A stretch of 64,000 nt of DNA from Pristiophorus japonicus. Taxonomy: Eukaryota. The notes beneath the pieces were generated by a model. That model made no database searches, had not been told where the DNA came from, and saw only the letters and a list, made by a program, of their open reading frames with translations. The stretch lies in contig NC_091978.1 in assembly GCF_044704955.1 (NCBI RefSeq), forward strand, positions 40,424,001-40,488,000. The letters are read 5' to 3'. This document shows, in pieces, positions 1 through 64,000 of this stretch. Positions within the stretch are counted from its first letter, which is position 1. Every line of letters begins with the position of its first letter. The translations under genes were made by a program, and so were the position numbers.

Positions 1-300
1 TGCTTTTAATTTAGTTAGTATAGTCCCATCACTAACATTACACAGATGCTAATTTGGGATTCCAAAATGACTACTAATTATTTGCTGTAATTACCTGCCA
101 TTATTGGCTGTGTGAGTGATTTAACCATGGATAATGTTTTGAAATTTTTAGAATAATTTATTTTCTATCTGATATTTTTTTTTAAATTAATTTTTGGCTC
201 TTGCAGGGGTCATGTTACTAATTTTGAATTTTTTCTTTGATGTCTCCAGTGAGTAACGAATGTGCACAAGTTCCCCTCCTCTTAATTCTCCATTAACAGT

Positions 301-977
301 GGGCCCAACCAAGTTTGCCCCTCCGCTTAGGTGCGCCGACTTTGTAGAAGAAAAACCATGCCTAAAACTTACCATGGTATTCTCCCCGCTGCTGGAATGT
401 TGCAGGCCCTTGGCGTAACTCACCAGAAGCAGTGGGGGGCGGAACCAGGCCCCGGCGCTGAAAACAGTGGCGGGACCTCTGCACATGTGCGCTAGAGTGC
501 GCGCGCATGTGCAGTAGCTCCTCGCAGCCCGAATCTCTGCGACGCTCTGCAGGCTGTGTGGGAGGGGCCTGAAGCACGCCGCCGTTAGCCCTGGCCGACC
601 TTCCCTTCACTTCCCTTCTCTTCCCTTCCGCCACCCCCCCCCCCCCCCCCCCCCGCCCCCGCCAACTATCTCTGGCTACCTGCACTGATTTCTTAGTTCA
701 CCGCAAGGTTTTTCTGTGCGGACACAAAGTGGCTACATACTCTGATCTAAGTTAGTTTGGAGTAACTTTTAGCTGTCTAAACTTGCTTAAATGACCAAAA
801 GTAAGTGGCTGGTAACGCCCCCTTTTGGAAAATAAAACCTAAAGTTTAAAAGAAACCTAACTGACTCACTTACATTGGAGCAAATTAAATGGGCAGAATT
901 GCGATTTTTAAGTTACTCCAAAAAAATCTAGTTGCGCCAAAAAAAAAACGGAGTAACTCCTGGGCAAACTTGAGCCC
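301..977. mobile_element. Non-autonomous TIR DNA transposon (MITE-like, probably PIF/Harbinger group)
   Basis: Left end GGGCCCAA(CCAA)GTTTGCCC and right end GGGCAAACTTGAGCCC are inverted repeats. Flanks are AGT/ATT. The body is CpG-rich with no transposase. The right ~250 bp align with the reverse complement of the left end of the 46649-48034 element. Confidence 0.75.
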
Positions 978-1338
978 ATTGTCTCTCCCTTACCATCCTA
1001 ACTGCTTGGTTCACCCTCGGGATGTATTATTGGCCTGTTCTTGATTTTCATGTTTTCGTTGTGGTGTCTTTCTCTTGCAAGCACACACTCACTCTGGTTC
1101 TCTAAATTTGTCTTCTATTGTTCTCATTGTTGCATCTACCACTTCAGCATTGCTTCCTTTTTACGTTGTGTAGGAACTGAGCCCCTGCATTGAGATCACT
1201 GCACCAGCACTGTTTCAGCTGACTTTCCATCTGATTAAAGCCATAGTTCTGCAATGTTAAGTTTGTTGAGAAGGAAGCAAACCTATAGGTTGGAAATTTA
1301 TTTTAATTGCATTTATTTACAGTACAAACAAGCTGTAA

Positions 1339-2101
1339 CAAGGCAGATTATTATCTGAATGGTGACAGATTATTAAAAGGGGCGGTGCAACGAGACCTGG
1401 GTGTCATGGTACATCAGTCATTGAAGGTAGGCATGCAGGTACAGCAGGCAGTAAAGAAAGCTAATGACATGCTGGCCTTCATAGTGAGGGGATTTGAGTA
1501 TAGGAGCAGGGCGGTCTTGCTGCAGCTGTACAGGTCTTTGGTGAGACCACATCTTGAGTATTGTATTCAGTTTTGGTCTCCTAACCTGAGGAAGGACATT
1601 CTTGCTATTGAGGGAGTTCAGCGAAGGTTCACCAGACTGATTCCCGGGATGGCAGGACTGACGTATGAAGAAAGGCTGGATCGACTCGGCTTATATTCAC
1701 TGGAATTTAGAAGAATGAGAGGAGATCTCATAGAAACATATAAAATTCTGACCGGATTGGACAGGTTAAATACAGGAATAATGTTCCCGGTGTTGGGAAA
1801 GTCTAGAACCCGGGGTCACTGTCTAAGGATAAGGGATAAGCCATTTAGGATCGAGATGAGGAGAAACTTCTTCACAGAGAATTGTGAACCTGTGGAATTC
1901 TCTACCAGAGAAAGTTGTTGTGGCCAGTTCATTAGATATATTCAAAGGGGAGTTAGATGTGGCCCTTATGGCTAAAGGGATCAAGAGGTATGGAGAGAAA
2001 GCAGGAATGGGGTACTGAAATTGCATGATCATATTGAATGGTGGTGCAGGCTCGAAGGGCCGAGTGGCCTACTCCCGCACCTATTTTCTATGTTTTTATG
2101 T
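1339..2101 (+). mobile_element. 5'-truncated CR1 LINE, family A ((TTTCTATG)n tail)
   Basis: ORF2 C-terminal motifs VRPHLEYC, RRMRGDLIE and RTRGH, followed by the 3'UTR and a CTATTTTCTATG tail. Confidence 0.9.
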
Positions 2102-2110
2102 AATATTTCT

Positions 2111-3271
2111 TGCAAAAGGCTTTTGACAAGGTCCCACACAAAAGATTGGTGCGCAAAATTAAAGCACATGATATTGGGGGTAATGTACTGACGTGGATGG
2201 AGAACTGGCAGACAGGAAGCAGAGAGTCGGGATAAATGGGTCCTTTTCAGAATGGCAAACAGTGACTAGTGGGGTACCGCAGGGCTCAGTGCTGGGACCC
2301 CGGCTATTTACAATATACATTAATGATTTGGATGAGGGAATTGAGTGTAATATCCAAGTTTGCAGATGATACTAAGCTGGGTGGCAGTGTGAGCTGTGAG
2401 GAGGACGCTAAAAGGCTGCAGGGTGACTTGGACAGGTTAGGTGAGTCGGCAAACGCGTGGCAGATGCAGTATAATGTGGATAAATGTGAGATTATCCACT
2501 TTGGTGGCAAAAACACGAAGGCAGAATATTATCTGAATGGCGGCAGATAAGGAAAAGGGGAAGTGCAGCGAGACCTGGGTTTCATGGTACATCAGTCATT
2601 GAAAGTGGGCACGCAGGTACAGCAGGCGGTGAAGAAGGCAAATGGTATGTTGGCCTTCATAGCTAGGGGATTTGTGTATAGGAGCAGAGAGGTCTTACTG
2701 CAGTTGTACAGGGCCTTGGTGAGGCCTCATCTGGAATATTGTGTTCAATTTAGGTCTCCTAATCTGAGGAAGGACATTCTTGCTATTGAGGGAGTGCAGC
2801 GAAGGTTCACCAGACTGATTCCAGGGATGGCTGGACTGTCATATGAGGAGAGACTGGATCGACTAGGCCAATATTCATTGGAATTTAGAAGGATGAGAGG
2901 GAATCTCATCAAAACATATAAAATTCTGACGGGACTGGACAGGTTAGATGCAGGAAGAATGTTTCCGATGTTTGGGGAAGTCCAGAATCAGGGGACATAG
3001 TCTAAGGATAAGGGGTAGGCCAGGACTGAGATGAGGAGAAACTTCTTTACTCAGAGTTGTTAAACTGTGAAATTCCCGACTGCAGAGAGTTGTTGATGCC
3101 AGTTCATTGGATATATTCAAGGGGGAGTTAGATATGGCCCTTACGGCTAAAGGGATCAAGGGGTATAGAGAGAAAGCAGGAAAAGGGTACTGAGGTGAAA
3201 GATCTTATTGAATGGTGGTGCAGGCTCGAAGGGCCAAATGGCCTACTCCTGCACCTATATTCTATATTTCT
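2111..3271 (+). mobile_element. 5'-truncated CR1 LINE, family A
   Basis: KAFDKVPH and [13 protein letters not shown] motifs with frameshifts and stops. Same 3'UTR and tail as the previous copy, in tandem with it. Confidence 0.9.
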
Positions 3272-3470
3272 AAAAACGGTGGTTTAAAAATGCAAGTATT
3301 CTTTCGGCTTATTGGTTGTGATCTGACATCATTCCTGCTTCATTTCACAATGGAGTGCCACTCTCATTGTTCTGTACAAACATTTAAACTTTTCAAGTTT
3401 CTTTTACTAGATCCCTTTTGTCATTTTCCACCTCTTCTCAGATCCTGCAGTGTTGTGGTACTTAAAACCC

Positions 3471-5130
3471 TCCATCATCATCATAGGCAGTCCCTCGAAA
3501 TTGTGAAAGACTTGCTTCCACTCTCAAAGTGAGTTCTCAGGTGACTGTACGGTCCAATATGGGAATTACAGTCTCTGTCACTGGTGGAACAGACAGTGGT
3601 TGAAGGAAAGGCTGGGTGGGTAGTCTGGTTTGCCGCATGCTCCTTCCGCTGCCTGCGTTTGGTTTCTGCATGCTCTTGGCGACAAGATTCGAGGTGCTCA
3701 GCGCCCTCCCGGATGCTCTTCCTCTACTTAGGGCGGTCTTGGGCCAGCAATTCCCAGGTGCCGGTGGGGTGTTGCACTTTATCAAGGAGGCTTGGAGGGT
3801 GTCCTGGAAACGTTTCCTCTGCCCACCTGGGGCTCGCTTGCCATGTAGGAGTTCCGAGTAGAGCGCTTGCTTTGGGAGTATTGTGTCAGGCATGTGGACG
3901 ATGTGGCTCACCCAACGGAGCTGGTCGAGTGTAGTCAGTGCTTCGATGCTGGGGATGTTGGCCTGATCAAGAACACTAACATTGGTGCGTCTATCCTCCC
4001 AGTCGATTTTCAGGATCTTGCGGAGGCAGCGCTGGTGGTACTTCTCCAGTGCTTTGAGGTGTCTACTGTATATTGTCCACATCTCTGAGCCATACAGGAG
4101 GGCGGGTATCACTACTGCCCTGCAGACCATAGCTTGCCACCAGATTTGAGATCCTGGTATTCAAACCCTCTCGTCCTGAGGCGACCGAAGGCTACGCAGG
4201 CACACTGGAGGCGGTGTTGGACCTTGTTGTCGATGTCTACCCTTGCTGATAGCAGGCTCCCAAGTTACGGGAAATGGTCCAAGTTGTCCAAGGCCGCGCC
4301 GTGGATTTTGATGACCTGGGGGGTGGTGCAGTGCTGTGAGGCAGTGTCAGGTTGGTGGCGGACCTTTGTCTTATAGATGTTTAGTGTAAGGTTCATGCTT
4401 TCGTACGCCTCGGTGAAGATGTTGACGATGGTTTGAAGTTCGGCCTCTGAATATGCGCAATGCAAGCATCGTCCGCGTACTGTAGTTCAATGACAGAGGA
4501 TGGGTTATCCTTCGATCTAACCTGGAGGTGACATAGGTTGAACAGGTTCCCATTGGTTCTATCGTTTCGTTCCACTCCAGCGGGGAGCTTGTTGAGAGTG
4601 AGATGGAGCATTGCATCGAGATCAAGAAGAGCGTTGTCGCGATGATGCAGCCCTGCTTGACCCCGGTCCTGATGTGGATTGGGTCTGCGGTGGATCCATT
4701 GGTCAGGATCACGGCTTGCATGTCGTCGTGGAGCTGGCGGAGGATGGTGACAAATTTTTTGGGGGCAGCCGAAATGAAGGAGGGCGCTCCATAGTCCCTC
4801 ACGGTTGACGGTGCCAAAGGCCTTTGTACGGTCAAAGAAGGCCATGTACAAGGGTTGGTGCTGTTCCCTGCATTTCTCTTGTAGTTGTCGCGCGGTGAAG
4901 ATCATGTCAGTTGTACCCTTTAGTGGACGGAATCCGCATTGTGACTCTGGGAGGAGCTCTTCAACCACAGGGAGAAGACGGTTGAGGAGGATTCTAGCAA
5001 TGACTTTCCCAGTGGCTGACAGCAGGGACGTTCGTCTATAGTTGCCGCAGTCGGACTTGTCCCCCTTGAAGATAGTCACAATTACGACATCTGAGATCTC
5101 CGGCATGCTGTCCTCCTTCCAGATAAGAGA
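3471..5130 (-). mobile_element. 5'-truncated RTE-clade (BovB/Expander-like) LINE
   Basis: Minus-strand ORFs carry LPESQCGFR, GVKQGC, ELQYADD, LLYGSE and IPSIEAL. (ATG)n tail reads catcatcatcat on the + strand. Confidence 0.9.
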
Positions 5131-6569
5131 AGATGCCACCATTGGAAGGTGCATTTATGACTTCCCTCCTTCTACACCTTCTACAAGCCCAAATTAGGAT
5201 CAATGGCAACATTATTTCCTTGGTCCCTCCCACAGCAGACTCAGATCTGATGTCATGAGAGACTATTGTCTGTCTTCATAACCTTTTCAAATGTTTTGAT
5301 TTCAAAGAAACATTGTGACTTTGCAGACAAATTTTCAACTTGTCCAGAATTTTTAGTGAATCGTGCGCTCTTTTTTTTTAAACTCTTGATTACCACAAGA
5401 ATTTCTTGCACTTTTCTATTCTGACATCATGTATGGTCATTCCACCCTTGCTACCCATTATATACATGCAACTGTTTTTTTTTAACTGTATCCTATTTCT
5501 ATGACCTTGGTTTCATCCGAAAGTCACGTCATTTCTGCCGTCGGAGCTAATGATTCAACATAAGGATGCTATGACAAGTAGTGACCAATGGTCAGTTGTG
5601 AGGAGAATATTATTTCAAGTCATCATTAGAAACCATAATATCGAGTCCGTTTGAGTGCTGAGGCATTGCATATTTATTCCCAATGGCTCATGTCAGTCTT
5701 TAAGAAGTGTGGTCATCTAATTGTTTTGACGGTGAAAGTTAGTAATAAACATTGCATTCCAGTTTTTGCTTGCTCCTAAAATTTTCACCAACTGTTTAAC
5801 CTGTTTCATCTACAATCTGGCGATGTTAAATGCATGGTGATTAGTTTTTCAATGGCTGAGCTGTTTCAGCACAATTCTTGCAGCTAACGGATCAATTACA
5901 ATAGATGTTTAGTTAGCCACAGTAATTATAGTTGATTCATCAATCACATGAAAGAATCCTGCTGAAACAATTCAGCAACTGCAAGACTAAACTCCATGTG
6001 CTGCAGCACAGCCACTTCCACGTGAAATGTTGACACAAAGAGGCAAAACAAAAGGGTTGCAGAGTGTGAGGTGTTGCAGTGAGAACATTTTACTCCAAGC
6101 TGAGCCTTTGGGATATGGCACAGATTCGAGGAACAATCCAAGAAGATTTTTCTGTGCATTGATGAAGTAGTACTGGAACATTGTCAGTCATAACCGAGAT
6201 CCCTTGCTTCATATACCGGCTAATGGAATATTCGACATATGTTTTCCACTTTACAGAAGCAGAATGAAAAACATTCCATGGAGATGATGTGCAACTGATT
6301 TGTTTTACATAAAATGGATGAATGAACAGACATTTTTCACAATCAGAACAACAAATTTCCTAGACTCTGTTATGGAAAAATAATGACATTGGAATTATAA
6401 ATTGTATCATAGATTCATTTTTATAGAATAGCTGTTCAAAGCTAGCTGGTCCAGAGTTCCTGTTGCTACATGTTAAGGCACAACGCACCCATTGTTTCTG
6501 TGTGCAAGAGGACAGACAGGCATCTCTGTTCCCTGACTTAAGTCTGTGTGACAGAGCTCTTTTTTTTAT

Positions 6570-6810
6570 GGGAGTAGTGTGATGAAGAGGGGCTGTGGGA
6601 TGGGGTGATAGCTGGATGTAGGGGTACTGCAGACAGAGTGTATGGACATGTTGTGAACGGGGGTTAAGGGGTCTCGGTATTTCGGGTTGTAGGATCTGGT
6701 ATTTATGGTGGGGACTGGATTTATGGTGGGGACTGGTATTTGTAGTATTTGGGGCTGGTGTGTAACAGTTTGAAGTCTGAGGAATCTGTTGTGGCGGGGG
6801 GTGGGGGAGG
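6570..6810. repeat. G/T-rich low-complexity tract with a short tandem duplication
   Basis: ATTTATGGTGGGGACTGG occurs twice in tandem at about 6701-6737 within a G-skewed region. Confidence 0.5.
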
Positions 6811-7765
6811 ACAAAGTGTTCTATTTTTTTCCCCCTTGGTGCACTTTTATGTTTTCTTGTCTTGGTCTATTTTTAAAAATCTTTGACTTGTTTATTGTAT
6901 GCTCTTTTCCTGTGTGACTATTTTTTTAACATTGCTTTTTCCATGTTTTTCTTCTGTTTTTAATTCAACTTATTACTTTTTTTGTCTCCTGGTAGAAATC
7001 TCATTGAGCGGGGGTGGGGGGGGGGGCGGTCGTGTGGGAATTCTGCAGGGTTGGCTGTGAATCACAAAGTGGGCTGAAGAAACCGATCGGGATCGGGAGG
7101 AGTCAGCGCCTCAGTTAGTATGCGCCCACATCAAAAGTGAAATGTATGACAATAAAACTTTGATACAGGTTTCCAAGAGCTGGTGGGGTGCAGCAGCGAT
7201 CATGTGGCAGGGACATTGAAGAGCAATACTTTCCTACTGGGCTCTGATAACTTCATTAAAATATTTCCCAAACATATTTAACCATAAAAAGAAAACATTG
7301 TGCCAATTTTTAGATGCTGGGGTGGAACAGAGATCATGCCGTGACACGAGAGCTATAAGAAAGAATGGGTCACGAGTCAATCGACGCCAAAGCTACCAGG
7401 CTTCATAAATTTTGTTAGTTATATATTTTTTTGAAAATTTTACAACAACTTGCAATTGTATGGTGTCTTTAATGTAGCAAAAAAAACAAGTAATAAGAGC
7501 CTCAATATATATAGATTGCTGAAGATTTCCTTAAAATTGCAAAATAAAATACCTAAGCAGCTGGGATTACTTGGGATTGTTGGTTGAGAAGAAAGCTGGC
7601 TGTACTTAAAGTAGATAAATCACCAGGATGTATCCAAGAATGCTGAGGGAAGTAAAGGTGGACATTGCAGAGTTACTGGCCATAATCTTCCAATCCTCCT
7701 TGGATACGAGGCTGGTGTCAGAGGAATTGCAAATGTTGCACCTTTGTTCAGTAGGGGTGTAGGGA

Positions 7766-9970
7766 TGAGGGCAGAGTTGGCTGAAGTAGACTGGAAACAC
7801 AGACTAAACGGTGGCACAATTGAGGAACAGTGAAGAACTTTTAAGGAGCTCTTTCATAGTGCTCAACAAAAATATATTCCAGTGAAAAAGAAGGGCGGTA
7901 AGAGAAGGGATAACCAGCCGTGGATAACCAAGGAAATAAAGGAGAGTATCAAATTAAAAACCAATGCGTATAAGGTGGCCAAGGTTAGTGGGAAACTAGA
8001 AGATTGGGAAAATTTTAAACGACAGCAAAGAATGACTAAGAAAACAATAAAGAAAGGAAAGATAGATTACGAAATTAAACTTGCGCAAAACATAAAAACA
8101 GATAGTAAAAGCTTTTACCGATATATAAAACGGAAGAGAGTGACTAAAGTAAATGTTGGTCCCTTAGAAGATGAGAAGGGGGATTTAATAATGGGAAATG
8201 TGGAAATGGCTGAGACCTTAAACAATTATTTTGCTTCGGTCTTCACAGTGGAAGACACAAAAACCATGCCAAAAATTGCTGGTCACAGGAATGTGGGAAG
8301 GGAGGACCTTGAGACAATCACTATCACTAGGGAGATAGTGCTGGACAGGCTAATGGGACTCAAGGTAGACAAGTCCCCTGGTCCTGATGAAATGCATCCC
8401 AGGGTATTAAAAGAGATGGCGGAAGTTATAGCAGATGCATTCATTATAATCTACCAAAATTCTCTGGACTCTGGGGAGGTACCAGCGGATTGGAAAGCAG
8501 CTAATGTAACGCCTCTGTTTAAAAAAGGGGGCAGACAAAAGGCAGGTATCTATAGGCCGGTTAGTTTAACATCTGTAGTGGGGAAAATGCTTGAAGCTAT
8601 CATTAAGGAAGAAATCGTGGGACATCCAGATAGGAATAGTGCAATCAAGCAGTCGCAACATGGATTCATGAAGGGGAAATCATGTTTAACTAATTTACTG
8701 GAATTCTTTGAGGATATAACGAGCATGGTGGATAGAGGTGTACCGATGGATGTGGTGTATTTAGATTTCCAAAAGGCATTCGATAAGGTGCCACACAAAA
8801 AGTTACTGCAGAAGATAAAGGTACGTGGAGTCAGAGGAAATGTATTATCATGGATTGAGAATTGGCTGGCTAACAGAAAGCAGAGAGTCGGGATAAATGG
8901 GTCCTTTTCGGGTTGGAAATCGGTGGTTAGTGGTGTGCCACAGAGATCGGTCCTGGGACCACAACTGTTTACAATATACATAGATGACCTGGAAGAGGGG
9001 ACAGAGTGCAGTGCAACAAAATTTGCAGATGACACAAAGATTAGTGGGAAAGCGGGTTGTGTATAGGACACAGAGGCTGCAAAGAGATTTGGATAGGTTA
9101 AGCGAATGGGCGAAGGTTTGGCAGATGGAATACAATGTTGGAAAGTGTGAGGTCATCCACCTTGGGGGGGAAAAAAAAACAGTAAAAGAGAATACTATTT
9201 GAATGGGGAGAAATTACAACATGCTGCGGTGCAGAGGGACCTGGGGGTCCTTGTGCATGAAGAATCCCAAAAAATTAGTTTGCAGGTGCAGCAGGTAATC
9301 AGGAAGGCAAATGGAATGTTGGCCTTCATTGCGAGAGGAATGGAGTACAAAAGCAGGGAGGTCCTGCTGCAACTGTATAGGGTATTGGTGAGGCCGCACC
9401 TAGAGTCCTGCGTGCAGTTTTTGTCACCTTACTTAAGGAAGGAGATACTGGCTTTGGAGGGAGTACAGAGACAATTTAGTAGGCTGATTCCGGAGATGAG
9501 GGGGTTACCTTATGATAGATTGAGTAGACTGGATCTTTACTTGTTGGAGTTCAGAAGGATGAGGGGTGATCTTATAGAAACATTTAAAATAATGAAAGGG
9601 ATAGACAAGATCGAGGCAGAGAGGTTGTTTCCACTGGTTGGGGAGACTAGAACTAGGGGGCACAGCCTCAAAATACGGGGGAGCCAATTTAAAACCGAGT
9701 TGAGAAGGAATTTCTTCTCCCAGAGGGTTGTGAATCTGTGGAATTCTCTGCCCAAGGAAGCAGTTGAGGCTAGCTCATTGAATGTATTCAAATCACAGAT
9801 GGATAGATTTTTATCCAATAAGGGAATTAAGGTTTACGGGAAGCGGGCGGGTAAGCGGAGCTGAGTCCACGGCCAGATCAGCCATGATCTTGTTGAATGG
9901 CGGAGCAGGCTCGAGGGGCAAGATGGCCGACTCCTGTTCCTAATTCTTATGTTCTTCTGTTACGTTATGT
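7766..9970 (+). mobile_element. 5'-truncated CR1 LINE, family B ((TTCTTATG)n tail)
   Basis: ORF 7882-9066 has [27 protein letters not shown] and KFADD. ORF 9199-9864 is the C-terminus. Tail TTCTTATGTTCT. Confidence 0.92.
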
Positions 9971-10117
9971 AAACATAAACCCAGCAACTACAGGCCAGTC
10001 AGTTTAACCTCGGCAGTGGAGAAGCTTTTAGAAACGACAATCCGGCATAAAATTAAGTCACTTGGACAAGTGTGGATTAATTAAGGAAAGGCAGCATAGA
10101 TTTTTTTAAAGGCAAAT

Positions 10118-10265
10118 AGAAACATAGAAACATAGAAAATAGATGCAGGAGCCGGCCATTCGGCCCTTCGAGCCTGCACCAACATTCAATATGATCATGG
10201 CTGATCATGCACTTCAGTACCCCACTCCTGCCTTCTCTCCATACCCCCTGATCCCTTTAGCCGTA
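10118..10265 (-). mobile_element. CR1 family A 3' tail fragment
   Basis: (CATAGAAA)n followed by the reverse complement of the family A 3'UTR. Confidence 0.85.
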
Positions 10266-10658
10266 ATTTGATGAACTTGATTGTGTTTTTGGTGAGGTAA
10301 CCGAGCGGATTGATGAAAGTAATGCAGTTGACGTGGTGTACATGGATTTCCAAAAGATGTTTAAGTGCCACATAATCGGCTTGCCAGCAAAGTTGAAGTC
10401 CATGGACTAAAAGGGGCAGTGGCAGCATGGATACAAAATTGTCGATGTGACCGGAAACAGAGTAGTAGTGAACGGTTGTTTTTCGGACTGGAGGAAGGTG
10501 TACCGTGGTGTTCCCCGACACGAGGACCACTGCTTTTCTTGATGTATGTTGATGACTTAGATTTGGGTGCACAGGGCACAATTTAAAGATTTTACAGATG
10601 ACACGAAACTTGGAATTATAGTTAACAGTGAGGAGGAGAGTGATAGACTTCAAGATAT

Positions 10659-11793
10659 TTGTGTGCAAAATTAAAGCACATGGTATTGGGGGTAATGTGT
10701 TGACATGGATAGAGAACTGGTTGGCAGATAGGAAGCAGAGAGTTGGGATAAACGGGTCCTTTTCAGAATGGCTAGTGGGATGCTGCAGGGTTCAGTGCTG
10801 GGACCCCAGCTATTTACAATATACATCAATGATTTAGATGAAGGAATTGAGTGCAATATCTCCAAGTTTGCAGATGACACTAAGCTGGGTGGCGGTGTGA
10901 GCTGTGAGAAGGATGCTAAGAGGCTGCAGGGTGACTTGGACAGGTTAGGTGAGTGGGCAAATACATGGCAGATGCAGTACACTGTAGATAAATGTGAGGT
11001 TATCCACTTTGATGGCAAAAACAGGAAGGCAGAATATTATCTGAATGGCGACAGATTAGGAAAAGGGGCGGTGTAACGAGGCTTAGGTGTCATGGTACAT
11101 CAGTCATTGAAAGTTGTCATGCAGGTACAGCAGGTGGTAAAGAAGGCAAATGGCATGTTGGCCTTCATAGCTAGGGGATTTGAGTATTGGAGCAGTGAGG
11201 TCTTGCTGCAGTTGTACAGGGCCTTGGTGAGGCCTCACCCGGAATGTTGTGTTCAGGTTTGGTCTCCTAATCTGAGGAAGGACGTTCTTGCTATTGAGGG
11301 AGTTCAACGAAGGTTTACCAGACTGATTCCCGGGATGGCAGGGCTGACATATGAGGAGAAACTGGATCGACTAGGCCTGTATTCACTGGAGTTTAGAAGA
11401 ATGAGGGGGGATCTCATAGAAACATATAAAATTCTGACGGGATTGGACAGGTTAGAGGCAGGAAGAATGTTCCCGATACTTGAAGTCCAGAACCAGGGGT
11501 CACAGTCGAAGGATAAGGAGTAAGCCATTTAGGACCGAGATGGGAAACTTCTTCACTGAGTTGTTGACCTGTGGAATTCCCAACCGCAGAGAGTTGTTGA
11601 TGCCAGTTCATTGGATATATTCAAGTGGGAGTTAGATATGGCCCTTATGGCTAAAGGGATCAAGGGGTATGGAGAGAAAGCAGGAAAGGGGTACTGAGGT
11701 GAATGATCAGCCATGATCTTATTGAATGGTGGTGCAGGCTCGAAGGGCTGAATGGCCTACTGCTGCACTTGTGTTTCTATGTTTCTGCATTTC
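10659..11793 (+). mobile_element. 5'-truncated CR1 LINE, family A
   Basis: QGSVLGP and KFADD motifs through the C-terminus and tail. Nested in the older CR1. Confidence 0.88.
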
Positions 11794-12478
11794 TAAGACG
11801 ACCTCGACAGGCTGGTGGAATGGGCGGACACGTGGCAGAGAAATTTAATGCGAAAAAGTGCAAAGTGATGCATTTTAGTAGGAAGAATGAGGAGAGGCAA
11901 CATGAACTAAAGGGTACAATTCTAAAGAGGGTGCATGAACAGAGAGAGACCTGGGGGGTATATGTGCACAAATCGTTGAAGTTGGCAGGGCAGGTTGAGA
12001 AGGCATATGGGATCCTGGGCTTCATAAATAAAGGCATAGAGTACAAAAGCAAAGACGTTATAATGAACTTTTATAAAATACTGTTTTGTTTTCAACTGGA
12101 GTATTGTCCAATTCTGAGCACTGCACTTCAGGAACGATGTGAAGGCCCTGGAGAAGGTGCAGAAAAGATTTACAAGAATGGCTTTAGGGATGAGGGACTT
12201 CAGTTACGTGGATAGACTGGAGAAGCTGAGGTTGTTCTCCTTCGAGTGGAGAAGGTTGGGCGGAGATTTGAAGAGGTGTTCAAAATCATGACGGGTCAAG
12301 ACAAAGTAGATAGAGAGAAACTGTTCCTATTGGCAGAAGGGTCAAGAACCAGAGGACACAGATTTAAGGTGATTGGCAGAAGAACCAAAGGCGACATGTG
12401 GAAAATACTTTTTTTTTTTACACAGTGGGTGGTTAGGATCTGGAATGCACTGCCTGAAAGGGTAGTGGAGGCAGATTC

Positions 12479-12689
12479 TGTTGTGTATCTGTAAAGCATG
12501 TACTCCCATGTTCCGCCACCAGGTAGCTCATCCCCTCAAGTCCCAAGGGATCCCAGCATCCCTTGGGAGCACTGTATATAAGCCGGCCCCTAAGGCCTGT
12601 TCCTCACTCTGAAGTGTCTTAATAAAGACTGAGGTCACTGTTACTTTAACCTCCCTGTGTGCAGCCTCATCTGTGTTAGGAACACAATA
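12479..12689 (+). mobile_element. Solo LTR (211 bp), Gypsy-type
   Basis: Termini TGTTGTGT...ACACAATA. 5-bp TSD GATTC at 12474-12478 and 12690-12694. Internal TATATAA and AATAAA. The CR1 3' end resumes exactly after the TSD. Confidence 0.88.
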
Positions 12690-13959
12690 GATTCAATCGT
12701 GGCTTTCAAAAGGGAATTGGATAAGTACCTGAAGGAAACAAAATGGCAGGGTTACAGGGGAAGGGTGGGGGAGTGGGACTAGCGTAAGTGCTCTTGTAGA
12801 GAGCCGGCACATGCTCGAAGGGCTGAATGGCCGTCTTCTGTGCTGCAACCATTCTATGATTGTTTTAATATGTTAGCACAACACACAGAAATGGAATGCT
12901 AATGATTTTGTTTATTTGACCTTGATATTTAGAGCCTGTTCCTGATGCAGTTTAGGAGTGGAGAGGAATGGTCTTTATTTTTGCTGGCTTACAAGCAGGG
13001 GAATTGTTAACATAAGACATCTAACTTGGTGCTTAATAAGGATCAGGTCCTAACACTAAGTGGCAATCACCCATTTGAACTTAAATTTTTGGTAGGAAAG
13101 TTGACCCCACCTGTGTTTGTAAAACAAATGTAATATATATCTCCTTTTGGGACTGTTAATATAATCCTGTGACCCTTCAAAACTTGTTTACAGTGACAGC
13201 TGGCAGGGAATCATTGGGGAATTGAGAAATAGTAATCTATGATGATGCTTCAAAGCTGAATTTTAAGCTTTCAAACCCTGTGGAGCAAATTGAGCTTCAG
13301 ATGTCTGGAGATTTGTTCCACCCCTAATATATCTAACTGCCAGTTTATGCAGGAACGATGTCTGACGTCCACTCAAGTTCTGAAGCTGCAAAACCGTTGA
13401 AGTAGCCAACTGAAGCAATGATAAATATTTGAAGTGTGAAGGTACTGCCTTATGTTTCCCCCCGCTGCCCAAGCACATCAGTTCAGAAATAATGTAATCG
13501 ATGTTTCAGGTAGAATATGTGATTAACGCAAGACAAATAGTTATCTGCATACTATAGTGGCCACGCATCGTGGGATAGACTTCCTAGATGTGCTATCTGT
13601 AGTAAAATCATAAACCTATTGCTTATAAAGAGGTTTATGATTTGTTGCAGTCAGCACACAAAGGAAATCTTCCCCTATCTTTTTGCCTCAATGTTATAAT
13701 CTCCCCACATCCTCCCATCTCCAAGAATACATTGGTCCAGTTATGCATTTTTTAAATAAAATTTTTACTGCAGATGGTTTCTGCAGAGGAAACTTATTCC
13801 ACATTTATGAATGCTTAGACTGAAAACTTTTCTGCTTCCCAAAAGAATCCAAATAGTCAAGGCTGAGATAGATAGATTTTTGGACTCCAGGACAATCAAG
13901 GGTTATGGGGATAGTGAAGGAAAATTCGAGTTGCGATCGAAGATCAGCCAACACGAGAG

Positions 13960-15631
13960 CGGGCGGTCTTGGATTTCATTTTGGGGAATGAAGCTGGGTA
14001 GGTTTAAGGATATTAGTGGGTGCCAGTGACCATAATTCAGTCAGATTCAAGTTGGTTATGGATAAGGACAAGAATAGGCCTGGAATAAAAGTTCCGAATT
14101 GGGGAAAAGCTAATTTTGCTCGGTTAAAGAGTGATTTGGCCTTATTGAACTGGAAACGGCTCCTTGTGGGTAAATCAGTGTCGGAACAGTGGGAGGCATT
14201 CAAGGAGGAGATCCGTAAGGCTCAGGACAATTATGTGCCCTGAAAGAAAAAGGATGGGAAAAATAATTCTCGAGCCCCCTGGATATCTAGGGACTTACAT
14301 GGCAGCTGCAGTATAATGTGGATAAATGTGAGGTTATCCACTTTGGTGGTAAAAACACGAGGGCAGAGTATTATCTGAATTGTGGCAGATTAGGAAAAGG
14401 AGAGATGCAACAAGACCTGGGTGTCATGGTTCATTAGTCATTGAAAGTTGGCATGCAGGTACAGCAGGCAGTGAAGGCAAATGGCATGTTGGCCTTCATA
14501 GCTAGGGGATTTGAGTATAGGAGCAGATACGTCTTACTGCAATTGTACAGGGCCTTGGTGAGGCCTCACCTGGAGTATTGTGTTCCGTTTTGGTTTCCTA
14601 ACCTGAGGAAGGACGTTCTTACTATTGAGGGAGTGCAGTGAAGGTTCACCAGACTGATTCCAGGGATGGCTGGACTGACCTATGAGGAGAGAGTGGATCA
14701 ACTGGGCCTTTGTACACTGGAGTTCAGAAGGATGAGAGGGGATCTCATAGAAACGTACAAGATTCTGACGGGGCGGGACAGGTTAGATGCGGGAAGAATG
14801 TTCCCGATGTTGGGGAAGTCCAGAACCAGGGGACACAGTCTTAGGATAAGGGGGAGGCCATTTAGAACTGAGATGAGGAGAAACTTCTTCACTGAGGGAG
14901 TTGTGAACCTGTGGCATTCCCTGCCGCAGAGTGTCGTTGATGCCAGTTTATTGGATATATTCAAGAGGGAGTTATATATGGCCTCCTTATGGCAAAAGGG
15001 ATCAAGAGGTATGGAGAGAAAGTGGGAAAAGGGTACTGAGGTGAATGATCAGTCATGATCTTATTGAATGGTGGTGCAGGCTCGAAGGGCTGAATGGCCT
15101 ACTCCTGCACCTATTTTCTATGTTTCTTGCAGGAGGATTAAGAAAAAAAGGGACACTTATGTCATATACCAATGGCTAAATACTATAGAATCTTTAGAGG
15201 AATATAAAAAGTTAAAAGGCAAAATTAAAAAAGATATTAGGAATGCTAAAAGAGAGCACGAGAAATTCTTGGCCAGTAAAATTAAGGAAAACCCCAAGAT
15301 GGTCTATAAATATATTATGAACAAGAAGGTAACTAAAGAAAGGGTAGGGGCCATTAGAGACCATGAAGGTAATCTTTGTGTGGAGGCGGAAGATGTTGGG
15401 AGGGTTCTTAACGAATACTTTGCATCTGTTTTCACAAACGAAAGGGGCAATGCAGATACTGCTAGCGAGGAGGAGTGTGATATTCTGGATGTAATAAATA
15501 TAGTGAGAGAAGAAGTATTAAGGGGTTTTAGCAGCTTTGAAAGTAGATAAGTCCCCAGGCCCGGATGAAATGCATTCCAGGCTGTTGAGCGAAGTAAAAG
15601 AGGAAATAGCAGAGGCCTTGACTATCATTTT
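13960..15631 (+). mobile_element. Internal CR1 ORF2 fragment (endonuclease end and linker) interrupted by a family A copy
   Basis: GASDHNSVRF and NWGKANF at 14016-14243; IKENPK, LNEYFASVF and DKSPGPD at 15128-15631. Confidence 0.75.
14297..15127 (+). mobile_element. 5'-truncated CR1 LINE, family A
   Basis: ORF2 C-terminus, 3'UTR and CTATTTTCTATGTTTCT tail. Confidence 0.88.
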
Positions 15632-18085
15632 CATAGAAACATAGAAAATAGGCCCTTCTAGCCTGCACCGCCATTCAATGAGTTCATGGCTGAAAATGCA
15701 ACTTCAGTACCCCATTCCTGCTTTCTCGCCATACCCCTTGATCCCCCTAGTAGTAAGGACTTCATCGAACTCCTTTTTGAATATATTTAGTGAATTGGCC
15801 TCAACAACTTTCTGGGGTAGAGAATTCCACAGGTTCACCACTCTCTGGGTGAAGAAGTTTCTCCTCATCTCGGTCCTAAATGGCTTACCCCTTATCCTGA
15901 GACTGTGACCCCTGGTTCTGGACTTCCCCAACATTGGGAACATTCTTCCTGCATCTAACCTGTCTAAACCCATCAGAATTTTAAACGTTTCTATGAGGTC
16001 CCCTCTCATTCTTCTGAACTCCAGTGAATACAAGCCCAGTTGATCCAGTCTTTCTTGATGGGTCAGTCCCGCCATCCCGGGAATCAGTCTGCTGAACCTT
16101 CGCTGCACTCCCTCAATAGCAAGAATGTCCTTCCTCAGGTTCGGAGACCAAAACTGTACACAATACTCCAGGTGTGGCCTCACCAAGGCCCTGTACAACT
16201 GTAGCAACACCTCCCTGCCCCTGTACTCAAATCCCCTCGCTATGAAGGCCAACATGCCATTTGCTTTCTTAACCGCCTGCTGTACCTGCATGTCAACCTT
16301 CAATGACTGATGTACCATGACACCCAGGTCTCTTTGCACCTTCCCTTTTCCTAATCTGTCACCATTCAGATAATAGTCTGTCTCTCTGTTTTTACCACCA
16401 AAGTGCATAACCTCACATTTATCCACATTATACTTCATCTGCCATGCATTTGCCCACTCACCTAACCTATCCAAGTCACTCTGCAGCCTCATAGCATCCT
16501 CCTCGCAGCTCACACTGCCACCCAACTTAGTGTCATCCGCAAATTTGGAGATACTACATTTAATCCCCTCGTCTAAATCATTAATGTACAGTGTAAACAG
16601 CTGGGGCCCCAGCACAGAACCTTGCGGTACCCCACTAGTCACTGTCTGCCATTCTGAAAAGTCCCCATTTACTCCTACTCTTTTCTTCCTGTCTGACGAC
16701 CAGTTCTCAATCCACGTCAGCACACTACCCCCAATCCCGTGTGATTTAACTTTGCACATTAATCTCTTGTGTGGGACCTTGTCGAAAGCCTTCTGAAAGT
16801 CCAAATATACCACATCAACTGGTTCTCCTTTGTCCACTTTACTGGAAACATCCTCAAAAAATTCCAGAAGATTTGTCAAGCATGATTTCCCTTTCACAAA
16901 TCCATGCTGACTTGGACCTATCATGTCACCATTTTCCAAATGCGCTGCTATGACATCCTTAATAATTGATTCCATCATTTTACCCACTACTGAGGTCAGG
17001 CTGACCGGTCTATAATTCCCTGTTTTCTCTCTCCCTCCTTTTTTAAAAAGTGGGGTTACATTGGCTACCCTCCACTCAATAGGAACTGATCCAGAGTCAA
17101 TGGAATGTTGGAAAATGACTGTCAATGCATCCGCTATTTCCAAGGCCACCTCCTTAAGTACTCTGGGATGCAGTCCATCAGGCCCTGGGGATTTATCGGC
17201 CTTCAATCCCATCAATTTCCCCAACACAATTTCCCGACTAATAAAGATTTCCCTCAGTTCCTCCTCCTTACTAGACCCTCTGACCCCTTTTATATCCGGA
17301 AGGTTGTTTGTGTCCTCCTTAGTGAATACTGAACCAAAGTATTTGTTCAATTGGTCTGCCATTTCTTTGTTCCCCGTTATGACTTCCCCTGATTCTGACT
17401 GCAGGGGACCTACGTTTGTCTTTACTAACCTTTTTCTCTTTACATACCTATAGAAACTTTTGCAATCCGCCTTAATGTTCCCTGCAAGCTTCTTCTCGTA
17501 CTCCATTTTCCCTGCCCTAATCAAACCCTTTGTCCTCCTCTGCTGAGTTCTAAATTTCTCCCAGTCCCCAGGTTCGCTGCTATTTCTGGCCAATTTGTAT
17601 GCCACTTCCTTGGCTTTAATACTATCCCTAATTTCCCTTGATAGCCACGGTTGAGCCACCTTCCCTTTTTTAATTTTACGCCAGACAGGAATGTACAATT
17701 GTTGTAATTCATCCATGCGGTCTCTAAATGTCTGCCATTGCCCATCCACAGTCAACCCCTTAAGTATCATTCGCCAATCTATCCTAGCCAATGCACGCCT
17801 CATACCTTCAAAGTTACCCTTCTTTTAAGTTCTGGACCATGGTCTCTGAATTAACTGTATCATTCTCCACCCTAATGCAGAGTTCCACCATATTATGGTC
17901 ACTCTTCCCCAAGGGGCCTCGCACAATGAGATTGCTAATTAGTCTTCTCTCATTACACAACACCCAGTCTAAGATGGCCTCCCCCCTAGTTGGTTCCTCG
18001 ACATATTGGTCTAGAAAACCATCCCTTATGCACTCCAGGAAATCCTCCTCCACCGTATTGCTTCCAGTTTGGCTAGCCCAATCTA
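15632..18085 (-). mobile_element. Well-preserved 5'-truncated CR1 LINE, family A
   Basis: Tail CATAGAAACATAGAAAATAG. Uninterrupted 699-aa ORF, plus the endonuclease end (ILDWVL, GKSDHN) in 17814-18053. Confidence 0.93.
15704..17803 (-). CDS. CR1 ORF2 fragment: linker, reverse transcriptase and C-terminal domain (699 aa; not a host gene)
   Basis: All RT motifs are in one frame ([44 protein letters not shown]). The endonuclease is truncated and frameshifted. Confidence 0.85.
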   Translation of the reverse strand: MRRALARIDWRMILKGLTVDGQWQTFRDRMDELQQLYIPVWRKIKKGKVAQPWLSREIRDSIKAKEVAYKLARNSSEPGDWEKFRTQQRRTKGLIRAGKMEYEKKLAGNIKADCKSFYRYVKRKRLVKTNVGPLQSESGEVITGNKEMADQLNKYFGSVFTKEDTNNLPDIKGVRGSSKEEELREIFISREIVLGKLMGLKADKSPGPDGLHPRVLKEVALEIADALTVIFQHSIDSGSVPIEWRVANVTPLFKKGGREKTGNYRPVSLTSVVGKMMESIIKDVIAAHLENGDMIGPSQHGFVKGKSCLTNLLEFFEDVSSKVDKGEPVDVVYLDFQKAFDKVPHKRLMCKVKSHGIGGSVLTWIENWSSDRKKRVGVNGDFSEWQTVTSGVPQGSVLGPQLFTLYINDLDEGIKCSISKFADDTKLGGSVSCEEDAMRLQSDLDRLGEWANAWQMKYNVDKCEVMHFGGKNRETDYYLNGDRLGKGKVQRDLGVMVHQSLKVDMQVQQAVKKANGMLAFIARGFEYRGREVLLQLYRALVRPHLEYCVQFWSPNLRKDILAIEGVQRRFSRLIPGMAGLTHQERLDQLGLYSLEFRRMRGDLIETFKILMGLDRLDAGRMFPMLGKSRTRGHSLRIRGKPFRTEMRRNFFTQRVVNLWNSLPQKVVEANSLNIFKKEFDEVLTTRGIKGYGEKAGMGY

Positions 18086-18131
18086 TGATGTTATGTGACT
18101 AATTGAGTAAAATGTGGCAGCACCTCATGTG

Positions 18132-20212
18132 ATAAGAACATAACATAAGAAATAGGAGCAGGCATCGGCCATACGGCCCCTCGAGTCTGCTCCGCCATTT
18201 AATACGATCATGGCTGATCCAATCATGGACTCGGGTCCACTTCCCTATCCACTCCCCATAACCCCTTATTCCCTTATCGGTTAAGAAACTGTCTATCTCT
18301 GTCTTAAATTTATTCAATGTCCCAGCTTCCACAGCTCTCTGAAGCAGCAAATTCCACAAATTTACAACCCTCTGAGAAGAAATTTCTCCTCATCTCAGTA
18401 TTAAATGGTGACCCTTTATTCTAAGATTATGCCCTCTAGTTCTAGTCTCCCCTATCAGTGGAAACATCCTCTCTGCATCCACCTCTGATAAGATCACCTC
18501 TCATTCTTCTGAATTCCAATGAGTAGAGGCCCAACCTACTCGACCTTTCTTCATAAGTCAACCCCCTCATCTCTGGAATCAACCTAGTGAACCTTCTCTA
18601 AAATACTTCCAAATCAAGTATATTCTTTTGTAAACCGAAATTGCATGCAGTATTCCAGGTGTGGCCTCACCAATACCCTGTATAACTGTAGCAAGACGTC
18701 CCTGCTTTTATACTCCATCCCCTTTGCAATAAAGGCCAAGATTCCATTGGCCTTCCTGATCACCTGTTGTACCTGCATACTATCCTTTTGTGTTTCATGC
18801 ACAAGCACCCCTCGGTCCCACTGTGCTGCAGCACTTTGCAATTTTTCTCCATTTAAATGACAACTTGCTCTTTGATTTTTTTTCTGCCAAAGTGCTTGAC
18901 CTCTCACTTTCCATCTGCCAAATTTTTGCTCTCACTTAGCCTGTCTTTGTCCTATTGCAGATTTTTTGTGCCCTCCTCACACATTGTTTTTCCTCCCATC
19001 TTTGTATCGTCAGCAAACTTGGCTGTCGTACACTCGGTCCCTTCTTCCAAGTCATTAATCTAGATTGTAAATAGTCGGGGTCCCAGCACTGATCCCTGCG
19101 GCACCCCACTAGTTGATTACTAACCCGAGAATGAACCATTTATCTGTTTTCTGTTTAATTAGCCAATCCTCTATCCATGCTAATATATTACCCCCAATCC
19201 CGTGAACTTTTATCTTGTGCAGTAACCTTTTATGTGGCACCTTGTCAAATGTCTTTTGGAAGTCCAAATACACCACATCCACTGGTTCTTCTTCATCCAC
19301 CCTGTTTGTTACATCCTCAAAGAACTCCAGCAAATTTGTCAAACATGAATCCTTCATAAATCCATGCTGACTCTGCCTGACCAAATTTTGGTTTTGCAAA
19401 TGTCCTGCTACTGCTTTTTTTAATAATGGACTCCAACATTTTCCCAACCACATGTTAGGCTAACTGGTCTGTATTTTCCTGCTTTTTGTCTGCCTCCTTT
19501 TTTAAATAGGGGCGTTACATTTGCAGTTTTCCAATCTGTTGGGACCTCCCCAGAATCCAGGGAATTTTGGGAAATTACAACCAATGCATCCACCATCCCT
19601 GCCGCTACTTCGCTTAAGATCCTAGGATGCAAACCATCAGGTCCAGGGGATTTATTTGCTTTTAGTTCCGTTATCTTACTGAGTACCACCTCCTTAATGA
19701 TTGTGTTAAGTTCCTCCCCCCCCTATAGCACCTTGACTATCCACTGTTTGGAATATTGTTTGTATCCTTCTTTACGGTAGAGGACACTAAGTATTTGTTC
19801 AGAGTTTCTGCCATCTCCATGTTCCGCATTATTAATTCCCCGGTCTCGTCCTGTATGGGACCAACATTTACTTTAGCCACTCTTTTCCTTTTTATATACG
19901 TATCAAAACTTTTACTATCTGTTTTTATATTTTGTGCTAGTTTACTTTCATAATCTATCTTCCCTTTCTTAATCATTTTTTTAGTCATCCTTTGCTGGCT
20001 TTTCAAAGCTTCTCAATCTTCTGTCCTCCCACTAGTTTTGGCCACTTTGTATGCCCTTGTTTTTAATTGGATACCGTCCTTTAGTTAGCCACAGATGGCT
20101 ATCTTTTCTTTTATACCCTTTCCCCCTCACTGGAATATATTTTTCTTGAAAGTTGTGAAATATCTCTTTCAATGTACACCACTGTTCATCAACCGTCCTG
20201 CTCTTTAATCTA
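18132..20212 (-). mobile_element. Degraded 5'-truncated CR1 LINE, family C
   Basis: (CATAAGAA)n tail, distinct 3'UTR (CATGGACTCGGGTCCACTTCCC on +), and fragmented RT ORFs at 18614-20006. Confidence 0.88.
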
Positions 20213-20789
20213 TTCCCCCCCCCCTCCCTACTGAATTCTTGATGGTCAATGACCGTTGGAATAATCAACTGCCGCTCCCTTCTTTTAAAAAAACTTTAAA
20301 TCTGCTGTCACCAAGAACCTGATAACCCAGATCGATGTTACTTTAAAACAATGAGATCCAAATGCGGAAGGCAAATTCAAGCAAAAGTAACTGGTTGAAA
20401 GAAAAAGCATGTCTGATAAAGTCTGTTGGTGAATGTTGTTTTTGTGAAGGCAGTCCTGTAGTTGAACTTAGCTTGGAAATGGGGTGATGGGGGGGAAAGC
20501 TCAGGCAAAAATGCAATAGTGGGTCTCGTATGTAAAATGTTAAGCAAGAAGCCAGAAAGCATATTTAGAAGCAATATTTGAGGAATCCATTCTCAAAGTG
20601 CAGAGGCTGTTGAACTGCCTTAATGTCAGACCTTCAGAAAAAACTCGGCAGAATCTGAATTGAACAGACAGTGCAAAAAAAAGTCCATCAAAACACCAGA
20701 GCACTAACCACACTTCTTCCCCACACAAATTATAAATCGAAGGCCCATACATGCCTACCGGCTAAAGGCGCCCAGACAGAGATTGACGC

Positions 20790-20880
20790 GGAAAGAAAGA
20801 TTTGCATTTAGATAGCGCCTTTCATGACCACCGAATGTCCCAAAGTGCTTTACAGTCTAAGTACTGTTGTAATGTAGCAA
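20790..20880 (-). mobile_element. Deu-domain SINE 3' tail fragment
   Basis: AAAGAAAGATTTGCATTTAGATAGCGCCTTTCATGACC is the reverse complement of the tail of the SINE copies at 38405 and 42055. Confidence 0.7.
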
Positions 20881-21689
20881 CCATAATCATAACTTTGCGC
20901 ACTGGGTCTGCAGATATACTCTGAACATATCGTCACTGCACAGAAACTGAGGTGCCACGCCAGCACACCTTTAGCCAGAAAGTAAACATGAAGCATAAGA
21001 CTGAGCCCAACCATCCACCCCATGAGCATGGATATGTGGAATGGACCCCTACCCTCCACTACATTTCCTCTCTCTCTTTTACCCTGTATCATCTTGTCCA
21101 ATTTAATTTTCCTTCGTCCTTTAACCATGCTTGACCTGAATATTGCAATTGATCCTGACTCCCTGTGTGCAATGCCACAAGAGATCAAGAAGTGTGGATT
21201 AAAATATGGATGTTGAACCTACCTGTTCATTATTAGTGTCATGTCTTGGGATAGTGTTTAATTTTCAACTTTATTGTGCCCTAATGTGGATTATTCTTCA
21301 TATTGCTGGTCAACTGCTGTGTACCCTCTGTTGTTCCTAATTAAGTCCTGTGTTAATGAGGTCCAGAAGATGTCACAGTAACCTGGACACCATTTCCTTT
21401 ATTTTCCCTGGAAATTGAGCACCATCAGAGATTGAAACCACGTTACTTGCATAATGCAGATTTTCTTACAAAGTTGTAACATTTTTGATGTGTTTTAAGG
21501 AGACCTGTGACCTTTACGTACTTGAGGCCAGCCACCAAACTGGACTTAATGGATGCACCTTTTAGACTCCCTATTTATCGGAGACCTGGAGGATGATGAA
21601 CAGAAAGTCTTGTTGAATGCGAGAAGGAGGTTGTGTGTTTGTCCACCTCTCCAGTGCTGCATCTGAAGATTCTGGAGGACATAACTGAA

Positions 21690-21765
21690 CAGTCTGAGGA
21701 ACAATGCATTTGGGGACTGAGGTTTTCTGGGGAGGTGGTCAGAGAAATTTCAAACTTGAGGCCTG
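21690..21765 (+). pseudogene. Possible Harbinger (HARBI1-like) transposase N-terminal relic
   Basis: Reads QSEEQCIWGLRFSGEVVREISNLRP, which resembles the SEEQCxRRLRFxxExVxE motif upstream of Harbinger DDE domains. It is short and cut by a CR1 insertion. Confidence 0.4.
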
Positions 21766-21782
21766 AAGCCACAATACATGGC

Positions 21783-22565
21783 TGAAAAAAATCAAAGAGC
21801 AAGTTATTATTTAAGTGGAGAGAGATTGCCAAGTGTTGCAGTGCAGTGGGACCTGGGGGTACTTGTGCATGAAACACAAAAGGATAGTATGCAGGTCCGG
21901 CAAGCGATCAGGAAGGCCAATGGAATCTTGGCCTTTATTGCAAAGGGGATGGAGTATAAAAGCAGGGAAGTCTTGTCACAATTATACAGGGTATTGGTGA
22001 GGCCACACCTGGAATACTGCGTTCAGGTTTGGTTTCCATATTTACAAAAGGATATACTTGCTTTGGAGGCAGTTCAGAGAAGGTTCACTAAGTTGATTTT
22101 GGAAATGAGGGGGTTGACTTATGAGTAAAGGTTGAGTAGGTTGGGCCTCTACTCGTTGGAATTCAGAAGAATGAGAGGTGATCTTATCGAAACGTATAAG
22201 ATTGAGGGGGCTTAACAAGGTGGATGCAGAGAGGATGTTTCCACTGATGGGGGAGACTAGAACGAGGGGGCATAATCTTAGCATAAGGGGCCGCCATTTA
22301 AAACTGAGACAAGGAGAAATTTCTTTTCTCAGAGGGGTGTAAATCTGTGGAATTTGCTGCCATTGAGCTGTGGAAGCTGGGACATTGAATAAATTTAAGA
22401 CAGAGATAGACAGTTTCTTAAACGATAAGGGAATCAGGGGTTATAGGGAGTGGGCAGGGCAGTGGGTCTGAGTCCATGATCGGATCAGCCATGATCGTAT
22501 TAAATGGCAGAGCAGGCTCGAGGGGCCGTATGGCCTACTTCTGCTCCTATTTTTTTAATGTTCTT
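21783..22565 (+). mobile_element. 5'-truncated CR1 LINE, family C
   Basis: ORF2 C-terminus (VRPHLEYC) and family C 3'UTR. Confidence 0.88.
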
Positions 22566-23279
22566 CTGTAACAAGGTTAATTAGCAGCACCATCCTTGAG
22601 TGCAACTTCGACTGTTGAGAAATGCACTTTATCCATTTTATCTCAGTGTTACTGCTCCCCATCCTATTTCTAGGGATGGTTTGTTTATTTGAAAGAAAAT
22701 TGTCTTGGTAAATGTTGGAATTGAACCACAAAGGACGCGAAAGAACTGGCTTTGAATTAGATTGAAGTAATGTTGAAGGCTGTTTACACATAGCAGTCAG
22801 AGTGACACAGCTCGGCAAAGGTTGGGGAGACTGGACTGATCAAGAATTCCAGGGAGAGACCAGCAACATGGCAGCTGGCCATTACACACTGCAGTGAGAT
22901 ACAAATTAAAATATAATTACCACCAATGTGACTTGGCTTTTGATGCTGGAGAAAATGCTACAGATGTCACCAGATGCTATCTCTGTGCATTTGAAAGAGA
23001 CGCACCGATTTGAACCACCTGGGAATTTCACTTGCAACATTTTGAGGAATAGTGCAAGTCTGTCAATTTTCGCGTGAAAACCAGCCAAAAAAAACAAATG
23101 ACTTGGGACTGATTCTACCTCCCATGAAATTATCAGGGAAAATTGTATAAAGCCTACAAACACTTCAACTCATAAGGGAACAAATCCTGTTCAAGGAAAG
23201 TATGTTGATTTTACGCATTTTCGCTGCTGCTCCAGACCCGAGCCCATTCCTTCTATCTCCCTTCATTTTTTCTCAGTGC

Positions 23280-23676
23280 CACTCTCCACTCGTAAGTCAG
23301 AAGGTTATGGATTCAAGTCCCACTCTGGAGTCTCGAGCACAGAAATCTAGGTTGACATTCCAGTGGAGTGCTGCACTGTCGGAGGTGCCGTCTTTCCAAT
23401 GAAATGTTAAACTAGTGCTCGTAACAGACCCCATAGTACGATTTCGGAGAATAGCCAAGGAAGTTATCCCCGGTGTGCTGGCCAATATTTATCCTTCAAT
23501 CAGCGTCACTAAAACAGGTGATCTGGTCATTGTCACAATGCAGTTTGTAGTTGCTTGCGGTTTGCAAATTGGCCGCTGCGTTTCCTACATTACAACATTT
23601 CAAAAAATACTTCATTGACTTTAAAGCGCTTTGGGACATCTGGTGGTCGTGAAATGGGGCTATATAAATGCAAGTA
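23280..23676 (+). mobile_element. tRNA-derived Deu-domain SINE (SacSINE1/AmnSINE1-like)
   Basis: B-box-like GGATTCAAGTCC, core CCCCGGTGTGCTGGCCAATATTTATCC, tail GCTATATAAATGCAAGT. Confidence 0.8.
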
Positions 23677-23859
23677 ATTTTGAACCTTTGGGCCCTTCTC
23701 TCTTGACTCTTCCCCTTCTTGCCACACAGCATGCCACCTATCATTTCTCCCCACTTGGGTACTTTGCCCCCCAATCTCTCCCCCCAACTCATCACTACTC
23801 CTTTGCCTTCCTACTCTTCTGCTGCTGTCCAAGGTTTGAATTGCCCTCGAAAACACCAA

Positions 23860-24400
23860 CCACCTGCATTTATTTAGCACCTTTAACATAGTAAAACATC
23901 CCAAGGCGTTTCACAGGAGAGTGATCAAACAAAATTTGACACCAAGTCATATGGGGACAGGTGACCAAATGCTTGGTCAAAGAGGTAGGTTTTAAGGAGC
24001 ACCTTATAGGAGAGTAGAGAGGTGAAGAAGTTTCAGGAGTAAGTTCCAGAAATTGGGGTCATGGCAGCTAAAGACACAGCTGCCAATGGGAGGGGAGGGG
24101 GTTCATCACAATCGGGAATGTGCAAGAGGTCAGAATTGGAGGAGCACAGAGTTCTGAGGATTGTAGGATTGGAAGAGGTTAGAGATGGCGAAGGACAAGA
24201 CAAAGGAGATATTTTAAAACAAGCATGATAATTTAAAATTGGAGGCATTGATCGACTGCGAGCCAATGTTGGTCAAGAACAGAGGAAGTGAATGGGACTT
24301 GGCGTGATGTAGGATATGGGCAGCAGAGTTGTGGATGAACTGAAGTTTACAGAGGATGGAAGTTGGGAGCCCAGCCAAGCGAGTATTGGAATAGCTACAC
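23860..24400 (-). mobile_element. L2-clade LINE 3' end
   Basis: Minus strand encodes YSNxxLAGLP...KLQFIHNSAA, typical of the L2 ORF2 C-terminus. Tail AAGGTGCTAAATAAATGCAG. Confidence 0.75.
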
Positions 24401-25880
24401 ATTGGAACAAGCCCACAGCTACCCTTTGTTCCTCTGCATTCTCTGAAGGGCCCATTAAGATGCACATCGCTGCCTAATTGCGAGCAGCAATTACACTGCC
24501 CCATCTTCCTTTCGCCGATGTTCCTGCCCAGCATACCAACTGGGAGCTAATCTTGCCAAACTCCTCCTGTTCCACTCACTCCACCTGCCAGTATGCTCTT
24601 GGATTCTGCTGAGGGATTAACAATCACTGTTCCTCTCTGCATTTTCCTCTAGAATGTCTGTTCAAATGCAAACAAAACTCTTGCCATCCACAACCAAGTT
24701 GTGGATGATTGTACTGATATTGCAGCTTTGATGGAAATTTGGCTTGCATGTGGCAGCACTTTGCCCCTTACTGAAGCCTCCTGCCTGGCTATACATTCCA
24801 GCACCTGACAAACACAAGCCACCATGGTGGCGGTGTGGCCTTTATATCAAATCTCACCATGGTCTCTTCCCTCTACTCTTGTACCTTCTCATTCTCGACT
24901 GCCCCCCAAGTCGTACACTGGGTTTCTCACTGAGTTATTCTCCTTCCCACCCCACCCCTAGCCACTGCACTGAGCAAGTCCTCCTCTTCAGTGATTTTAA
25001 TCTCCATCTCTACTCACCTTGCGCTTCTTCTGATTTAATTGTCCTTCTGTTCTCCTTTAGCCTATCCTTCCATCTAAACTCTACTATCCATATTCATGGC
25101 CACCCCTTCTAAATTGCTAACTCACATGGCCTCTCTACAATCCCATTATCTCGATCACAGGTAACGCCATGTCTGACCACTTTCTTGTATTCCTCAATCA
25201 TCCTCAATCCCTCGTATTTCCGCCCCCCCCCCCCCCCCCCAGATCCCTTCAATCTCACTTCCTTCAGTGTTTACCCTGGTATAAACTCCCTTACTACTCA
25301 CTTAGAATTGCACTTTCAAATTCCCAACTATCGAGCCTTCGGCCTTCCATTCATCATGATTGTTCTGCAGCTGTCGATCTGCTCAACCACTCCCTCATTC
25401 ACTTGCACCTTTGATGCCAAGAAAACGCTTTGCTCCTCTCCCACTCTGGTCAATCCCCTGGTGTGGTCTCCATCTTCGCTCCCTCATCCAATAGGTGCAA
25501 ACTTGAGCGTATCTGATGTACAATTAGATTAGCCATCCATTAGCAAATCTGGCTGGATCACAGTAAGCACCGTCAGATTCTTATGTCAGGCCTTGCTCTC
25601 CTCTGCCAAAACCGCTCGTTTCTCCAGGATCATTGGAAAGCAAAGATAACCCCTTTTATCCCCTATTAGCTGGCTCCTTAAACCCCTCCACCTCAACTCC
25701 AAAAACAAATGCAAGGAACTCATGGACTTCATTATCACTAAAATTGAGACCATCTGTTTAGCTGCCTCTGCCAGAGCCCTCCTGCCCTGGCCCTAACCGT
25801 ACATTTTCCTATCTCCCCTCTTGCTTTTCCATGCTCACTTGTCCAAGAGATTTCCCTCCTGCTCCTGTGACTTCATTCCC

Positions 25881-26220
25881 TTCTTCTTCTAAGGCAGTCT
25901 CTTGGAGTCGAGGATGACTTGCTTCCACACGAAAAATGAGTTCTCGGGTGACTGAAGAGTCCAATGCGGGATTCACAGTCTCTATCACAGGTGAGGCAGA
26001 CGGTGGTTGAAGGAACGAGTGAGTGGGGTGCCTGGGTTGCTGCACACTGCTTCCGTTGTCTATACGCTTGGCTTCAGGTTGCTCTCTGTGATGAGACTCC
26101 AGGTGCTTCGTGCCTTCCCAGATGCTCTTCCTCCACTTTGGGCAGTCTTGGGCCAGGGATTCCCAGGTGTCGGTGGAGTTATTGCACTTTTTCAAGGAGG
26201 TTTTGAGTGTTTCCTTGAAG
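25881..26220 (-). mobile_element. Short 5'-truncated RTE LINE
   Basis: RTE 3' end (WESLAQDCPKWRKSI) with an (AAG)n tail. Near-perfect 10-bp TSD CTTCATTCCC (25871-25880) / CTTTATTCCC (26221-26230). Confidence 0.85.
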
Positions 26221-26431
26221 CTTTATTCCCACTAAACTGCTGACTATCCAACTTCAAAGGAATCAAGGGATATGGGGATAGGGTGGGAAAGTCGAGATGC
26301 CATGACCTTATTGAATGGCGGAGCAGACTTAAGGGGCCACATGACGCACTTCGTGCTCCTATTTCTTAGTGTTCTCTACATGGCTTCAATTATAGTTGAC
26401 TTTGTAAATGGATTTCTTTCCTTGGATACTA

Positions 26432-28570
26432 ACATAGAAACATAGAAAATAGGTGCAGGAGTAGGCCATTCGGCCCTTCTAGCCTGCGCCGCCATTCAAT
26501 GAGTTCATGACTGAACATGCAACTTCAGTACCCCATTCCTGCTTTCTTGCCATCCCCCTTGATCCCCCTCGTAGTAAGGACTTCATCTAACTCCTTTTTG
26601 AATATATTTAGTGAATTGGCCTCAACAACTTTCTGTGGTAGAGAATTCCACAGGTTCACCACTCTCTGGGTGAAGAAGTTTCTCCTCATAAGAACATAAG
26701 AATTAGGAACAGGAGTAGGCCATCTAGCCCCTCGAGCCTGCTCCGCCATTCAAAAAGATCATGGCTGATCTGGTCGTGGACTCAGCTCCACTTACCCGCC
26801 CTCTCCCTGTAACCCTTAATTCCCTTATTGGTTAAAAATCTATCTATCTTTGACTTGAAAACATTCAATGAGCTAGCCTCAACTGCTTCCTTGGGCAGAG
26901 AATTCCACAGATTCACAACCCTCTGGGAGAAGAAATTCTTTCTCAACTCGGTTTTAAATTGGCTCCTCCGTATTTTGAGGCTGTGCCCCCTAGTTCTAGA
27001 CTCCCCCACCAGTGGAAACAACCTCTCTGCCACTATCTTGTCTATCTCTTTCATGATTTTAAATGTTTCTATAAGATCACCCCTCATCCTTCTGAATTCC
27101 AACGAGTAAAGACCCAGTCTACTCAATCTATCATCATAAGGTAACCCCCTCATTTCTGGAATCAGCCGATTGAATCGTCTCTGTACCCCTTCCAAAGCTA
27201 GTATATCCTTCCTTAAGTAAGGTGATCAAAACTGCACGCAGTACTCCAGGTGCGGCCTTACCAATACCTTATACAGTTGCAGCAGGACCTCCCTGCTTTT
27301 GTACTCCATCCCTCTCGCAATGAAGGCCAACATTCCATTCGCCTTCCTGATTACCTGCTGCACCTGCAAACTAACCTTTTGGAAAAGAGTTTCATGCACA
27401 AGGACCCCCAGGTCCCTCTGCACCACAGCATGTTGTAATTTCTCCCCATTCAAATAATATTCCCTATTACTGTTTTTTTTTCCCCAAGGTGGATGACCTC
27501 ACACTTTCCGACATTGTATTCCATCTGCCAAACCTTAGCCCATTCGCTTAACCTATCCAAATCTCCTTGCAGCCTCTCTGTGTCCTCTACACAACCCGCT
27601 TTCCCACTAATCTTTGTGTCATCTGCAAATTTTGTTGCACTACACTCTGTCCCCTCTTCTAGATCATCTATGTATATTGTAAACAGTAGTGGTCCCAGCA
27701 CTGATCCCTGTGGCACACCACTAACCACTGATTTCCAACCGGAAAAGGACCCATTTATCCCGACTGTCTGCTTTCTGTTCGCCAGCCAATTCTCTATCCA
27801 TGTTAATACATTTCCTCTGACTCCGCGTACCTCTATCTTCTGCAGTAACCTTTTGTGTGGCACCTTATCGAATGCCTTTTGGAAATCTAAATACACCACA
27901 TCCATCGGTACACCTCTATCCACCATGCTCGTTATATCCTCAAAGAATTCCAGTAAATTAGTTAAACATGATTTCCCTTTCATGAATCCATGCTGCGTCT
28001 GCTTGATTGCACTATTCCTATCTAGATGTCCCGCTATTTCTTCCTTAATGATAGTTTCAAGCATTTTCCCCACTACAGATGTTAAACTAACCGGCCTATA
28101 GTTACCTGCCTTTTGTCTGCCCCCTTTTTTAAACAGAGGCGTTACATTAGCTGCTTTCCAATCCGCTGGTACCTCCCCAGAGTCCAGAGAATTTTGGTAG
28201 ATTATAACGAATGCATCTGCTATAACTTCCGCCATCTCTTTTAATACCCTGGGATGCATTTCATCAGGACCAGGGGACTTGTCTACCTTCAGTCTCATCT
28301 CGGTCCTAAATGGCTTACCCATTATCCTTAAACTGTGACCCCTGGTTCTGGACTTCCCCTACATTGGGAACATTCTTCCTGCATCTAACTTGTCTGAACC
28401 TATCAAAATTTTAAACGTTGCTATGAGATCCCCTCTCATTCTTCTGAACTCCAGTGAATACAAGCCCAGTTGATCCAGTCTTTCTTGATAGGTCAGTTCC
28501 GCCATCCCGGGAATCAGTCTGGTGAACCTTCGCTGCACTCCCTCAATAGCAAGAATGTCCTTCCTCAAGT
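26432..28570 (-). mobile_element. CR1 family A 3' fragment split by a family B copy
   Basis: 26432-26688 breaks at TTTCTCCTCAT and resumes at about 28293 with TCTCATCTCGGTCC. Confidence 0.85.
26687..28292 (-). mobile_element. 5'-truncated CR1 LINE, family B (nested)
   Basis: (CATAAGAA)n tail. The RT ORF in 27450-28290 is nearly identical to the 7766 and 32154 copies. Confidence 0.9.
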
Positions 28571-30800
28571 TTGAAACTGTCCCGCACACTTTCAAAACCG
28601 TCAGTCATCCTCTCCTCAAAAAGATCCACCCTTGACCCATCTGACCTCACAAACTACTGCCCCATTTCCAACCTCCCCTTCATCTCCAAAGTTCTTGAAC
28701 ATGTTGTCATCTCCTAAATCTGTGTCCATCTTTCACACAACTCCATTTTTGAATCCCTCCAATCCGATTTCCACCCCACCACCATCTGCCCTAATCAAAG
28801 TCGCAAAGTGACTGTGACCGTGGTGCATTATCCCTCCTCATCCTCAACCTCTCTGCGGCCTTTGGCACCATTCACCACACCATCCATCTCCTGTGCCTCT
28901 CCGTTCTCCATCTCAGTGTGACTGAACTTGCTCAGTTCCACTCTTGTCTATCCAATCATAGCCAGAGCATCTGCAGCAATGTCTTCTCTTCCACCTGCCC
29001 CTCCCCCCCAACATTGTTCCCTCTGGAGCATCCCAAGAATCTATCCTATTCCTCATCTACATGCTGCCTCTTAGCGACCTTAGCTGAAGACATGGGGTCA
29101 GCTTCCACATGTATGCTGATGACATCCAATTATACCTCTTCACCATCTCACGACCCCTCACTGGCAGTGTGTTGTCAGACTACTTGTCCAATATCCAGTC
29201 CTAGATGAGCTTTAATTTTCTCCAGTTAAACAATGGAAAGACCGAAGCCATTATCTTCGGCCTCCGTCACAAACTTCATAGTCTTGTTATTAATGCCATC
29301 CCCCTCCCCAGCCAATGCCCGTTTGACCCAGGCTATTCACAACCCCTGCATCTTATTCGACCCCATTTTGTCTCCATCATAAAGATTATTTACTTCCACC
29401 TCTGTAACATTGCCTGTCTCCGCCCAGCCTGTCTGCTACTGTAATCCTCAGCCATGCCTTTCTGACCGACAGAATCAAACATTTTAATGCTCTCGTGGCT
29501 GGTCTCCTAGCCTCCTGGAATGTCACCTCATCCAAAACCTTGCTGCCCATGTCTTATCCTGCTTCAAGTCCCAGTTACCCATCACCCTTGTGCTTGCTCA
29601 CCCACAATGGTTCCCCACTGCTTCAAATTCAGGAACTTGCACTCCTCCAATTCTGGCTTCTTGTATATCACCCACTCTACTTATCCCACCATTGGCAGCC
29701 ACACCTTCTGACGAGTTGAAGGTTTACTCAGGTTGTTTTAAATTTGTTCAAGGGATGCTTGTTGCAAAGGCCAGAATTTATTGCCCATCCCTAATAGCTC
29801 TTGAGAAGATGGTGGTGAGCTGCCTTGAACTGCTGAGCTTGTGGACTCTAATGCAATGTGCTTAGATTATTCCAACTCATTCTACTTTGAGTCAAATATC
29901 AGAGCATCCCTAACTGTCCCTCTCCCCCAATAGCTTCCCTAACATCTGACATTTAAAATTAATAGTACTGTAGTTCCATCCTTGAATTTATTTCTGCAGA
30001 GTGTGAATTTTTTAATCTACTGTGCTGATCTGTTCGAAACATTTGGGCCTATAAAATAAATGATTTCCAAAATCTGTTGTCAAATTCAGTAATAGACAAT
30101 GCCTGCAGTGACCTAACTTACCATTAAGTTACTCAAATTTGGACTTCGGTAAGGTAAATAGAAAATACTACAAGTTCTTGAGTTCAAAATACCAAAGTAA
30201 TGCAGATCCATTCTTCTTAGGCAGTCCCTCTGAGTCGAGGATGACTTGCTTCCACACTAAAAATGAGTTCTCGGGTGACTGAAGAGTCCAATGCAGGACC
30301 TACGGTCTCTATCACAGGTGGGGCGGTTGGAGGTTGGGGTGCCTGGGTTGCTGCGCGTTCCTTCCACTGTCAACGCATGGCTTCAGCTTGCTCTCGGCAA
30401 AGAGACTCGAGGTGGTCAGCGCCCTCCCAGATGCTTTTCCTCCACTTTGAGCGGTCTTGGGCCAGGGATTCGTAGGTGTCGGTGGGGATGTTGCATTTTT
30501 TTAAGGAGGCTTTGAGGATGGCCTTGAAGCGTTTCCTCTGCCCATCTCGAGCTCATTTGTCATGTCGGTGCTCTGGAGTAGAGCGCTTGTTTTGGGAGTT
30601 TCTTGTCAGGCATGCAGATGAGGTGGCCCTTCCAGCGGAGTTGATCGAGCGTGGTCAGTGCTTCGATGCTGGAGATGTTGGCCTGAGCGAGAACACTGAC
30701 GTTGGTGCGCCTATCCTGCCAATGGATTTTCAGGATCTTGCGGAGGCACCGTTGGTGGTACTTCTCCAGTGTTTTGAGGTGCCTACTGTACATACTCCAT

Positions 30801-31824
30801 GAGGGCAATTTTCGCCATCATAGGGTACCGTTTTTTTCGCTCCCGTCGATTTATTTTTGACGTAATCGGTCATTTGAAATTTTCCCTAAAGTTTTGCCGC
30901 CAGCGCCAACTGTCCGCTAGATATTTTGCCGCTGGTCTGCGTTGAAAATTGATTCCGTGCCGTATCTGGCCAATTATGCCAGTTTCCCCAGCAATAATTT
31001 TTTTCAAAACTGCGCCGAGAGACCTTGGACACAGTTGTAAAAAAGCCCACCTTAAGTTAAGGAAATCGGCGCTGGCCCGCTGCAGTCCCGGGCCGAAGGT
31101 CCTCCACGCAAATTCTAGAGCTTCTGTGCCAGACTGAACAAGAATCATAGAATCATACTCCAGGCACATTGAAAAATAATTTGCAGCATTATAAGGAAAT
31201 GTCATTCACAGCATACGTTGAGGTGTTGTTCAACTTGCAGAAGAGCCTTTTCAATCTTGTAGCCTTAATACAATTGAATGCAACTTTGTGTCAATTTCAT
31301 ACTATTTTAGTCCACAGTATTTTCAGATAATTTGGTATACAAAACTACCTAAAATGTAACATTTGTAAGTGTTGATTTGTAGTTAATAAATTGAGTGTGG
31401 GAGGGGGGAGCACGTGCGATGGAGAGGAGGAGGAGGAGGAGGAGGAAAAGAAGGGGGTTGAAATAAAACATCTTGATGTGCATTGTCATTCATGTTCTTA
31501 TTACCTTGCACACTAACTCATGCTGAATGTAAATAAGGGGGGCCTGATCCATCATCAGTGCCTTTTCCATTGCCACAGAAGAATTTAAAGCAGCCTTGCT
31601 TGCATGCGCAGTGAGTGATTTATATTTTTCCATCGCATGTGCAGTGATTTTTTTTTTTCCAGCGCATGCACAGTGATTTTTCGGTGCAAGCTACAAGCTC
31701 CACCCCCAGAATTGTCTTCGGGTAACGCGGCACTAAAAGTGCCGGTTTTTTTTGCGCAAACGGGGCGGGGAAAAACCTTATCGTATGTGGGTACCATAAA
31801 TTGTGAATGTGGAAAATCAGGGCC
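30801..31824. mobile_element. Non-autonomous TIR element inserted in the RTE
   Basis: The RTE sequence stops at 30800 and resumes at about 31825. Degenerate inverted ends GAGGGCAATTTTC / GGAAAATCAGGGCC. CpG-rich arms, AT-rich core, (GGA)n tract. Confidence 0.65.
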
Positions 31825-32153
31825 ATCGTCTGAGCCATATAGAAAGATGGGTATCACAACTGCTCTTCAGACCACGAGCTTGGTGCTGAGTTTGAGGTCC
31901 TGGTCTTCAAACACTCTCTTTCTCAGGTGACCGAAAGCTGCACTGTTACACTGAAGGCGGTGTTGGACCGAGTCATCGCTATCTACCCTTGTTTGACAGT
32001 AGGCTCCCGAGGTATGGAAAATGGTCCATGTTGCCCAAGACCTTGTCGTGGATTTTGATAACCGGGGGGGGGCCGGTGGGGAGGGGAGCGTTTGTGGGTA
32101 GTGCTGTGTGGCGGGGGCAGTTTGGTAGAGGACCTTTGTCTTACAGGTGTTTA

Positions 32154-34093
32154 CAGCAAAGAATGACTAAGAAAGCAATATAGAAAAGAAAGATAGATTA
32201 CGAAGGTAAACTTGCGCAAAACATAAAAACGGATAGTAAAAGCTTTTACAGATATATAAAACGGAAAAGAGTGACTAAAGTAAATGTTGGTCCCTTAGAA
32301 GATGAGAAGGGGGATTTAGTAATGGGAAATGTGGAAATGGCTGAGACCTTAAACAATTATTTTGCTTCGGTCTTCACAGTGGAAGACACAGAAACCATGC
32401 CAGAAATTGCTGGTCACAGGAATGTGGAAAGGGAGAACCTTGAGACAATCACTATCACTAGGGGGGTAGTGCTGGACAGGCTAATGGGACTCAACGTAGA
32501 CAAGTCCCCTGGTCCTGATGAAATGCATCCCAGGGTATTAAAAGAGATGGTGGAAGTTATAGCAGATGCATTCGTTATAATCTACCAAAATTCTCTGGAC
32601 TCTGGGGAGGTACCAGCGGATTGGAAAGCAGCTAATGTAACGCCTCTGTTTAAAAAAGGGGGCAGACAAAAGGCAGGTAACTATAGGCCGGTTAGTTTAA
32701 CATCTGTAGTGGGGAAAATGCTTGAAGCTATCATTAAGGAAGAAATAGCGGGACATCTAGATAGGAATAGTGCAATCAAGCATGGATTCGTGAAAGGGAA
32801 ATCATGTTTAACTAATTTACTGGAATTCTTTGAGGATATAACGAGCATGGTGGATAGAGGTGTACCGATGGATGTGGTGTATTTAGATTTCCAAAAGGCA
32901 TTCGATAAGGTGCCACACAAAAGGTTACTGCAGAAGATAAAGGTACGTGGAGTCAGAGGAAATGTATTAGCATGGATAGAGAATTGGCTAGCTAACAGAA
33001 AGCAGAGAGTCGGGATAAATGGGTCCTTTTCGGGTTGAAAATCGGTTGTTAGTGGTGTGCCACAGGGATCGGTGCTGGGACCACAACTGTTTACAATATA
33101 CATAGATGACCTGGAAGAGGGGACAGAGTGTAGTGTAACAAAATTTGCAGATGACGCAAAGATTAGTGGGAAAGCGGGTTGTGTAGAGGACACAGAGAGG
33201 CTGCAAAGAGATTTAGATAGGTTAAGCGAATGGGCTCAGGTTTGGCAGATGGAATACAATGTCGGAAAGTGAGAGGTCATCCACCTTGGGTGGGGGGGGG
33301 GAGGGAAAATAACAGTAAAAGGGAATATTATTTGAATGGGGAGAAATTACAACATGCTGCGGTGCAGAGGGACCTGGGGGGGGTCCTTGTGCATGAATCC
33401 CAAAAAGTTAGTTTGCATGTGCAATAGGTAATCAGGAAGGCGAATGGAATGTTGGCCTTCATTGCGAGAGGGATGGAGTACAAAAGCAGGGAGGTCCTTC
33501 TGCAACTGTATCGGGTATTGGTGAGGCCGCACCTGGAGTACTGCGTGCTGTTTTGGTCACCTTACTTAAGGAAGGATATACTAGCTTTGGAGGGGGTACA
33601 GAGACGATTCACTAGGCTGATTCCAGAAATGAGGGGGTTGCCTTATGATGATAGATTGAGTTGACTGGGTCTTTACTCGTTGGAGTTCAGAAGGATGAGG
33701 GGTGATCTTATAGAAACATTTAAAATAATGAAAGGGATAGACAAGATAGAGGCAGAGAGGTTGTTTCCACTGGTCCGGGTGACTAGAACTAGGGGGCACA
33801 GCCTCAAAATACGGGGGAGCCAATTTAAAACCGAGTTGAGAAGGAATTTCTTCTCCCAGAGAGTTGTGAATCTGTGGAATTCTCTGCCCAAGGAAGCAGT
33901 TGAGAGTAGCTCATTGAATGTATTCAAGTCACAGATAGATAGATTTTTAACGAATAAGAGAATTAAGGGTTACGGGGAGCGGGCGGGTAAGTGGAGCTGA
34001 GTCCACGGCCAGATCAGCCATGATCTTGTTGAATGGCGGAGCAGGCTCGAGGGGCTAGATGGCCTACTCCTGTTCCTAATTCTTATGTTCTTA
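32154..34093 (+). mobile_element. 5'-truncated CR1 LINE, family B, inserted in the RTE
   Basis: RT ORFs at 32271-34000, tail TTCTTATGTTCTTATG, flanking direct repeat TGTTTA (32148-32153 / 34094-34099). Confidence 0.92.
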
Positions 34094-37000
34094 TGTTTAA
34101 TGTAAGGCCCATGCTCTCGTACGCCTCGGTGAAGGTGTTGACAATGGCTTGGAGTTCGGCCTCCGAGTGTGCGCAGATGCAAGCGTCGTCTGCATACTGT
34201 AATTCGATGACTGAGGATGGGACGACCTTGGATCTGGCCTGGAAGTGGCGGAGGTTGAACAGATTCCCGTTTGTCCTGTAATTTAGTTCCACTCCAGTGG
34301 GGAGCTTGCCGAGAGTGAGATGGAGCATTGCAGCAAGGAAGATAGAGAAGAACGTTGGTGCTTGACTCCAGTCTGAACATGAATTGGGTCTATGGTGGAT
34401 ATGTTAGTCAGGATCACTGCTTGGATGTCATCGTGGAGCAGGTGGAGGATGGTGACAAACATTTGAGGGCAGCCACATCTGAGGAGGATACTCCATAATC
34501 CCTCACAGTTGATAGCGTTGAAGGCTTTTGTGAGTTCAAAGGCGGCCATGTACAGGGTTTGGTGCTGTTCTCTGCATTTCTCTTGTATCTGCCATGTGAT
34601 GAAGATCATGTCTATTGTGCCCCTTAGTGGGTGGAATCCACATTGCGACTCTGGGAGGAGCTCTTCAGCCACAGGGAGAAGCCGATTCAAGAAGATTCTT
34701 GCGGTGACTTGCCCGGTGGTCGACAGCAGGGAGATTCCTCTGTAGTTACCGCAGTCATGATAACAACGTCTGAGATCTGGCATGATCTCTTCCTTCCAGA
34801 TAAGAGAGATAAAGTCATGAATCCGCGCCAGTAGTGCTTCTCCGCCATGTTTTAGTGCTTCGGCAGGCTTCCATCTGCTCCTGATGCCTTGTTCTTCAGT
34901 TGTCGGATGGTACTTTCAACGTCGTGCCGGGCTGCTGTTGTTCTGAGATGGTAGCATGCTGTGGGATGGAGTCGAGGACACTCTCATCGAAGACAGAGTC
35001 TAGGTTAAGGAGATCCTCAAAGTGCTCTTTCCAGCGGGCACTGACTGCCTCTCTGTGCTTGATGAGCACCTCTCCGTTCTTGGTCAGTAGTGGGGTAGGG
35101 CCTTGGGTACTTGGGCCGTAGGTTACTTTGACTGCGCTGAAGAATCCTTGCACGTCGTGGTTGTCGGCTAGCTGCTGGATTTCTTGTGCTTTCTCCACCC
35201 ACCATCTGTTCTTTAGGTCGCAGGTTTTCTGTTGGACCTCGACCTTCAGGCGTCTGTAGAGCTGCTTTCTTGTCCTCGAGTTGTGTTGTTTCCAGTCCAA
35301 GAATGTCTTGCGCTTATGGCATATTAGCTCCTGGATCTGCTGGTTGTTCTCATCGAACCAGTCTTGATGTTTCCAGATCGAGTGACCGAGCGTCTCTTCG
35401 CAGGTGTTAATTATGGAAGCCTTGAGGGCAGACCAGGCACTGTGAATACTCTGCGTCTCTGGGTCACTGGGAGTCATCAGGTTGGTAGTGAGATGCTGGC
35501 TGAATAGGGCTTTCTTAGCAGGATCTTTTGAGTGCTCCGGCATTGATTTTCCTGCAGCATTGTTTCTGTTGCCATCGCTGTTTTGGGGCATTGTTGATGG
35601 TGATGACGGAGCGAATTAGGCGGTGGTCCATCCAGCAGTTGTCAGCTCCTGCCATGGTGAGGGTGATGCGCATGTCTTTCTGGTCCCTCGATCAGACGAT
35701 GATGTAGCCTAACAGATGCCAGTGCTTGGAGTGAGGGTGTTGCCATGAGGCTTTATATTAGTCCTTCTGATGGAACAGGGTATTGGTTATCACGAGGTTG
35801 TGTTCTGAGCATTTCGGCAGGAGGAGGGTGCCATAGGAGTTTGCTTTCCCTACACCCCTCGCTTATCAATCTCCCCAGAGGTCAGTGTCCTTTCCAACTC
35901 TGGCGTTGAAGCCGCCATGGAGGATCAGCTTGTCATCCATTGGGACTCGGGACAGGAATTGGTTGAGGCTGGAGTAGAATTCCTCTTTGGTCTCATCTCT
36001 AACTTCCAGGGTTGGAACATATGCGGCGAAGACTGTAGTGTACAGGTTCCTGGCTTGGGTGCGCCGAAGATTCACGAGGCGTTCGGTTATCCCGCAAGGG
36101 GAGTCTCAGACGGCCCACGAGCATGTTTTTTACAACGAAGCCTTTGCCCAATGAAGGCAGAGTTCTACTTCTGGTTTGCCTTTCCAGAAGAAGGTACAGC
36201 TACCACCTTGTTCTCTGAGCTGGCCTTCCCCGGCCCGCTGGGTCTCGCTTAGGACAGCGATGTCTATGTCGAAGCGCCCGAGTTCCCGGGCAACAATAGC
36301 AGTGCGACTTTCCGGTCTGTTGCTGTTGTGGTTGTCCATGAGGGTACTGACGTTCCAGGTCCTGAACTTCATCTTGAAGTGTGGAAAATGCCTGTGCATG
36401 AATTCTTTTAATGTGGGGTGGCCATTGCACACCAGCTACCGCACGGGCTTGACGGAGCAAGGTCTTGGTCCACTGGCAAGGAGATCCAAGGCGACTGGAG
36501 ACTAGGCTCCGCTGTATGGGCCTAGTACATGCAAACACACATTCCTACTGTCCTCCTTTCTCCTTCCCGCAGGATCTCTCTCCCTGGGTTTCATGGAACG
36601 CAATGGCGGCCTCACGAACTCGCTGTTGGCCTGTGCTGCTCTGCTCCTGGGCTTGGTCCCTGCTGCTGGTCTACGCTGCGCTGCTCCTGGGCCACGACCT
36701 CGCTGCTGATCCTCGCTGTGCCGCTTCTGGGCCTCGCCGACTGCGAGACCTTCCGCTGCTCTCCGACCTCCGGGCCTCACGCTGTCTCCGACCTCTGGGC
36801 CTTACACTGCTCTCTGAGCAGCGGGAGGCCCGGAAGTCGGCGAAGAGAGCGAGGCCCGGAGGTCGGCGGGCAGCGGGACGCCCAGAGGTCGGAGAGCAGA
36901 TCCATTATACAACTCGTGAGTGCATTATGGGTTTATAAAAATAAACCTGACATGAACCTTTTGCACCTTGTTCGTTAAAATTGTAGGTTATGTTAATCGG

Positions 37001-37381
37001 TTAAATAAAATGCAAACACTATTTTTGTTTTAATTGATTTTTCTACTGACCGTTTGTCAAATTTGATGGGGAGGTTAGAAATATTGTGCAGAAGGTCATT
37101 AAAATGTGGAATGCTCTGCCAATACTATTATTTGGAAGGAATTAGATAGTTGCTTGAGAAAATTGGATATTGAAGAGTATAGGAAATGAGCAGCAGAGTG
37201 GTAGTGGAATTGTGGCTCATGTCGAGAAAAACAGCGGCACAGACTTGATCGATAGAATGATATGTCTGATGTAACAGTTTATGCTCGTCGGGTTCTGTTA
37301 AATATTTGTTTTTTTTTGTGATAGTGCATTAACATTTTCAACAAGTGCAGCAAATTGTGGTACACGTCTCTTATTATACAT

Positions 37382-38404
37382 ATAAGAACATAAGAAATAG
37401 GAGCAGGAGTAGATCATATGGCCCCTCGAGCCTGCTCTACCATTTAATATGATCATGGCTGATCCGATCATGGACTCTGGTCCACTTTCCTGCCTGCTCC
37501 CCATAACCCCTTATTCCCTTATCAGTTAAGAAGCTGTCTATCTCTCTCTTAAATTTATTCAATGTCCCAGCTTCCACAGCGCTTTGAGGCAGCGAGTTCC
37601 ACAGATTTACAACTCTCAGAGAAATTCCTCCTCATCTCAATTTTAAATGGGCAGCCCCTTATTCTAAGATTATGCCCCCTAATTCTAGTCTCCCCTATCA
37701 GTGGAAACATCCTCTTTGCATCCACCTTGTCAAGACCCCCCCATAATCTTACACGTTTCAATAAGATCACCTCTCATTCTTCTGAATTCCAATGAGTCGA
37801 GGCCCAACCTCCTCAACCTTTCCTCATAAGTCAACCCTCTCACTTCCGGAATCTGAGCTGCCTCCAAAGCAAGTATATCCTTTCGTAAATATGGAAACCA
37901 AAACTCTACACAGTATTGCAGGTGTGGCCTCACCAATACCCTGTAGAGCTGTAGCAAGACTACTCTGCTTTTATACTCCATCCCCTTTGCAATAAAGGCC
38001 AGATTCCATTGGCCTTCCTGATCACTTGCTGTACCTGCATACTAACTTTCTGTGTTTCATGCACAAGTACCCCCAGGTCCTGCTGTACTGCAGCACTTTG
38101 CAATCTTTCTCCATTTAAATAAGAACTTGCTCCTTGATTTTTTTTCTGCCAAAGTGCATGACCTCACTTTCCAACATTATACTCCATCTGCCAAATTTTT
38201 GCCCATTCACTAAGCCTATCTTTGTACTTTTGCAGATTTTTTGCGTCCTCTTCACACATTGCTTTTCCTCCCATCTTTGTATCGTCAGCAAACTTGGCTA
38301 TGTTACACTCGGCCCCTTCATCCAAGTCATTAATATAGATTGTAAATAGTTGGGGTCCCAGCACTGATCCCTGCGGCACCCCACTAGTTATTGATTGCCA
38401 ACCC
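37382..38404 (-). mobile_element. 5'-truncated CR1 LINE, family C
   Basis: Tail, family C 3'UTR, and [15 protein letters not shown] motifs. Confidence 0.88.
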
Positions 38405-38760
38405 AATCTAGACTGACTCTCCAGTGCAATGCTGTCTTTCGGATGAGACATTAAACCAAGGCCCCGTCTGCCTTCCCAGGTGGACGTAAAAGGTCCCATG
38501 GCACTATTTCGAAGAAGAGCAGGGGAGTTATCCCCAGTGTCCTGGTCGATATTTATCCCTCAATCAACATAACACAAAAACACATTATCTGGTCAATATC
38601 ACATTGCTGTTTGTGGGAGCTTGCTGTGCGCAAATTGGTTGTCGCATTTCCCACATTGCAACAGTGACTATACTCCAAAAGTATTCCATTGGCTGTAAAG
38701 TGCTTTGAGATGTCCGGTGGTCGTGAAAGGTGCTATATAAATACAAATATTTCTTTCTTT
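38405..38760 (+). mobile_element. Deu-domain SINE (5'-truncated)
   Basis: Deu core GTCTTTCGGATGAGAC...GGTGGACGTAAAAGGTCCCATGGCACTATTTCGAAGAAGAGCAGGGGAG. Tail AAGGTGCTATATAAAT...TTCTTTCTTT. Confidence 0.85.
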
Positions 38761-41700
38761 AGTATAGCATGGCATAGGCTCATCTGTGCTGCTAATTGTA
38801 GTGGATATTTTGATTAGCATGCAGGCATTCGGCATCTCTACTTCCATCTGTGCCATCTTGAGCACTGTGGAAAGGGACGTTTGAATATTTTCCTTTGCCA
38901 ATTCTCTCTTGACCTCCTTCCTTCTCTTTCCTCCCCCCACTCCCAGTAGCATGGCTGAGTGGCAAACTTGCCCCCTTCCAGAACCAGAGGTGTGAATTTC
39001 ATTCATATCTGTGATTTGATCTCCACTCTCCTTAGCTATACATTCAAACCTCAAGGTATTGAACTGCTCGCTAGAATTTTTATTCTGCACCCGATTCATG
39101 TAAGAATTTTTTATTTAAACTTTGTAAATGCGATGTATTTCATTAATACAGCAGAGAAAGCAAATAGACTCCTAGAAAATAAACTGCTCACTCAAGGAAA
39201 GGTAATTATCTTATCCTTGTTGTATATAGTTCATAGTTATTATCTGCCGAGGGCCAACAGCAGGACACTTCTGCTTTGCAAGCTTGGTGCCCAAAATAGG
39301 TCAGCAATCCATTAGGAAACAGAAAGAAGTGCTGTTTACAGAGCTACTTCCCGTGTGAGTAGAATTTGAAAAACTGGTATTTTGCTGAGACACAGCTGGT
39401 GTTGAGATAAGTTTTTTAAAAATGGGCTTGCTGCCTGCTGAGAAGCTGAGTGACAGTTCAACTATTAGAATTCAATAGATCTCAAAGAAAATTGAGTACA
39501 TTTTAATGGAAGCTATTGAACAAAGAATTTTTACTTGTGGCAGTTTTCGCAAAAATCTTTGCATTGCGTGCAACATAAAATACAAATTATAATTTTAAAG
39601 CATTCTTTTGGATAACCTTTCTTTAAAAGGTAAGGCATTCAGTCAGATTCTTTTACTAGAGCTATTTTTTTACATATCTCCAGCTCATGGTATGCTGTGC
39701 ATTTCCCAAAACTCTGACCACGACTGCTGTCATTTCATAAATAGCACATTTTTTTCAGATCGCAATTTATTTTAGGTGATGCCTAATCCAAGAATTATTT
39801 TGTTTATGCCACCTTCACTTAATAAAAACCTTTGGTCAGTTGCTCCAATTAAAATGGAATTGTTACTCCATTAGCTCATAATAGCATACATTATGTAAAG
39901 CAGTTTCACTAACTGAGAATTACATAAAATGCCCCCTTTAAAATGTGATCTCCAAAACATGCCTTTTGATTTCTTAAGATGTTCGGAATGTCGTGGGAGC
40001 GGGAGTTCTGCGGTCGTCTAATTAAACTAAAAGTGATGCTGAGAAAACATCTGGTCTCCTGAGTGTTGCAAAGAGAAGTCAGTCTATTGGAATTTTAAGT
40101 TTTCCTCCCACTGCTCACAGGCCGAAAGTGTATTCAGGCAAAATCTTGTCCAGACCCCTCTAGAGCATCTTTTGAGACTGGCTGCAAGTAGATATATACT
40201 ATTGGATTCATCTTTTGATTTTCTGCCTCCTGTTTCCCCACCCTTGGAATGTGAAGCTTGTATCCCGCTGTTCTATTGCCAATATTCTGTAGCAACATGT
40301 AACCAACTCTTCACTAAAACTGGTAAAGGGCATATGAAGAAATATGTATTTTTTAATATCATTTTTGAAAGCCTTTGAAATACAATAACTTTTAAAGAGT
40401 GATGTTTAAATTGTTTCACTCAGCTGCTAGTTCTGAGTGATAAACTGAATCATTTGTGAGAGGTATAGCTTATAATACTATGAGATCAAAGGAAACTCTG
40501 CATTATTTATAGTGAAATTAATCTTTGCAAGTTTTAGCTGCTATTTTGTGCTGAAAGTTGCAGCTATTGAGCGAATGGTCTGCACAACGATAGTCACTGC
40601 ATTCCAAAAAGTATTTAATTGTGTGATGTGCTAATGCATTTTTCAACTTTATATTTGCTATATAAATGCAAATTTCTCTTTTTCTGGTCAGGTGTGAATC
40701 ACCAACATGAAATGTATTTTTTCAGTGAGTAATCTGAGACAATGAATTGAAATTAAATCTATTCTGTTTTTAAACAATTGGCATAATATGTGTATTGACA
40801 TTGTATTTGTGATTGACAAAGCTGTAGTCCTGCAGCTTTCCATCATTCGCTGTCAGCTGCTTCTGTACTCGAGGCTGCCCTATGCCATTGAAAAAAGTGC
40901 CCTTTACCAACTATTCAAGTACTGCATTAAAAAAACTAGCTATCTGATGCTGTCCTTCCCTAGTGGAAAGGTGCATAACTGTGGGCCAACACCTCATTAT
41001 TTTGGCTGAAGCAATGATGAGGAGGAAAAATTCCGAGGGATCGTGAAATTGGAAAGCTACAATAATTTTAATAAATAATGTACATGATTAAAAATAAAAT
41101 AATCAAATACACAATTTCAATCCGAAGAATTGACTTGCATTGTGTTGACATTGTCATGAAGATAACTTACTGTATTGGGAATCTGTCATAACATGGTATG
41201 GAGTATGTATGTGTTTTATGTTCAACCACATTTGAATGAAATAGTAATGAGTAAGGCTTGCAAATGGTGCTGATTTTCTCATTCATTGCTTATGCCATCT
41301 CATTGGGAGACGGGGAATATCTGAATTGATGGATCTTTAGCAATCTGCATTTTGATTCATCAAATGAAAATACCTAAAATCTTTGAAAAATTTTAATTGC
41401 ATTTTCACTGTCTTTCAGGGTGGGAATGTATGTGATTGTACTCCTTCCAAATGTGTAGTGCGCGCGTGTGTCCAATTATCAATTGAAGCATGGTCCTTCT
41501 CCCATTAGGAAGTTCCTTTCGCTCTTTCTCCTATCAGCACCTTTTTCGCTCATGTTCCAGTATTAATAAGGATACCAAGGTAATGAGCCGGACTTAGAAA
41601 TCATAATTATAATTAGTCTAGCGAATAATAGACCTGGATGGGCTCTGCAGGCACCTGAAATTCTAAATTCTGCTGAGAATTTATACACAGGCTTGGCTCA

Positions 41701-42054
41701 ATCTGTAGTCTGCATGTAAATGGTGATTACACTGCTGCTGCTCAGTATACTTTAAACTTTCAGGCACCTCCAGAGTCCAGTCTGGTTGCACTTCTCTAAA
41801 TTGCAATATTATATCCAGTTCCTGCTCTGTTTGTCCCTTGGAAAATAAAATACTACAACTATTCTGGTAACAGCTGTGAAATGTCAGTAATAGTTTGCTG
41901 AGGGCAGGTCATTTGTTTTGCTGATCTACAGTGATGCAAAAAACCAAGCAGAGTATAAAGGGTAGAAAAAAATATGCATTTTGGATCTCTGATTTGAATT
42001 ATTGCATATTGGATGCAAATAGTGCCAATTTGATAATCTGTGTGTTCGCTGTGT

Positions 42055-42500
42055 ATCACTCTTGCCTCTGAGTCAGAGGTGGTGGGCTCAAGCCCCACTC
42101 CACTGAGTTGAGCACAAAATCTAGGCTGTCACTCCAGCATTGTACTGAGGGAGTGCTGTAGTGAGGATGTACTGCTCTGTCAGAGGTGCTGTCTTTCAGA
42201 TGAGATGCTAATTCAAACCTCCACCTGTCCTCTCAGGTGGACGTAAAAGATCCCAAGGCACTATTCAAAGAACAGGGAAACCCTTCCTGGTGTCGTGGCA
42301 AATATTTTTCCCTCAGCTAATATCCCTAAAACCAGTTATCTGGTCATTTTCTCATTGCTGTTTGTGGGACCATGATGTGTGCAAATTGGTTGCTGAGTTT
42401 CCTACATTACAACAGTGAAAACACTACAAAAGTACTTCATTGGTGTGAAGTGCATTGGGAGGTCCTGAAGTCATGAAAGGTGCTATGTAAATGCAAGTCT
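42055..42500 (+). mobile_element. Deu-domain SINE, nearly full length
   Basis: tRNA-like head (CTCTGAGTCAGAGGTGGTGGGCTCAAGCCCCA), Deu core and tail. Confidence 0.85.
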
Positions 42501-43029
42501 GTCTCTTATTTATATTTATTCCCTCATCTTAAACATGTAAAATAAATCCTGGATACAACTGATCAAATGCAAAATGTTGTTCCAATCTGAGGTCCTAACG
42601 TGAAAAAAAAAAGAATTTATATAGTCCTGGTAAACTTCGAAGCTTAATCCTGTGCATTTTAATTAAAAATTGCAACAAATGCCAATTGACAGCTGCAATA
42701 TACACTCAGCCTTTAATTATCCACCTTGAAATTATGATAGCCATAGGTCATGCCCTGGTCTGGCTATTCAATCTGGAATTAACGTATATTTAGCCAATTA
42801 TGTATTATGTAAACTGTATATGCATAAGATTTAGAATGTTCAAATATTATGCTTTCACGAAGTAATTTGTCAAATTTATAGAGGAGTGAGCACTTTTCTT
42901 GACAATTATAGTGAACCAATATTGCCTTCATGTTAAAGTTCAGCATACATACCACAGGATATCAATGTTAAAATACCCACTACACCACTAGCATATTGTA
43001 GCTGCAGTATATACTTCAGGATTCAACGT

Positions 43030-44550
43030 TGCAACTCTTACCACCGAGAATGACAAAAGCAGCAAGGTCATGGGATGCCATCACTTCCAAGTTCCCCTCC
43101 AAATCCTGACTTACACATATATCATAGTCCCTTCATTGCTGGAACAAAATCCTGAAATTTCCTAGCACCATCGCCAAAAGGACTGACTGCTCACGACCTC
43201 AACAATGAGGGCTGGGCAATAAATGCTGTTTTGCCAGCATCCTGTAGAAAAAAATATATATTAATTGCGCAATATTCTCTCTCTTCATAGCATTATTTCC
43301 CATGGTACCACTAACGGTGAATTACAGGTTACCCTATTGCAAGAGGAGGGATCATTGGGGTTTGGAAATTGGATGAGGGTTTTACATCTCCACTGAGAAT
43401 TTGTGAACAAATTGCATTTATATAACGTTGTTAATGTAGGAAAACGTCCCAAGGTGCTTCACAGGAGCATAACCGACAAACATTGACTGAGCCAAAGAAG
43501 GAAACGTTAGCAAGGGTGATAAAAAGCTTGATCAAAGAGGTGTGTTAAAAATAAATTATACTTATAAAGAAGTTTGAGAAATGTCATTTGGGATATCAGT
43601 GGTTTATTTCTTTGATTCATGGAAAATAATGTTCTGTGGCAAAAATGTATTTTCTTTGTCTTTTTTTATTTGGATTCTTTATTGTTTGGACCAACATGTG
43701 ACAGTCATTAATAAAACTGGGACCAATGTTATTGCTGGGAAAATAACCCCAAGACTGTGGGGCCGTGTTTAAAGTAATTTGGTATGGGGAAGGTAGAATA
43801 CGAAATGCATAAGCAGAAAGGAGAGTAAAATAAGAGGTGATGTTAGAAAGACGAGAGAAACCCCGTTCAGGAGTACATATTAAACGGAGAATGTGGCACA
43901 GGGGTTTTGACTTGTAAATATTTTAATGCACAAAATATTAACAAAATTACCATTGGGTATGATATAACAGCATTAACCGAATGTGGTTTAGTATGGAGCA
44001 GGACTAGGAGCTGAGCATTGTTGCTTACAAAATATTTAGGAGTGATGGAATACAAAAAGGAGGTGGTGTGACATTGATCACATTTCATTATAGCTCTCAT
44101 GGGGACAATGAGGAAATGGTGCCAAAGCTGAATTTAGTTGGTTATATTTAGGAAGTGAATGAACTGTTGCTCTATTGAGAGTATATTATAGACTGCAGAA
44201 CAGTGGAAAGTGAGGAAGAAATAGGTAGGCAAATTAGTGAAAAATGCAGGAACAATAGGGCTATAATGATTGGTGACTTGAAATATCCAACATAAGAGTA
44301 ATTTAAGTGACCTAGAAAGGGAGGAATTTCTATGGCCTGTCCAGGGCTGTTTCTAGATCAGAAAGAAGCAGCAAATACTGCATCAAGTTCCAGTAAATGA
44401 AGGTGAGCAAGTCAGTAATGTAGGGGAACATTTGGGGAACAATGACCATAACAGAACTCGGTGCAATATAAAAATTGAAAAGGAGAAATAGTGAAAGATA
44501 AACATATTTGATTGGAAAAAAGCCACTTTCAATTAAATAAAAAGGAAACT
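43030..44550. mobile_element. Cluster of old LINE relics: CR1/L2-group 3' end ~43030-43240 (+), L2 tail ~43410-43545 (-), CR1 endonuclease ~43800-44550 (+)
   Basis: GGGCTGGGCAATAAATGCTG end (a similar end lies on the - strand near 29750-29840), TTGCATTTATATAAC tail, and KGGGV, IGDL and HLGNNDH-like codons. Confidence 0.55.
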
Positions 44551-45077
44551 ATGATATAAATGTGCACAATGGGTCTGCTGCCTGCTCTCACCATCGATTA
44601 CTATCACACTTTTCTCTGCGCCGGCCCCAAAGGATGGGGAAGCAATGAACCATCTGTAATTTTTACAACAGATTGTCAAATTGAAACAATTTAAAGCATT
44701 TCAGAGTGTTTTTAAATAGATAAACTGCACCACAGATGAATTACTCATCTTGGTGATTAAACTGCAGGGGCCAATGACGAGTCTCCTTGTATCGTCCCAT
44801 TTAGTTTTGTCATGTTTTTGCATATCAAAGACTGATGAGATCACACCCATTTGTTGGAAATTACTGCTACATCCAAAACTCAAATTATTTTTAAACTTGA
44901 AAAAATATAAAAATAGTAGAATCGTAGAGAAAAATTGAGGGTCTGGAGAAAGCAAGTGGAACTAAAATATTTCACTTTTTTTTTATTTATAAAATATATA
45001 CAATTTAAATCTTATGGGGTTGATGTTCCAGCTGCAAAGCTAATCTTAGCATCTGAATAGCTTTATTACTGTAATCT

Positions 45078-45590
45078 CTCTTAGGCAGCCCCTCAGTGTC
45101 GAGGATGACTTGCTTCCACACTAAAAATGAGTTCTCGGGTGACTGAAGAGCCCAATGCAGGACCTACAGTCGCTGTCACAGGTGGGGCAGACGGTGGTTG
45201 AAGGAGGGGTGGGGTGCTTGGGTTACTGTGCACTCCTGCTGTCGACACTTGACTTCACTTTGCTCTCGGCGAAAAGACTCGAGTTGTTCAGCGCCTTCCC
45301 GGATGCTTTTCCTTCACTTTGAGCAGTCTTGGGCCAGAAATTCCCAGGTGTTGGTGGGGATGTTGCAGTTTTTTCAAGGAGGCTTTGAGGGTGTCCTTGA
45401 AGCATTTCCTTTGCCCACCAGGGATTCGCTTGCTGTGTCGAAGCTCCGAGTAGAGCGCTTGTTTTGGGAGTCTCATGTCAGGCATGCGGAGCTGATCGAG
45501 CGTGTTCAACGGAGTTGAACGAGCATGGTCAATGCTTCAATTCTCGGGATGTTGGCCTGAGCAAGAACACTGACGATGATGCACCTATCC
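45078..45590 (-). mobile_element. RTE LINE 3' fragment
   Basis: RMPDMRLPKQALYSEL...GGQRK. Same 3'UTR as the other RTE copies. Confidence 0.85.
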
Positions 45591-45591
45591 T

Positions 45592-45803
45592 GTGGCTCAG
45601 TGGGTAGCACACTCACCTCTGAGTCAGAAGGCTGTGGGTTCAAATCCCATGCCATGATTTTGAGCACATAAATCTAGGCTGGTACTCCTGTGCAGTGCTG
45701 AGGGAGTGGTGCACTGTTGGAGGTGCCGTCTTTCAGATAAGATGTTAAACCCAGACCCCGCCTGTCCTCTAAGGTGGACATAAAAGATCCCATGGCACTA
45801 TTA
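45592..45803 (+). mobile_element. Deu-domain SINE 5' half with Pol III A/B boxes
   Basis: A box GTGGCTCAGTGGG and B box GGTTCAAATCC, then the Deu core up to AAAGATCCCATGGCACTATT. Confidence 0.85.
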
Positions 45804-46391
45804 CTATAATAATCTTTGTTTCAGTATCACAATGCATGAACTGAAAACATAAAATATGAGTTGACAATATGGAGACTAATTTCCCTGCACTTGCCGAGTG
45901 CTGAAGGTTAACAATTTAGTTGCATATCTTTTGCAAATATGTTATGAATTTTGATATATTAAGGAACAAAAGCATCTCTCCCTGCACTTTACCGTCTACA
46001 TTGTTAATCATGACTGCCTCACAAACGTTTTGAGACCAAGATTTTAAGGAGGCAGTGGTAACATATGCATCCTGAAGTAAAATTGTCATAAGAAACTTAG
46101 CATGAAATAAAAAGTAGATTTGGAAGTGTCAGGTCATAACTATGTAAATTATTTTTGTCTGATGCATTATATTCATTATATAGTGATCCAAAACTTTGCT
46201 TTCATCAGAGGATGCAATATTGGGAAATGTCACTTATACAAATTTTAACATGCAAAAATGTGAACATAAAAACATAAGAAATAGGAGCAGTAGGCGGCCA
46301 TATGGCCCCTCGAGCCTGCTCCACCATTTAATACGATCATGGCTGATCCAATCATGGATTCAGGTCCACTTCCCTGCCTGCTCCCCATAAC

Positions 46392-46648
46392 CAAGATGAG
46401 GAGAAACTTCTTCACTCAGAGAATTGTGAACCTGTGGCATTCTCTGCCACAAAGTTGTTGAGGCTAGTTCGTTAGATATATTCAAAAGGAAGTTAGATGT
46501 GGCCCTTACGGCTAAAGGGATCAAGGGGAATGGAGAGAAAGCAGGAATGGGGTACTGAAGTTGCATGGTCAGCCGTGATCATATTGAATGGTAATGCAGG
46601 CTCGAAGGGCCGAATGACCTTACTCCTGCACCTATTTTCTATGTCTAT
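46392..46648 (+). mobile_element. CR1 family A 3' fragment nested in the family C 3'UTR
   Basis: Runs from EMRRNFFTQ to the CTATTTTCTATG tail. The remainder of the tail (GTTTCT) reappears after 48034. Confidence 0.85.
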
Positions 46649-48034
46649 GGCCCCAAGTTTCCACATGATTTGCTCCTGATTTTTAGGAGCAACTGGTGGA
46701 GAACGGACTATCTTAGAAATCGCAATTCTCCACATTTTTTTTTCTGCAGTTCTCGTCAGTTAGAACAGTTTCACTTTGGAACAAAATTTTTTCTTCAAAA
46801 GGGGGCGTGTCCGGCCACTGACGCCTGATTTCAAAGTTTCCACAGTGAAAACGTACTTCAAACTAACTTAGAATGGAGCAAGTGAAGATTTTTGTAGAAC
46901 TGAAAAAACCTTGTCTACACATTAAAAAATCAGGTGCAGGTTACAAATTAGGCGTAGGGAACGAGGTGGGGGGGGGGAAGGGAAGTCATTAAATTCTACA
47001 ATAAATCCTTATTTATACTTATACAAATATTATACAAATAAATCTAACCTGAATAAACATAAGCAAAGAAAAGATTAAATAAACCATCTTCCTACCTGTG
47101 TGAAAGTGCTTCAGGCAGCTTCAGTCAGCTCAGCGGTGTGGCATCGTTCCTGTGAACGGGAGGGAGGGGCAGGCAGGCAGTAAGCAGGCATTTGTGCAGC
47201 CTTCCACTTGAGGTGGAAGCCTTAGTCAGCTCAGCGGTGTGGCGTCGTTCCCGCGAACGGGAGGGAGGGAGGGCCCGACCGACCACAGTGGGGTGGAGGC
47301 AGCCGTTCCCGACGGCAGGGTGGGGGGGAGGGAGTGAGGGCCCGACCGACCGCGGCAGTGGGGGGGGGCGGGGGGAGAAAGGGAGTGAGGGCCCGACCGA
47401 CCGCACCGGGGGGGAGGCAGGGAGGGGGAGGCAGCCGCTCCCGACGGCAGGGTGGGGGGGAGGGAGTGAGGGCCCGACCGACCGCGGCAGTGGGTGGGGG
47501 GGTGGGGGGGAGAAAGAGAGTGAGGGCCCGACCGACTGCACCGGGGGGGAGGCAGGGAGGGGGAGGCAGCCGTTCCCGACGGCATGGGGTGGGGGGGGGG
47601 GGGGGAGAATGGAGTGAGGGCCCGACCGACCGCAGCAGGGGGGAGACAGGGAGGAGGAGGCAGCCGTTCCCGACGGCAGGTGGGGGGGGAGGAGGCAGTG
47701 AGAAGTCTGCAGGACGCCTCAGAAGTTGAGGCAGCCATTCCCGACGGCAGGGGGGGAGGCCCGTCAGGAAATGTGCGCGCGTGCGCGAACGCTCCAACGC
47801 GCAGGCACAGTGTTGCCGGCACGAAAAAAACTAATTTAAATGGTACCCGCCCCCTCCCACTTACAAAATCGGCGCGAGTGGTAGGCTCCGCCCCCTGGGC
47901 GCCGTGCCAAGCTGCCATGGAGCTGCAGGGCGCTCCAGAATCGCGCGTTTTTTTTCAGGCACCCTTTTCGGCGGGAAAAACGGGCGCCCAGCTCGGAGGG
48001 GCGCCTGTTTTGTAGCGTGTGGAAACTTGGGGCC
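46649..48034. mobile_element. Non-autonomous TIR element (Harbinger-like) with an internal minisatellite
   Basis: Perfect 17-bp TIR GGCCCCAAGTTTCCACA. No transposase ORF. CpG-rich. Confidence 0.88.
47120..47760. repeat. G-rich composite minisatellite
   Basis: Six copies of GAGGGCCCGACCGAC interleaved with five of GGCAGCCGTTCCCGACGGCA (with variants) and G runs. A ~45-bp block AGTCAGCTCAGCGGTGTGGC... occurs twice. Confidence 0.9.
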
Positions 48035-51000
48035 AAAGTTTCTTACCCCTTAATCCTTTATCGGTTAAGAAACTGTCTATCTCTGTCTTAAATTTATTCA
48101 ATGTCCCGGCTTTCACAGCTCTCTGAGGCAGTGAATTCCACAGATTTACAATCCTCAGAGAAGAAATTCCTCCTCATCTCAATTTTAAATGGGTGGCCCC
48201 TTATTATGCCCCCTAGTTCTCGTCTCCCCTATCAGTGGAAACATCCTCTCTGCATCCACCTTGTCAAGCCCCCTCATAATCTTACACGTTTCGATAAGAT
48301 CACCTCTCATTCTTCTGAATTACAATGAGAAGAAGTCCAACGTCCTCAACCTTTCCTCATAAGTCAACCCCCTCATCTCCAGAATCAACCTAGTGAACCT
48401 TCTTTGAACTGCCTCCAAAGCAAGTACATCCTTTCGTAAATATGGAAACCAAAACTGCATGCAGTATTCCAGTTGTTGCCTCACCAATACCCTGTATAAC
48501 TGTAGCAAGCCTTCCCTGCTTTTATATTCCATCCCCTTTGCAATAAAAGCCAAGATTCCATTGGTCTTGCTGAACCTGCATGCTAACCTTTTGTGTTTCA
48601 TGCATAAGTACCCTTAAGAACCACTGTACTGCAGCAGTTTGCAATTTTTCTCCATTTAAATAATTTGCTCTTTGATTTTTTTTTCTGCCAAAGTGCTTAA
48701 CCTCACACTTTCCAACATTATACGCCATCTGACACATTTTCGCCCACTCACTTAGCCTGTCTATGTCCTTTTGCAGGGTTTTTTGTGTCCTCCTTATACC
48801 TTGCTTTTCCTCCCATCTTTGTATCATCAGCAAACTTGGCTACGTTACACTCAGTCCCTACTTCCAAGTCATTAATATAGATTGTAAATAGTTGGGGTCC
48901 CAGCACTGATCCCTGTGGCACCCCATTAGTTACTTATTGCCAACCCAAGAATGAACCATTTATCCCGACTTTGTTTTGTTAGATAGCCAATCCTCTATCC
49001 ATGCTAATATATTACCCCAACCCCGTGAACTTTTATCTTATGTAGTAACCTTTTATGTTGCACCTTGTCAAATGCCTTCTGGAAATCCGTGTACACCACA
49101 TCCACTGGTTTCCTTTTATCCACTCTGTTCGTTACATCCTGATTTCCAGCAAATTTGTCAAATATGACTTCCACTTCATAAATCTATGCTGACTCTGTTT
49201 GACTGAATTATGCTTTTCCAAATGTCCTGCTACTGCTTCTTTAATAATGGACTACAACATTTTCCCAACCACAGATGTTGGGATAACTGGTCTATAGTTT
49301 CCTGCTTTTTGTCTGCTTCCTTTTTTAAATAGGGCCGTTACATTTGCAGTTTTCCAATCTGCTGGGACCTCCCCAGAATCCAGGGAATTTTGGTAAATTA
49401 CAACCAATGCATCCACAATCCCTGCCGCTACTTCTCAAGACCCTAGGATGAAAGCCATCAGGTCCAGGGGATTTATCCACCTTTAGTCCCATTATCTTAC
49501 TGAGTACCACCTCCTTAATGATTGTGATTGTGTTAAGTTCCTCCCCCTTCCCCCCCCCCCCCCCCATAGCCCCTTGACTATCCCATCATTGGGATATTTT
49601 TAATGTCCTCTACCATAAAGACTGATACAAAATATTTGTTCAGAGTTTCTGCCATCTCCATGTTCCCAATTACTAATTCCCCGGTCTTATCCTCTAAGAG
49701 ACCAACATTTACTTTAGCCAGTCTTTTTGTTTTTATAGATATATAGAAACTCTTGCTATCTGTTTTTATATTTCATGCTAGTTTACTTTCATAGTCCATC
49801 TTCGCTTCATCATTTTTTTAGTCGTTCTTTGCTGGCTTTTAAAAGCCTCCCAATCTTCTGTCCTCCCACTGGTTTTGGCCACTTTGTATGCCCTTGTTTT
49901 TAATTGGATACCGTCCTTTAGTTAGCCACAGATGGCTATCTTTTCTTTTACACCCTTTTCTTCTCACTGGAATATATTTTTCTTGAGAGTTGTGAAATAT
50001 CTCCTTGAATGTGCGCCACTATTCATCAACCATCCTACACTTTAATCTATTTGCTCAGTCCACTTTAGCCAACTCTGCCCTCATACCTTCATAGTCTCCT
50101 TTATTTAAGCTTAGTACACTGGTTTAAGATGCAACTTTCTCACTCTCCATCTGAATTTGAAATTCAACCATGTTATGATCACTCATTCCAAGGGGATCCT
50201 TTACTTGGAGATTGTTTATTAATCCTGTCTCATTACACAGGACCAGATCCAAGATAGCCTGCCCCCTGGTTGGTTCCGTTACATACTGCTCAAGGAACCT
50301 GTCCCTTATGCACTCCCTGAACTCTTCCTCAAGGCTACCCTGACCAATTTGATTTGTCCAATCAATATGGCAGTTAAAATCACCCATGATGTTCCCTTTT
50401 TACAAACCCCCACTCTTTCCTGGTTAAAACTCTGACCAACAGAGTTGCTACTGTTAGGGGGCCTATCGACTATGCCCATCAGTGACTTTTTCCCCATATT
50501 ATTCCTTATCTCCACCCAAACTGTTTCAACATCCTGATCATTTGAGCCAATATAGTTTCTCACTATTGCAGTGATTCCACTCTTTATCAATAGAGCTACC
50601 CCACCTCCTTTTCCTTTCTGTCTGTCCTTCCGGATTGTCAAACACCCCTGAATTTTTAATTCCCAGTCCTGGTCACCTTGCAACCACGTCTCTGTAATGG
50701 CTATCAGATCATACCCATTTCTATTTGTGCCGTCAACTCATCTATTTTGTTACGAATGCTATGTGCATTTAGACAAATTGCCTTTCAATTTGCTTTTTTT
50801 ACCCTTTTTTCCTGCTTGTTTCCTCTCTCCTTCAAACTCACTTTCTTTATTTTTGGTTTCTAATTCCAGCTTTACTCCCCTCCCTACTGAATCTATTTTC
50901 AGGTTCTCATTCCCCTGCCAAGCTAGTTTAAACTCTCCCCAACAGCACTAGCAAACTCCCTTCCCCCGCGAGGATATTGGTCCCGGCTCTGTTGAAGTGC

Positions 51001-51604
51001 AACCCATCCGGCTTGTACAGGTCTCACTTACCCCAGAAGCGGTCCCAATGCCTCAGGAAACTAGAGCCCTCCCGCCTGCACCATCTCTCCACCCATATAT
51101 TCATCTGCTCTATCCTCCTATTTCTGTACTCACTAGCTCGTGGCACTGGTAGTAATCCAGAGATTACTACCTTTTTGAGGTTCTGCTTTTTAATCTCTCC
51201 TAACTCCCTAAACTCTGCCTGCAGGACTTCATCCCTCTTTCTATCTATGTCATTGGTCCCGATATGGACCACGATCTCTGGCTATTCACCCTCTTTTCCC
51301 CCCCCCCCCCAAATGCCCTGCAGCTGCTCAGTGATATCCTTGACCCTGGCACCAGGGAGGCAACATACCATCCTGGAGTCACGTCTGTGGCCGCAGAAAT
51401 GCCTGTCTGCTCCCCTGACTGTTGAATCCCCCTACCGCTATAGTTTTTCCATTCTTCTTGGTGCCGTGGATTTGGCTCTGGTTGCACTTCCCAGAGCCAC
51501 CATCGCCCTCTGTTGAAGAACGAGATGGACTCGGGGAACTACCTGCCTAGTCCTCCTCTTCTGTCCGGCGGTCACCTAATCCCTATCTGCCTGCACACTC
51601 TTAA

Positions 51605-52598
51605 CATCGAAACATAGAAAATAGGTGCAGGAGTAGGCCATTCAGCCTTTCGAGCTTGCACCACCATTCAACATGATCATAGCTGATCATGCACTTCAGT
51701 ACCCCATTTCTGCTTTCCATACCCCTTGATCCCTTTAGCCGTAAGGGCCACATCTAATTCCCTTTTGAATATATCTAATGAACTGGCCTCAACAACTTTC
51801 TGTGGTAGAGAATTCCATATGCTCACAACTCTGAGTGAAGAAGTTTCTCCTCATCTCGGTCCGAGATGGCTTAGCCCTTATCCTTAGAGTGTGATTCCTG
51901 GTTCTGGACTTCCCCAACATTGGGAACATTCTTCCTGCATCTAACCTGTCCAATCCTGTCAAAATGTTATGTTTCTATGAGATCCCCTCATTCATTTAAA
52001 TTCCAGTGAATATAAGCCTAGTCGATCCAGTCTTTCTTCATATGTCAGTCCTGTCATCCCGGGAATCAGTCTGGTGAACCTTCGCTGCACTTCCTCAATA
52101 GCAAGAATGTCCTTCCTCAGATGAGGGGACCAAAACTGCACACAATATTCAAGGTGTGGCCTCACCAAGGCCCTGTCCAACTGTCGTAAGACCTCCCTGC
52201 TCCTATACTCAAATCCTCTCGCTGTGAAGGCCAACATATCATTAACTTTCTTAACCGCCTGCTGTACCTGTATGCCAACTTTCAATGACTGATGTACCAT
52301 GACAACCAGGTCTCGTTGCACCTCCCCTTTTCCTAATCTTGTCACCATTCAGATAATCTGCCTTCCTGTTTTTACCACCAAAGTGGATAACCTCACATTT
52401 ATCTACATTATATTGCATCTGCCATGTATTTGCCCACTCTCCTAACCTGTCCAAGTCACCCTGCAGCCTCTTCGTATCCTCCTCACAACTTACACTGCCA
52501 CCCAGCTTAGTGTCATCTGCAAACTTGGAGATATTACATTCAATTCCTTCGTCTAAATCACGAATGTATATTGTAAATAGCTGGGGTCCCAGCACTGA
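51605..52598 (-). mobile_element. 5'-truncated CR1 family A inserted in ORF1 of the family C element
   Basis: The host reads CACACTCTTAAC|...|CTGCGGGGTGACC across the insertion. The insert runs from LGPQLF/KFADD to the tail. Confidence 0.88.
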
Positions 52599-55020
52599 AC
52601 CTGCGGGGTGACCACCTCTAGAAACGTGCTATCCACATAGCTCTCAGTCTCACAGATGCACCTCAGTGACTCCAGCTGCCGTTCAAGCTCCAAAACGCGG
52701 AGCTCGAGTTGGTGCAGCTGGAGACACCTCCTGCACACATGGACATCCCGACTGCGCGAAGCATCCGGGATTTCCCACATGCCACAGGATGTGCAATTCA
52801 CGGGACTGAGCTGACCTGCCATCCCTCGAGTTGCACTCGGAACTATCAAGTAGAACTAAACTCTAACCTTAGCAAAACATACCCAGCAACTACTCAGCAA
52901 TCAGCTGATTTAACTAATATTTATTTAAAGACTAAGTACTAACTGAACAGAGGAAAAAAAACACTCACCAATCAGCTACTTCCTTTGTGCCAATGTCACT
53001 TTTAAACTCTGACGTCCCTTTTGAATGTTGCCCGCTGCTGCTCCCACGCAGGTCCGCTCCCTCTGTGAAATATCACTTGCCTATTTGTAATTTTTAAATT
53101 AATCTTCTCCTCCTCTCCGAATTCCCATTCTTTCCAAATTCCTGAATAAACCACTCTGTTTAAGACCTCTGTGTGCAGATCACTTTATTCTCCATTGAAA
53201 TATGAAGCAAAGCAGTACAAGTGGATGAACTTTCCAAAAGTGAAAAGGCTAGTTACATTTGAAACTTCAAGTGAAAGCCATAAATAAGCCTTGGTTTATT
53301 GTTACCATTTTATAATGTGGTGTGTTTCATATATACTATCTCCTTTTCTGCCAGTTTGAGTGACGGTCAAAAAAATTGAGTAATGTTTCTTTCATATTTA
53401 TTTGCTAGATTAGAACAATTCAGTGTATTGTGCAATTTAGAGTAAAAGAGATATATCCTAGTCTTCCACTTCTGTGTACATGTCATGTTGAATATTGTGT
53501 TGCACTACAAATACTGCACATCCAAAGTAGTCACAGATGTCCCCATTACATGTTTGCCTTTGCAATTTGAATTATTGCAATGAGAAATTCATGTGTGCAT
53601 TTATAAATCTGCAAAGCAGGACATTGTGCAAATTGTCCATGCATTATACACAAGCATTTTGAGACCTATCAGTGTTACACTTGGTACATTTGTGAAGAGA
53701 CTATTTTACCTTAAAGTCAGCTTACTAACTTCCTCATAACCCTAAACTTAACAGGGTTTAAAATTATAAGAATGTTGTAATAGAAACCTTAATTTCTATA
53801 AACTTTAAATCAATCCAAAAAAAATCCTTGCATTTTTCTAATGATTGATGTTTAGCTACCGCTCCCAGACATGTCTCCTGGAAGCTTAAATTTAAGCATT
53901 CTTTTGAGTGTAGCATTTTGATTTTAAGCTACATTTGTTAATTCAGTATAATTCCCTTCCCTTCCTCCCGATAGTGTAACTGAAACTTGACGTATTGTAT
54001 TACTGAGATCTATCTTGTGCACTACCATGCTCCTTGTTAACATAATGGGTTGATGATGTCTACAGTCTTGATACTGAACCATAATTATGTTCATGCTGTA
54101 TGAATACCCAGTATGCCAAACCCCCAAGACAAACATCACAAATTTACAAATCTCTTTTTTTTTAAAAAAGGAATTTTATAAAGTGTTTGTGTGAGATATA
54201 TAATAAAATATCTTCTCGCCAAGGAATATTTACCACCCAGTAATTTCATCTTTGACCCCACCGTTCTTAATAGGCTCAAAGTTCTTTCTGTTTAAATGCA
54301 ACAATAATTACTGCAACAGACCGTAAATGTTTTCATTTTGTTGCTATTTGATACATTTTTATGCTGATATGTAATACAATACAGTGATTTAAGGTGTCTT
54401 TGAGGGAATGTTGACGTTTATTGATTTTCTGTCAAGAAAAATTGAAGGGTGAGTTAACCTCACCCCACATTATGAACACAAAGTGAATGAAGTTTGGAAC
54501 AATTTGCCTGGCTCCAACGTATGATTTTTTTTTTAACAAAGTGAGAGGGAAAATTTCATGTTGTAATATATATTCCAATTCTCCCATGTGTTTTCATTTA
54601 ATGGATATGACTGGTAGTAAATAATCTTATTTAGCATTGTTTTTTCACAGTAATAATCTTCTGCTTACATTGATGTTTATATTTCTTAGTATGAATGTAC
54701 AGAGGACTGAACAAAGTGAGAAATTACTTTAGTGAGGCGTCACTTCAGTGAGGCATCAGAAGTCAGCTCAGCTGGTGTGCTCGTCCCTAGCATAAGTCAG
54801 TGCTTTCAGAACAGAAAGGGATTACTCCGAATACCAAGCCAGGCTTTTGCTTCTTGACTGAAATTAATTGCAATGTTTTCTCTACATTGGCGTTGTATTA
54901 TATGTATTCAATAATTTGGCATTATATGAGTAGAACATGAACAAATTCAATATTTTTTATTGAAGGAGTGTATTTGAAATTTTTAGTACTTCATCTGCTA
55001 TTTCCTCCTTTTCTATTCAG

Positions 55021-55129
55021 ACATGCACGGAGACACTTTAGTCAAGCTGAAGGAGGACAGCTGGATGAGGTGCGACAAGTAATGGGTATGCTGGCTTTTC
55101 CCTCAGATACTCATATTTCACCTTATAAG
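55021..55129 (+). CDS. MAEA: MAEA internal coding exon (109 nt; macrophage erythroblast attacher, CTLH/GID E3 ligase subunit, CRA domain region)
   Basis: Polypyrimidine tract with TTCAG acceptor and AAG|GTAGGA donor. Translates (R)[36 protein letters not shown], recognisable as vertebrate MAEA. Confidence 0.95.
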
Positions 55130-55434
55130 GTAGGAATTGATTTGTTTATTTCCTTATTATTATAGTCTTTGTGAGAAACATTTAAACATCAAATAAATTA
55201 TGGATTAGAGAATCTGCGTTTTAAAATGATAGGATATCAGAAATGTGCATGTTGCCCTTAATGTGTGTAATAAATATGAATTTATTCCAAGCGGATTTAC
55301 AATCCACGAAAAATTACCCTAAAACCTTGATCTGCTCTGAGCCCCATTTACCATGGTGGGATACAGCTTGGCCATCAGGGCATGCAATAACTCTGGGAGC
55401 GAAAAACTGAGATCATACTGTAGGCCACTCTTGT

Positions 55435-56390
55435 ATAGAATAGTCCAGCATAGAAGGAAGCCATTCAGCCCATCGAGTCTGTGCCGGCTCTTTCAAAGAG
55501 CAATCCAGTTAGTCCCACTCCCCCACTCTTCTCAAATATACTTGCAATTTTTTCATCTTCGAGTGTCTATCCAATTCCCATTTGAAGGCTACTATTTAAT
55601 CTGTATCCATCACCCTATCAGGCAGTGTATTCCAAATCCTAGCCACTCGCTGCATAAAAAAGTTTTTCCTCAAGGTTCACGAGATTGATCCCTGGGATAA
55701 GAGTTGACCTATGAGGAGAGATTGAGCAGATTGGGACGATATTGTCTGGAGTTTAGAAGAGTGACGGGGAATCTCATTGCATCATATAAGATTCGGAGGG
55801 AGATTGGCAGGGGAGATGCTGAGCGGTTGTTTTCCCAGCTGGAGAGTCTAGAACTAGGAGGCATCGTCTCAGGATAAGGGGTCGGCCATTTAAGACTGAG
55901 ATGAGGAGGAATTTCTTCACTCAGGGTTGTGAACTTTTGAAATTCTCTACTCCAAAGGGGTGTGGAAGCTGAGTCATTGACCATATTCAAGGCCGAGTTA
56001 GATAGATTTTTGGACTCGAGGGGAATCAAGGGATATGGAGATCGGGTGGAAAAGTGGAGTTAAGGTTGACGATTCGCCATGATACTGAATTGCGGAGCAG
56101 GCTCATTATTATGTTCTCATATCCCCTCTGGCTTTTTTTGCCAATCACCTTAAATCTGTGCCCTCTAATTATCAGCCATTAGAAACATTTTCTCTTTATT
56201 TACTCTATCTTAAACCCTTCATGATTTTAAACACCTCTATCAAATCTCCTCTTAGCCGCCTTTGCTGTAAGGAGAACAAACCCAGCTTCTCCAGTCTATC
56301 CACACAACAGTAATGCCTCAACCCTGGAACCATTTTCGTCAGTCTTTTCTGTACCCTCTCCAAAGCCTTCATGTCCTTCCTAAAATGTGG
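55435..56390. mobile_element. CR1 3' fragment (-) interrupted by another CR1 3' fragment (+, ~55675-56120)
   Basis: The minus copy breaks at AAAAAGTTTTTCCTCA and resumes at ATCCCCTCTGG. The plus copy has LEFRR, SRTR and EMRRNFF. Confidence 0.75.
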
Positions 56391-56617
56391 CAGAAACTAC
56401 GGTGTGACAATGGTAATCAGAGCACATTACTGAGCTCTTGTCTTCACTGAGAAAGGGTATGTGGTGCTTGCAACCGAAATATTCTTTATTTTCTTGGGAT
56501 TGATCTTCCGTATTGTCTACTTTCTTGTACAAGTGCATTCATTATGAAAGACCAGGTCCAAAATTAGAGTTACACTGTAGTTTTTCTGACACTAGCTTAC
56601 TCGTAATTCCTTGCTCT

Positions 56618-56864
56618 TGTCATGTATCCTACTGTCATTGTAATCCATGCATAAACTAACCTAAGTTGTACACCGCGAGAACACTGACCACTAGGTGGTG
56701 AACTTGTGGGAGACAGTCCTAACCTGGACCTTCAGGTATAAAAGGGGAAGCTGCACCCATCTTCTCCACTTCAGTGCTGGCTAATAAAGGACTGGTCACA
56801 GAGTGACCACCTCTCTCTAGTATGGGCCTCGTGTGCATTTGTTCTGTATAGTAAGGACATATCA
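56618..56864 (+). repeat. 5' LTR (247 bp)
   Basis: Direct repeat of 61113-61358, with TATAAAA and AATAAA. Confidence 0.95.
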
Positions 56865-56865
56865 T

Positions 56866-56901
56866 TGGCGACGAGAAACTGGGATTTAAACCATGCGAGC
56901 A
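56866..56901 (+). promoter_or_regulatory. Primer binding site, tRNA-Ser(GCU)-like
   Basis: TGGCGACGAG lies 1 nt after the LTR and is complementary to the tRNA 3' end ...CUCGUCGCCA. Confidence 0.75.
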
Positions 56902-59900
56902 TGGCCACGAGCAGCACAGACGACAGGTACTGTATTGATGATTGGGACGATTTTATTGAGAGACTACGGCAAAGTTTCGTCACTAAAGAATAGCTGGGAC
57001 AGGATTCGGCCGATAAATGCAGGGCTCATCTCTGATGGTTTGTGGATCCAGGCCGTACTCCCTGATGAAGGACCTTCTAGCGCCAGAGAAGCCGGTGGAC
57101 AAGACTTTGCCAGAGCTCAGTAAGTTGATCGGGGAACACTTTAAGCCGGCGAGCAGCAGCACATGGCGAGACACCGGTTTTACACGCACCGGCGGTGAGA
57201 AGGGCAAAGCGTTCCAGACTTTGTGGCAAACCTCCGGCGACTGGCAAGCCTATGTAAGTTCCTAGATGCATGCAGAGCGGAGATGCTGCGAGACTTTATT
57301 ATTGAGGGCATCGGGCACACTGGGGTTTTCAGGAAACTGATTGAGACCAAAGACTTGACCCTGGAAACGGTGGCTTTGATGGCCCAGACATTTATCTCAG
57401 GGGAGGAAGAGACCAGAATGATGTTTGACAAAAATCTTGGTTTAAATGCAGCAAATGGACAGGGAGTCAACATTGTTAACGCGGCACACAGTTCTCCACG
57501 CAGACAGAGGCAATTGGACATACCCGAGCATGTAGTCGAACCCAAAGGGGGAATTCAACAGAGACAATGGCTAGCTGAATGGCGATTCATGCCATCGCAA
57601 GGGACAATGCGGCCAGCAATGGGGCCATCAACACCTGTCAATGGTGTGTTTTAAGGACAGTTACAAAGACAGTCGGAGACGATCGACTGGTAATGGACCT
57701 TTTGTTTCCAACAACGGCTCATGTTGGAGGTGTGGAGGCAAACACATAACCAGAGCTTGCAGATATCAGCAATATACCTGCAGAAACTGCAACGTCAGCA
57801 GTCACTTGGCGCATGTGTGCAGGAAGCCTGCAGCCAGGTTGATGTACGAGGAGGACGGGCCCGATGTAAGCCCTACAAGGCCAAATGGACACTGGGGGAA
57901 ATCGCTGGAAGCTGAAGTTCAGAGAGTTCATGTGGAGCACATATACAGTTCATACGCCAGGACGCCACCGATAATGATGATCGTGCTCCTCAATGGCATC
58001 CCAGTATCGATGGAGCTAGACACGGGGGCCAGCCAGTCCCTGATCAGTATCAAACAGTTCGACAAGTTGTGGGCGTCCAAGGCCGGGAGGCCAAAATTAT
58101 TGCCGATTGACGCACAGCTACGGACATATACAAAGGAGATCATTCCGGTGCTAGGCAGCGCCACTGTAGTCATGACCCACAAAGATTCGGAGAACAGGTT
58201 GCCACTCTGGATTGTCCCAGGGGACGGTCCCGCACTGCTGGGGAGGAGTTGACTTGCTGTCATGAACTGGAAATGGGACGATATCAATGCAATTTCTTCT
58301 GTGGAGCGAGTATCATGCTCACAGGTCCTGGACAAATTTGACTCACTCTTTCAACCTGGCATTGGCTTTTTCATGGGGACCAAGGTAGTGATTCACATAA
58401 ACCCGGATGCTAGACCAGTACACCACAAGGCCAGAGCGGTGCCGTACGTGATGCGGGAAAAGATAGAAGGCGAATTGGACTGTCTGCTGAGGGAAGGCAT
58501 CATCTCGCCAGTCGAATTCAGTGACTGGTCAAGCCCGATTGTGCTGGTGCACAAGACGGATGGGTCGGTCAGGATATGTGGCGATTACAAGGCCACCATC
58601 AATCAGGTGTCACTCCAAGACCAGTACCCGCTACCGGGAGCGGAGGACCTTTTTGCAACGCTATCCGGTGGCAAACCTTTTTCAAAATTGAACCTGACCT
58701 CCGCTTACAGGACCCAGGAGCTGGCGAGTGAGTCAAAGAAGCTGACCACCATCACAACACACAAGGGGTTGTTTGACTACAACAGATGTCCATTCGGGAT
58801 TCGCTCGGCCGTCGCGATCTTTCAACGAAACATGGAAAGTCTCCTCAAGTCGATTCCAGGGACGGTGGTTTTTCAAGACGACATCCTCATCACGGGTTGC
58901 GATACTGAAGAACACCTCCCCAACCTGGAGGAGGTGCTACGCAGACTGGACCGGGTAGGTCTGCGACTGAAAAAGGCGAAGTGCGTCTTCCTAGCTCCAG
59001 AGGTAGAATTCCTGGGGATGAGGGTAGCAGCAGACAGGATCAGACCTCCTGCGTCCAAAACGGAAGTGATCCAGAGAGCACCCAGACCCCGTAACACGAC
59101 GGAGCTGCGTTCATTCCTGGGGCTCCTGAACTATTTTGGTAACTTTCTTCCCAAATTGAGCACGCTGTTAGAGCCGCTACATGTGCTCCTACACAAAGGT
59201 CGCGAATGGGTCTGGGGGGACAGCCAGGAAAGGGCTTTTGACAGAGCATACAATTTGTTATGCTCCAACAATCTGTTAATTCTATATGACCCATGTAAGA
59301 AACTTGTTTTAACGTGCGATGCTTCGTCCTATGGTGTCGGGTGTGTGTTGCAGCATGTCAATGCCATAGGCCAGTTACAGCCGGTAGCTTATGCCTCCAG
59401 AAGTCTGTCCCAGGCAGAAAGAGGGGCTATGGGATGGTAGAAAAGGAAACGCTTGCATGTGTCTATGCAGTAAAAGAAAATGCATCAGTACCTGTTTGAC
59501 AGGAAATTTGAGCTGGAGACAGATTACAAACCCCTAACGTCTCTTTTGGCTGACAACAAGGCCATAAATGCAAATGCGTCGGCCCGCATACAGAGGTGGG
59601 CGCTCATGTTAGCCGCCTATTACTAGACAATTCGGCACTGACCGGGCACCAAAAACTGCGCCGATGCACTCAGCAGGCTCCCACTAGCCAACAATGAGGG
59701 GGCAACCGAGCATACTGCTGAGATGGTCATGGCTGTTGAAGCTTTCGAAAGCGAAACCCGTGACAGCCCATCAGATCAAAGTCTGGACAGATAGAGACCC
59801 GCTACTACCTTTAGTCTAGAAATGTGTCCTGAATGAGGACTAGGCAGCCACATACGGGGCATGCCTTGAGGAATTTAAACCATTTCACAGGCGCAAGGAT

Positions 59901-61084
59901 GAACACTCGATTCAGGCCGATTGCCTAATATGGGGAAACCGAGTAGTCATGCCCCAGATGGGCAGAGAGGCGTTCATCTGAGAACTCCACAATGAGCACC
60001 TGGGCATTGTCTTGATGAAGGCAATTGCCAGGTCACACGTTTGGTGGCCAGGGATAGATGCAGACCTGGAACTTTGTGTTTGCAGGTGCAACACATGTGT
60101 CCAGCTGGGCAATGCGCCCAGGGAAGCCCCCCTTAGCCCCTGGTCCTGGCCCGCCCAGCCATGGTCACGCATCCATGTGGACTACGCAGGTTCTTTCATG
60201 GGAAAAATGTTTTTGGTTGTCGTAGACGCCTACTCCAAATGGATCGAGTGTGATATTTTAAATTCAAGCACATCCTTTGCCACGTGAGAAAGTCTATGGG
60301 CAATGTTCGCCACCAATGGTCTACCGACGTCTTGGTCAGTGACAATGGCCCGTGCTTTACAAGCATTGAATTCCAGGACTTCATGGCAGGAAATGGTATC
60401 AACCATGTCAGAACGGCACCATTCAAGCCGGCCTCAAACGGCCAGGCGGAATGAGCAGTGCAGATAATCAAACTGGATGCTCAGAATCCAAGGGAGTTCC
60501 CTACAAAGCCGCTTATCACACCTCCTGTTGGCCAATAGATCCCGACCACACTCGCTCACAGCGGTTCCACCCGCAGAGCTGCTAATGAAAAGGACACAAA
60601 AAACAGGTTATCCTTTGTACACCCCACCATGAAAGAAATTGTTGAGAGCAGGCGCTGGTCACAATGTGACTACCATGACGGGAATGCGAGGGCACGATGT
60701 ATTGATGTCAATGACCCTGTCTTTGTCCTCAACCGGGCTGCAGGGCCCAAATGGCTCACAAGCACTGTGATTTCCAAAGAGGGGAATAGGATTCTGGTAG
60801 TTAAACTTACCAATGGATAAATCTGCCGCAAACATGTGGATCAAACAAAAAGGAGGTTCAGCAACCCCATAGAAGAAGCAGAGGAAGAACACGATGTAGA
60901 GTTCACTCCACCACAGGTGACCGAACACCGGTACCAAGTGGAGGAGAGCCCAGTCACTGTGGGCAGTCCGGACAGGCCTGAGGCACCGCAAACAGCAGAC
61001 ACTCAGACCAGCACCCAACAACCGGAGCCCCAACTCAGGCGCTGTACAAGGGAGCGTAAACCACCAGAGAGACTTAACCTGTGA
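56901..61084 (+). pseudogene. Gypsy gag-pol, disrupted by stops and frameshifts
   Basis: ORF pieces at 57223-57654, 57641-58252, 58262-59440, 60012-60287 and 60629-61084. Confidence 0.9.
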
Positions 61085-61112
61085 TCCTAATAAGACTTTG
61101 CGGGGGAGGTGA

Positions 61113-61358
61113 TGTCATGTATTCTACTGTCATTGTAATCCATGTATAAACTGACCTAAGTTGTACACCGTGAGAACACTGACCACTAAATGGTGAACTT
61201 GTGGGAGACACTCCTAACCTGGACTTTCAGGTATAAAAGGGGAAGCTCCACTCATCTTCTCCACTTCAGTGCTGGCTTAATAAAGGACTGGCCACAGAGT
61301 GACCTTCTCTCTAGTATGGGCCTCGTGTGCATTTGTACTGTGTAGTAAGGACATATCA
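61113..61358 (+). repeat. 3' LTR (246 bp)
   Basis: Preceded by the PPT at 61102-61112 and followed by TSD GCTCT at 61359-61363. Confidence 0.95.
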
Positions 61359-61537
61359 GCTCTCCTGATAGTCCACCCCAAATCAACTCTACCTTGCCCC
61401 CTCCATCTTTACTTTCAAAAGATACTTAAATAAAACTCTCTTTAACCATGCTGTCATCATCTCCTACTTTCTGTTCCCCTTTTTTTCCCTTGCTGCTTGC
61501 GATCTACATTTTACAACTGTTCTGTGGAGCACTCTGA

Positions 61538-62502
61538 CAAAAGCAAAATACTACGAATGCTGGAAATCTGAAATAAAAACCGAAAATGCTGGAAATACTC
61601 AGCAGTCCAGGAGAGAAACAGTTAACGTTTCAGGTCGATGACCTGTCGTCAGAACTGGAACAAGTTAGAGATGCATCAGGTTTTAAGCAAGTACAGAGGC
61701 AGGGAAAGGGAGGAGGGGAGGGAAGAACGAAAGAGAAGGTTTATGATGGTGTGGAAGGCAGGAGAGCTTAAATAACAAAAGGGATGATGGTGCAAAGCAA
61801 AAGGAGATGGTAATGGGTTAAGTAAAGAAACAAAAGATGGGTCTAGAGGAGGTGTAAATGGGAATAGCAGAATCAACAGCTGCCGTGCGAAAAAATGGGG
61901 GCAGATGTTATGATCTTGGAAATGTTGAATTTGATGTTGCATCCCGTAGGCTGTAAAGTGCCTCATCAGAAGATGAGGCGCTGTTCCTCGAACTTACATT
62001 GAGCTTCATTGGAACAGTGCAGGAAATACAGAAAGATCAAAGTGGGGTGGAACGGAGAATTAAAGTGACAGGTGGCTGGAAGCTCGGTCACGCTTGCAGA
62101 CTGAATGGCGGCGTTCCGCAAAGTTATCACCCAATCTGCATTTGGTCTCCCCAATATAGAGAAGACCACATTGTGAGCAGCGGATACAGTATACTAAATT
62201 GAAAGAAATCCTAGTAAATCACTGTCTCACCTGGAAGGAGTGTTTGGGGCCCTGGATGGTGGGAAGGGAGGAGGTAAAAGGGAAGGTGTTGCATCTCCTG
62301 CGCTTGCGTTGGGAGGGGAAAGATTGTTGAGGATGATTGAGGAATTACTGGGGTGTTCAGCCCTGAACTCATTGAATGGTGGTGCAGGCTCGAAGGGCCG
62401 AATGGCCTACTCCTGCTCCTATTTTCTATGTTTCTATGTTGCGGAGGGACGGACCGGTCCCTTCGGAATACTGAAAGAGGAGGGGAGGGGAAGATGTGTT
62501 TT
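61538..62502 (-). mobile_element. Penelope-like element 3' fragment (GIY-YIG endonuclease and pLTR)
   Basis: Minus strand reads NLVYCIRCSQCGLLYIGETKCRLG (GIY-YIG), plus PSPPLSVFRRDRS and EEQRLIF. A CR1 family A tail (+) is embedded at about 62370-62440. Confidence 0.85.
61619..61657 (-). ncRNA. Minimal type I hammerhead ribozyme motif
   Basis: Minus strand reads CAGTT-CTGACGA-C-AGGTC-ATC-GACCT-GAAACGTT-AACTG: stem I CAGUU/AACUG, core CUGANGA and GAAA, stem II AGGUC/GACCU, loopless palindromic stem III ACGU, GUU cleavage triplet. Confidence 0.8.
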
Positions 62503-62621
62503 TCAAAGCAGTCATTGAGTTGAGTCGTTCTCATTTTTGCTTCGAATGCCCTCAAACTGCAGAAGTTTGGGAGCAGGTTTTATTTTAATACAAGAGTCAA
62601 ATCCTTCTGTTTCCATTGCAG

Positions 62622-62755
62622 GATCTTTTGGACCCAGCTCGATGGAAGATGCTTATTCAGCAGTTCAGATATGACAACTACAGACTTCACCAACTTGGAA
62701 ACAGCTCTGTCTTCACTATAACACTCCAAGCAGGACTGTCAGCGATAAAAACACC
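62622..62755 (+). CDS. MAEA: MAEA next coding exon (134 nt)
   Basis: TTCCATTGCAG acceptor, in frame with the previous exon: [44 protein letters not shown](P). Confidence 0.95.
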
Positions 62756-62765
62756 GTATCCTTTT
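62756..62765 (+). promoter_or_regulatory. U12-type 5' splice site
   Basis: GTATCCTTTT matches the RTATCCTTT minor-intron donor consensus exactly where MAEA similarity ends. Confidence 0.88.
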
Positions 62766-62931
62766 ACAAGTTGAAATGATAATCCTTTCAAGTCTCAGTA
62801 TCAGTGTCTAAAATTGTCTAGTTACAATAAAAGTTTAGTTGCTTTCAGAAACATCTAACCTTACAGATCTTAGATTGCCATAAGTATCCAACTTTTAAAA
62901 TCTTCGCTTCTGCATGGTTCTATGGGATATT

Positions 62932-63705
62932 GGGGCAGAAATCCTGGCCTCCCCGGGTCCATAACGACATTTCTAAGGACCCGGGAAGGCATCACAAAAG
63001 CCGGTTTTCAACGTGTAATGCGCATGCGCTGAAAACCGGCTTTTCTGATCTGTCAAGCTGGAGCTTGACAGATCGTCGACATCTCGGGAGCGAGGACATT
63101 TGCAAGGACAAGATTGCGGTATTTGTCCATATCTTGCCCAGCAAATGTTCTCAAAATTTGTGCCTGATAAAAGCAGCCGCATAGCCTACGTTTACAGGCG
63201 TAAGAGTCTTAAAACACACAAAAACATTGTAAAATAAAATTTTAAAAGCACATTTTATTGTTTAAAAATCATCCCCACTCTGCTAAGTTTATTTTAAACC
63301 ATAATAATAATAATAAAGCTTTTGAAAAAAAAAATTGGAAAAATATATATTTTTAAAATTCATAAATAACTAATTTAAATTAATAAAAATATGTTGTGCA
63401 TTTTATTTATATTTTATTATTGGTTATGTGTGTTTTGTGGGCTGTTTCTCATTCATAATAATGGGAACTCCAACTTACGGAGTTTCCATTATTATGAATG
63501 AGAATATACTATACCAGATTGGCTGCCCAGAGCCATGTGGCTCAAGGCCTGCGCACGTCCTGACGTGCATGGACTGCGATGCGCAGTCAGGGGAAGCCTC
63601 AGGACCGGGATCTCGCGTGGGCGCATCTGCTTCAGGTAGGTGCGTTGCTTTTTTCTAGAATCCAGTCGAATGCCTGTGGGAAGGAGAAACCGGGATTTCT
63701 GGGCC
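62932..63705. mobile_element. Non-autonomous TIR element (Harbinger-like), 774 bp
   Basis: TIRs GGGGCAGAAATCCTGG / GGCCCAGAAATCCCGG (13/16 identical). 3-bp TSD ATT at 62929-62931 and 63706-63708. Confidence 0.85.
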
Positions 63706-63970
63706 ATTGCTTAAAATTCCAAGAATACTAAGAATATTGAGATAGTGGAATTCCCAATTAGAGGATTCCCTGAACAACAACAGGCAGACCAATAATTAAT
63801 TAATGGAGCAGTGAATGTGGAGGGGTGAGGCATGTGTCACAGTGTTGGGGTGAGGCCCAAGGGGTTATGGTGGTTAAAAGTCGAGGGCCACAATTTATCT
63901 AGCACAAGAACAAGGTGGTAGGCTTGAGGCCAAATATTAAATATTAAGGCAAACATGGTGCTGGAGCTAA

Positions 63971-64000
63971 TAGAAACATAGAAACATAGAAAATAGATGC
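63971..64000 (-). mobile_element. CR1 family A tail running off the window
   Basis: TAGAAACATAGAAACATAGAAAATAGATGC. Confidence 0.8.

Follow-up and report, generated by a model that had tools for sequence, protein, structure and literature searches.

We conclude that the 39-nt hammerhead motif in an intron of MAEA is very probably a neutrally decaying, inactive relic: a minimal hammerhead in the 3′ tail of a Penelope-like element (PLE) family present in high copy, carried by a 5′-truncated insertion. The survival of the motif needs no function. A first-pass annotation of the window, by which we mean the whole 64-kb stretch of DNA that was analyzed, had called the motif a minimal type I hammerhead of a PLE, and this identification is right; the motif is sense to the element and antisense to MAEA. 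The same annotation argued that the core has outlasted the decay of the adjacent ORF and may therefore still act. We find no support for this argument: among the 40 of 173 family differences listed, motif and flank show equal divergence, and the lone substitution in the motif is predicted to lock a catalytic residue, G12, into stem II. The motif and the nucleotide in question are as follows.

61619..61657, minus strand: minimal type I hammerhead motif, from its sequence, standard numbering and a shuffle test of chance occurrence
61645, minus strand: extra nucleotide between A9 and 10.1, a C where the family has A; predicted to pair with G12 at 61631

The exact 39-mer described previously, with its CUGACGA, GAAA and GUH segments, occupies 61657-61619 of the minus strand. 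Stem I (61657-61653 / 61623-61619, 5 bp) leads into C3-A9, the CUGACGA segment, at 61652-61646, which is followed by the extra C and by stem II (61644-61640 / 61636-61632, 5 bp, 3-nt loop). The GAAA segment is present, with G12-A14 at 61631-61629, and the loopless palindromic stem III that had been reported is indeed found at 61628-61625, where the self-complementary ACGU makes up a helix III without a loop. H17 is the U at 61624, which gives a GUU triplet, and cleavage is predicted between 61624 and 61623, the same point as that annotated earlier. The motif contains the core CUGANGA ... GAAA ... UH of the minimal hammerheads (min-HHRs) of PLEs in a type I layout, with a helix I of 5 bp (4-5 bp in the class) and a helix II of 5 bp. 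The 12-13 nucleotides of the core are all preserved, as are both stems. The 10.1-11.1 pair is A-U and not the G-C toward which the class tends as a highly conserved feature; since A-U at this position is absent from the 40 of 173 family differences listed, it is probably a trait of the family.

A hammerhead descriptor matched 61657-61619 and no other site on either strand of the 64-kb window. In 100 dinucleotide shuffles, the loose form of the descriptor was matched 0.11 times per shuffle and the strict form (stem II of at least 4 and stem I of at least 5) was never matched. No look-alike of the motif within 16 mismatches occurs elsewhere in the window. Rfam gave no hammerhead match at the gathering score in the whole window, and at E<=10 on 61300-62000 it returned three unrelated weak matches and no hammerhead.

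The element that carries the motif consists of the following parts, one of which is foreign to it.

62441..62501, minus strand: 5′-most surviving piece of the Penelope ORF (HIFPSPPLSVFRRDRS), from tblastn with the protein P0121 (72% over 18 aa, E=0.007)
62354..62440, plus strand: 87-nt fragment of a different repeat, nested within the Penelope ORF, from self-BLAST, with PLE homology on both sides
61897..62323, minus strand: broken C-terminal ORF with a linker zinc-finger remnant and a GIY-YIG endonuclease (VYC-IRCSQC-GLLYIG), from Pfam, relatives and tblastn
61658..61905, minus strand: non-coding 3′ region (part of the pseudo-LTR) from the end of the endonuclease homology to the motif, from tblastn and family contigs; the boundary is uncertain near 61900-61925
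61537..61618, minus strand: 3′ tail of the Penelope element, from loose ends with unrelated flanks at 61537-61539

The C-terminal part of the ORF extends from 62501 to about 61900 on the same strand as the motif, which is separated from the endonuclease homology, on its 3′ side, by about 250 nt and from the element end by 82 nt, and is in sense to the ORF. The earlier placement of the motif downstream of a GIY-YIG coding remnant is thereby confirmed. The ORF at 61897..62323 is disrupted by in-frame stops and by a frame change near 62090. Its GIY-YIG stretch, VYCIRCSQCGLLYIG, is C-terminal and has two cysteines between GIY and YIG, as in EN+ PLEs. This stretch is below the Pfam cut-off (E=0.023), and the GIY-YIG domains of its relatives pass or approach it. 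Five relatives are 63-75% identical, 303 representatives match, and three long relatives among the seven scanned (P0227, P0179 and P0209) show an RVT_1 match followed by a C-terminal GIY-YIG match.

At its 62441-62501 end the copy is 5′-truncated, so that the RT core, which EN+ PLEs have as a telomerase-like domain upstream in the same ORF, and the upstream pseudo-LTR are missing and the last ~190 codons remain, broken. The CX2-5CxxC linker that joins RT and endonuclease in the Neptune clade is complete in P0121, and one of its cysteines remains in this copy. The copy appears Neptune-like; with the RT core absent, this clade assignment draws on the linker instead of a tree. The loose ends of family contigs put the 3′ end of the element at 61537-61539, and its tail contains a 12-nt direct repeat (61556-61567 and 61585-61596). 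Self-BLAST of 61301-62520 found no second PLE piece in the 64-kb window. About 18 pieces similar to the nested repeat at 62354..62440, which we take to be a CR1 LINE / SINE tail, occur elsewhere in the window according to the same type of search.

The insertion resides in a 7,492-bp intron of MAEA (55130-62621), which is defined by two exons.

55021..55129, plus strand: MAEA coding exon upstream of the host intron, from a CTLH match (E=6e-5) and tblastn
62622..62755, plus strand: MAEA coding exon downstream of the host intron, from a CTLH match (E=3e-8), protein matches and tblastn

The two exons match consecutive parts of MAEA in tblastn. With MAEA of Callorhinchus, Cetorhinus and Scyliorhinus the downstream exon shares 100% identity, and with that of other vertebrates 93-98%, among the best 120 of 231 matches, a pattern indicative of a cartilaginous fish. 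Both are on the plus strand and the motif, 964 nt before the intron acceptor, is on the minus strand, in agreement with the antisense location in a MAEA intron that had been noted previously. Hence, the sense pre-mRNA of MAEA cannot form the hammerhead. A tblastn search with three MAEA proteins found no third MAEA exon in the window, including the 55 kb of 1-55020, and the upstream intron may therefore exceed 55 kb; the region 1-55020 is rich in repeats. The intron that follows the downstream exon begins with GTATCCTTTT (62756-62765, plus strand), which we take to be a minor (U12-type) donor by its consensus. In PMC13135317, human MAEA appears among the genes with U12 introns.

The same intron contains another large repeat.

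56618..61358, plus strand: LTR retrotransposon that is not part of the hammerhead element, from its LTRs and an RVT_1 match (E=3.5e-10)

Its LTRs (56618-56864 and 61113-61358) are 93.1% alike over 248 nt, and the same 5-bp sequence flanks the element on both sides. This retrotransposon, presumably of the Ty3/gypsy type, is full-length-looking but broken, and ends ~180 nt from the Penelope 3′ end in the opposite orientation. The interval between the two (61359-61536) may be the 3′ end of another LINE, which it resembles. Beyond the downstream exon, 62931-63706 holds a MITE-like element of about 775 nt; its terminal inverted repeats of 24 nt are imperfect, and several strong hairpins form inside it, among them one at 63446-63504 with 26-nt arms and one at 62991-63049 with 23-nt arms.

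To compare the copy with its family, contigs were placed on 61500-62340 at a likeness of at least 80% for four of the 24 listed runs. Matching contigs numbered 44,898 (X1), 26,430 (X5) and 47,337 (X6) in runs from three studies and 2,102 in X19, which is possibly an RNA run. The contig numbers in X1, X5 and X6 point to a high-copy Penelope-like family, although contig depth does not equal copy number. None of the contigs listed in the four runs spans the locus itself, which is uninformative either way. Among the runs listed, none is on record as RNA, which carries no information on expression. Of the 173 family differences, the 40 listed were used; 31 of these 40 differ in at least 80% of X1 depth, and the other nine were left out.

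Among the 40 of 173 differences listed, such sites make up 1/39 of the motif (2.6%), 9/330 of the non-coding flank (2.7%) and 21/405 of the ORF (5.2%). The divergence of motif and flank is the same on this partial table (Fisher p=1.0; P(<=1 in 39)=0.53), and the motif shows no excess conservation over the flank, with the caveat that the comparison is low-powered: it involves one event in 39 nt and a filter of at least 80% likeness, and the organisms are coded and may not be this species. The first-pass annotation had proposed that the motif be compared with the rest of the element, with equal divergence counting as one half of the case against a retained role, and on this partial table the outcome for the flank is equality. 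Given these values, we reject the argument that a core which outlives its ORF must be under selection. Furthermore, a 13-nt core would stay intact by chance in about 58% of cases at a flank rate of 4.1%, and a 12-site core in 28-37% of cases at 8-10% divergence.

The sole substitution in the motif is at the extra base, 61645, where this copy has C and the family has A in 98.7, 98.6, 99.4 and 99.5% of depth (X1, X5, X6 and X19, respectively). The extra C before stem II, listed earlier among the features of the motif, is present but turns out to be a private change. A second private change affects the edge of stem I.

61606..61619, minus strand: stretch just 3′ of stem I, 14 nt here and 30 nt in the family (16 nt shorter), from loose ends that each of the four runs shows at 61605 and 61620

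The 16-nt loss includes 2 nt at the stem I edge, and it is the loss of these 2 nt that creates the fifth stem I pair. The loose ends at 61605/61620 imply that stem I of the family has 4 bp and that the fifth pair of this copy is a by-product. The two perfect 5-bp stems described earlier do exist, but the perfection of stem I results from a private deletion, and we reject its interpretation as a sign of upkeep. Within the region 61605-61675, the stretch that this copy has lost contains, in the loose-end consensus of the family, a 6-nt word complementary to one that lies upstream of the motif by about 15 nt, near 61668-61673. In intact copies this complementarity might extend stem I distally, or it could be due to chance.

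Folding calculations, which leave out tertiary contacts and any help from protein, suggest what the A-to-C change would do. In the minimum-energy fold the extra C at 61645 pairs with G12, which adds -2.9 kcal/mol and has a probability of 0.997. G12 is unpaired with a probability of 0.003, and of 0.998 if the extra base is forced to be unpaired. Even then G5, G8 and U17 stay in a competing helix (unpaired 0.06, 0.02 and 0.07). The change is thus predicted to extend stem II to 6 bp, open the core and block the catalytic core. A private mutation with this predicted effect makes it likely that the copy is an inactive relic. The modelled active homodimer has an energy of -14.3 kcal/mol compared to -33.5 kcal/mol for the dimer ensemble, so that folding predicts against self-cleavage of a dimer of this copy. 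In the hammerhead of the viroid CChMVd, where the sequence context is different, an A10-to-C change of the extra base had "major detrimental effects" (PMC3705267, on De la Pena & Flores 2001).

According to the literature, the two motifs of an intact tandem element would pair through the ACGU palindrome and the core of each strand would cut the other strand after GUH. This cleavage, which would process the RNA of the element, is probably aided by the element's own protein. The copy in the MAEA intron has neither an upstream pseudo-LTR promoter nor a partner copy in the window. In the model, the geometry of the active dimer is nested, and each cut strand sits on the core of its partner. As the strand being cut in a mixed dimer would use the core of the partner, this strand could be cut despite the A-to-C change. 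The earlier suggestion of cleavage by pairing with other copies is therefore weakened in one respect, as the copy's own core is predicted to be blocked. In another respect it survives: in a mixed dimer, the core of an intact partner could still cleave the strand contributed by this copy.

This leads to an alternative explanation that we regard as unlikely: the copy cannot cut, but its rare minus-strand transcripts are now and then cut in trans by an intact core of the family via ACGU and a 4-bp stem I, without any benefit to the host. The dimer geometry agrees with it, and the substrate side of the motif (ACGU, U17 and the 3′ arm of stem I) is intact. The family is very abundant, and its contigs in the possibly-RNA run X19 indicate that partner RNA may exist. 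Cleavage of dimers is also on record for PLE hammerheads (PMC4209133; reviewed in PMC6765202). However, the two strands would be joined by only about 8 intermolecular pairs, the energy of the active homodimer is far above that of the dimer ensemble, and G5, G8 and U17 are paired in the competing fold even with the extra base free. Moreover, even tandem dimers are slow (PMC4209133), and we identified no source of antisense RNA. Broader still, and very improbable in our estimate, would be a genome-wide layer of repeat-guided RNA cutting, in which intact family RNAs together with the element protein cut host transcripts in trans (for example, antisense RNA through the MAEA intron) even where the local core is dead, using many dispersed palindromic half-hammerheads in cartilaginous-fish genomes.

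Domestication, in which the motif would be kept to regulate MAEA by ending or processing an antisense RNA, has a precedent in the intronic hammerheads of amniotes (RECK and others, PMC6155905), and the intact core and stems are compatible with it. Nevertheless, we consider it very improbable as well: among the family differences listed, the motif is no better conserved than its flank, it carries a private change where one is predicted to have an effect, 16 nt next to the cut site have been lost, and the antisense orientation means that it cannot cut the pre-mRNA. The least probable explanation, to which we give almost no credence, is that the motif resembles a hammerhead by chance and is not one by descent. 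The silence of Rfam would fit such a coincidence, but the strict descriptor found nothing in 100 shuffles and the position of the motif agrees with that published for PLEs (PMC4209133). A pattern scan gave no matches in viral contigs and two in metagenome contigs, L001 and L002, and Rfam found no hammerhead family in either contig. L002 belongs to an unrelated PLE with an open frame for the RT end and GIY-YIG (37% identical to P0121 over 246 aa). The same core (118-145, minus strand) is located downstream of this GIY-YIG ORF, about 160 nt after the stop, with a compensated stem II (G-C at 10.1-11.1); its stem I is not evident. The shuffles, the L002 parallel and the family contigs refute the coincidence in practice. 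The other contig, L001 (32 kb), has a hammerhead-like core with a 5-bp stem II at 1501-1529 (plus strand); it has no PLE protein match and was dropped as a PLE comparison.

Taken as a decaying relic, the copy matters little, since the RNA class to which it belongs, described in 2014, is represented by very many such copies. It does teach caution on two points. In a young high-copy repeat, a core that looks intact is to be expected by chance, and a feature that looks canonical, the extra base, is where this copy changed. PMC8557442 and PMC11167929 describe the role of PLE hammerheads as unclear, or as dispensable in vitro. Trans-cleavage between dispersed copies would bear on this role if shown in cells, and an intact, transcribed copy would be a better test case than the one in the MAEA intron.

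A literature search, with subscription papers and supplements outside its scope, found no report of a shark Penelope-like hammerhead, its one match being a review that uses "shark" solely in connection with how the motif got its name, and cartilaginous fish are not named in the main text of PMC4209133 through the start of its methods, supplements aside. Hammerhead retrozymes have been described in one cartilaginous fish in a 2026 preprint (10.64898/2026.07.22.740005). The same preprint gives about 43% of Xenopus copies as intronic, and hence the intronic location is ordinary. In the part of PMC1636495 that was consulted, no passage on GUU triplets was found.

Like the domesticated hammerheads of amniotes (RECK and others, PMC6155905), the motif is of type I and located in an intron of a host gene. 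However, the amniote hammerheads show conservation across species and are depicted with tertiary contacts, whereas the present motif is minimal, antisense to the gene, part of a recognizable retroelement and, among the differences listed, no more conserved than its flank. The Poseidon element PAc of Anolis (PMC11167929) also has a minimal hammerhead in the pseudo-LTR of a vertebrate PLE, but PAc is intact, tandem and assayed, whereas this copy is single, truncated and known from its sequence. The Anolis hammerhead needed protein, and insertion in vitro did not require the ribozyme; none of the RNA reads ended where it cuts (PMC11167929). Of an ORF like that of Neptune-type EN+ PLEs (Craig et al. 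2021, PMC8557442), this copy keeps no more than the last ~190 codons, broken and without the RT core.

The closest known system is the min-HHR of metazoan PLEs as defined by Cervera & De la Pena 2014, including the extra base and the palindrome (PMC4209133). Thousands of min-HHRs, mostly single motifs, exist per genome in coelacanth and Xenopus; single minimal motifs showed no cleavage and dimers showed low cleavage (PMC4209133). The present motif differs from this class in the A-U at 10.1-11.1 instead of the usual G-C, in its GUU triplet, in a helix II of 5 bp compared to 7-8 bp in the Schistosoma families, and in an extra base that, being C, is able to pair with G12. It shares with the class the type I layout with a helix I of 4-5 bp, a helix III without a loop, the palindromic 15.2-16.2 and a place in the terminal repeat that follows the GIY-YIG ORF. 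An extra base between 9 and 10.1, which is unpaired in the class, is present but predicted to be paired here. Like most of the class, it is a single motif in a truncated copy (PMC4209133).
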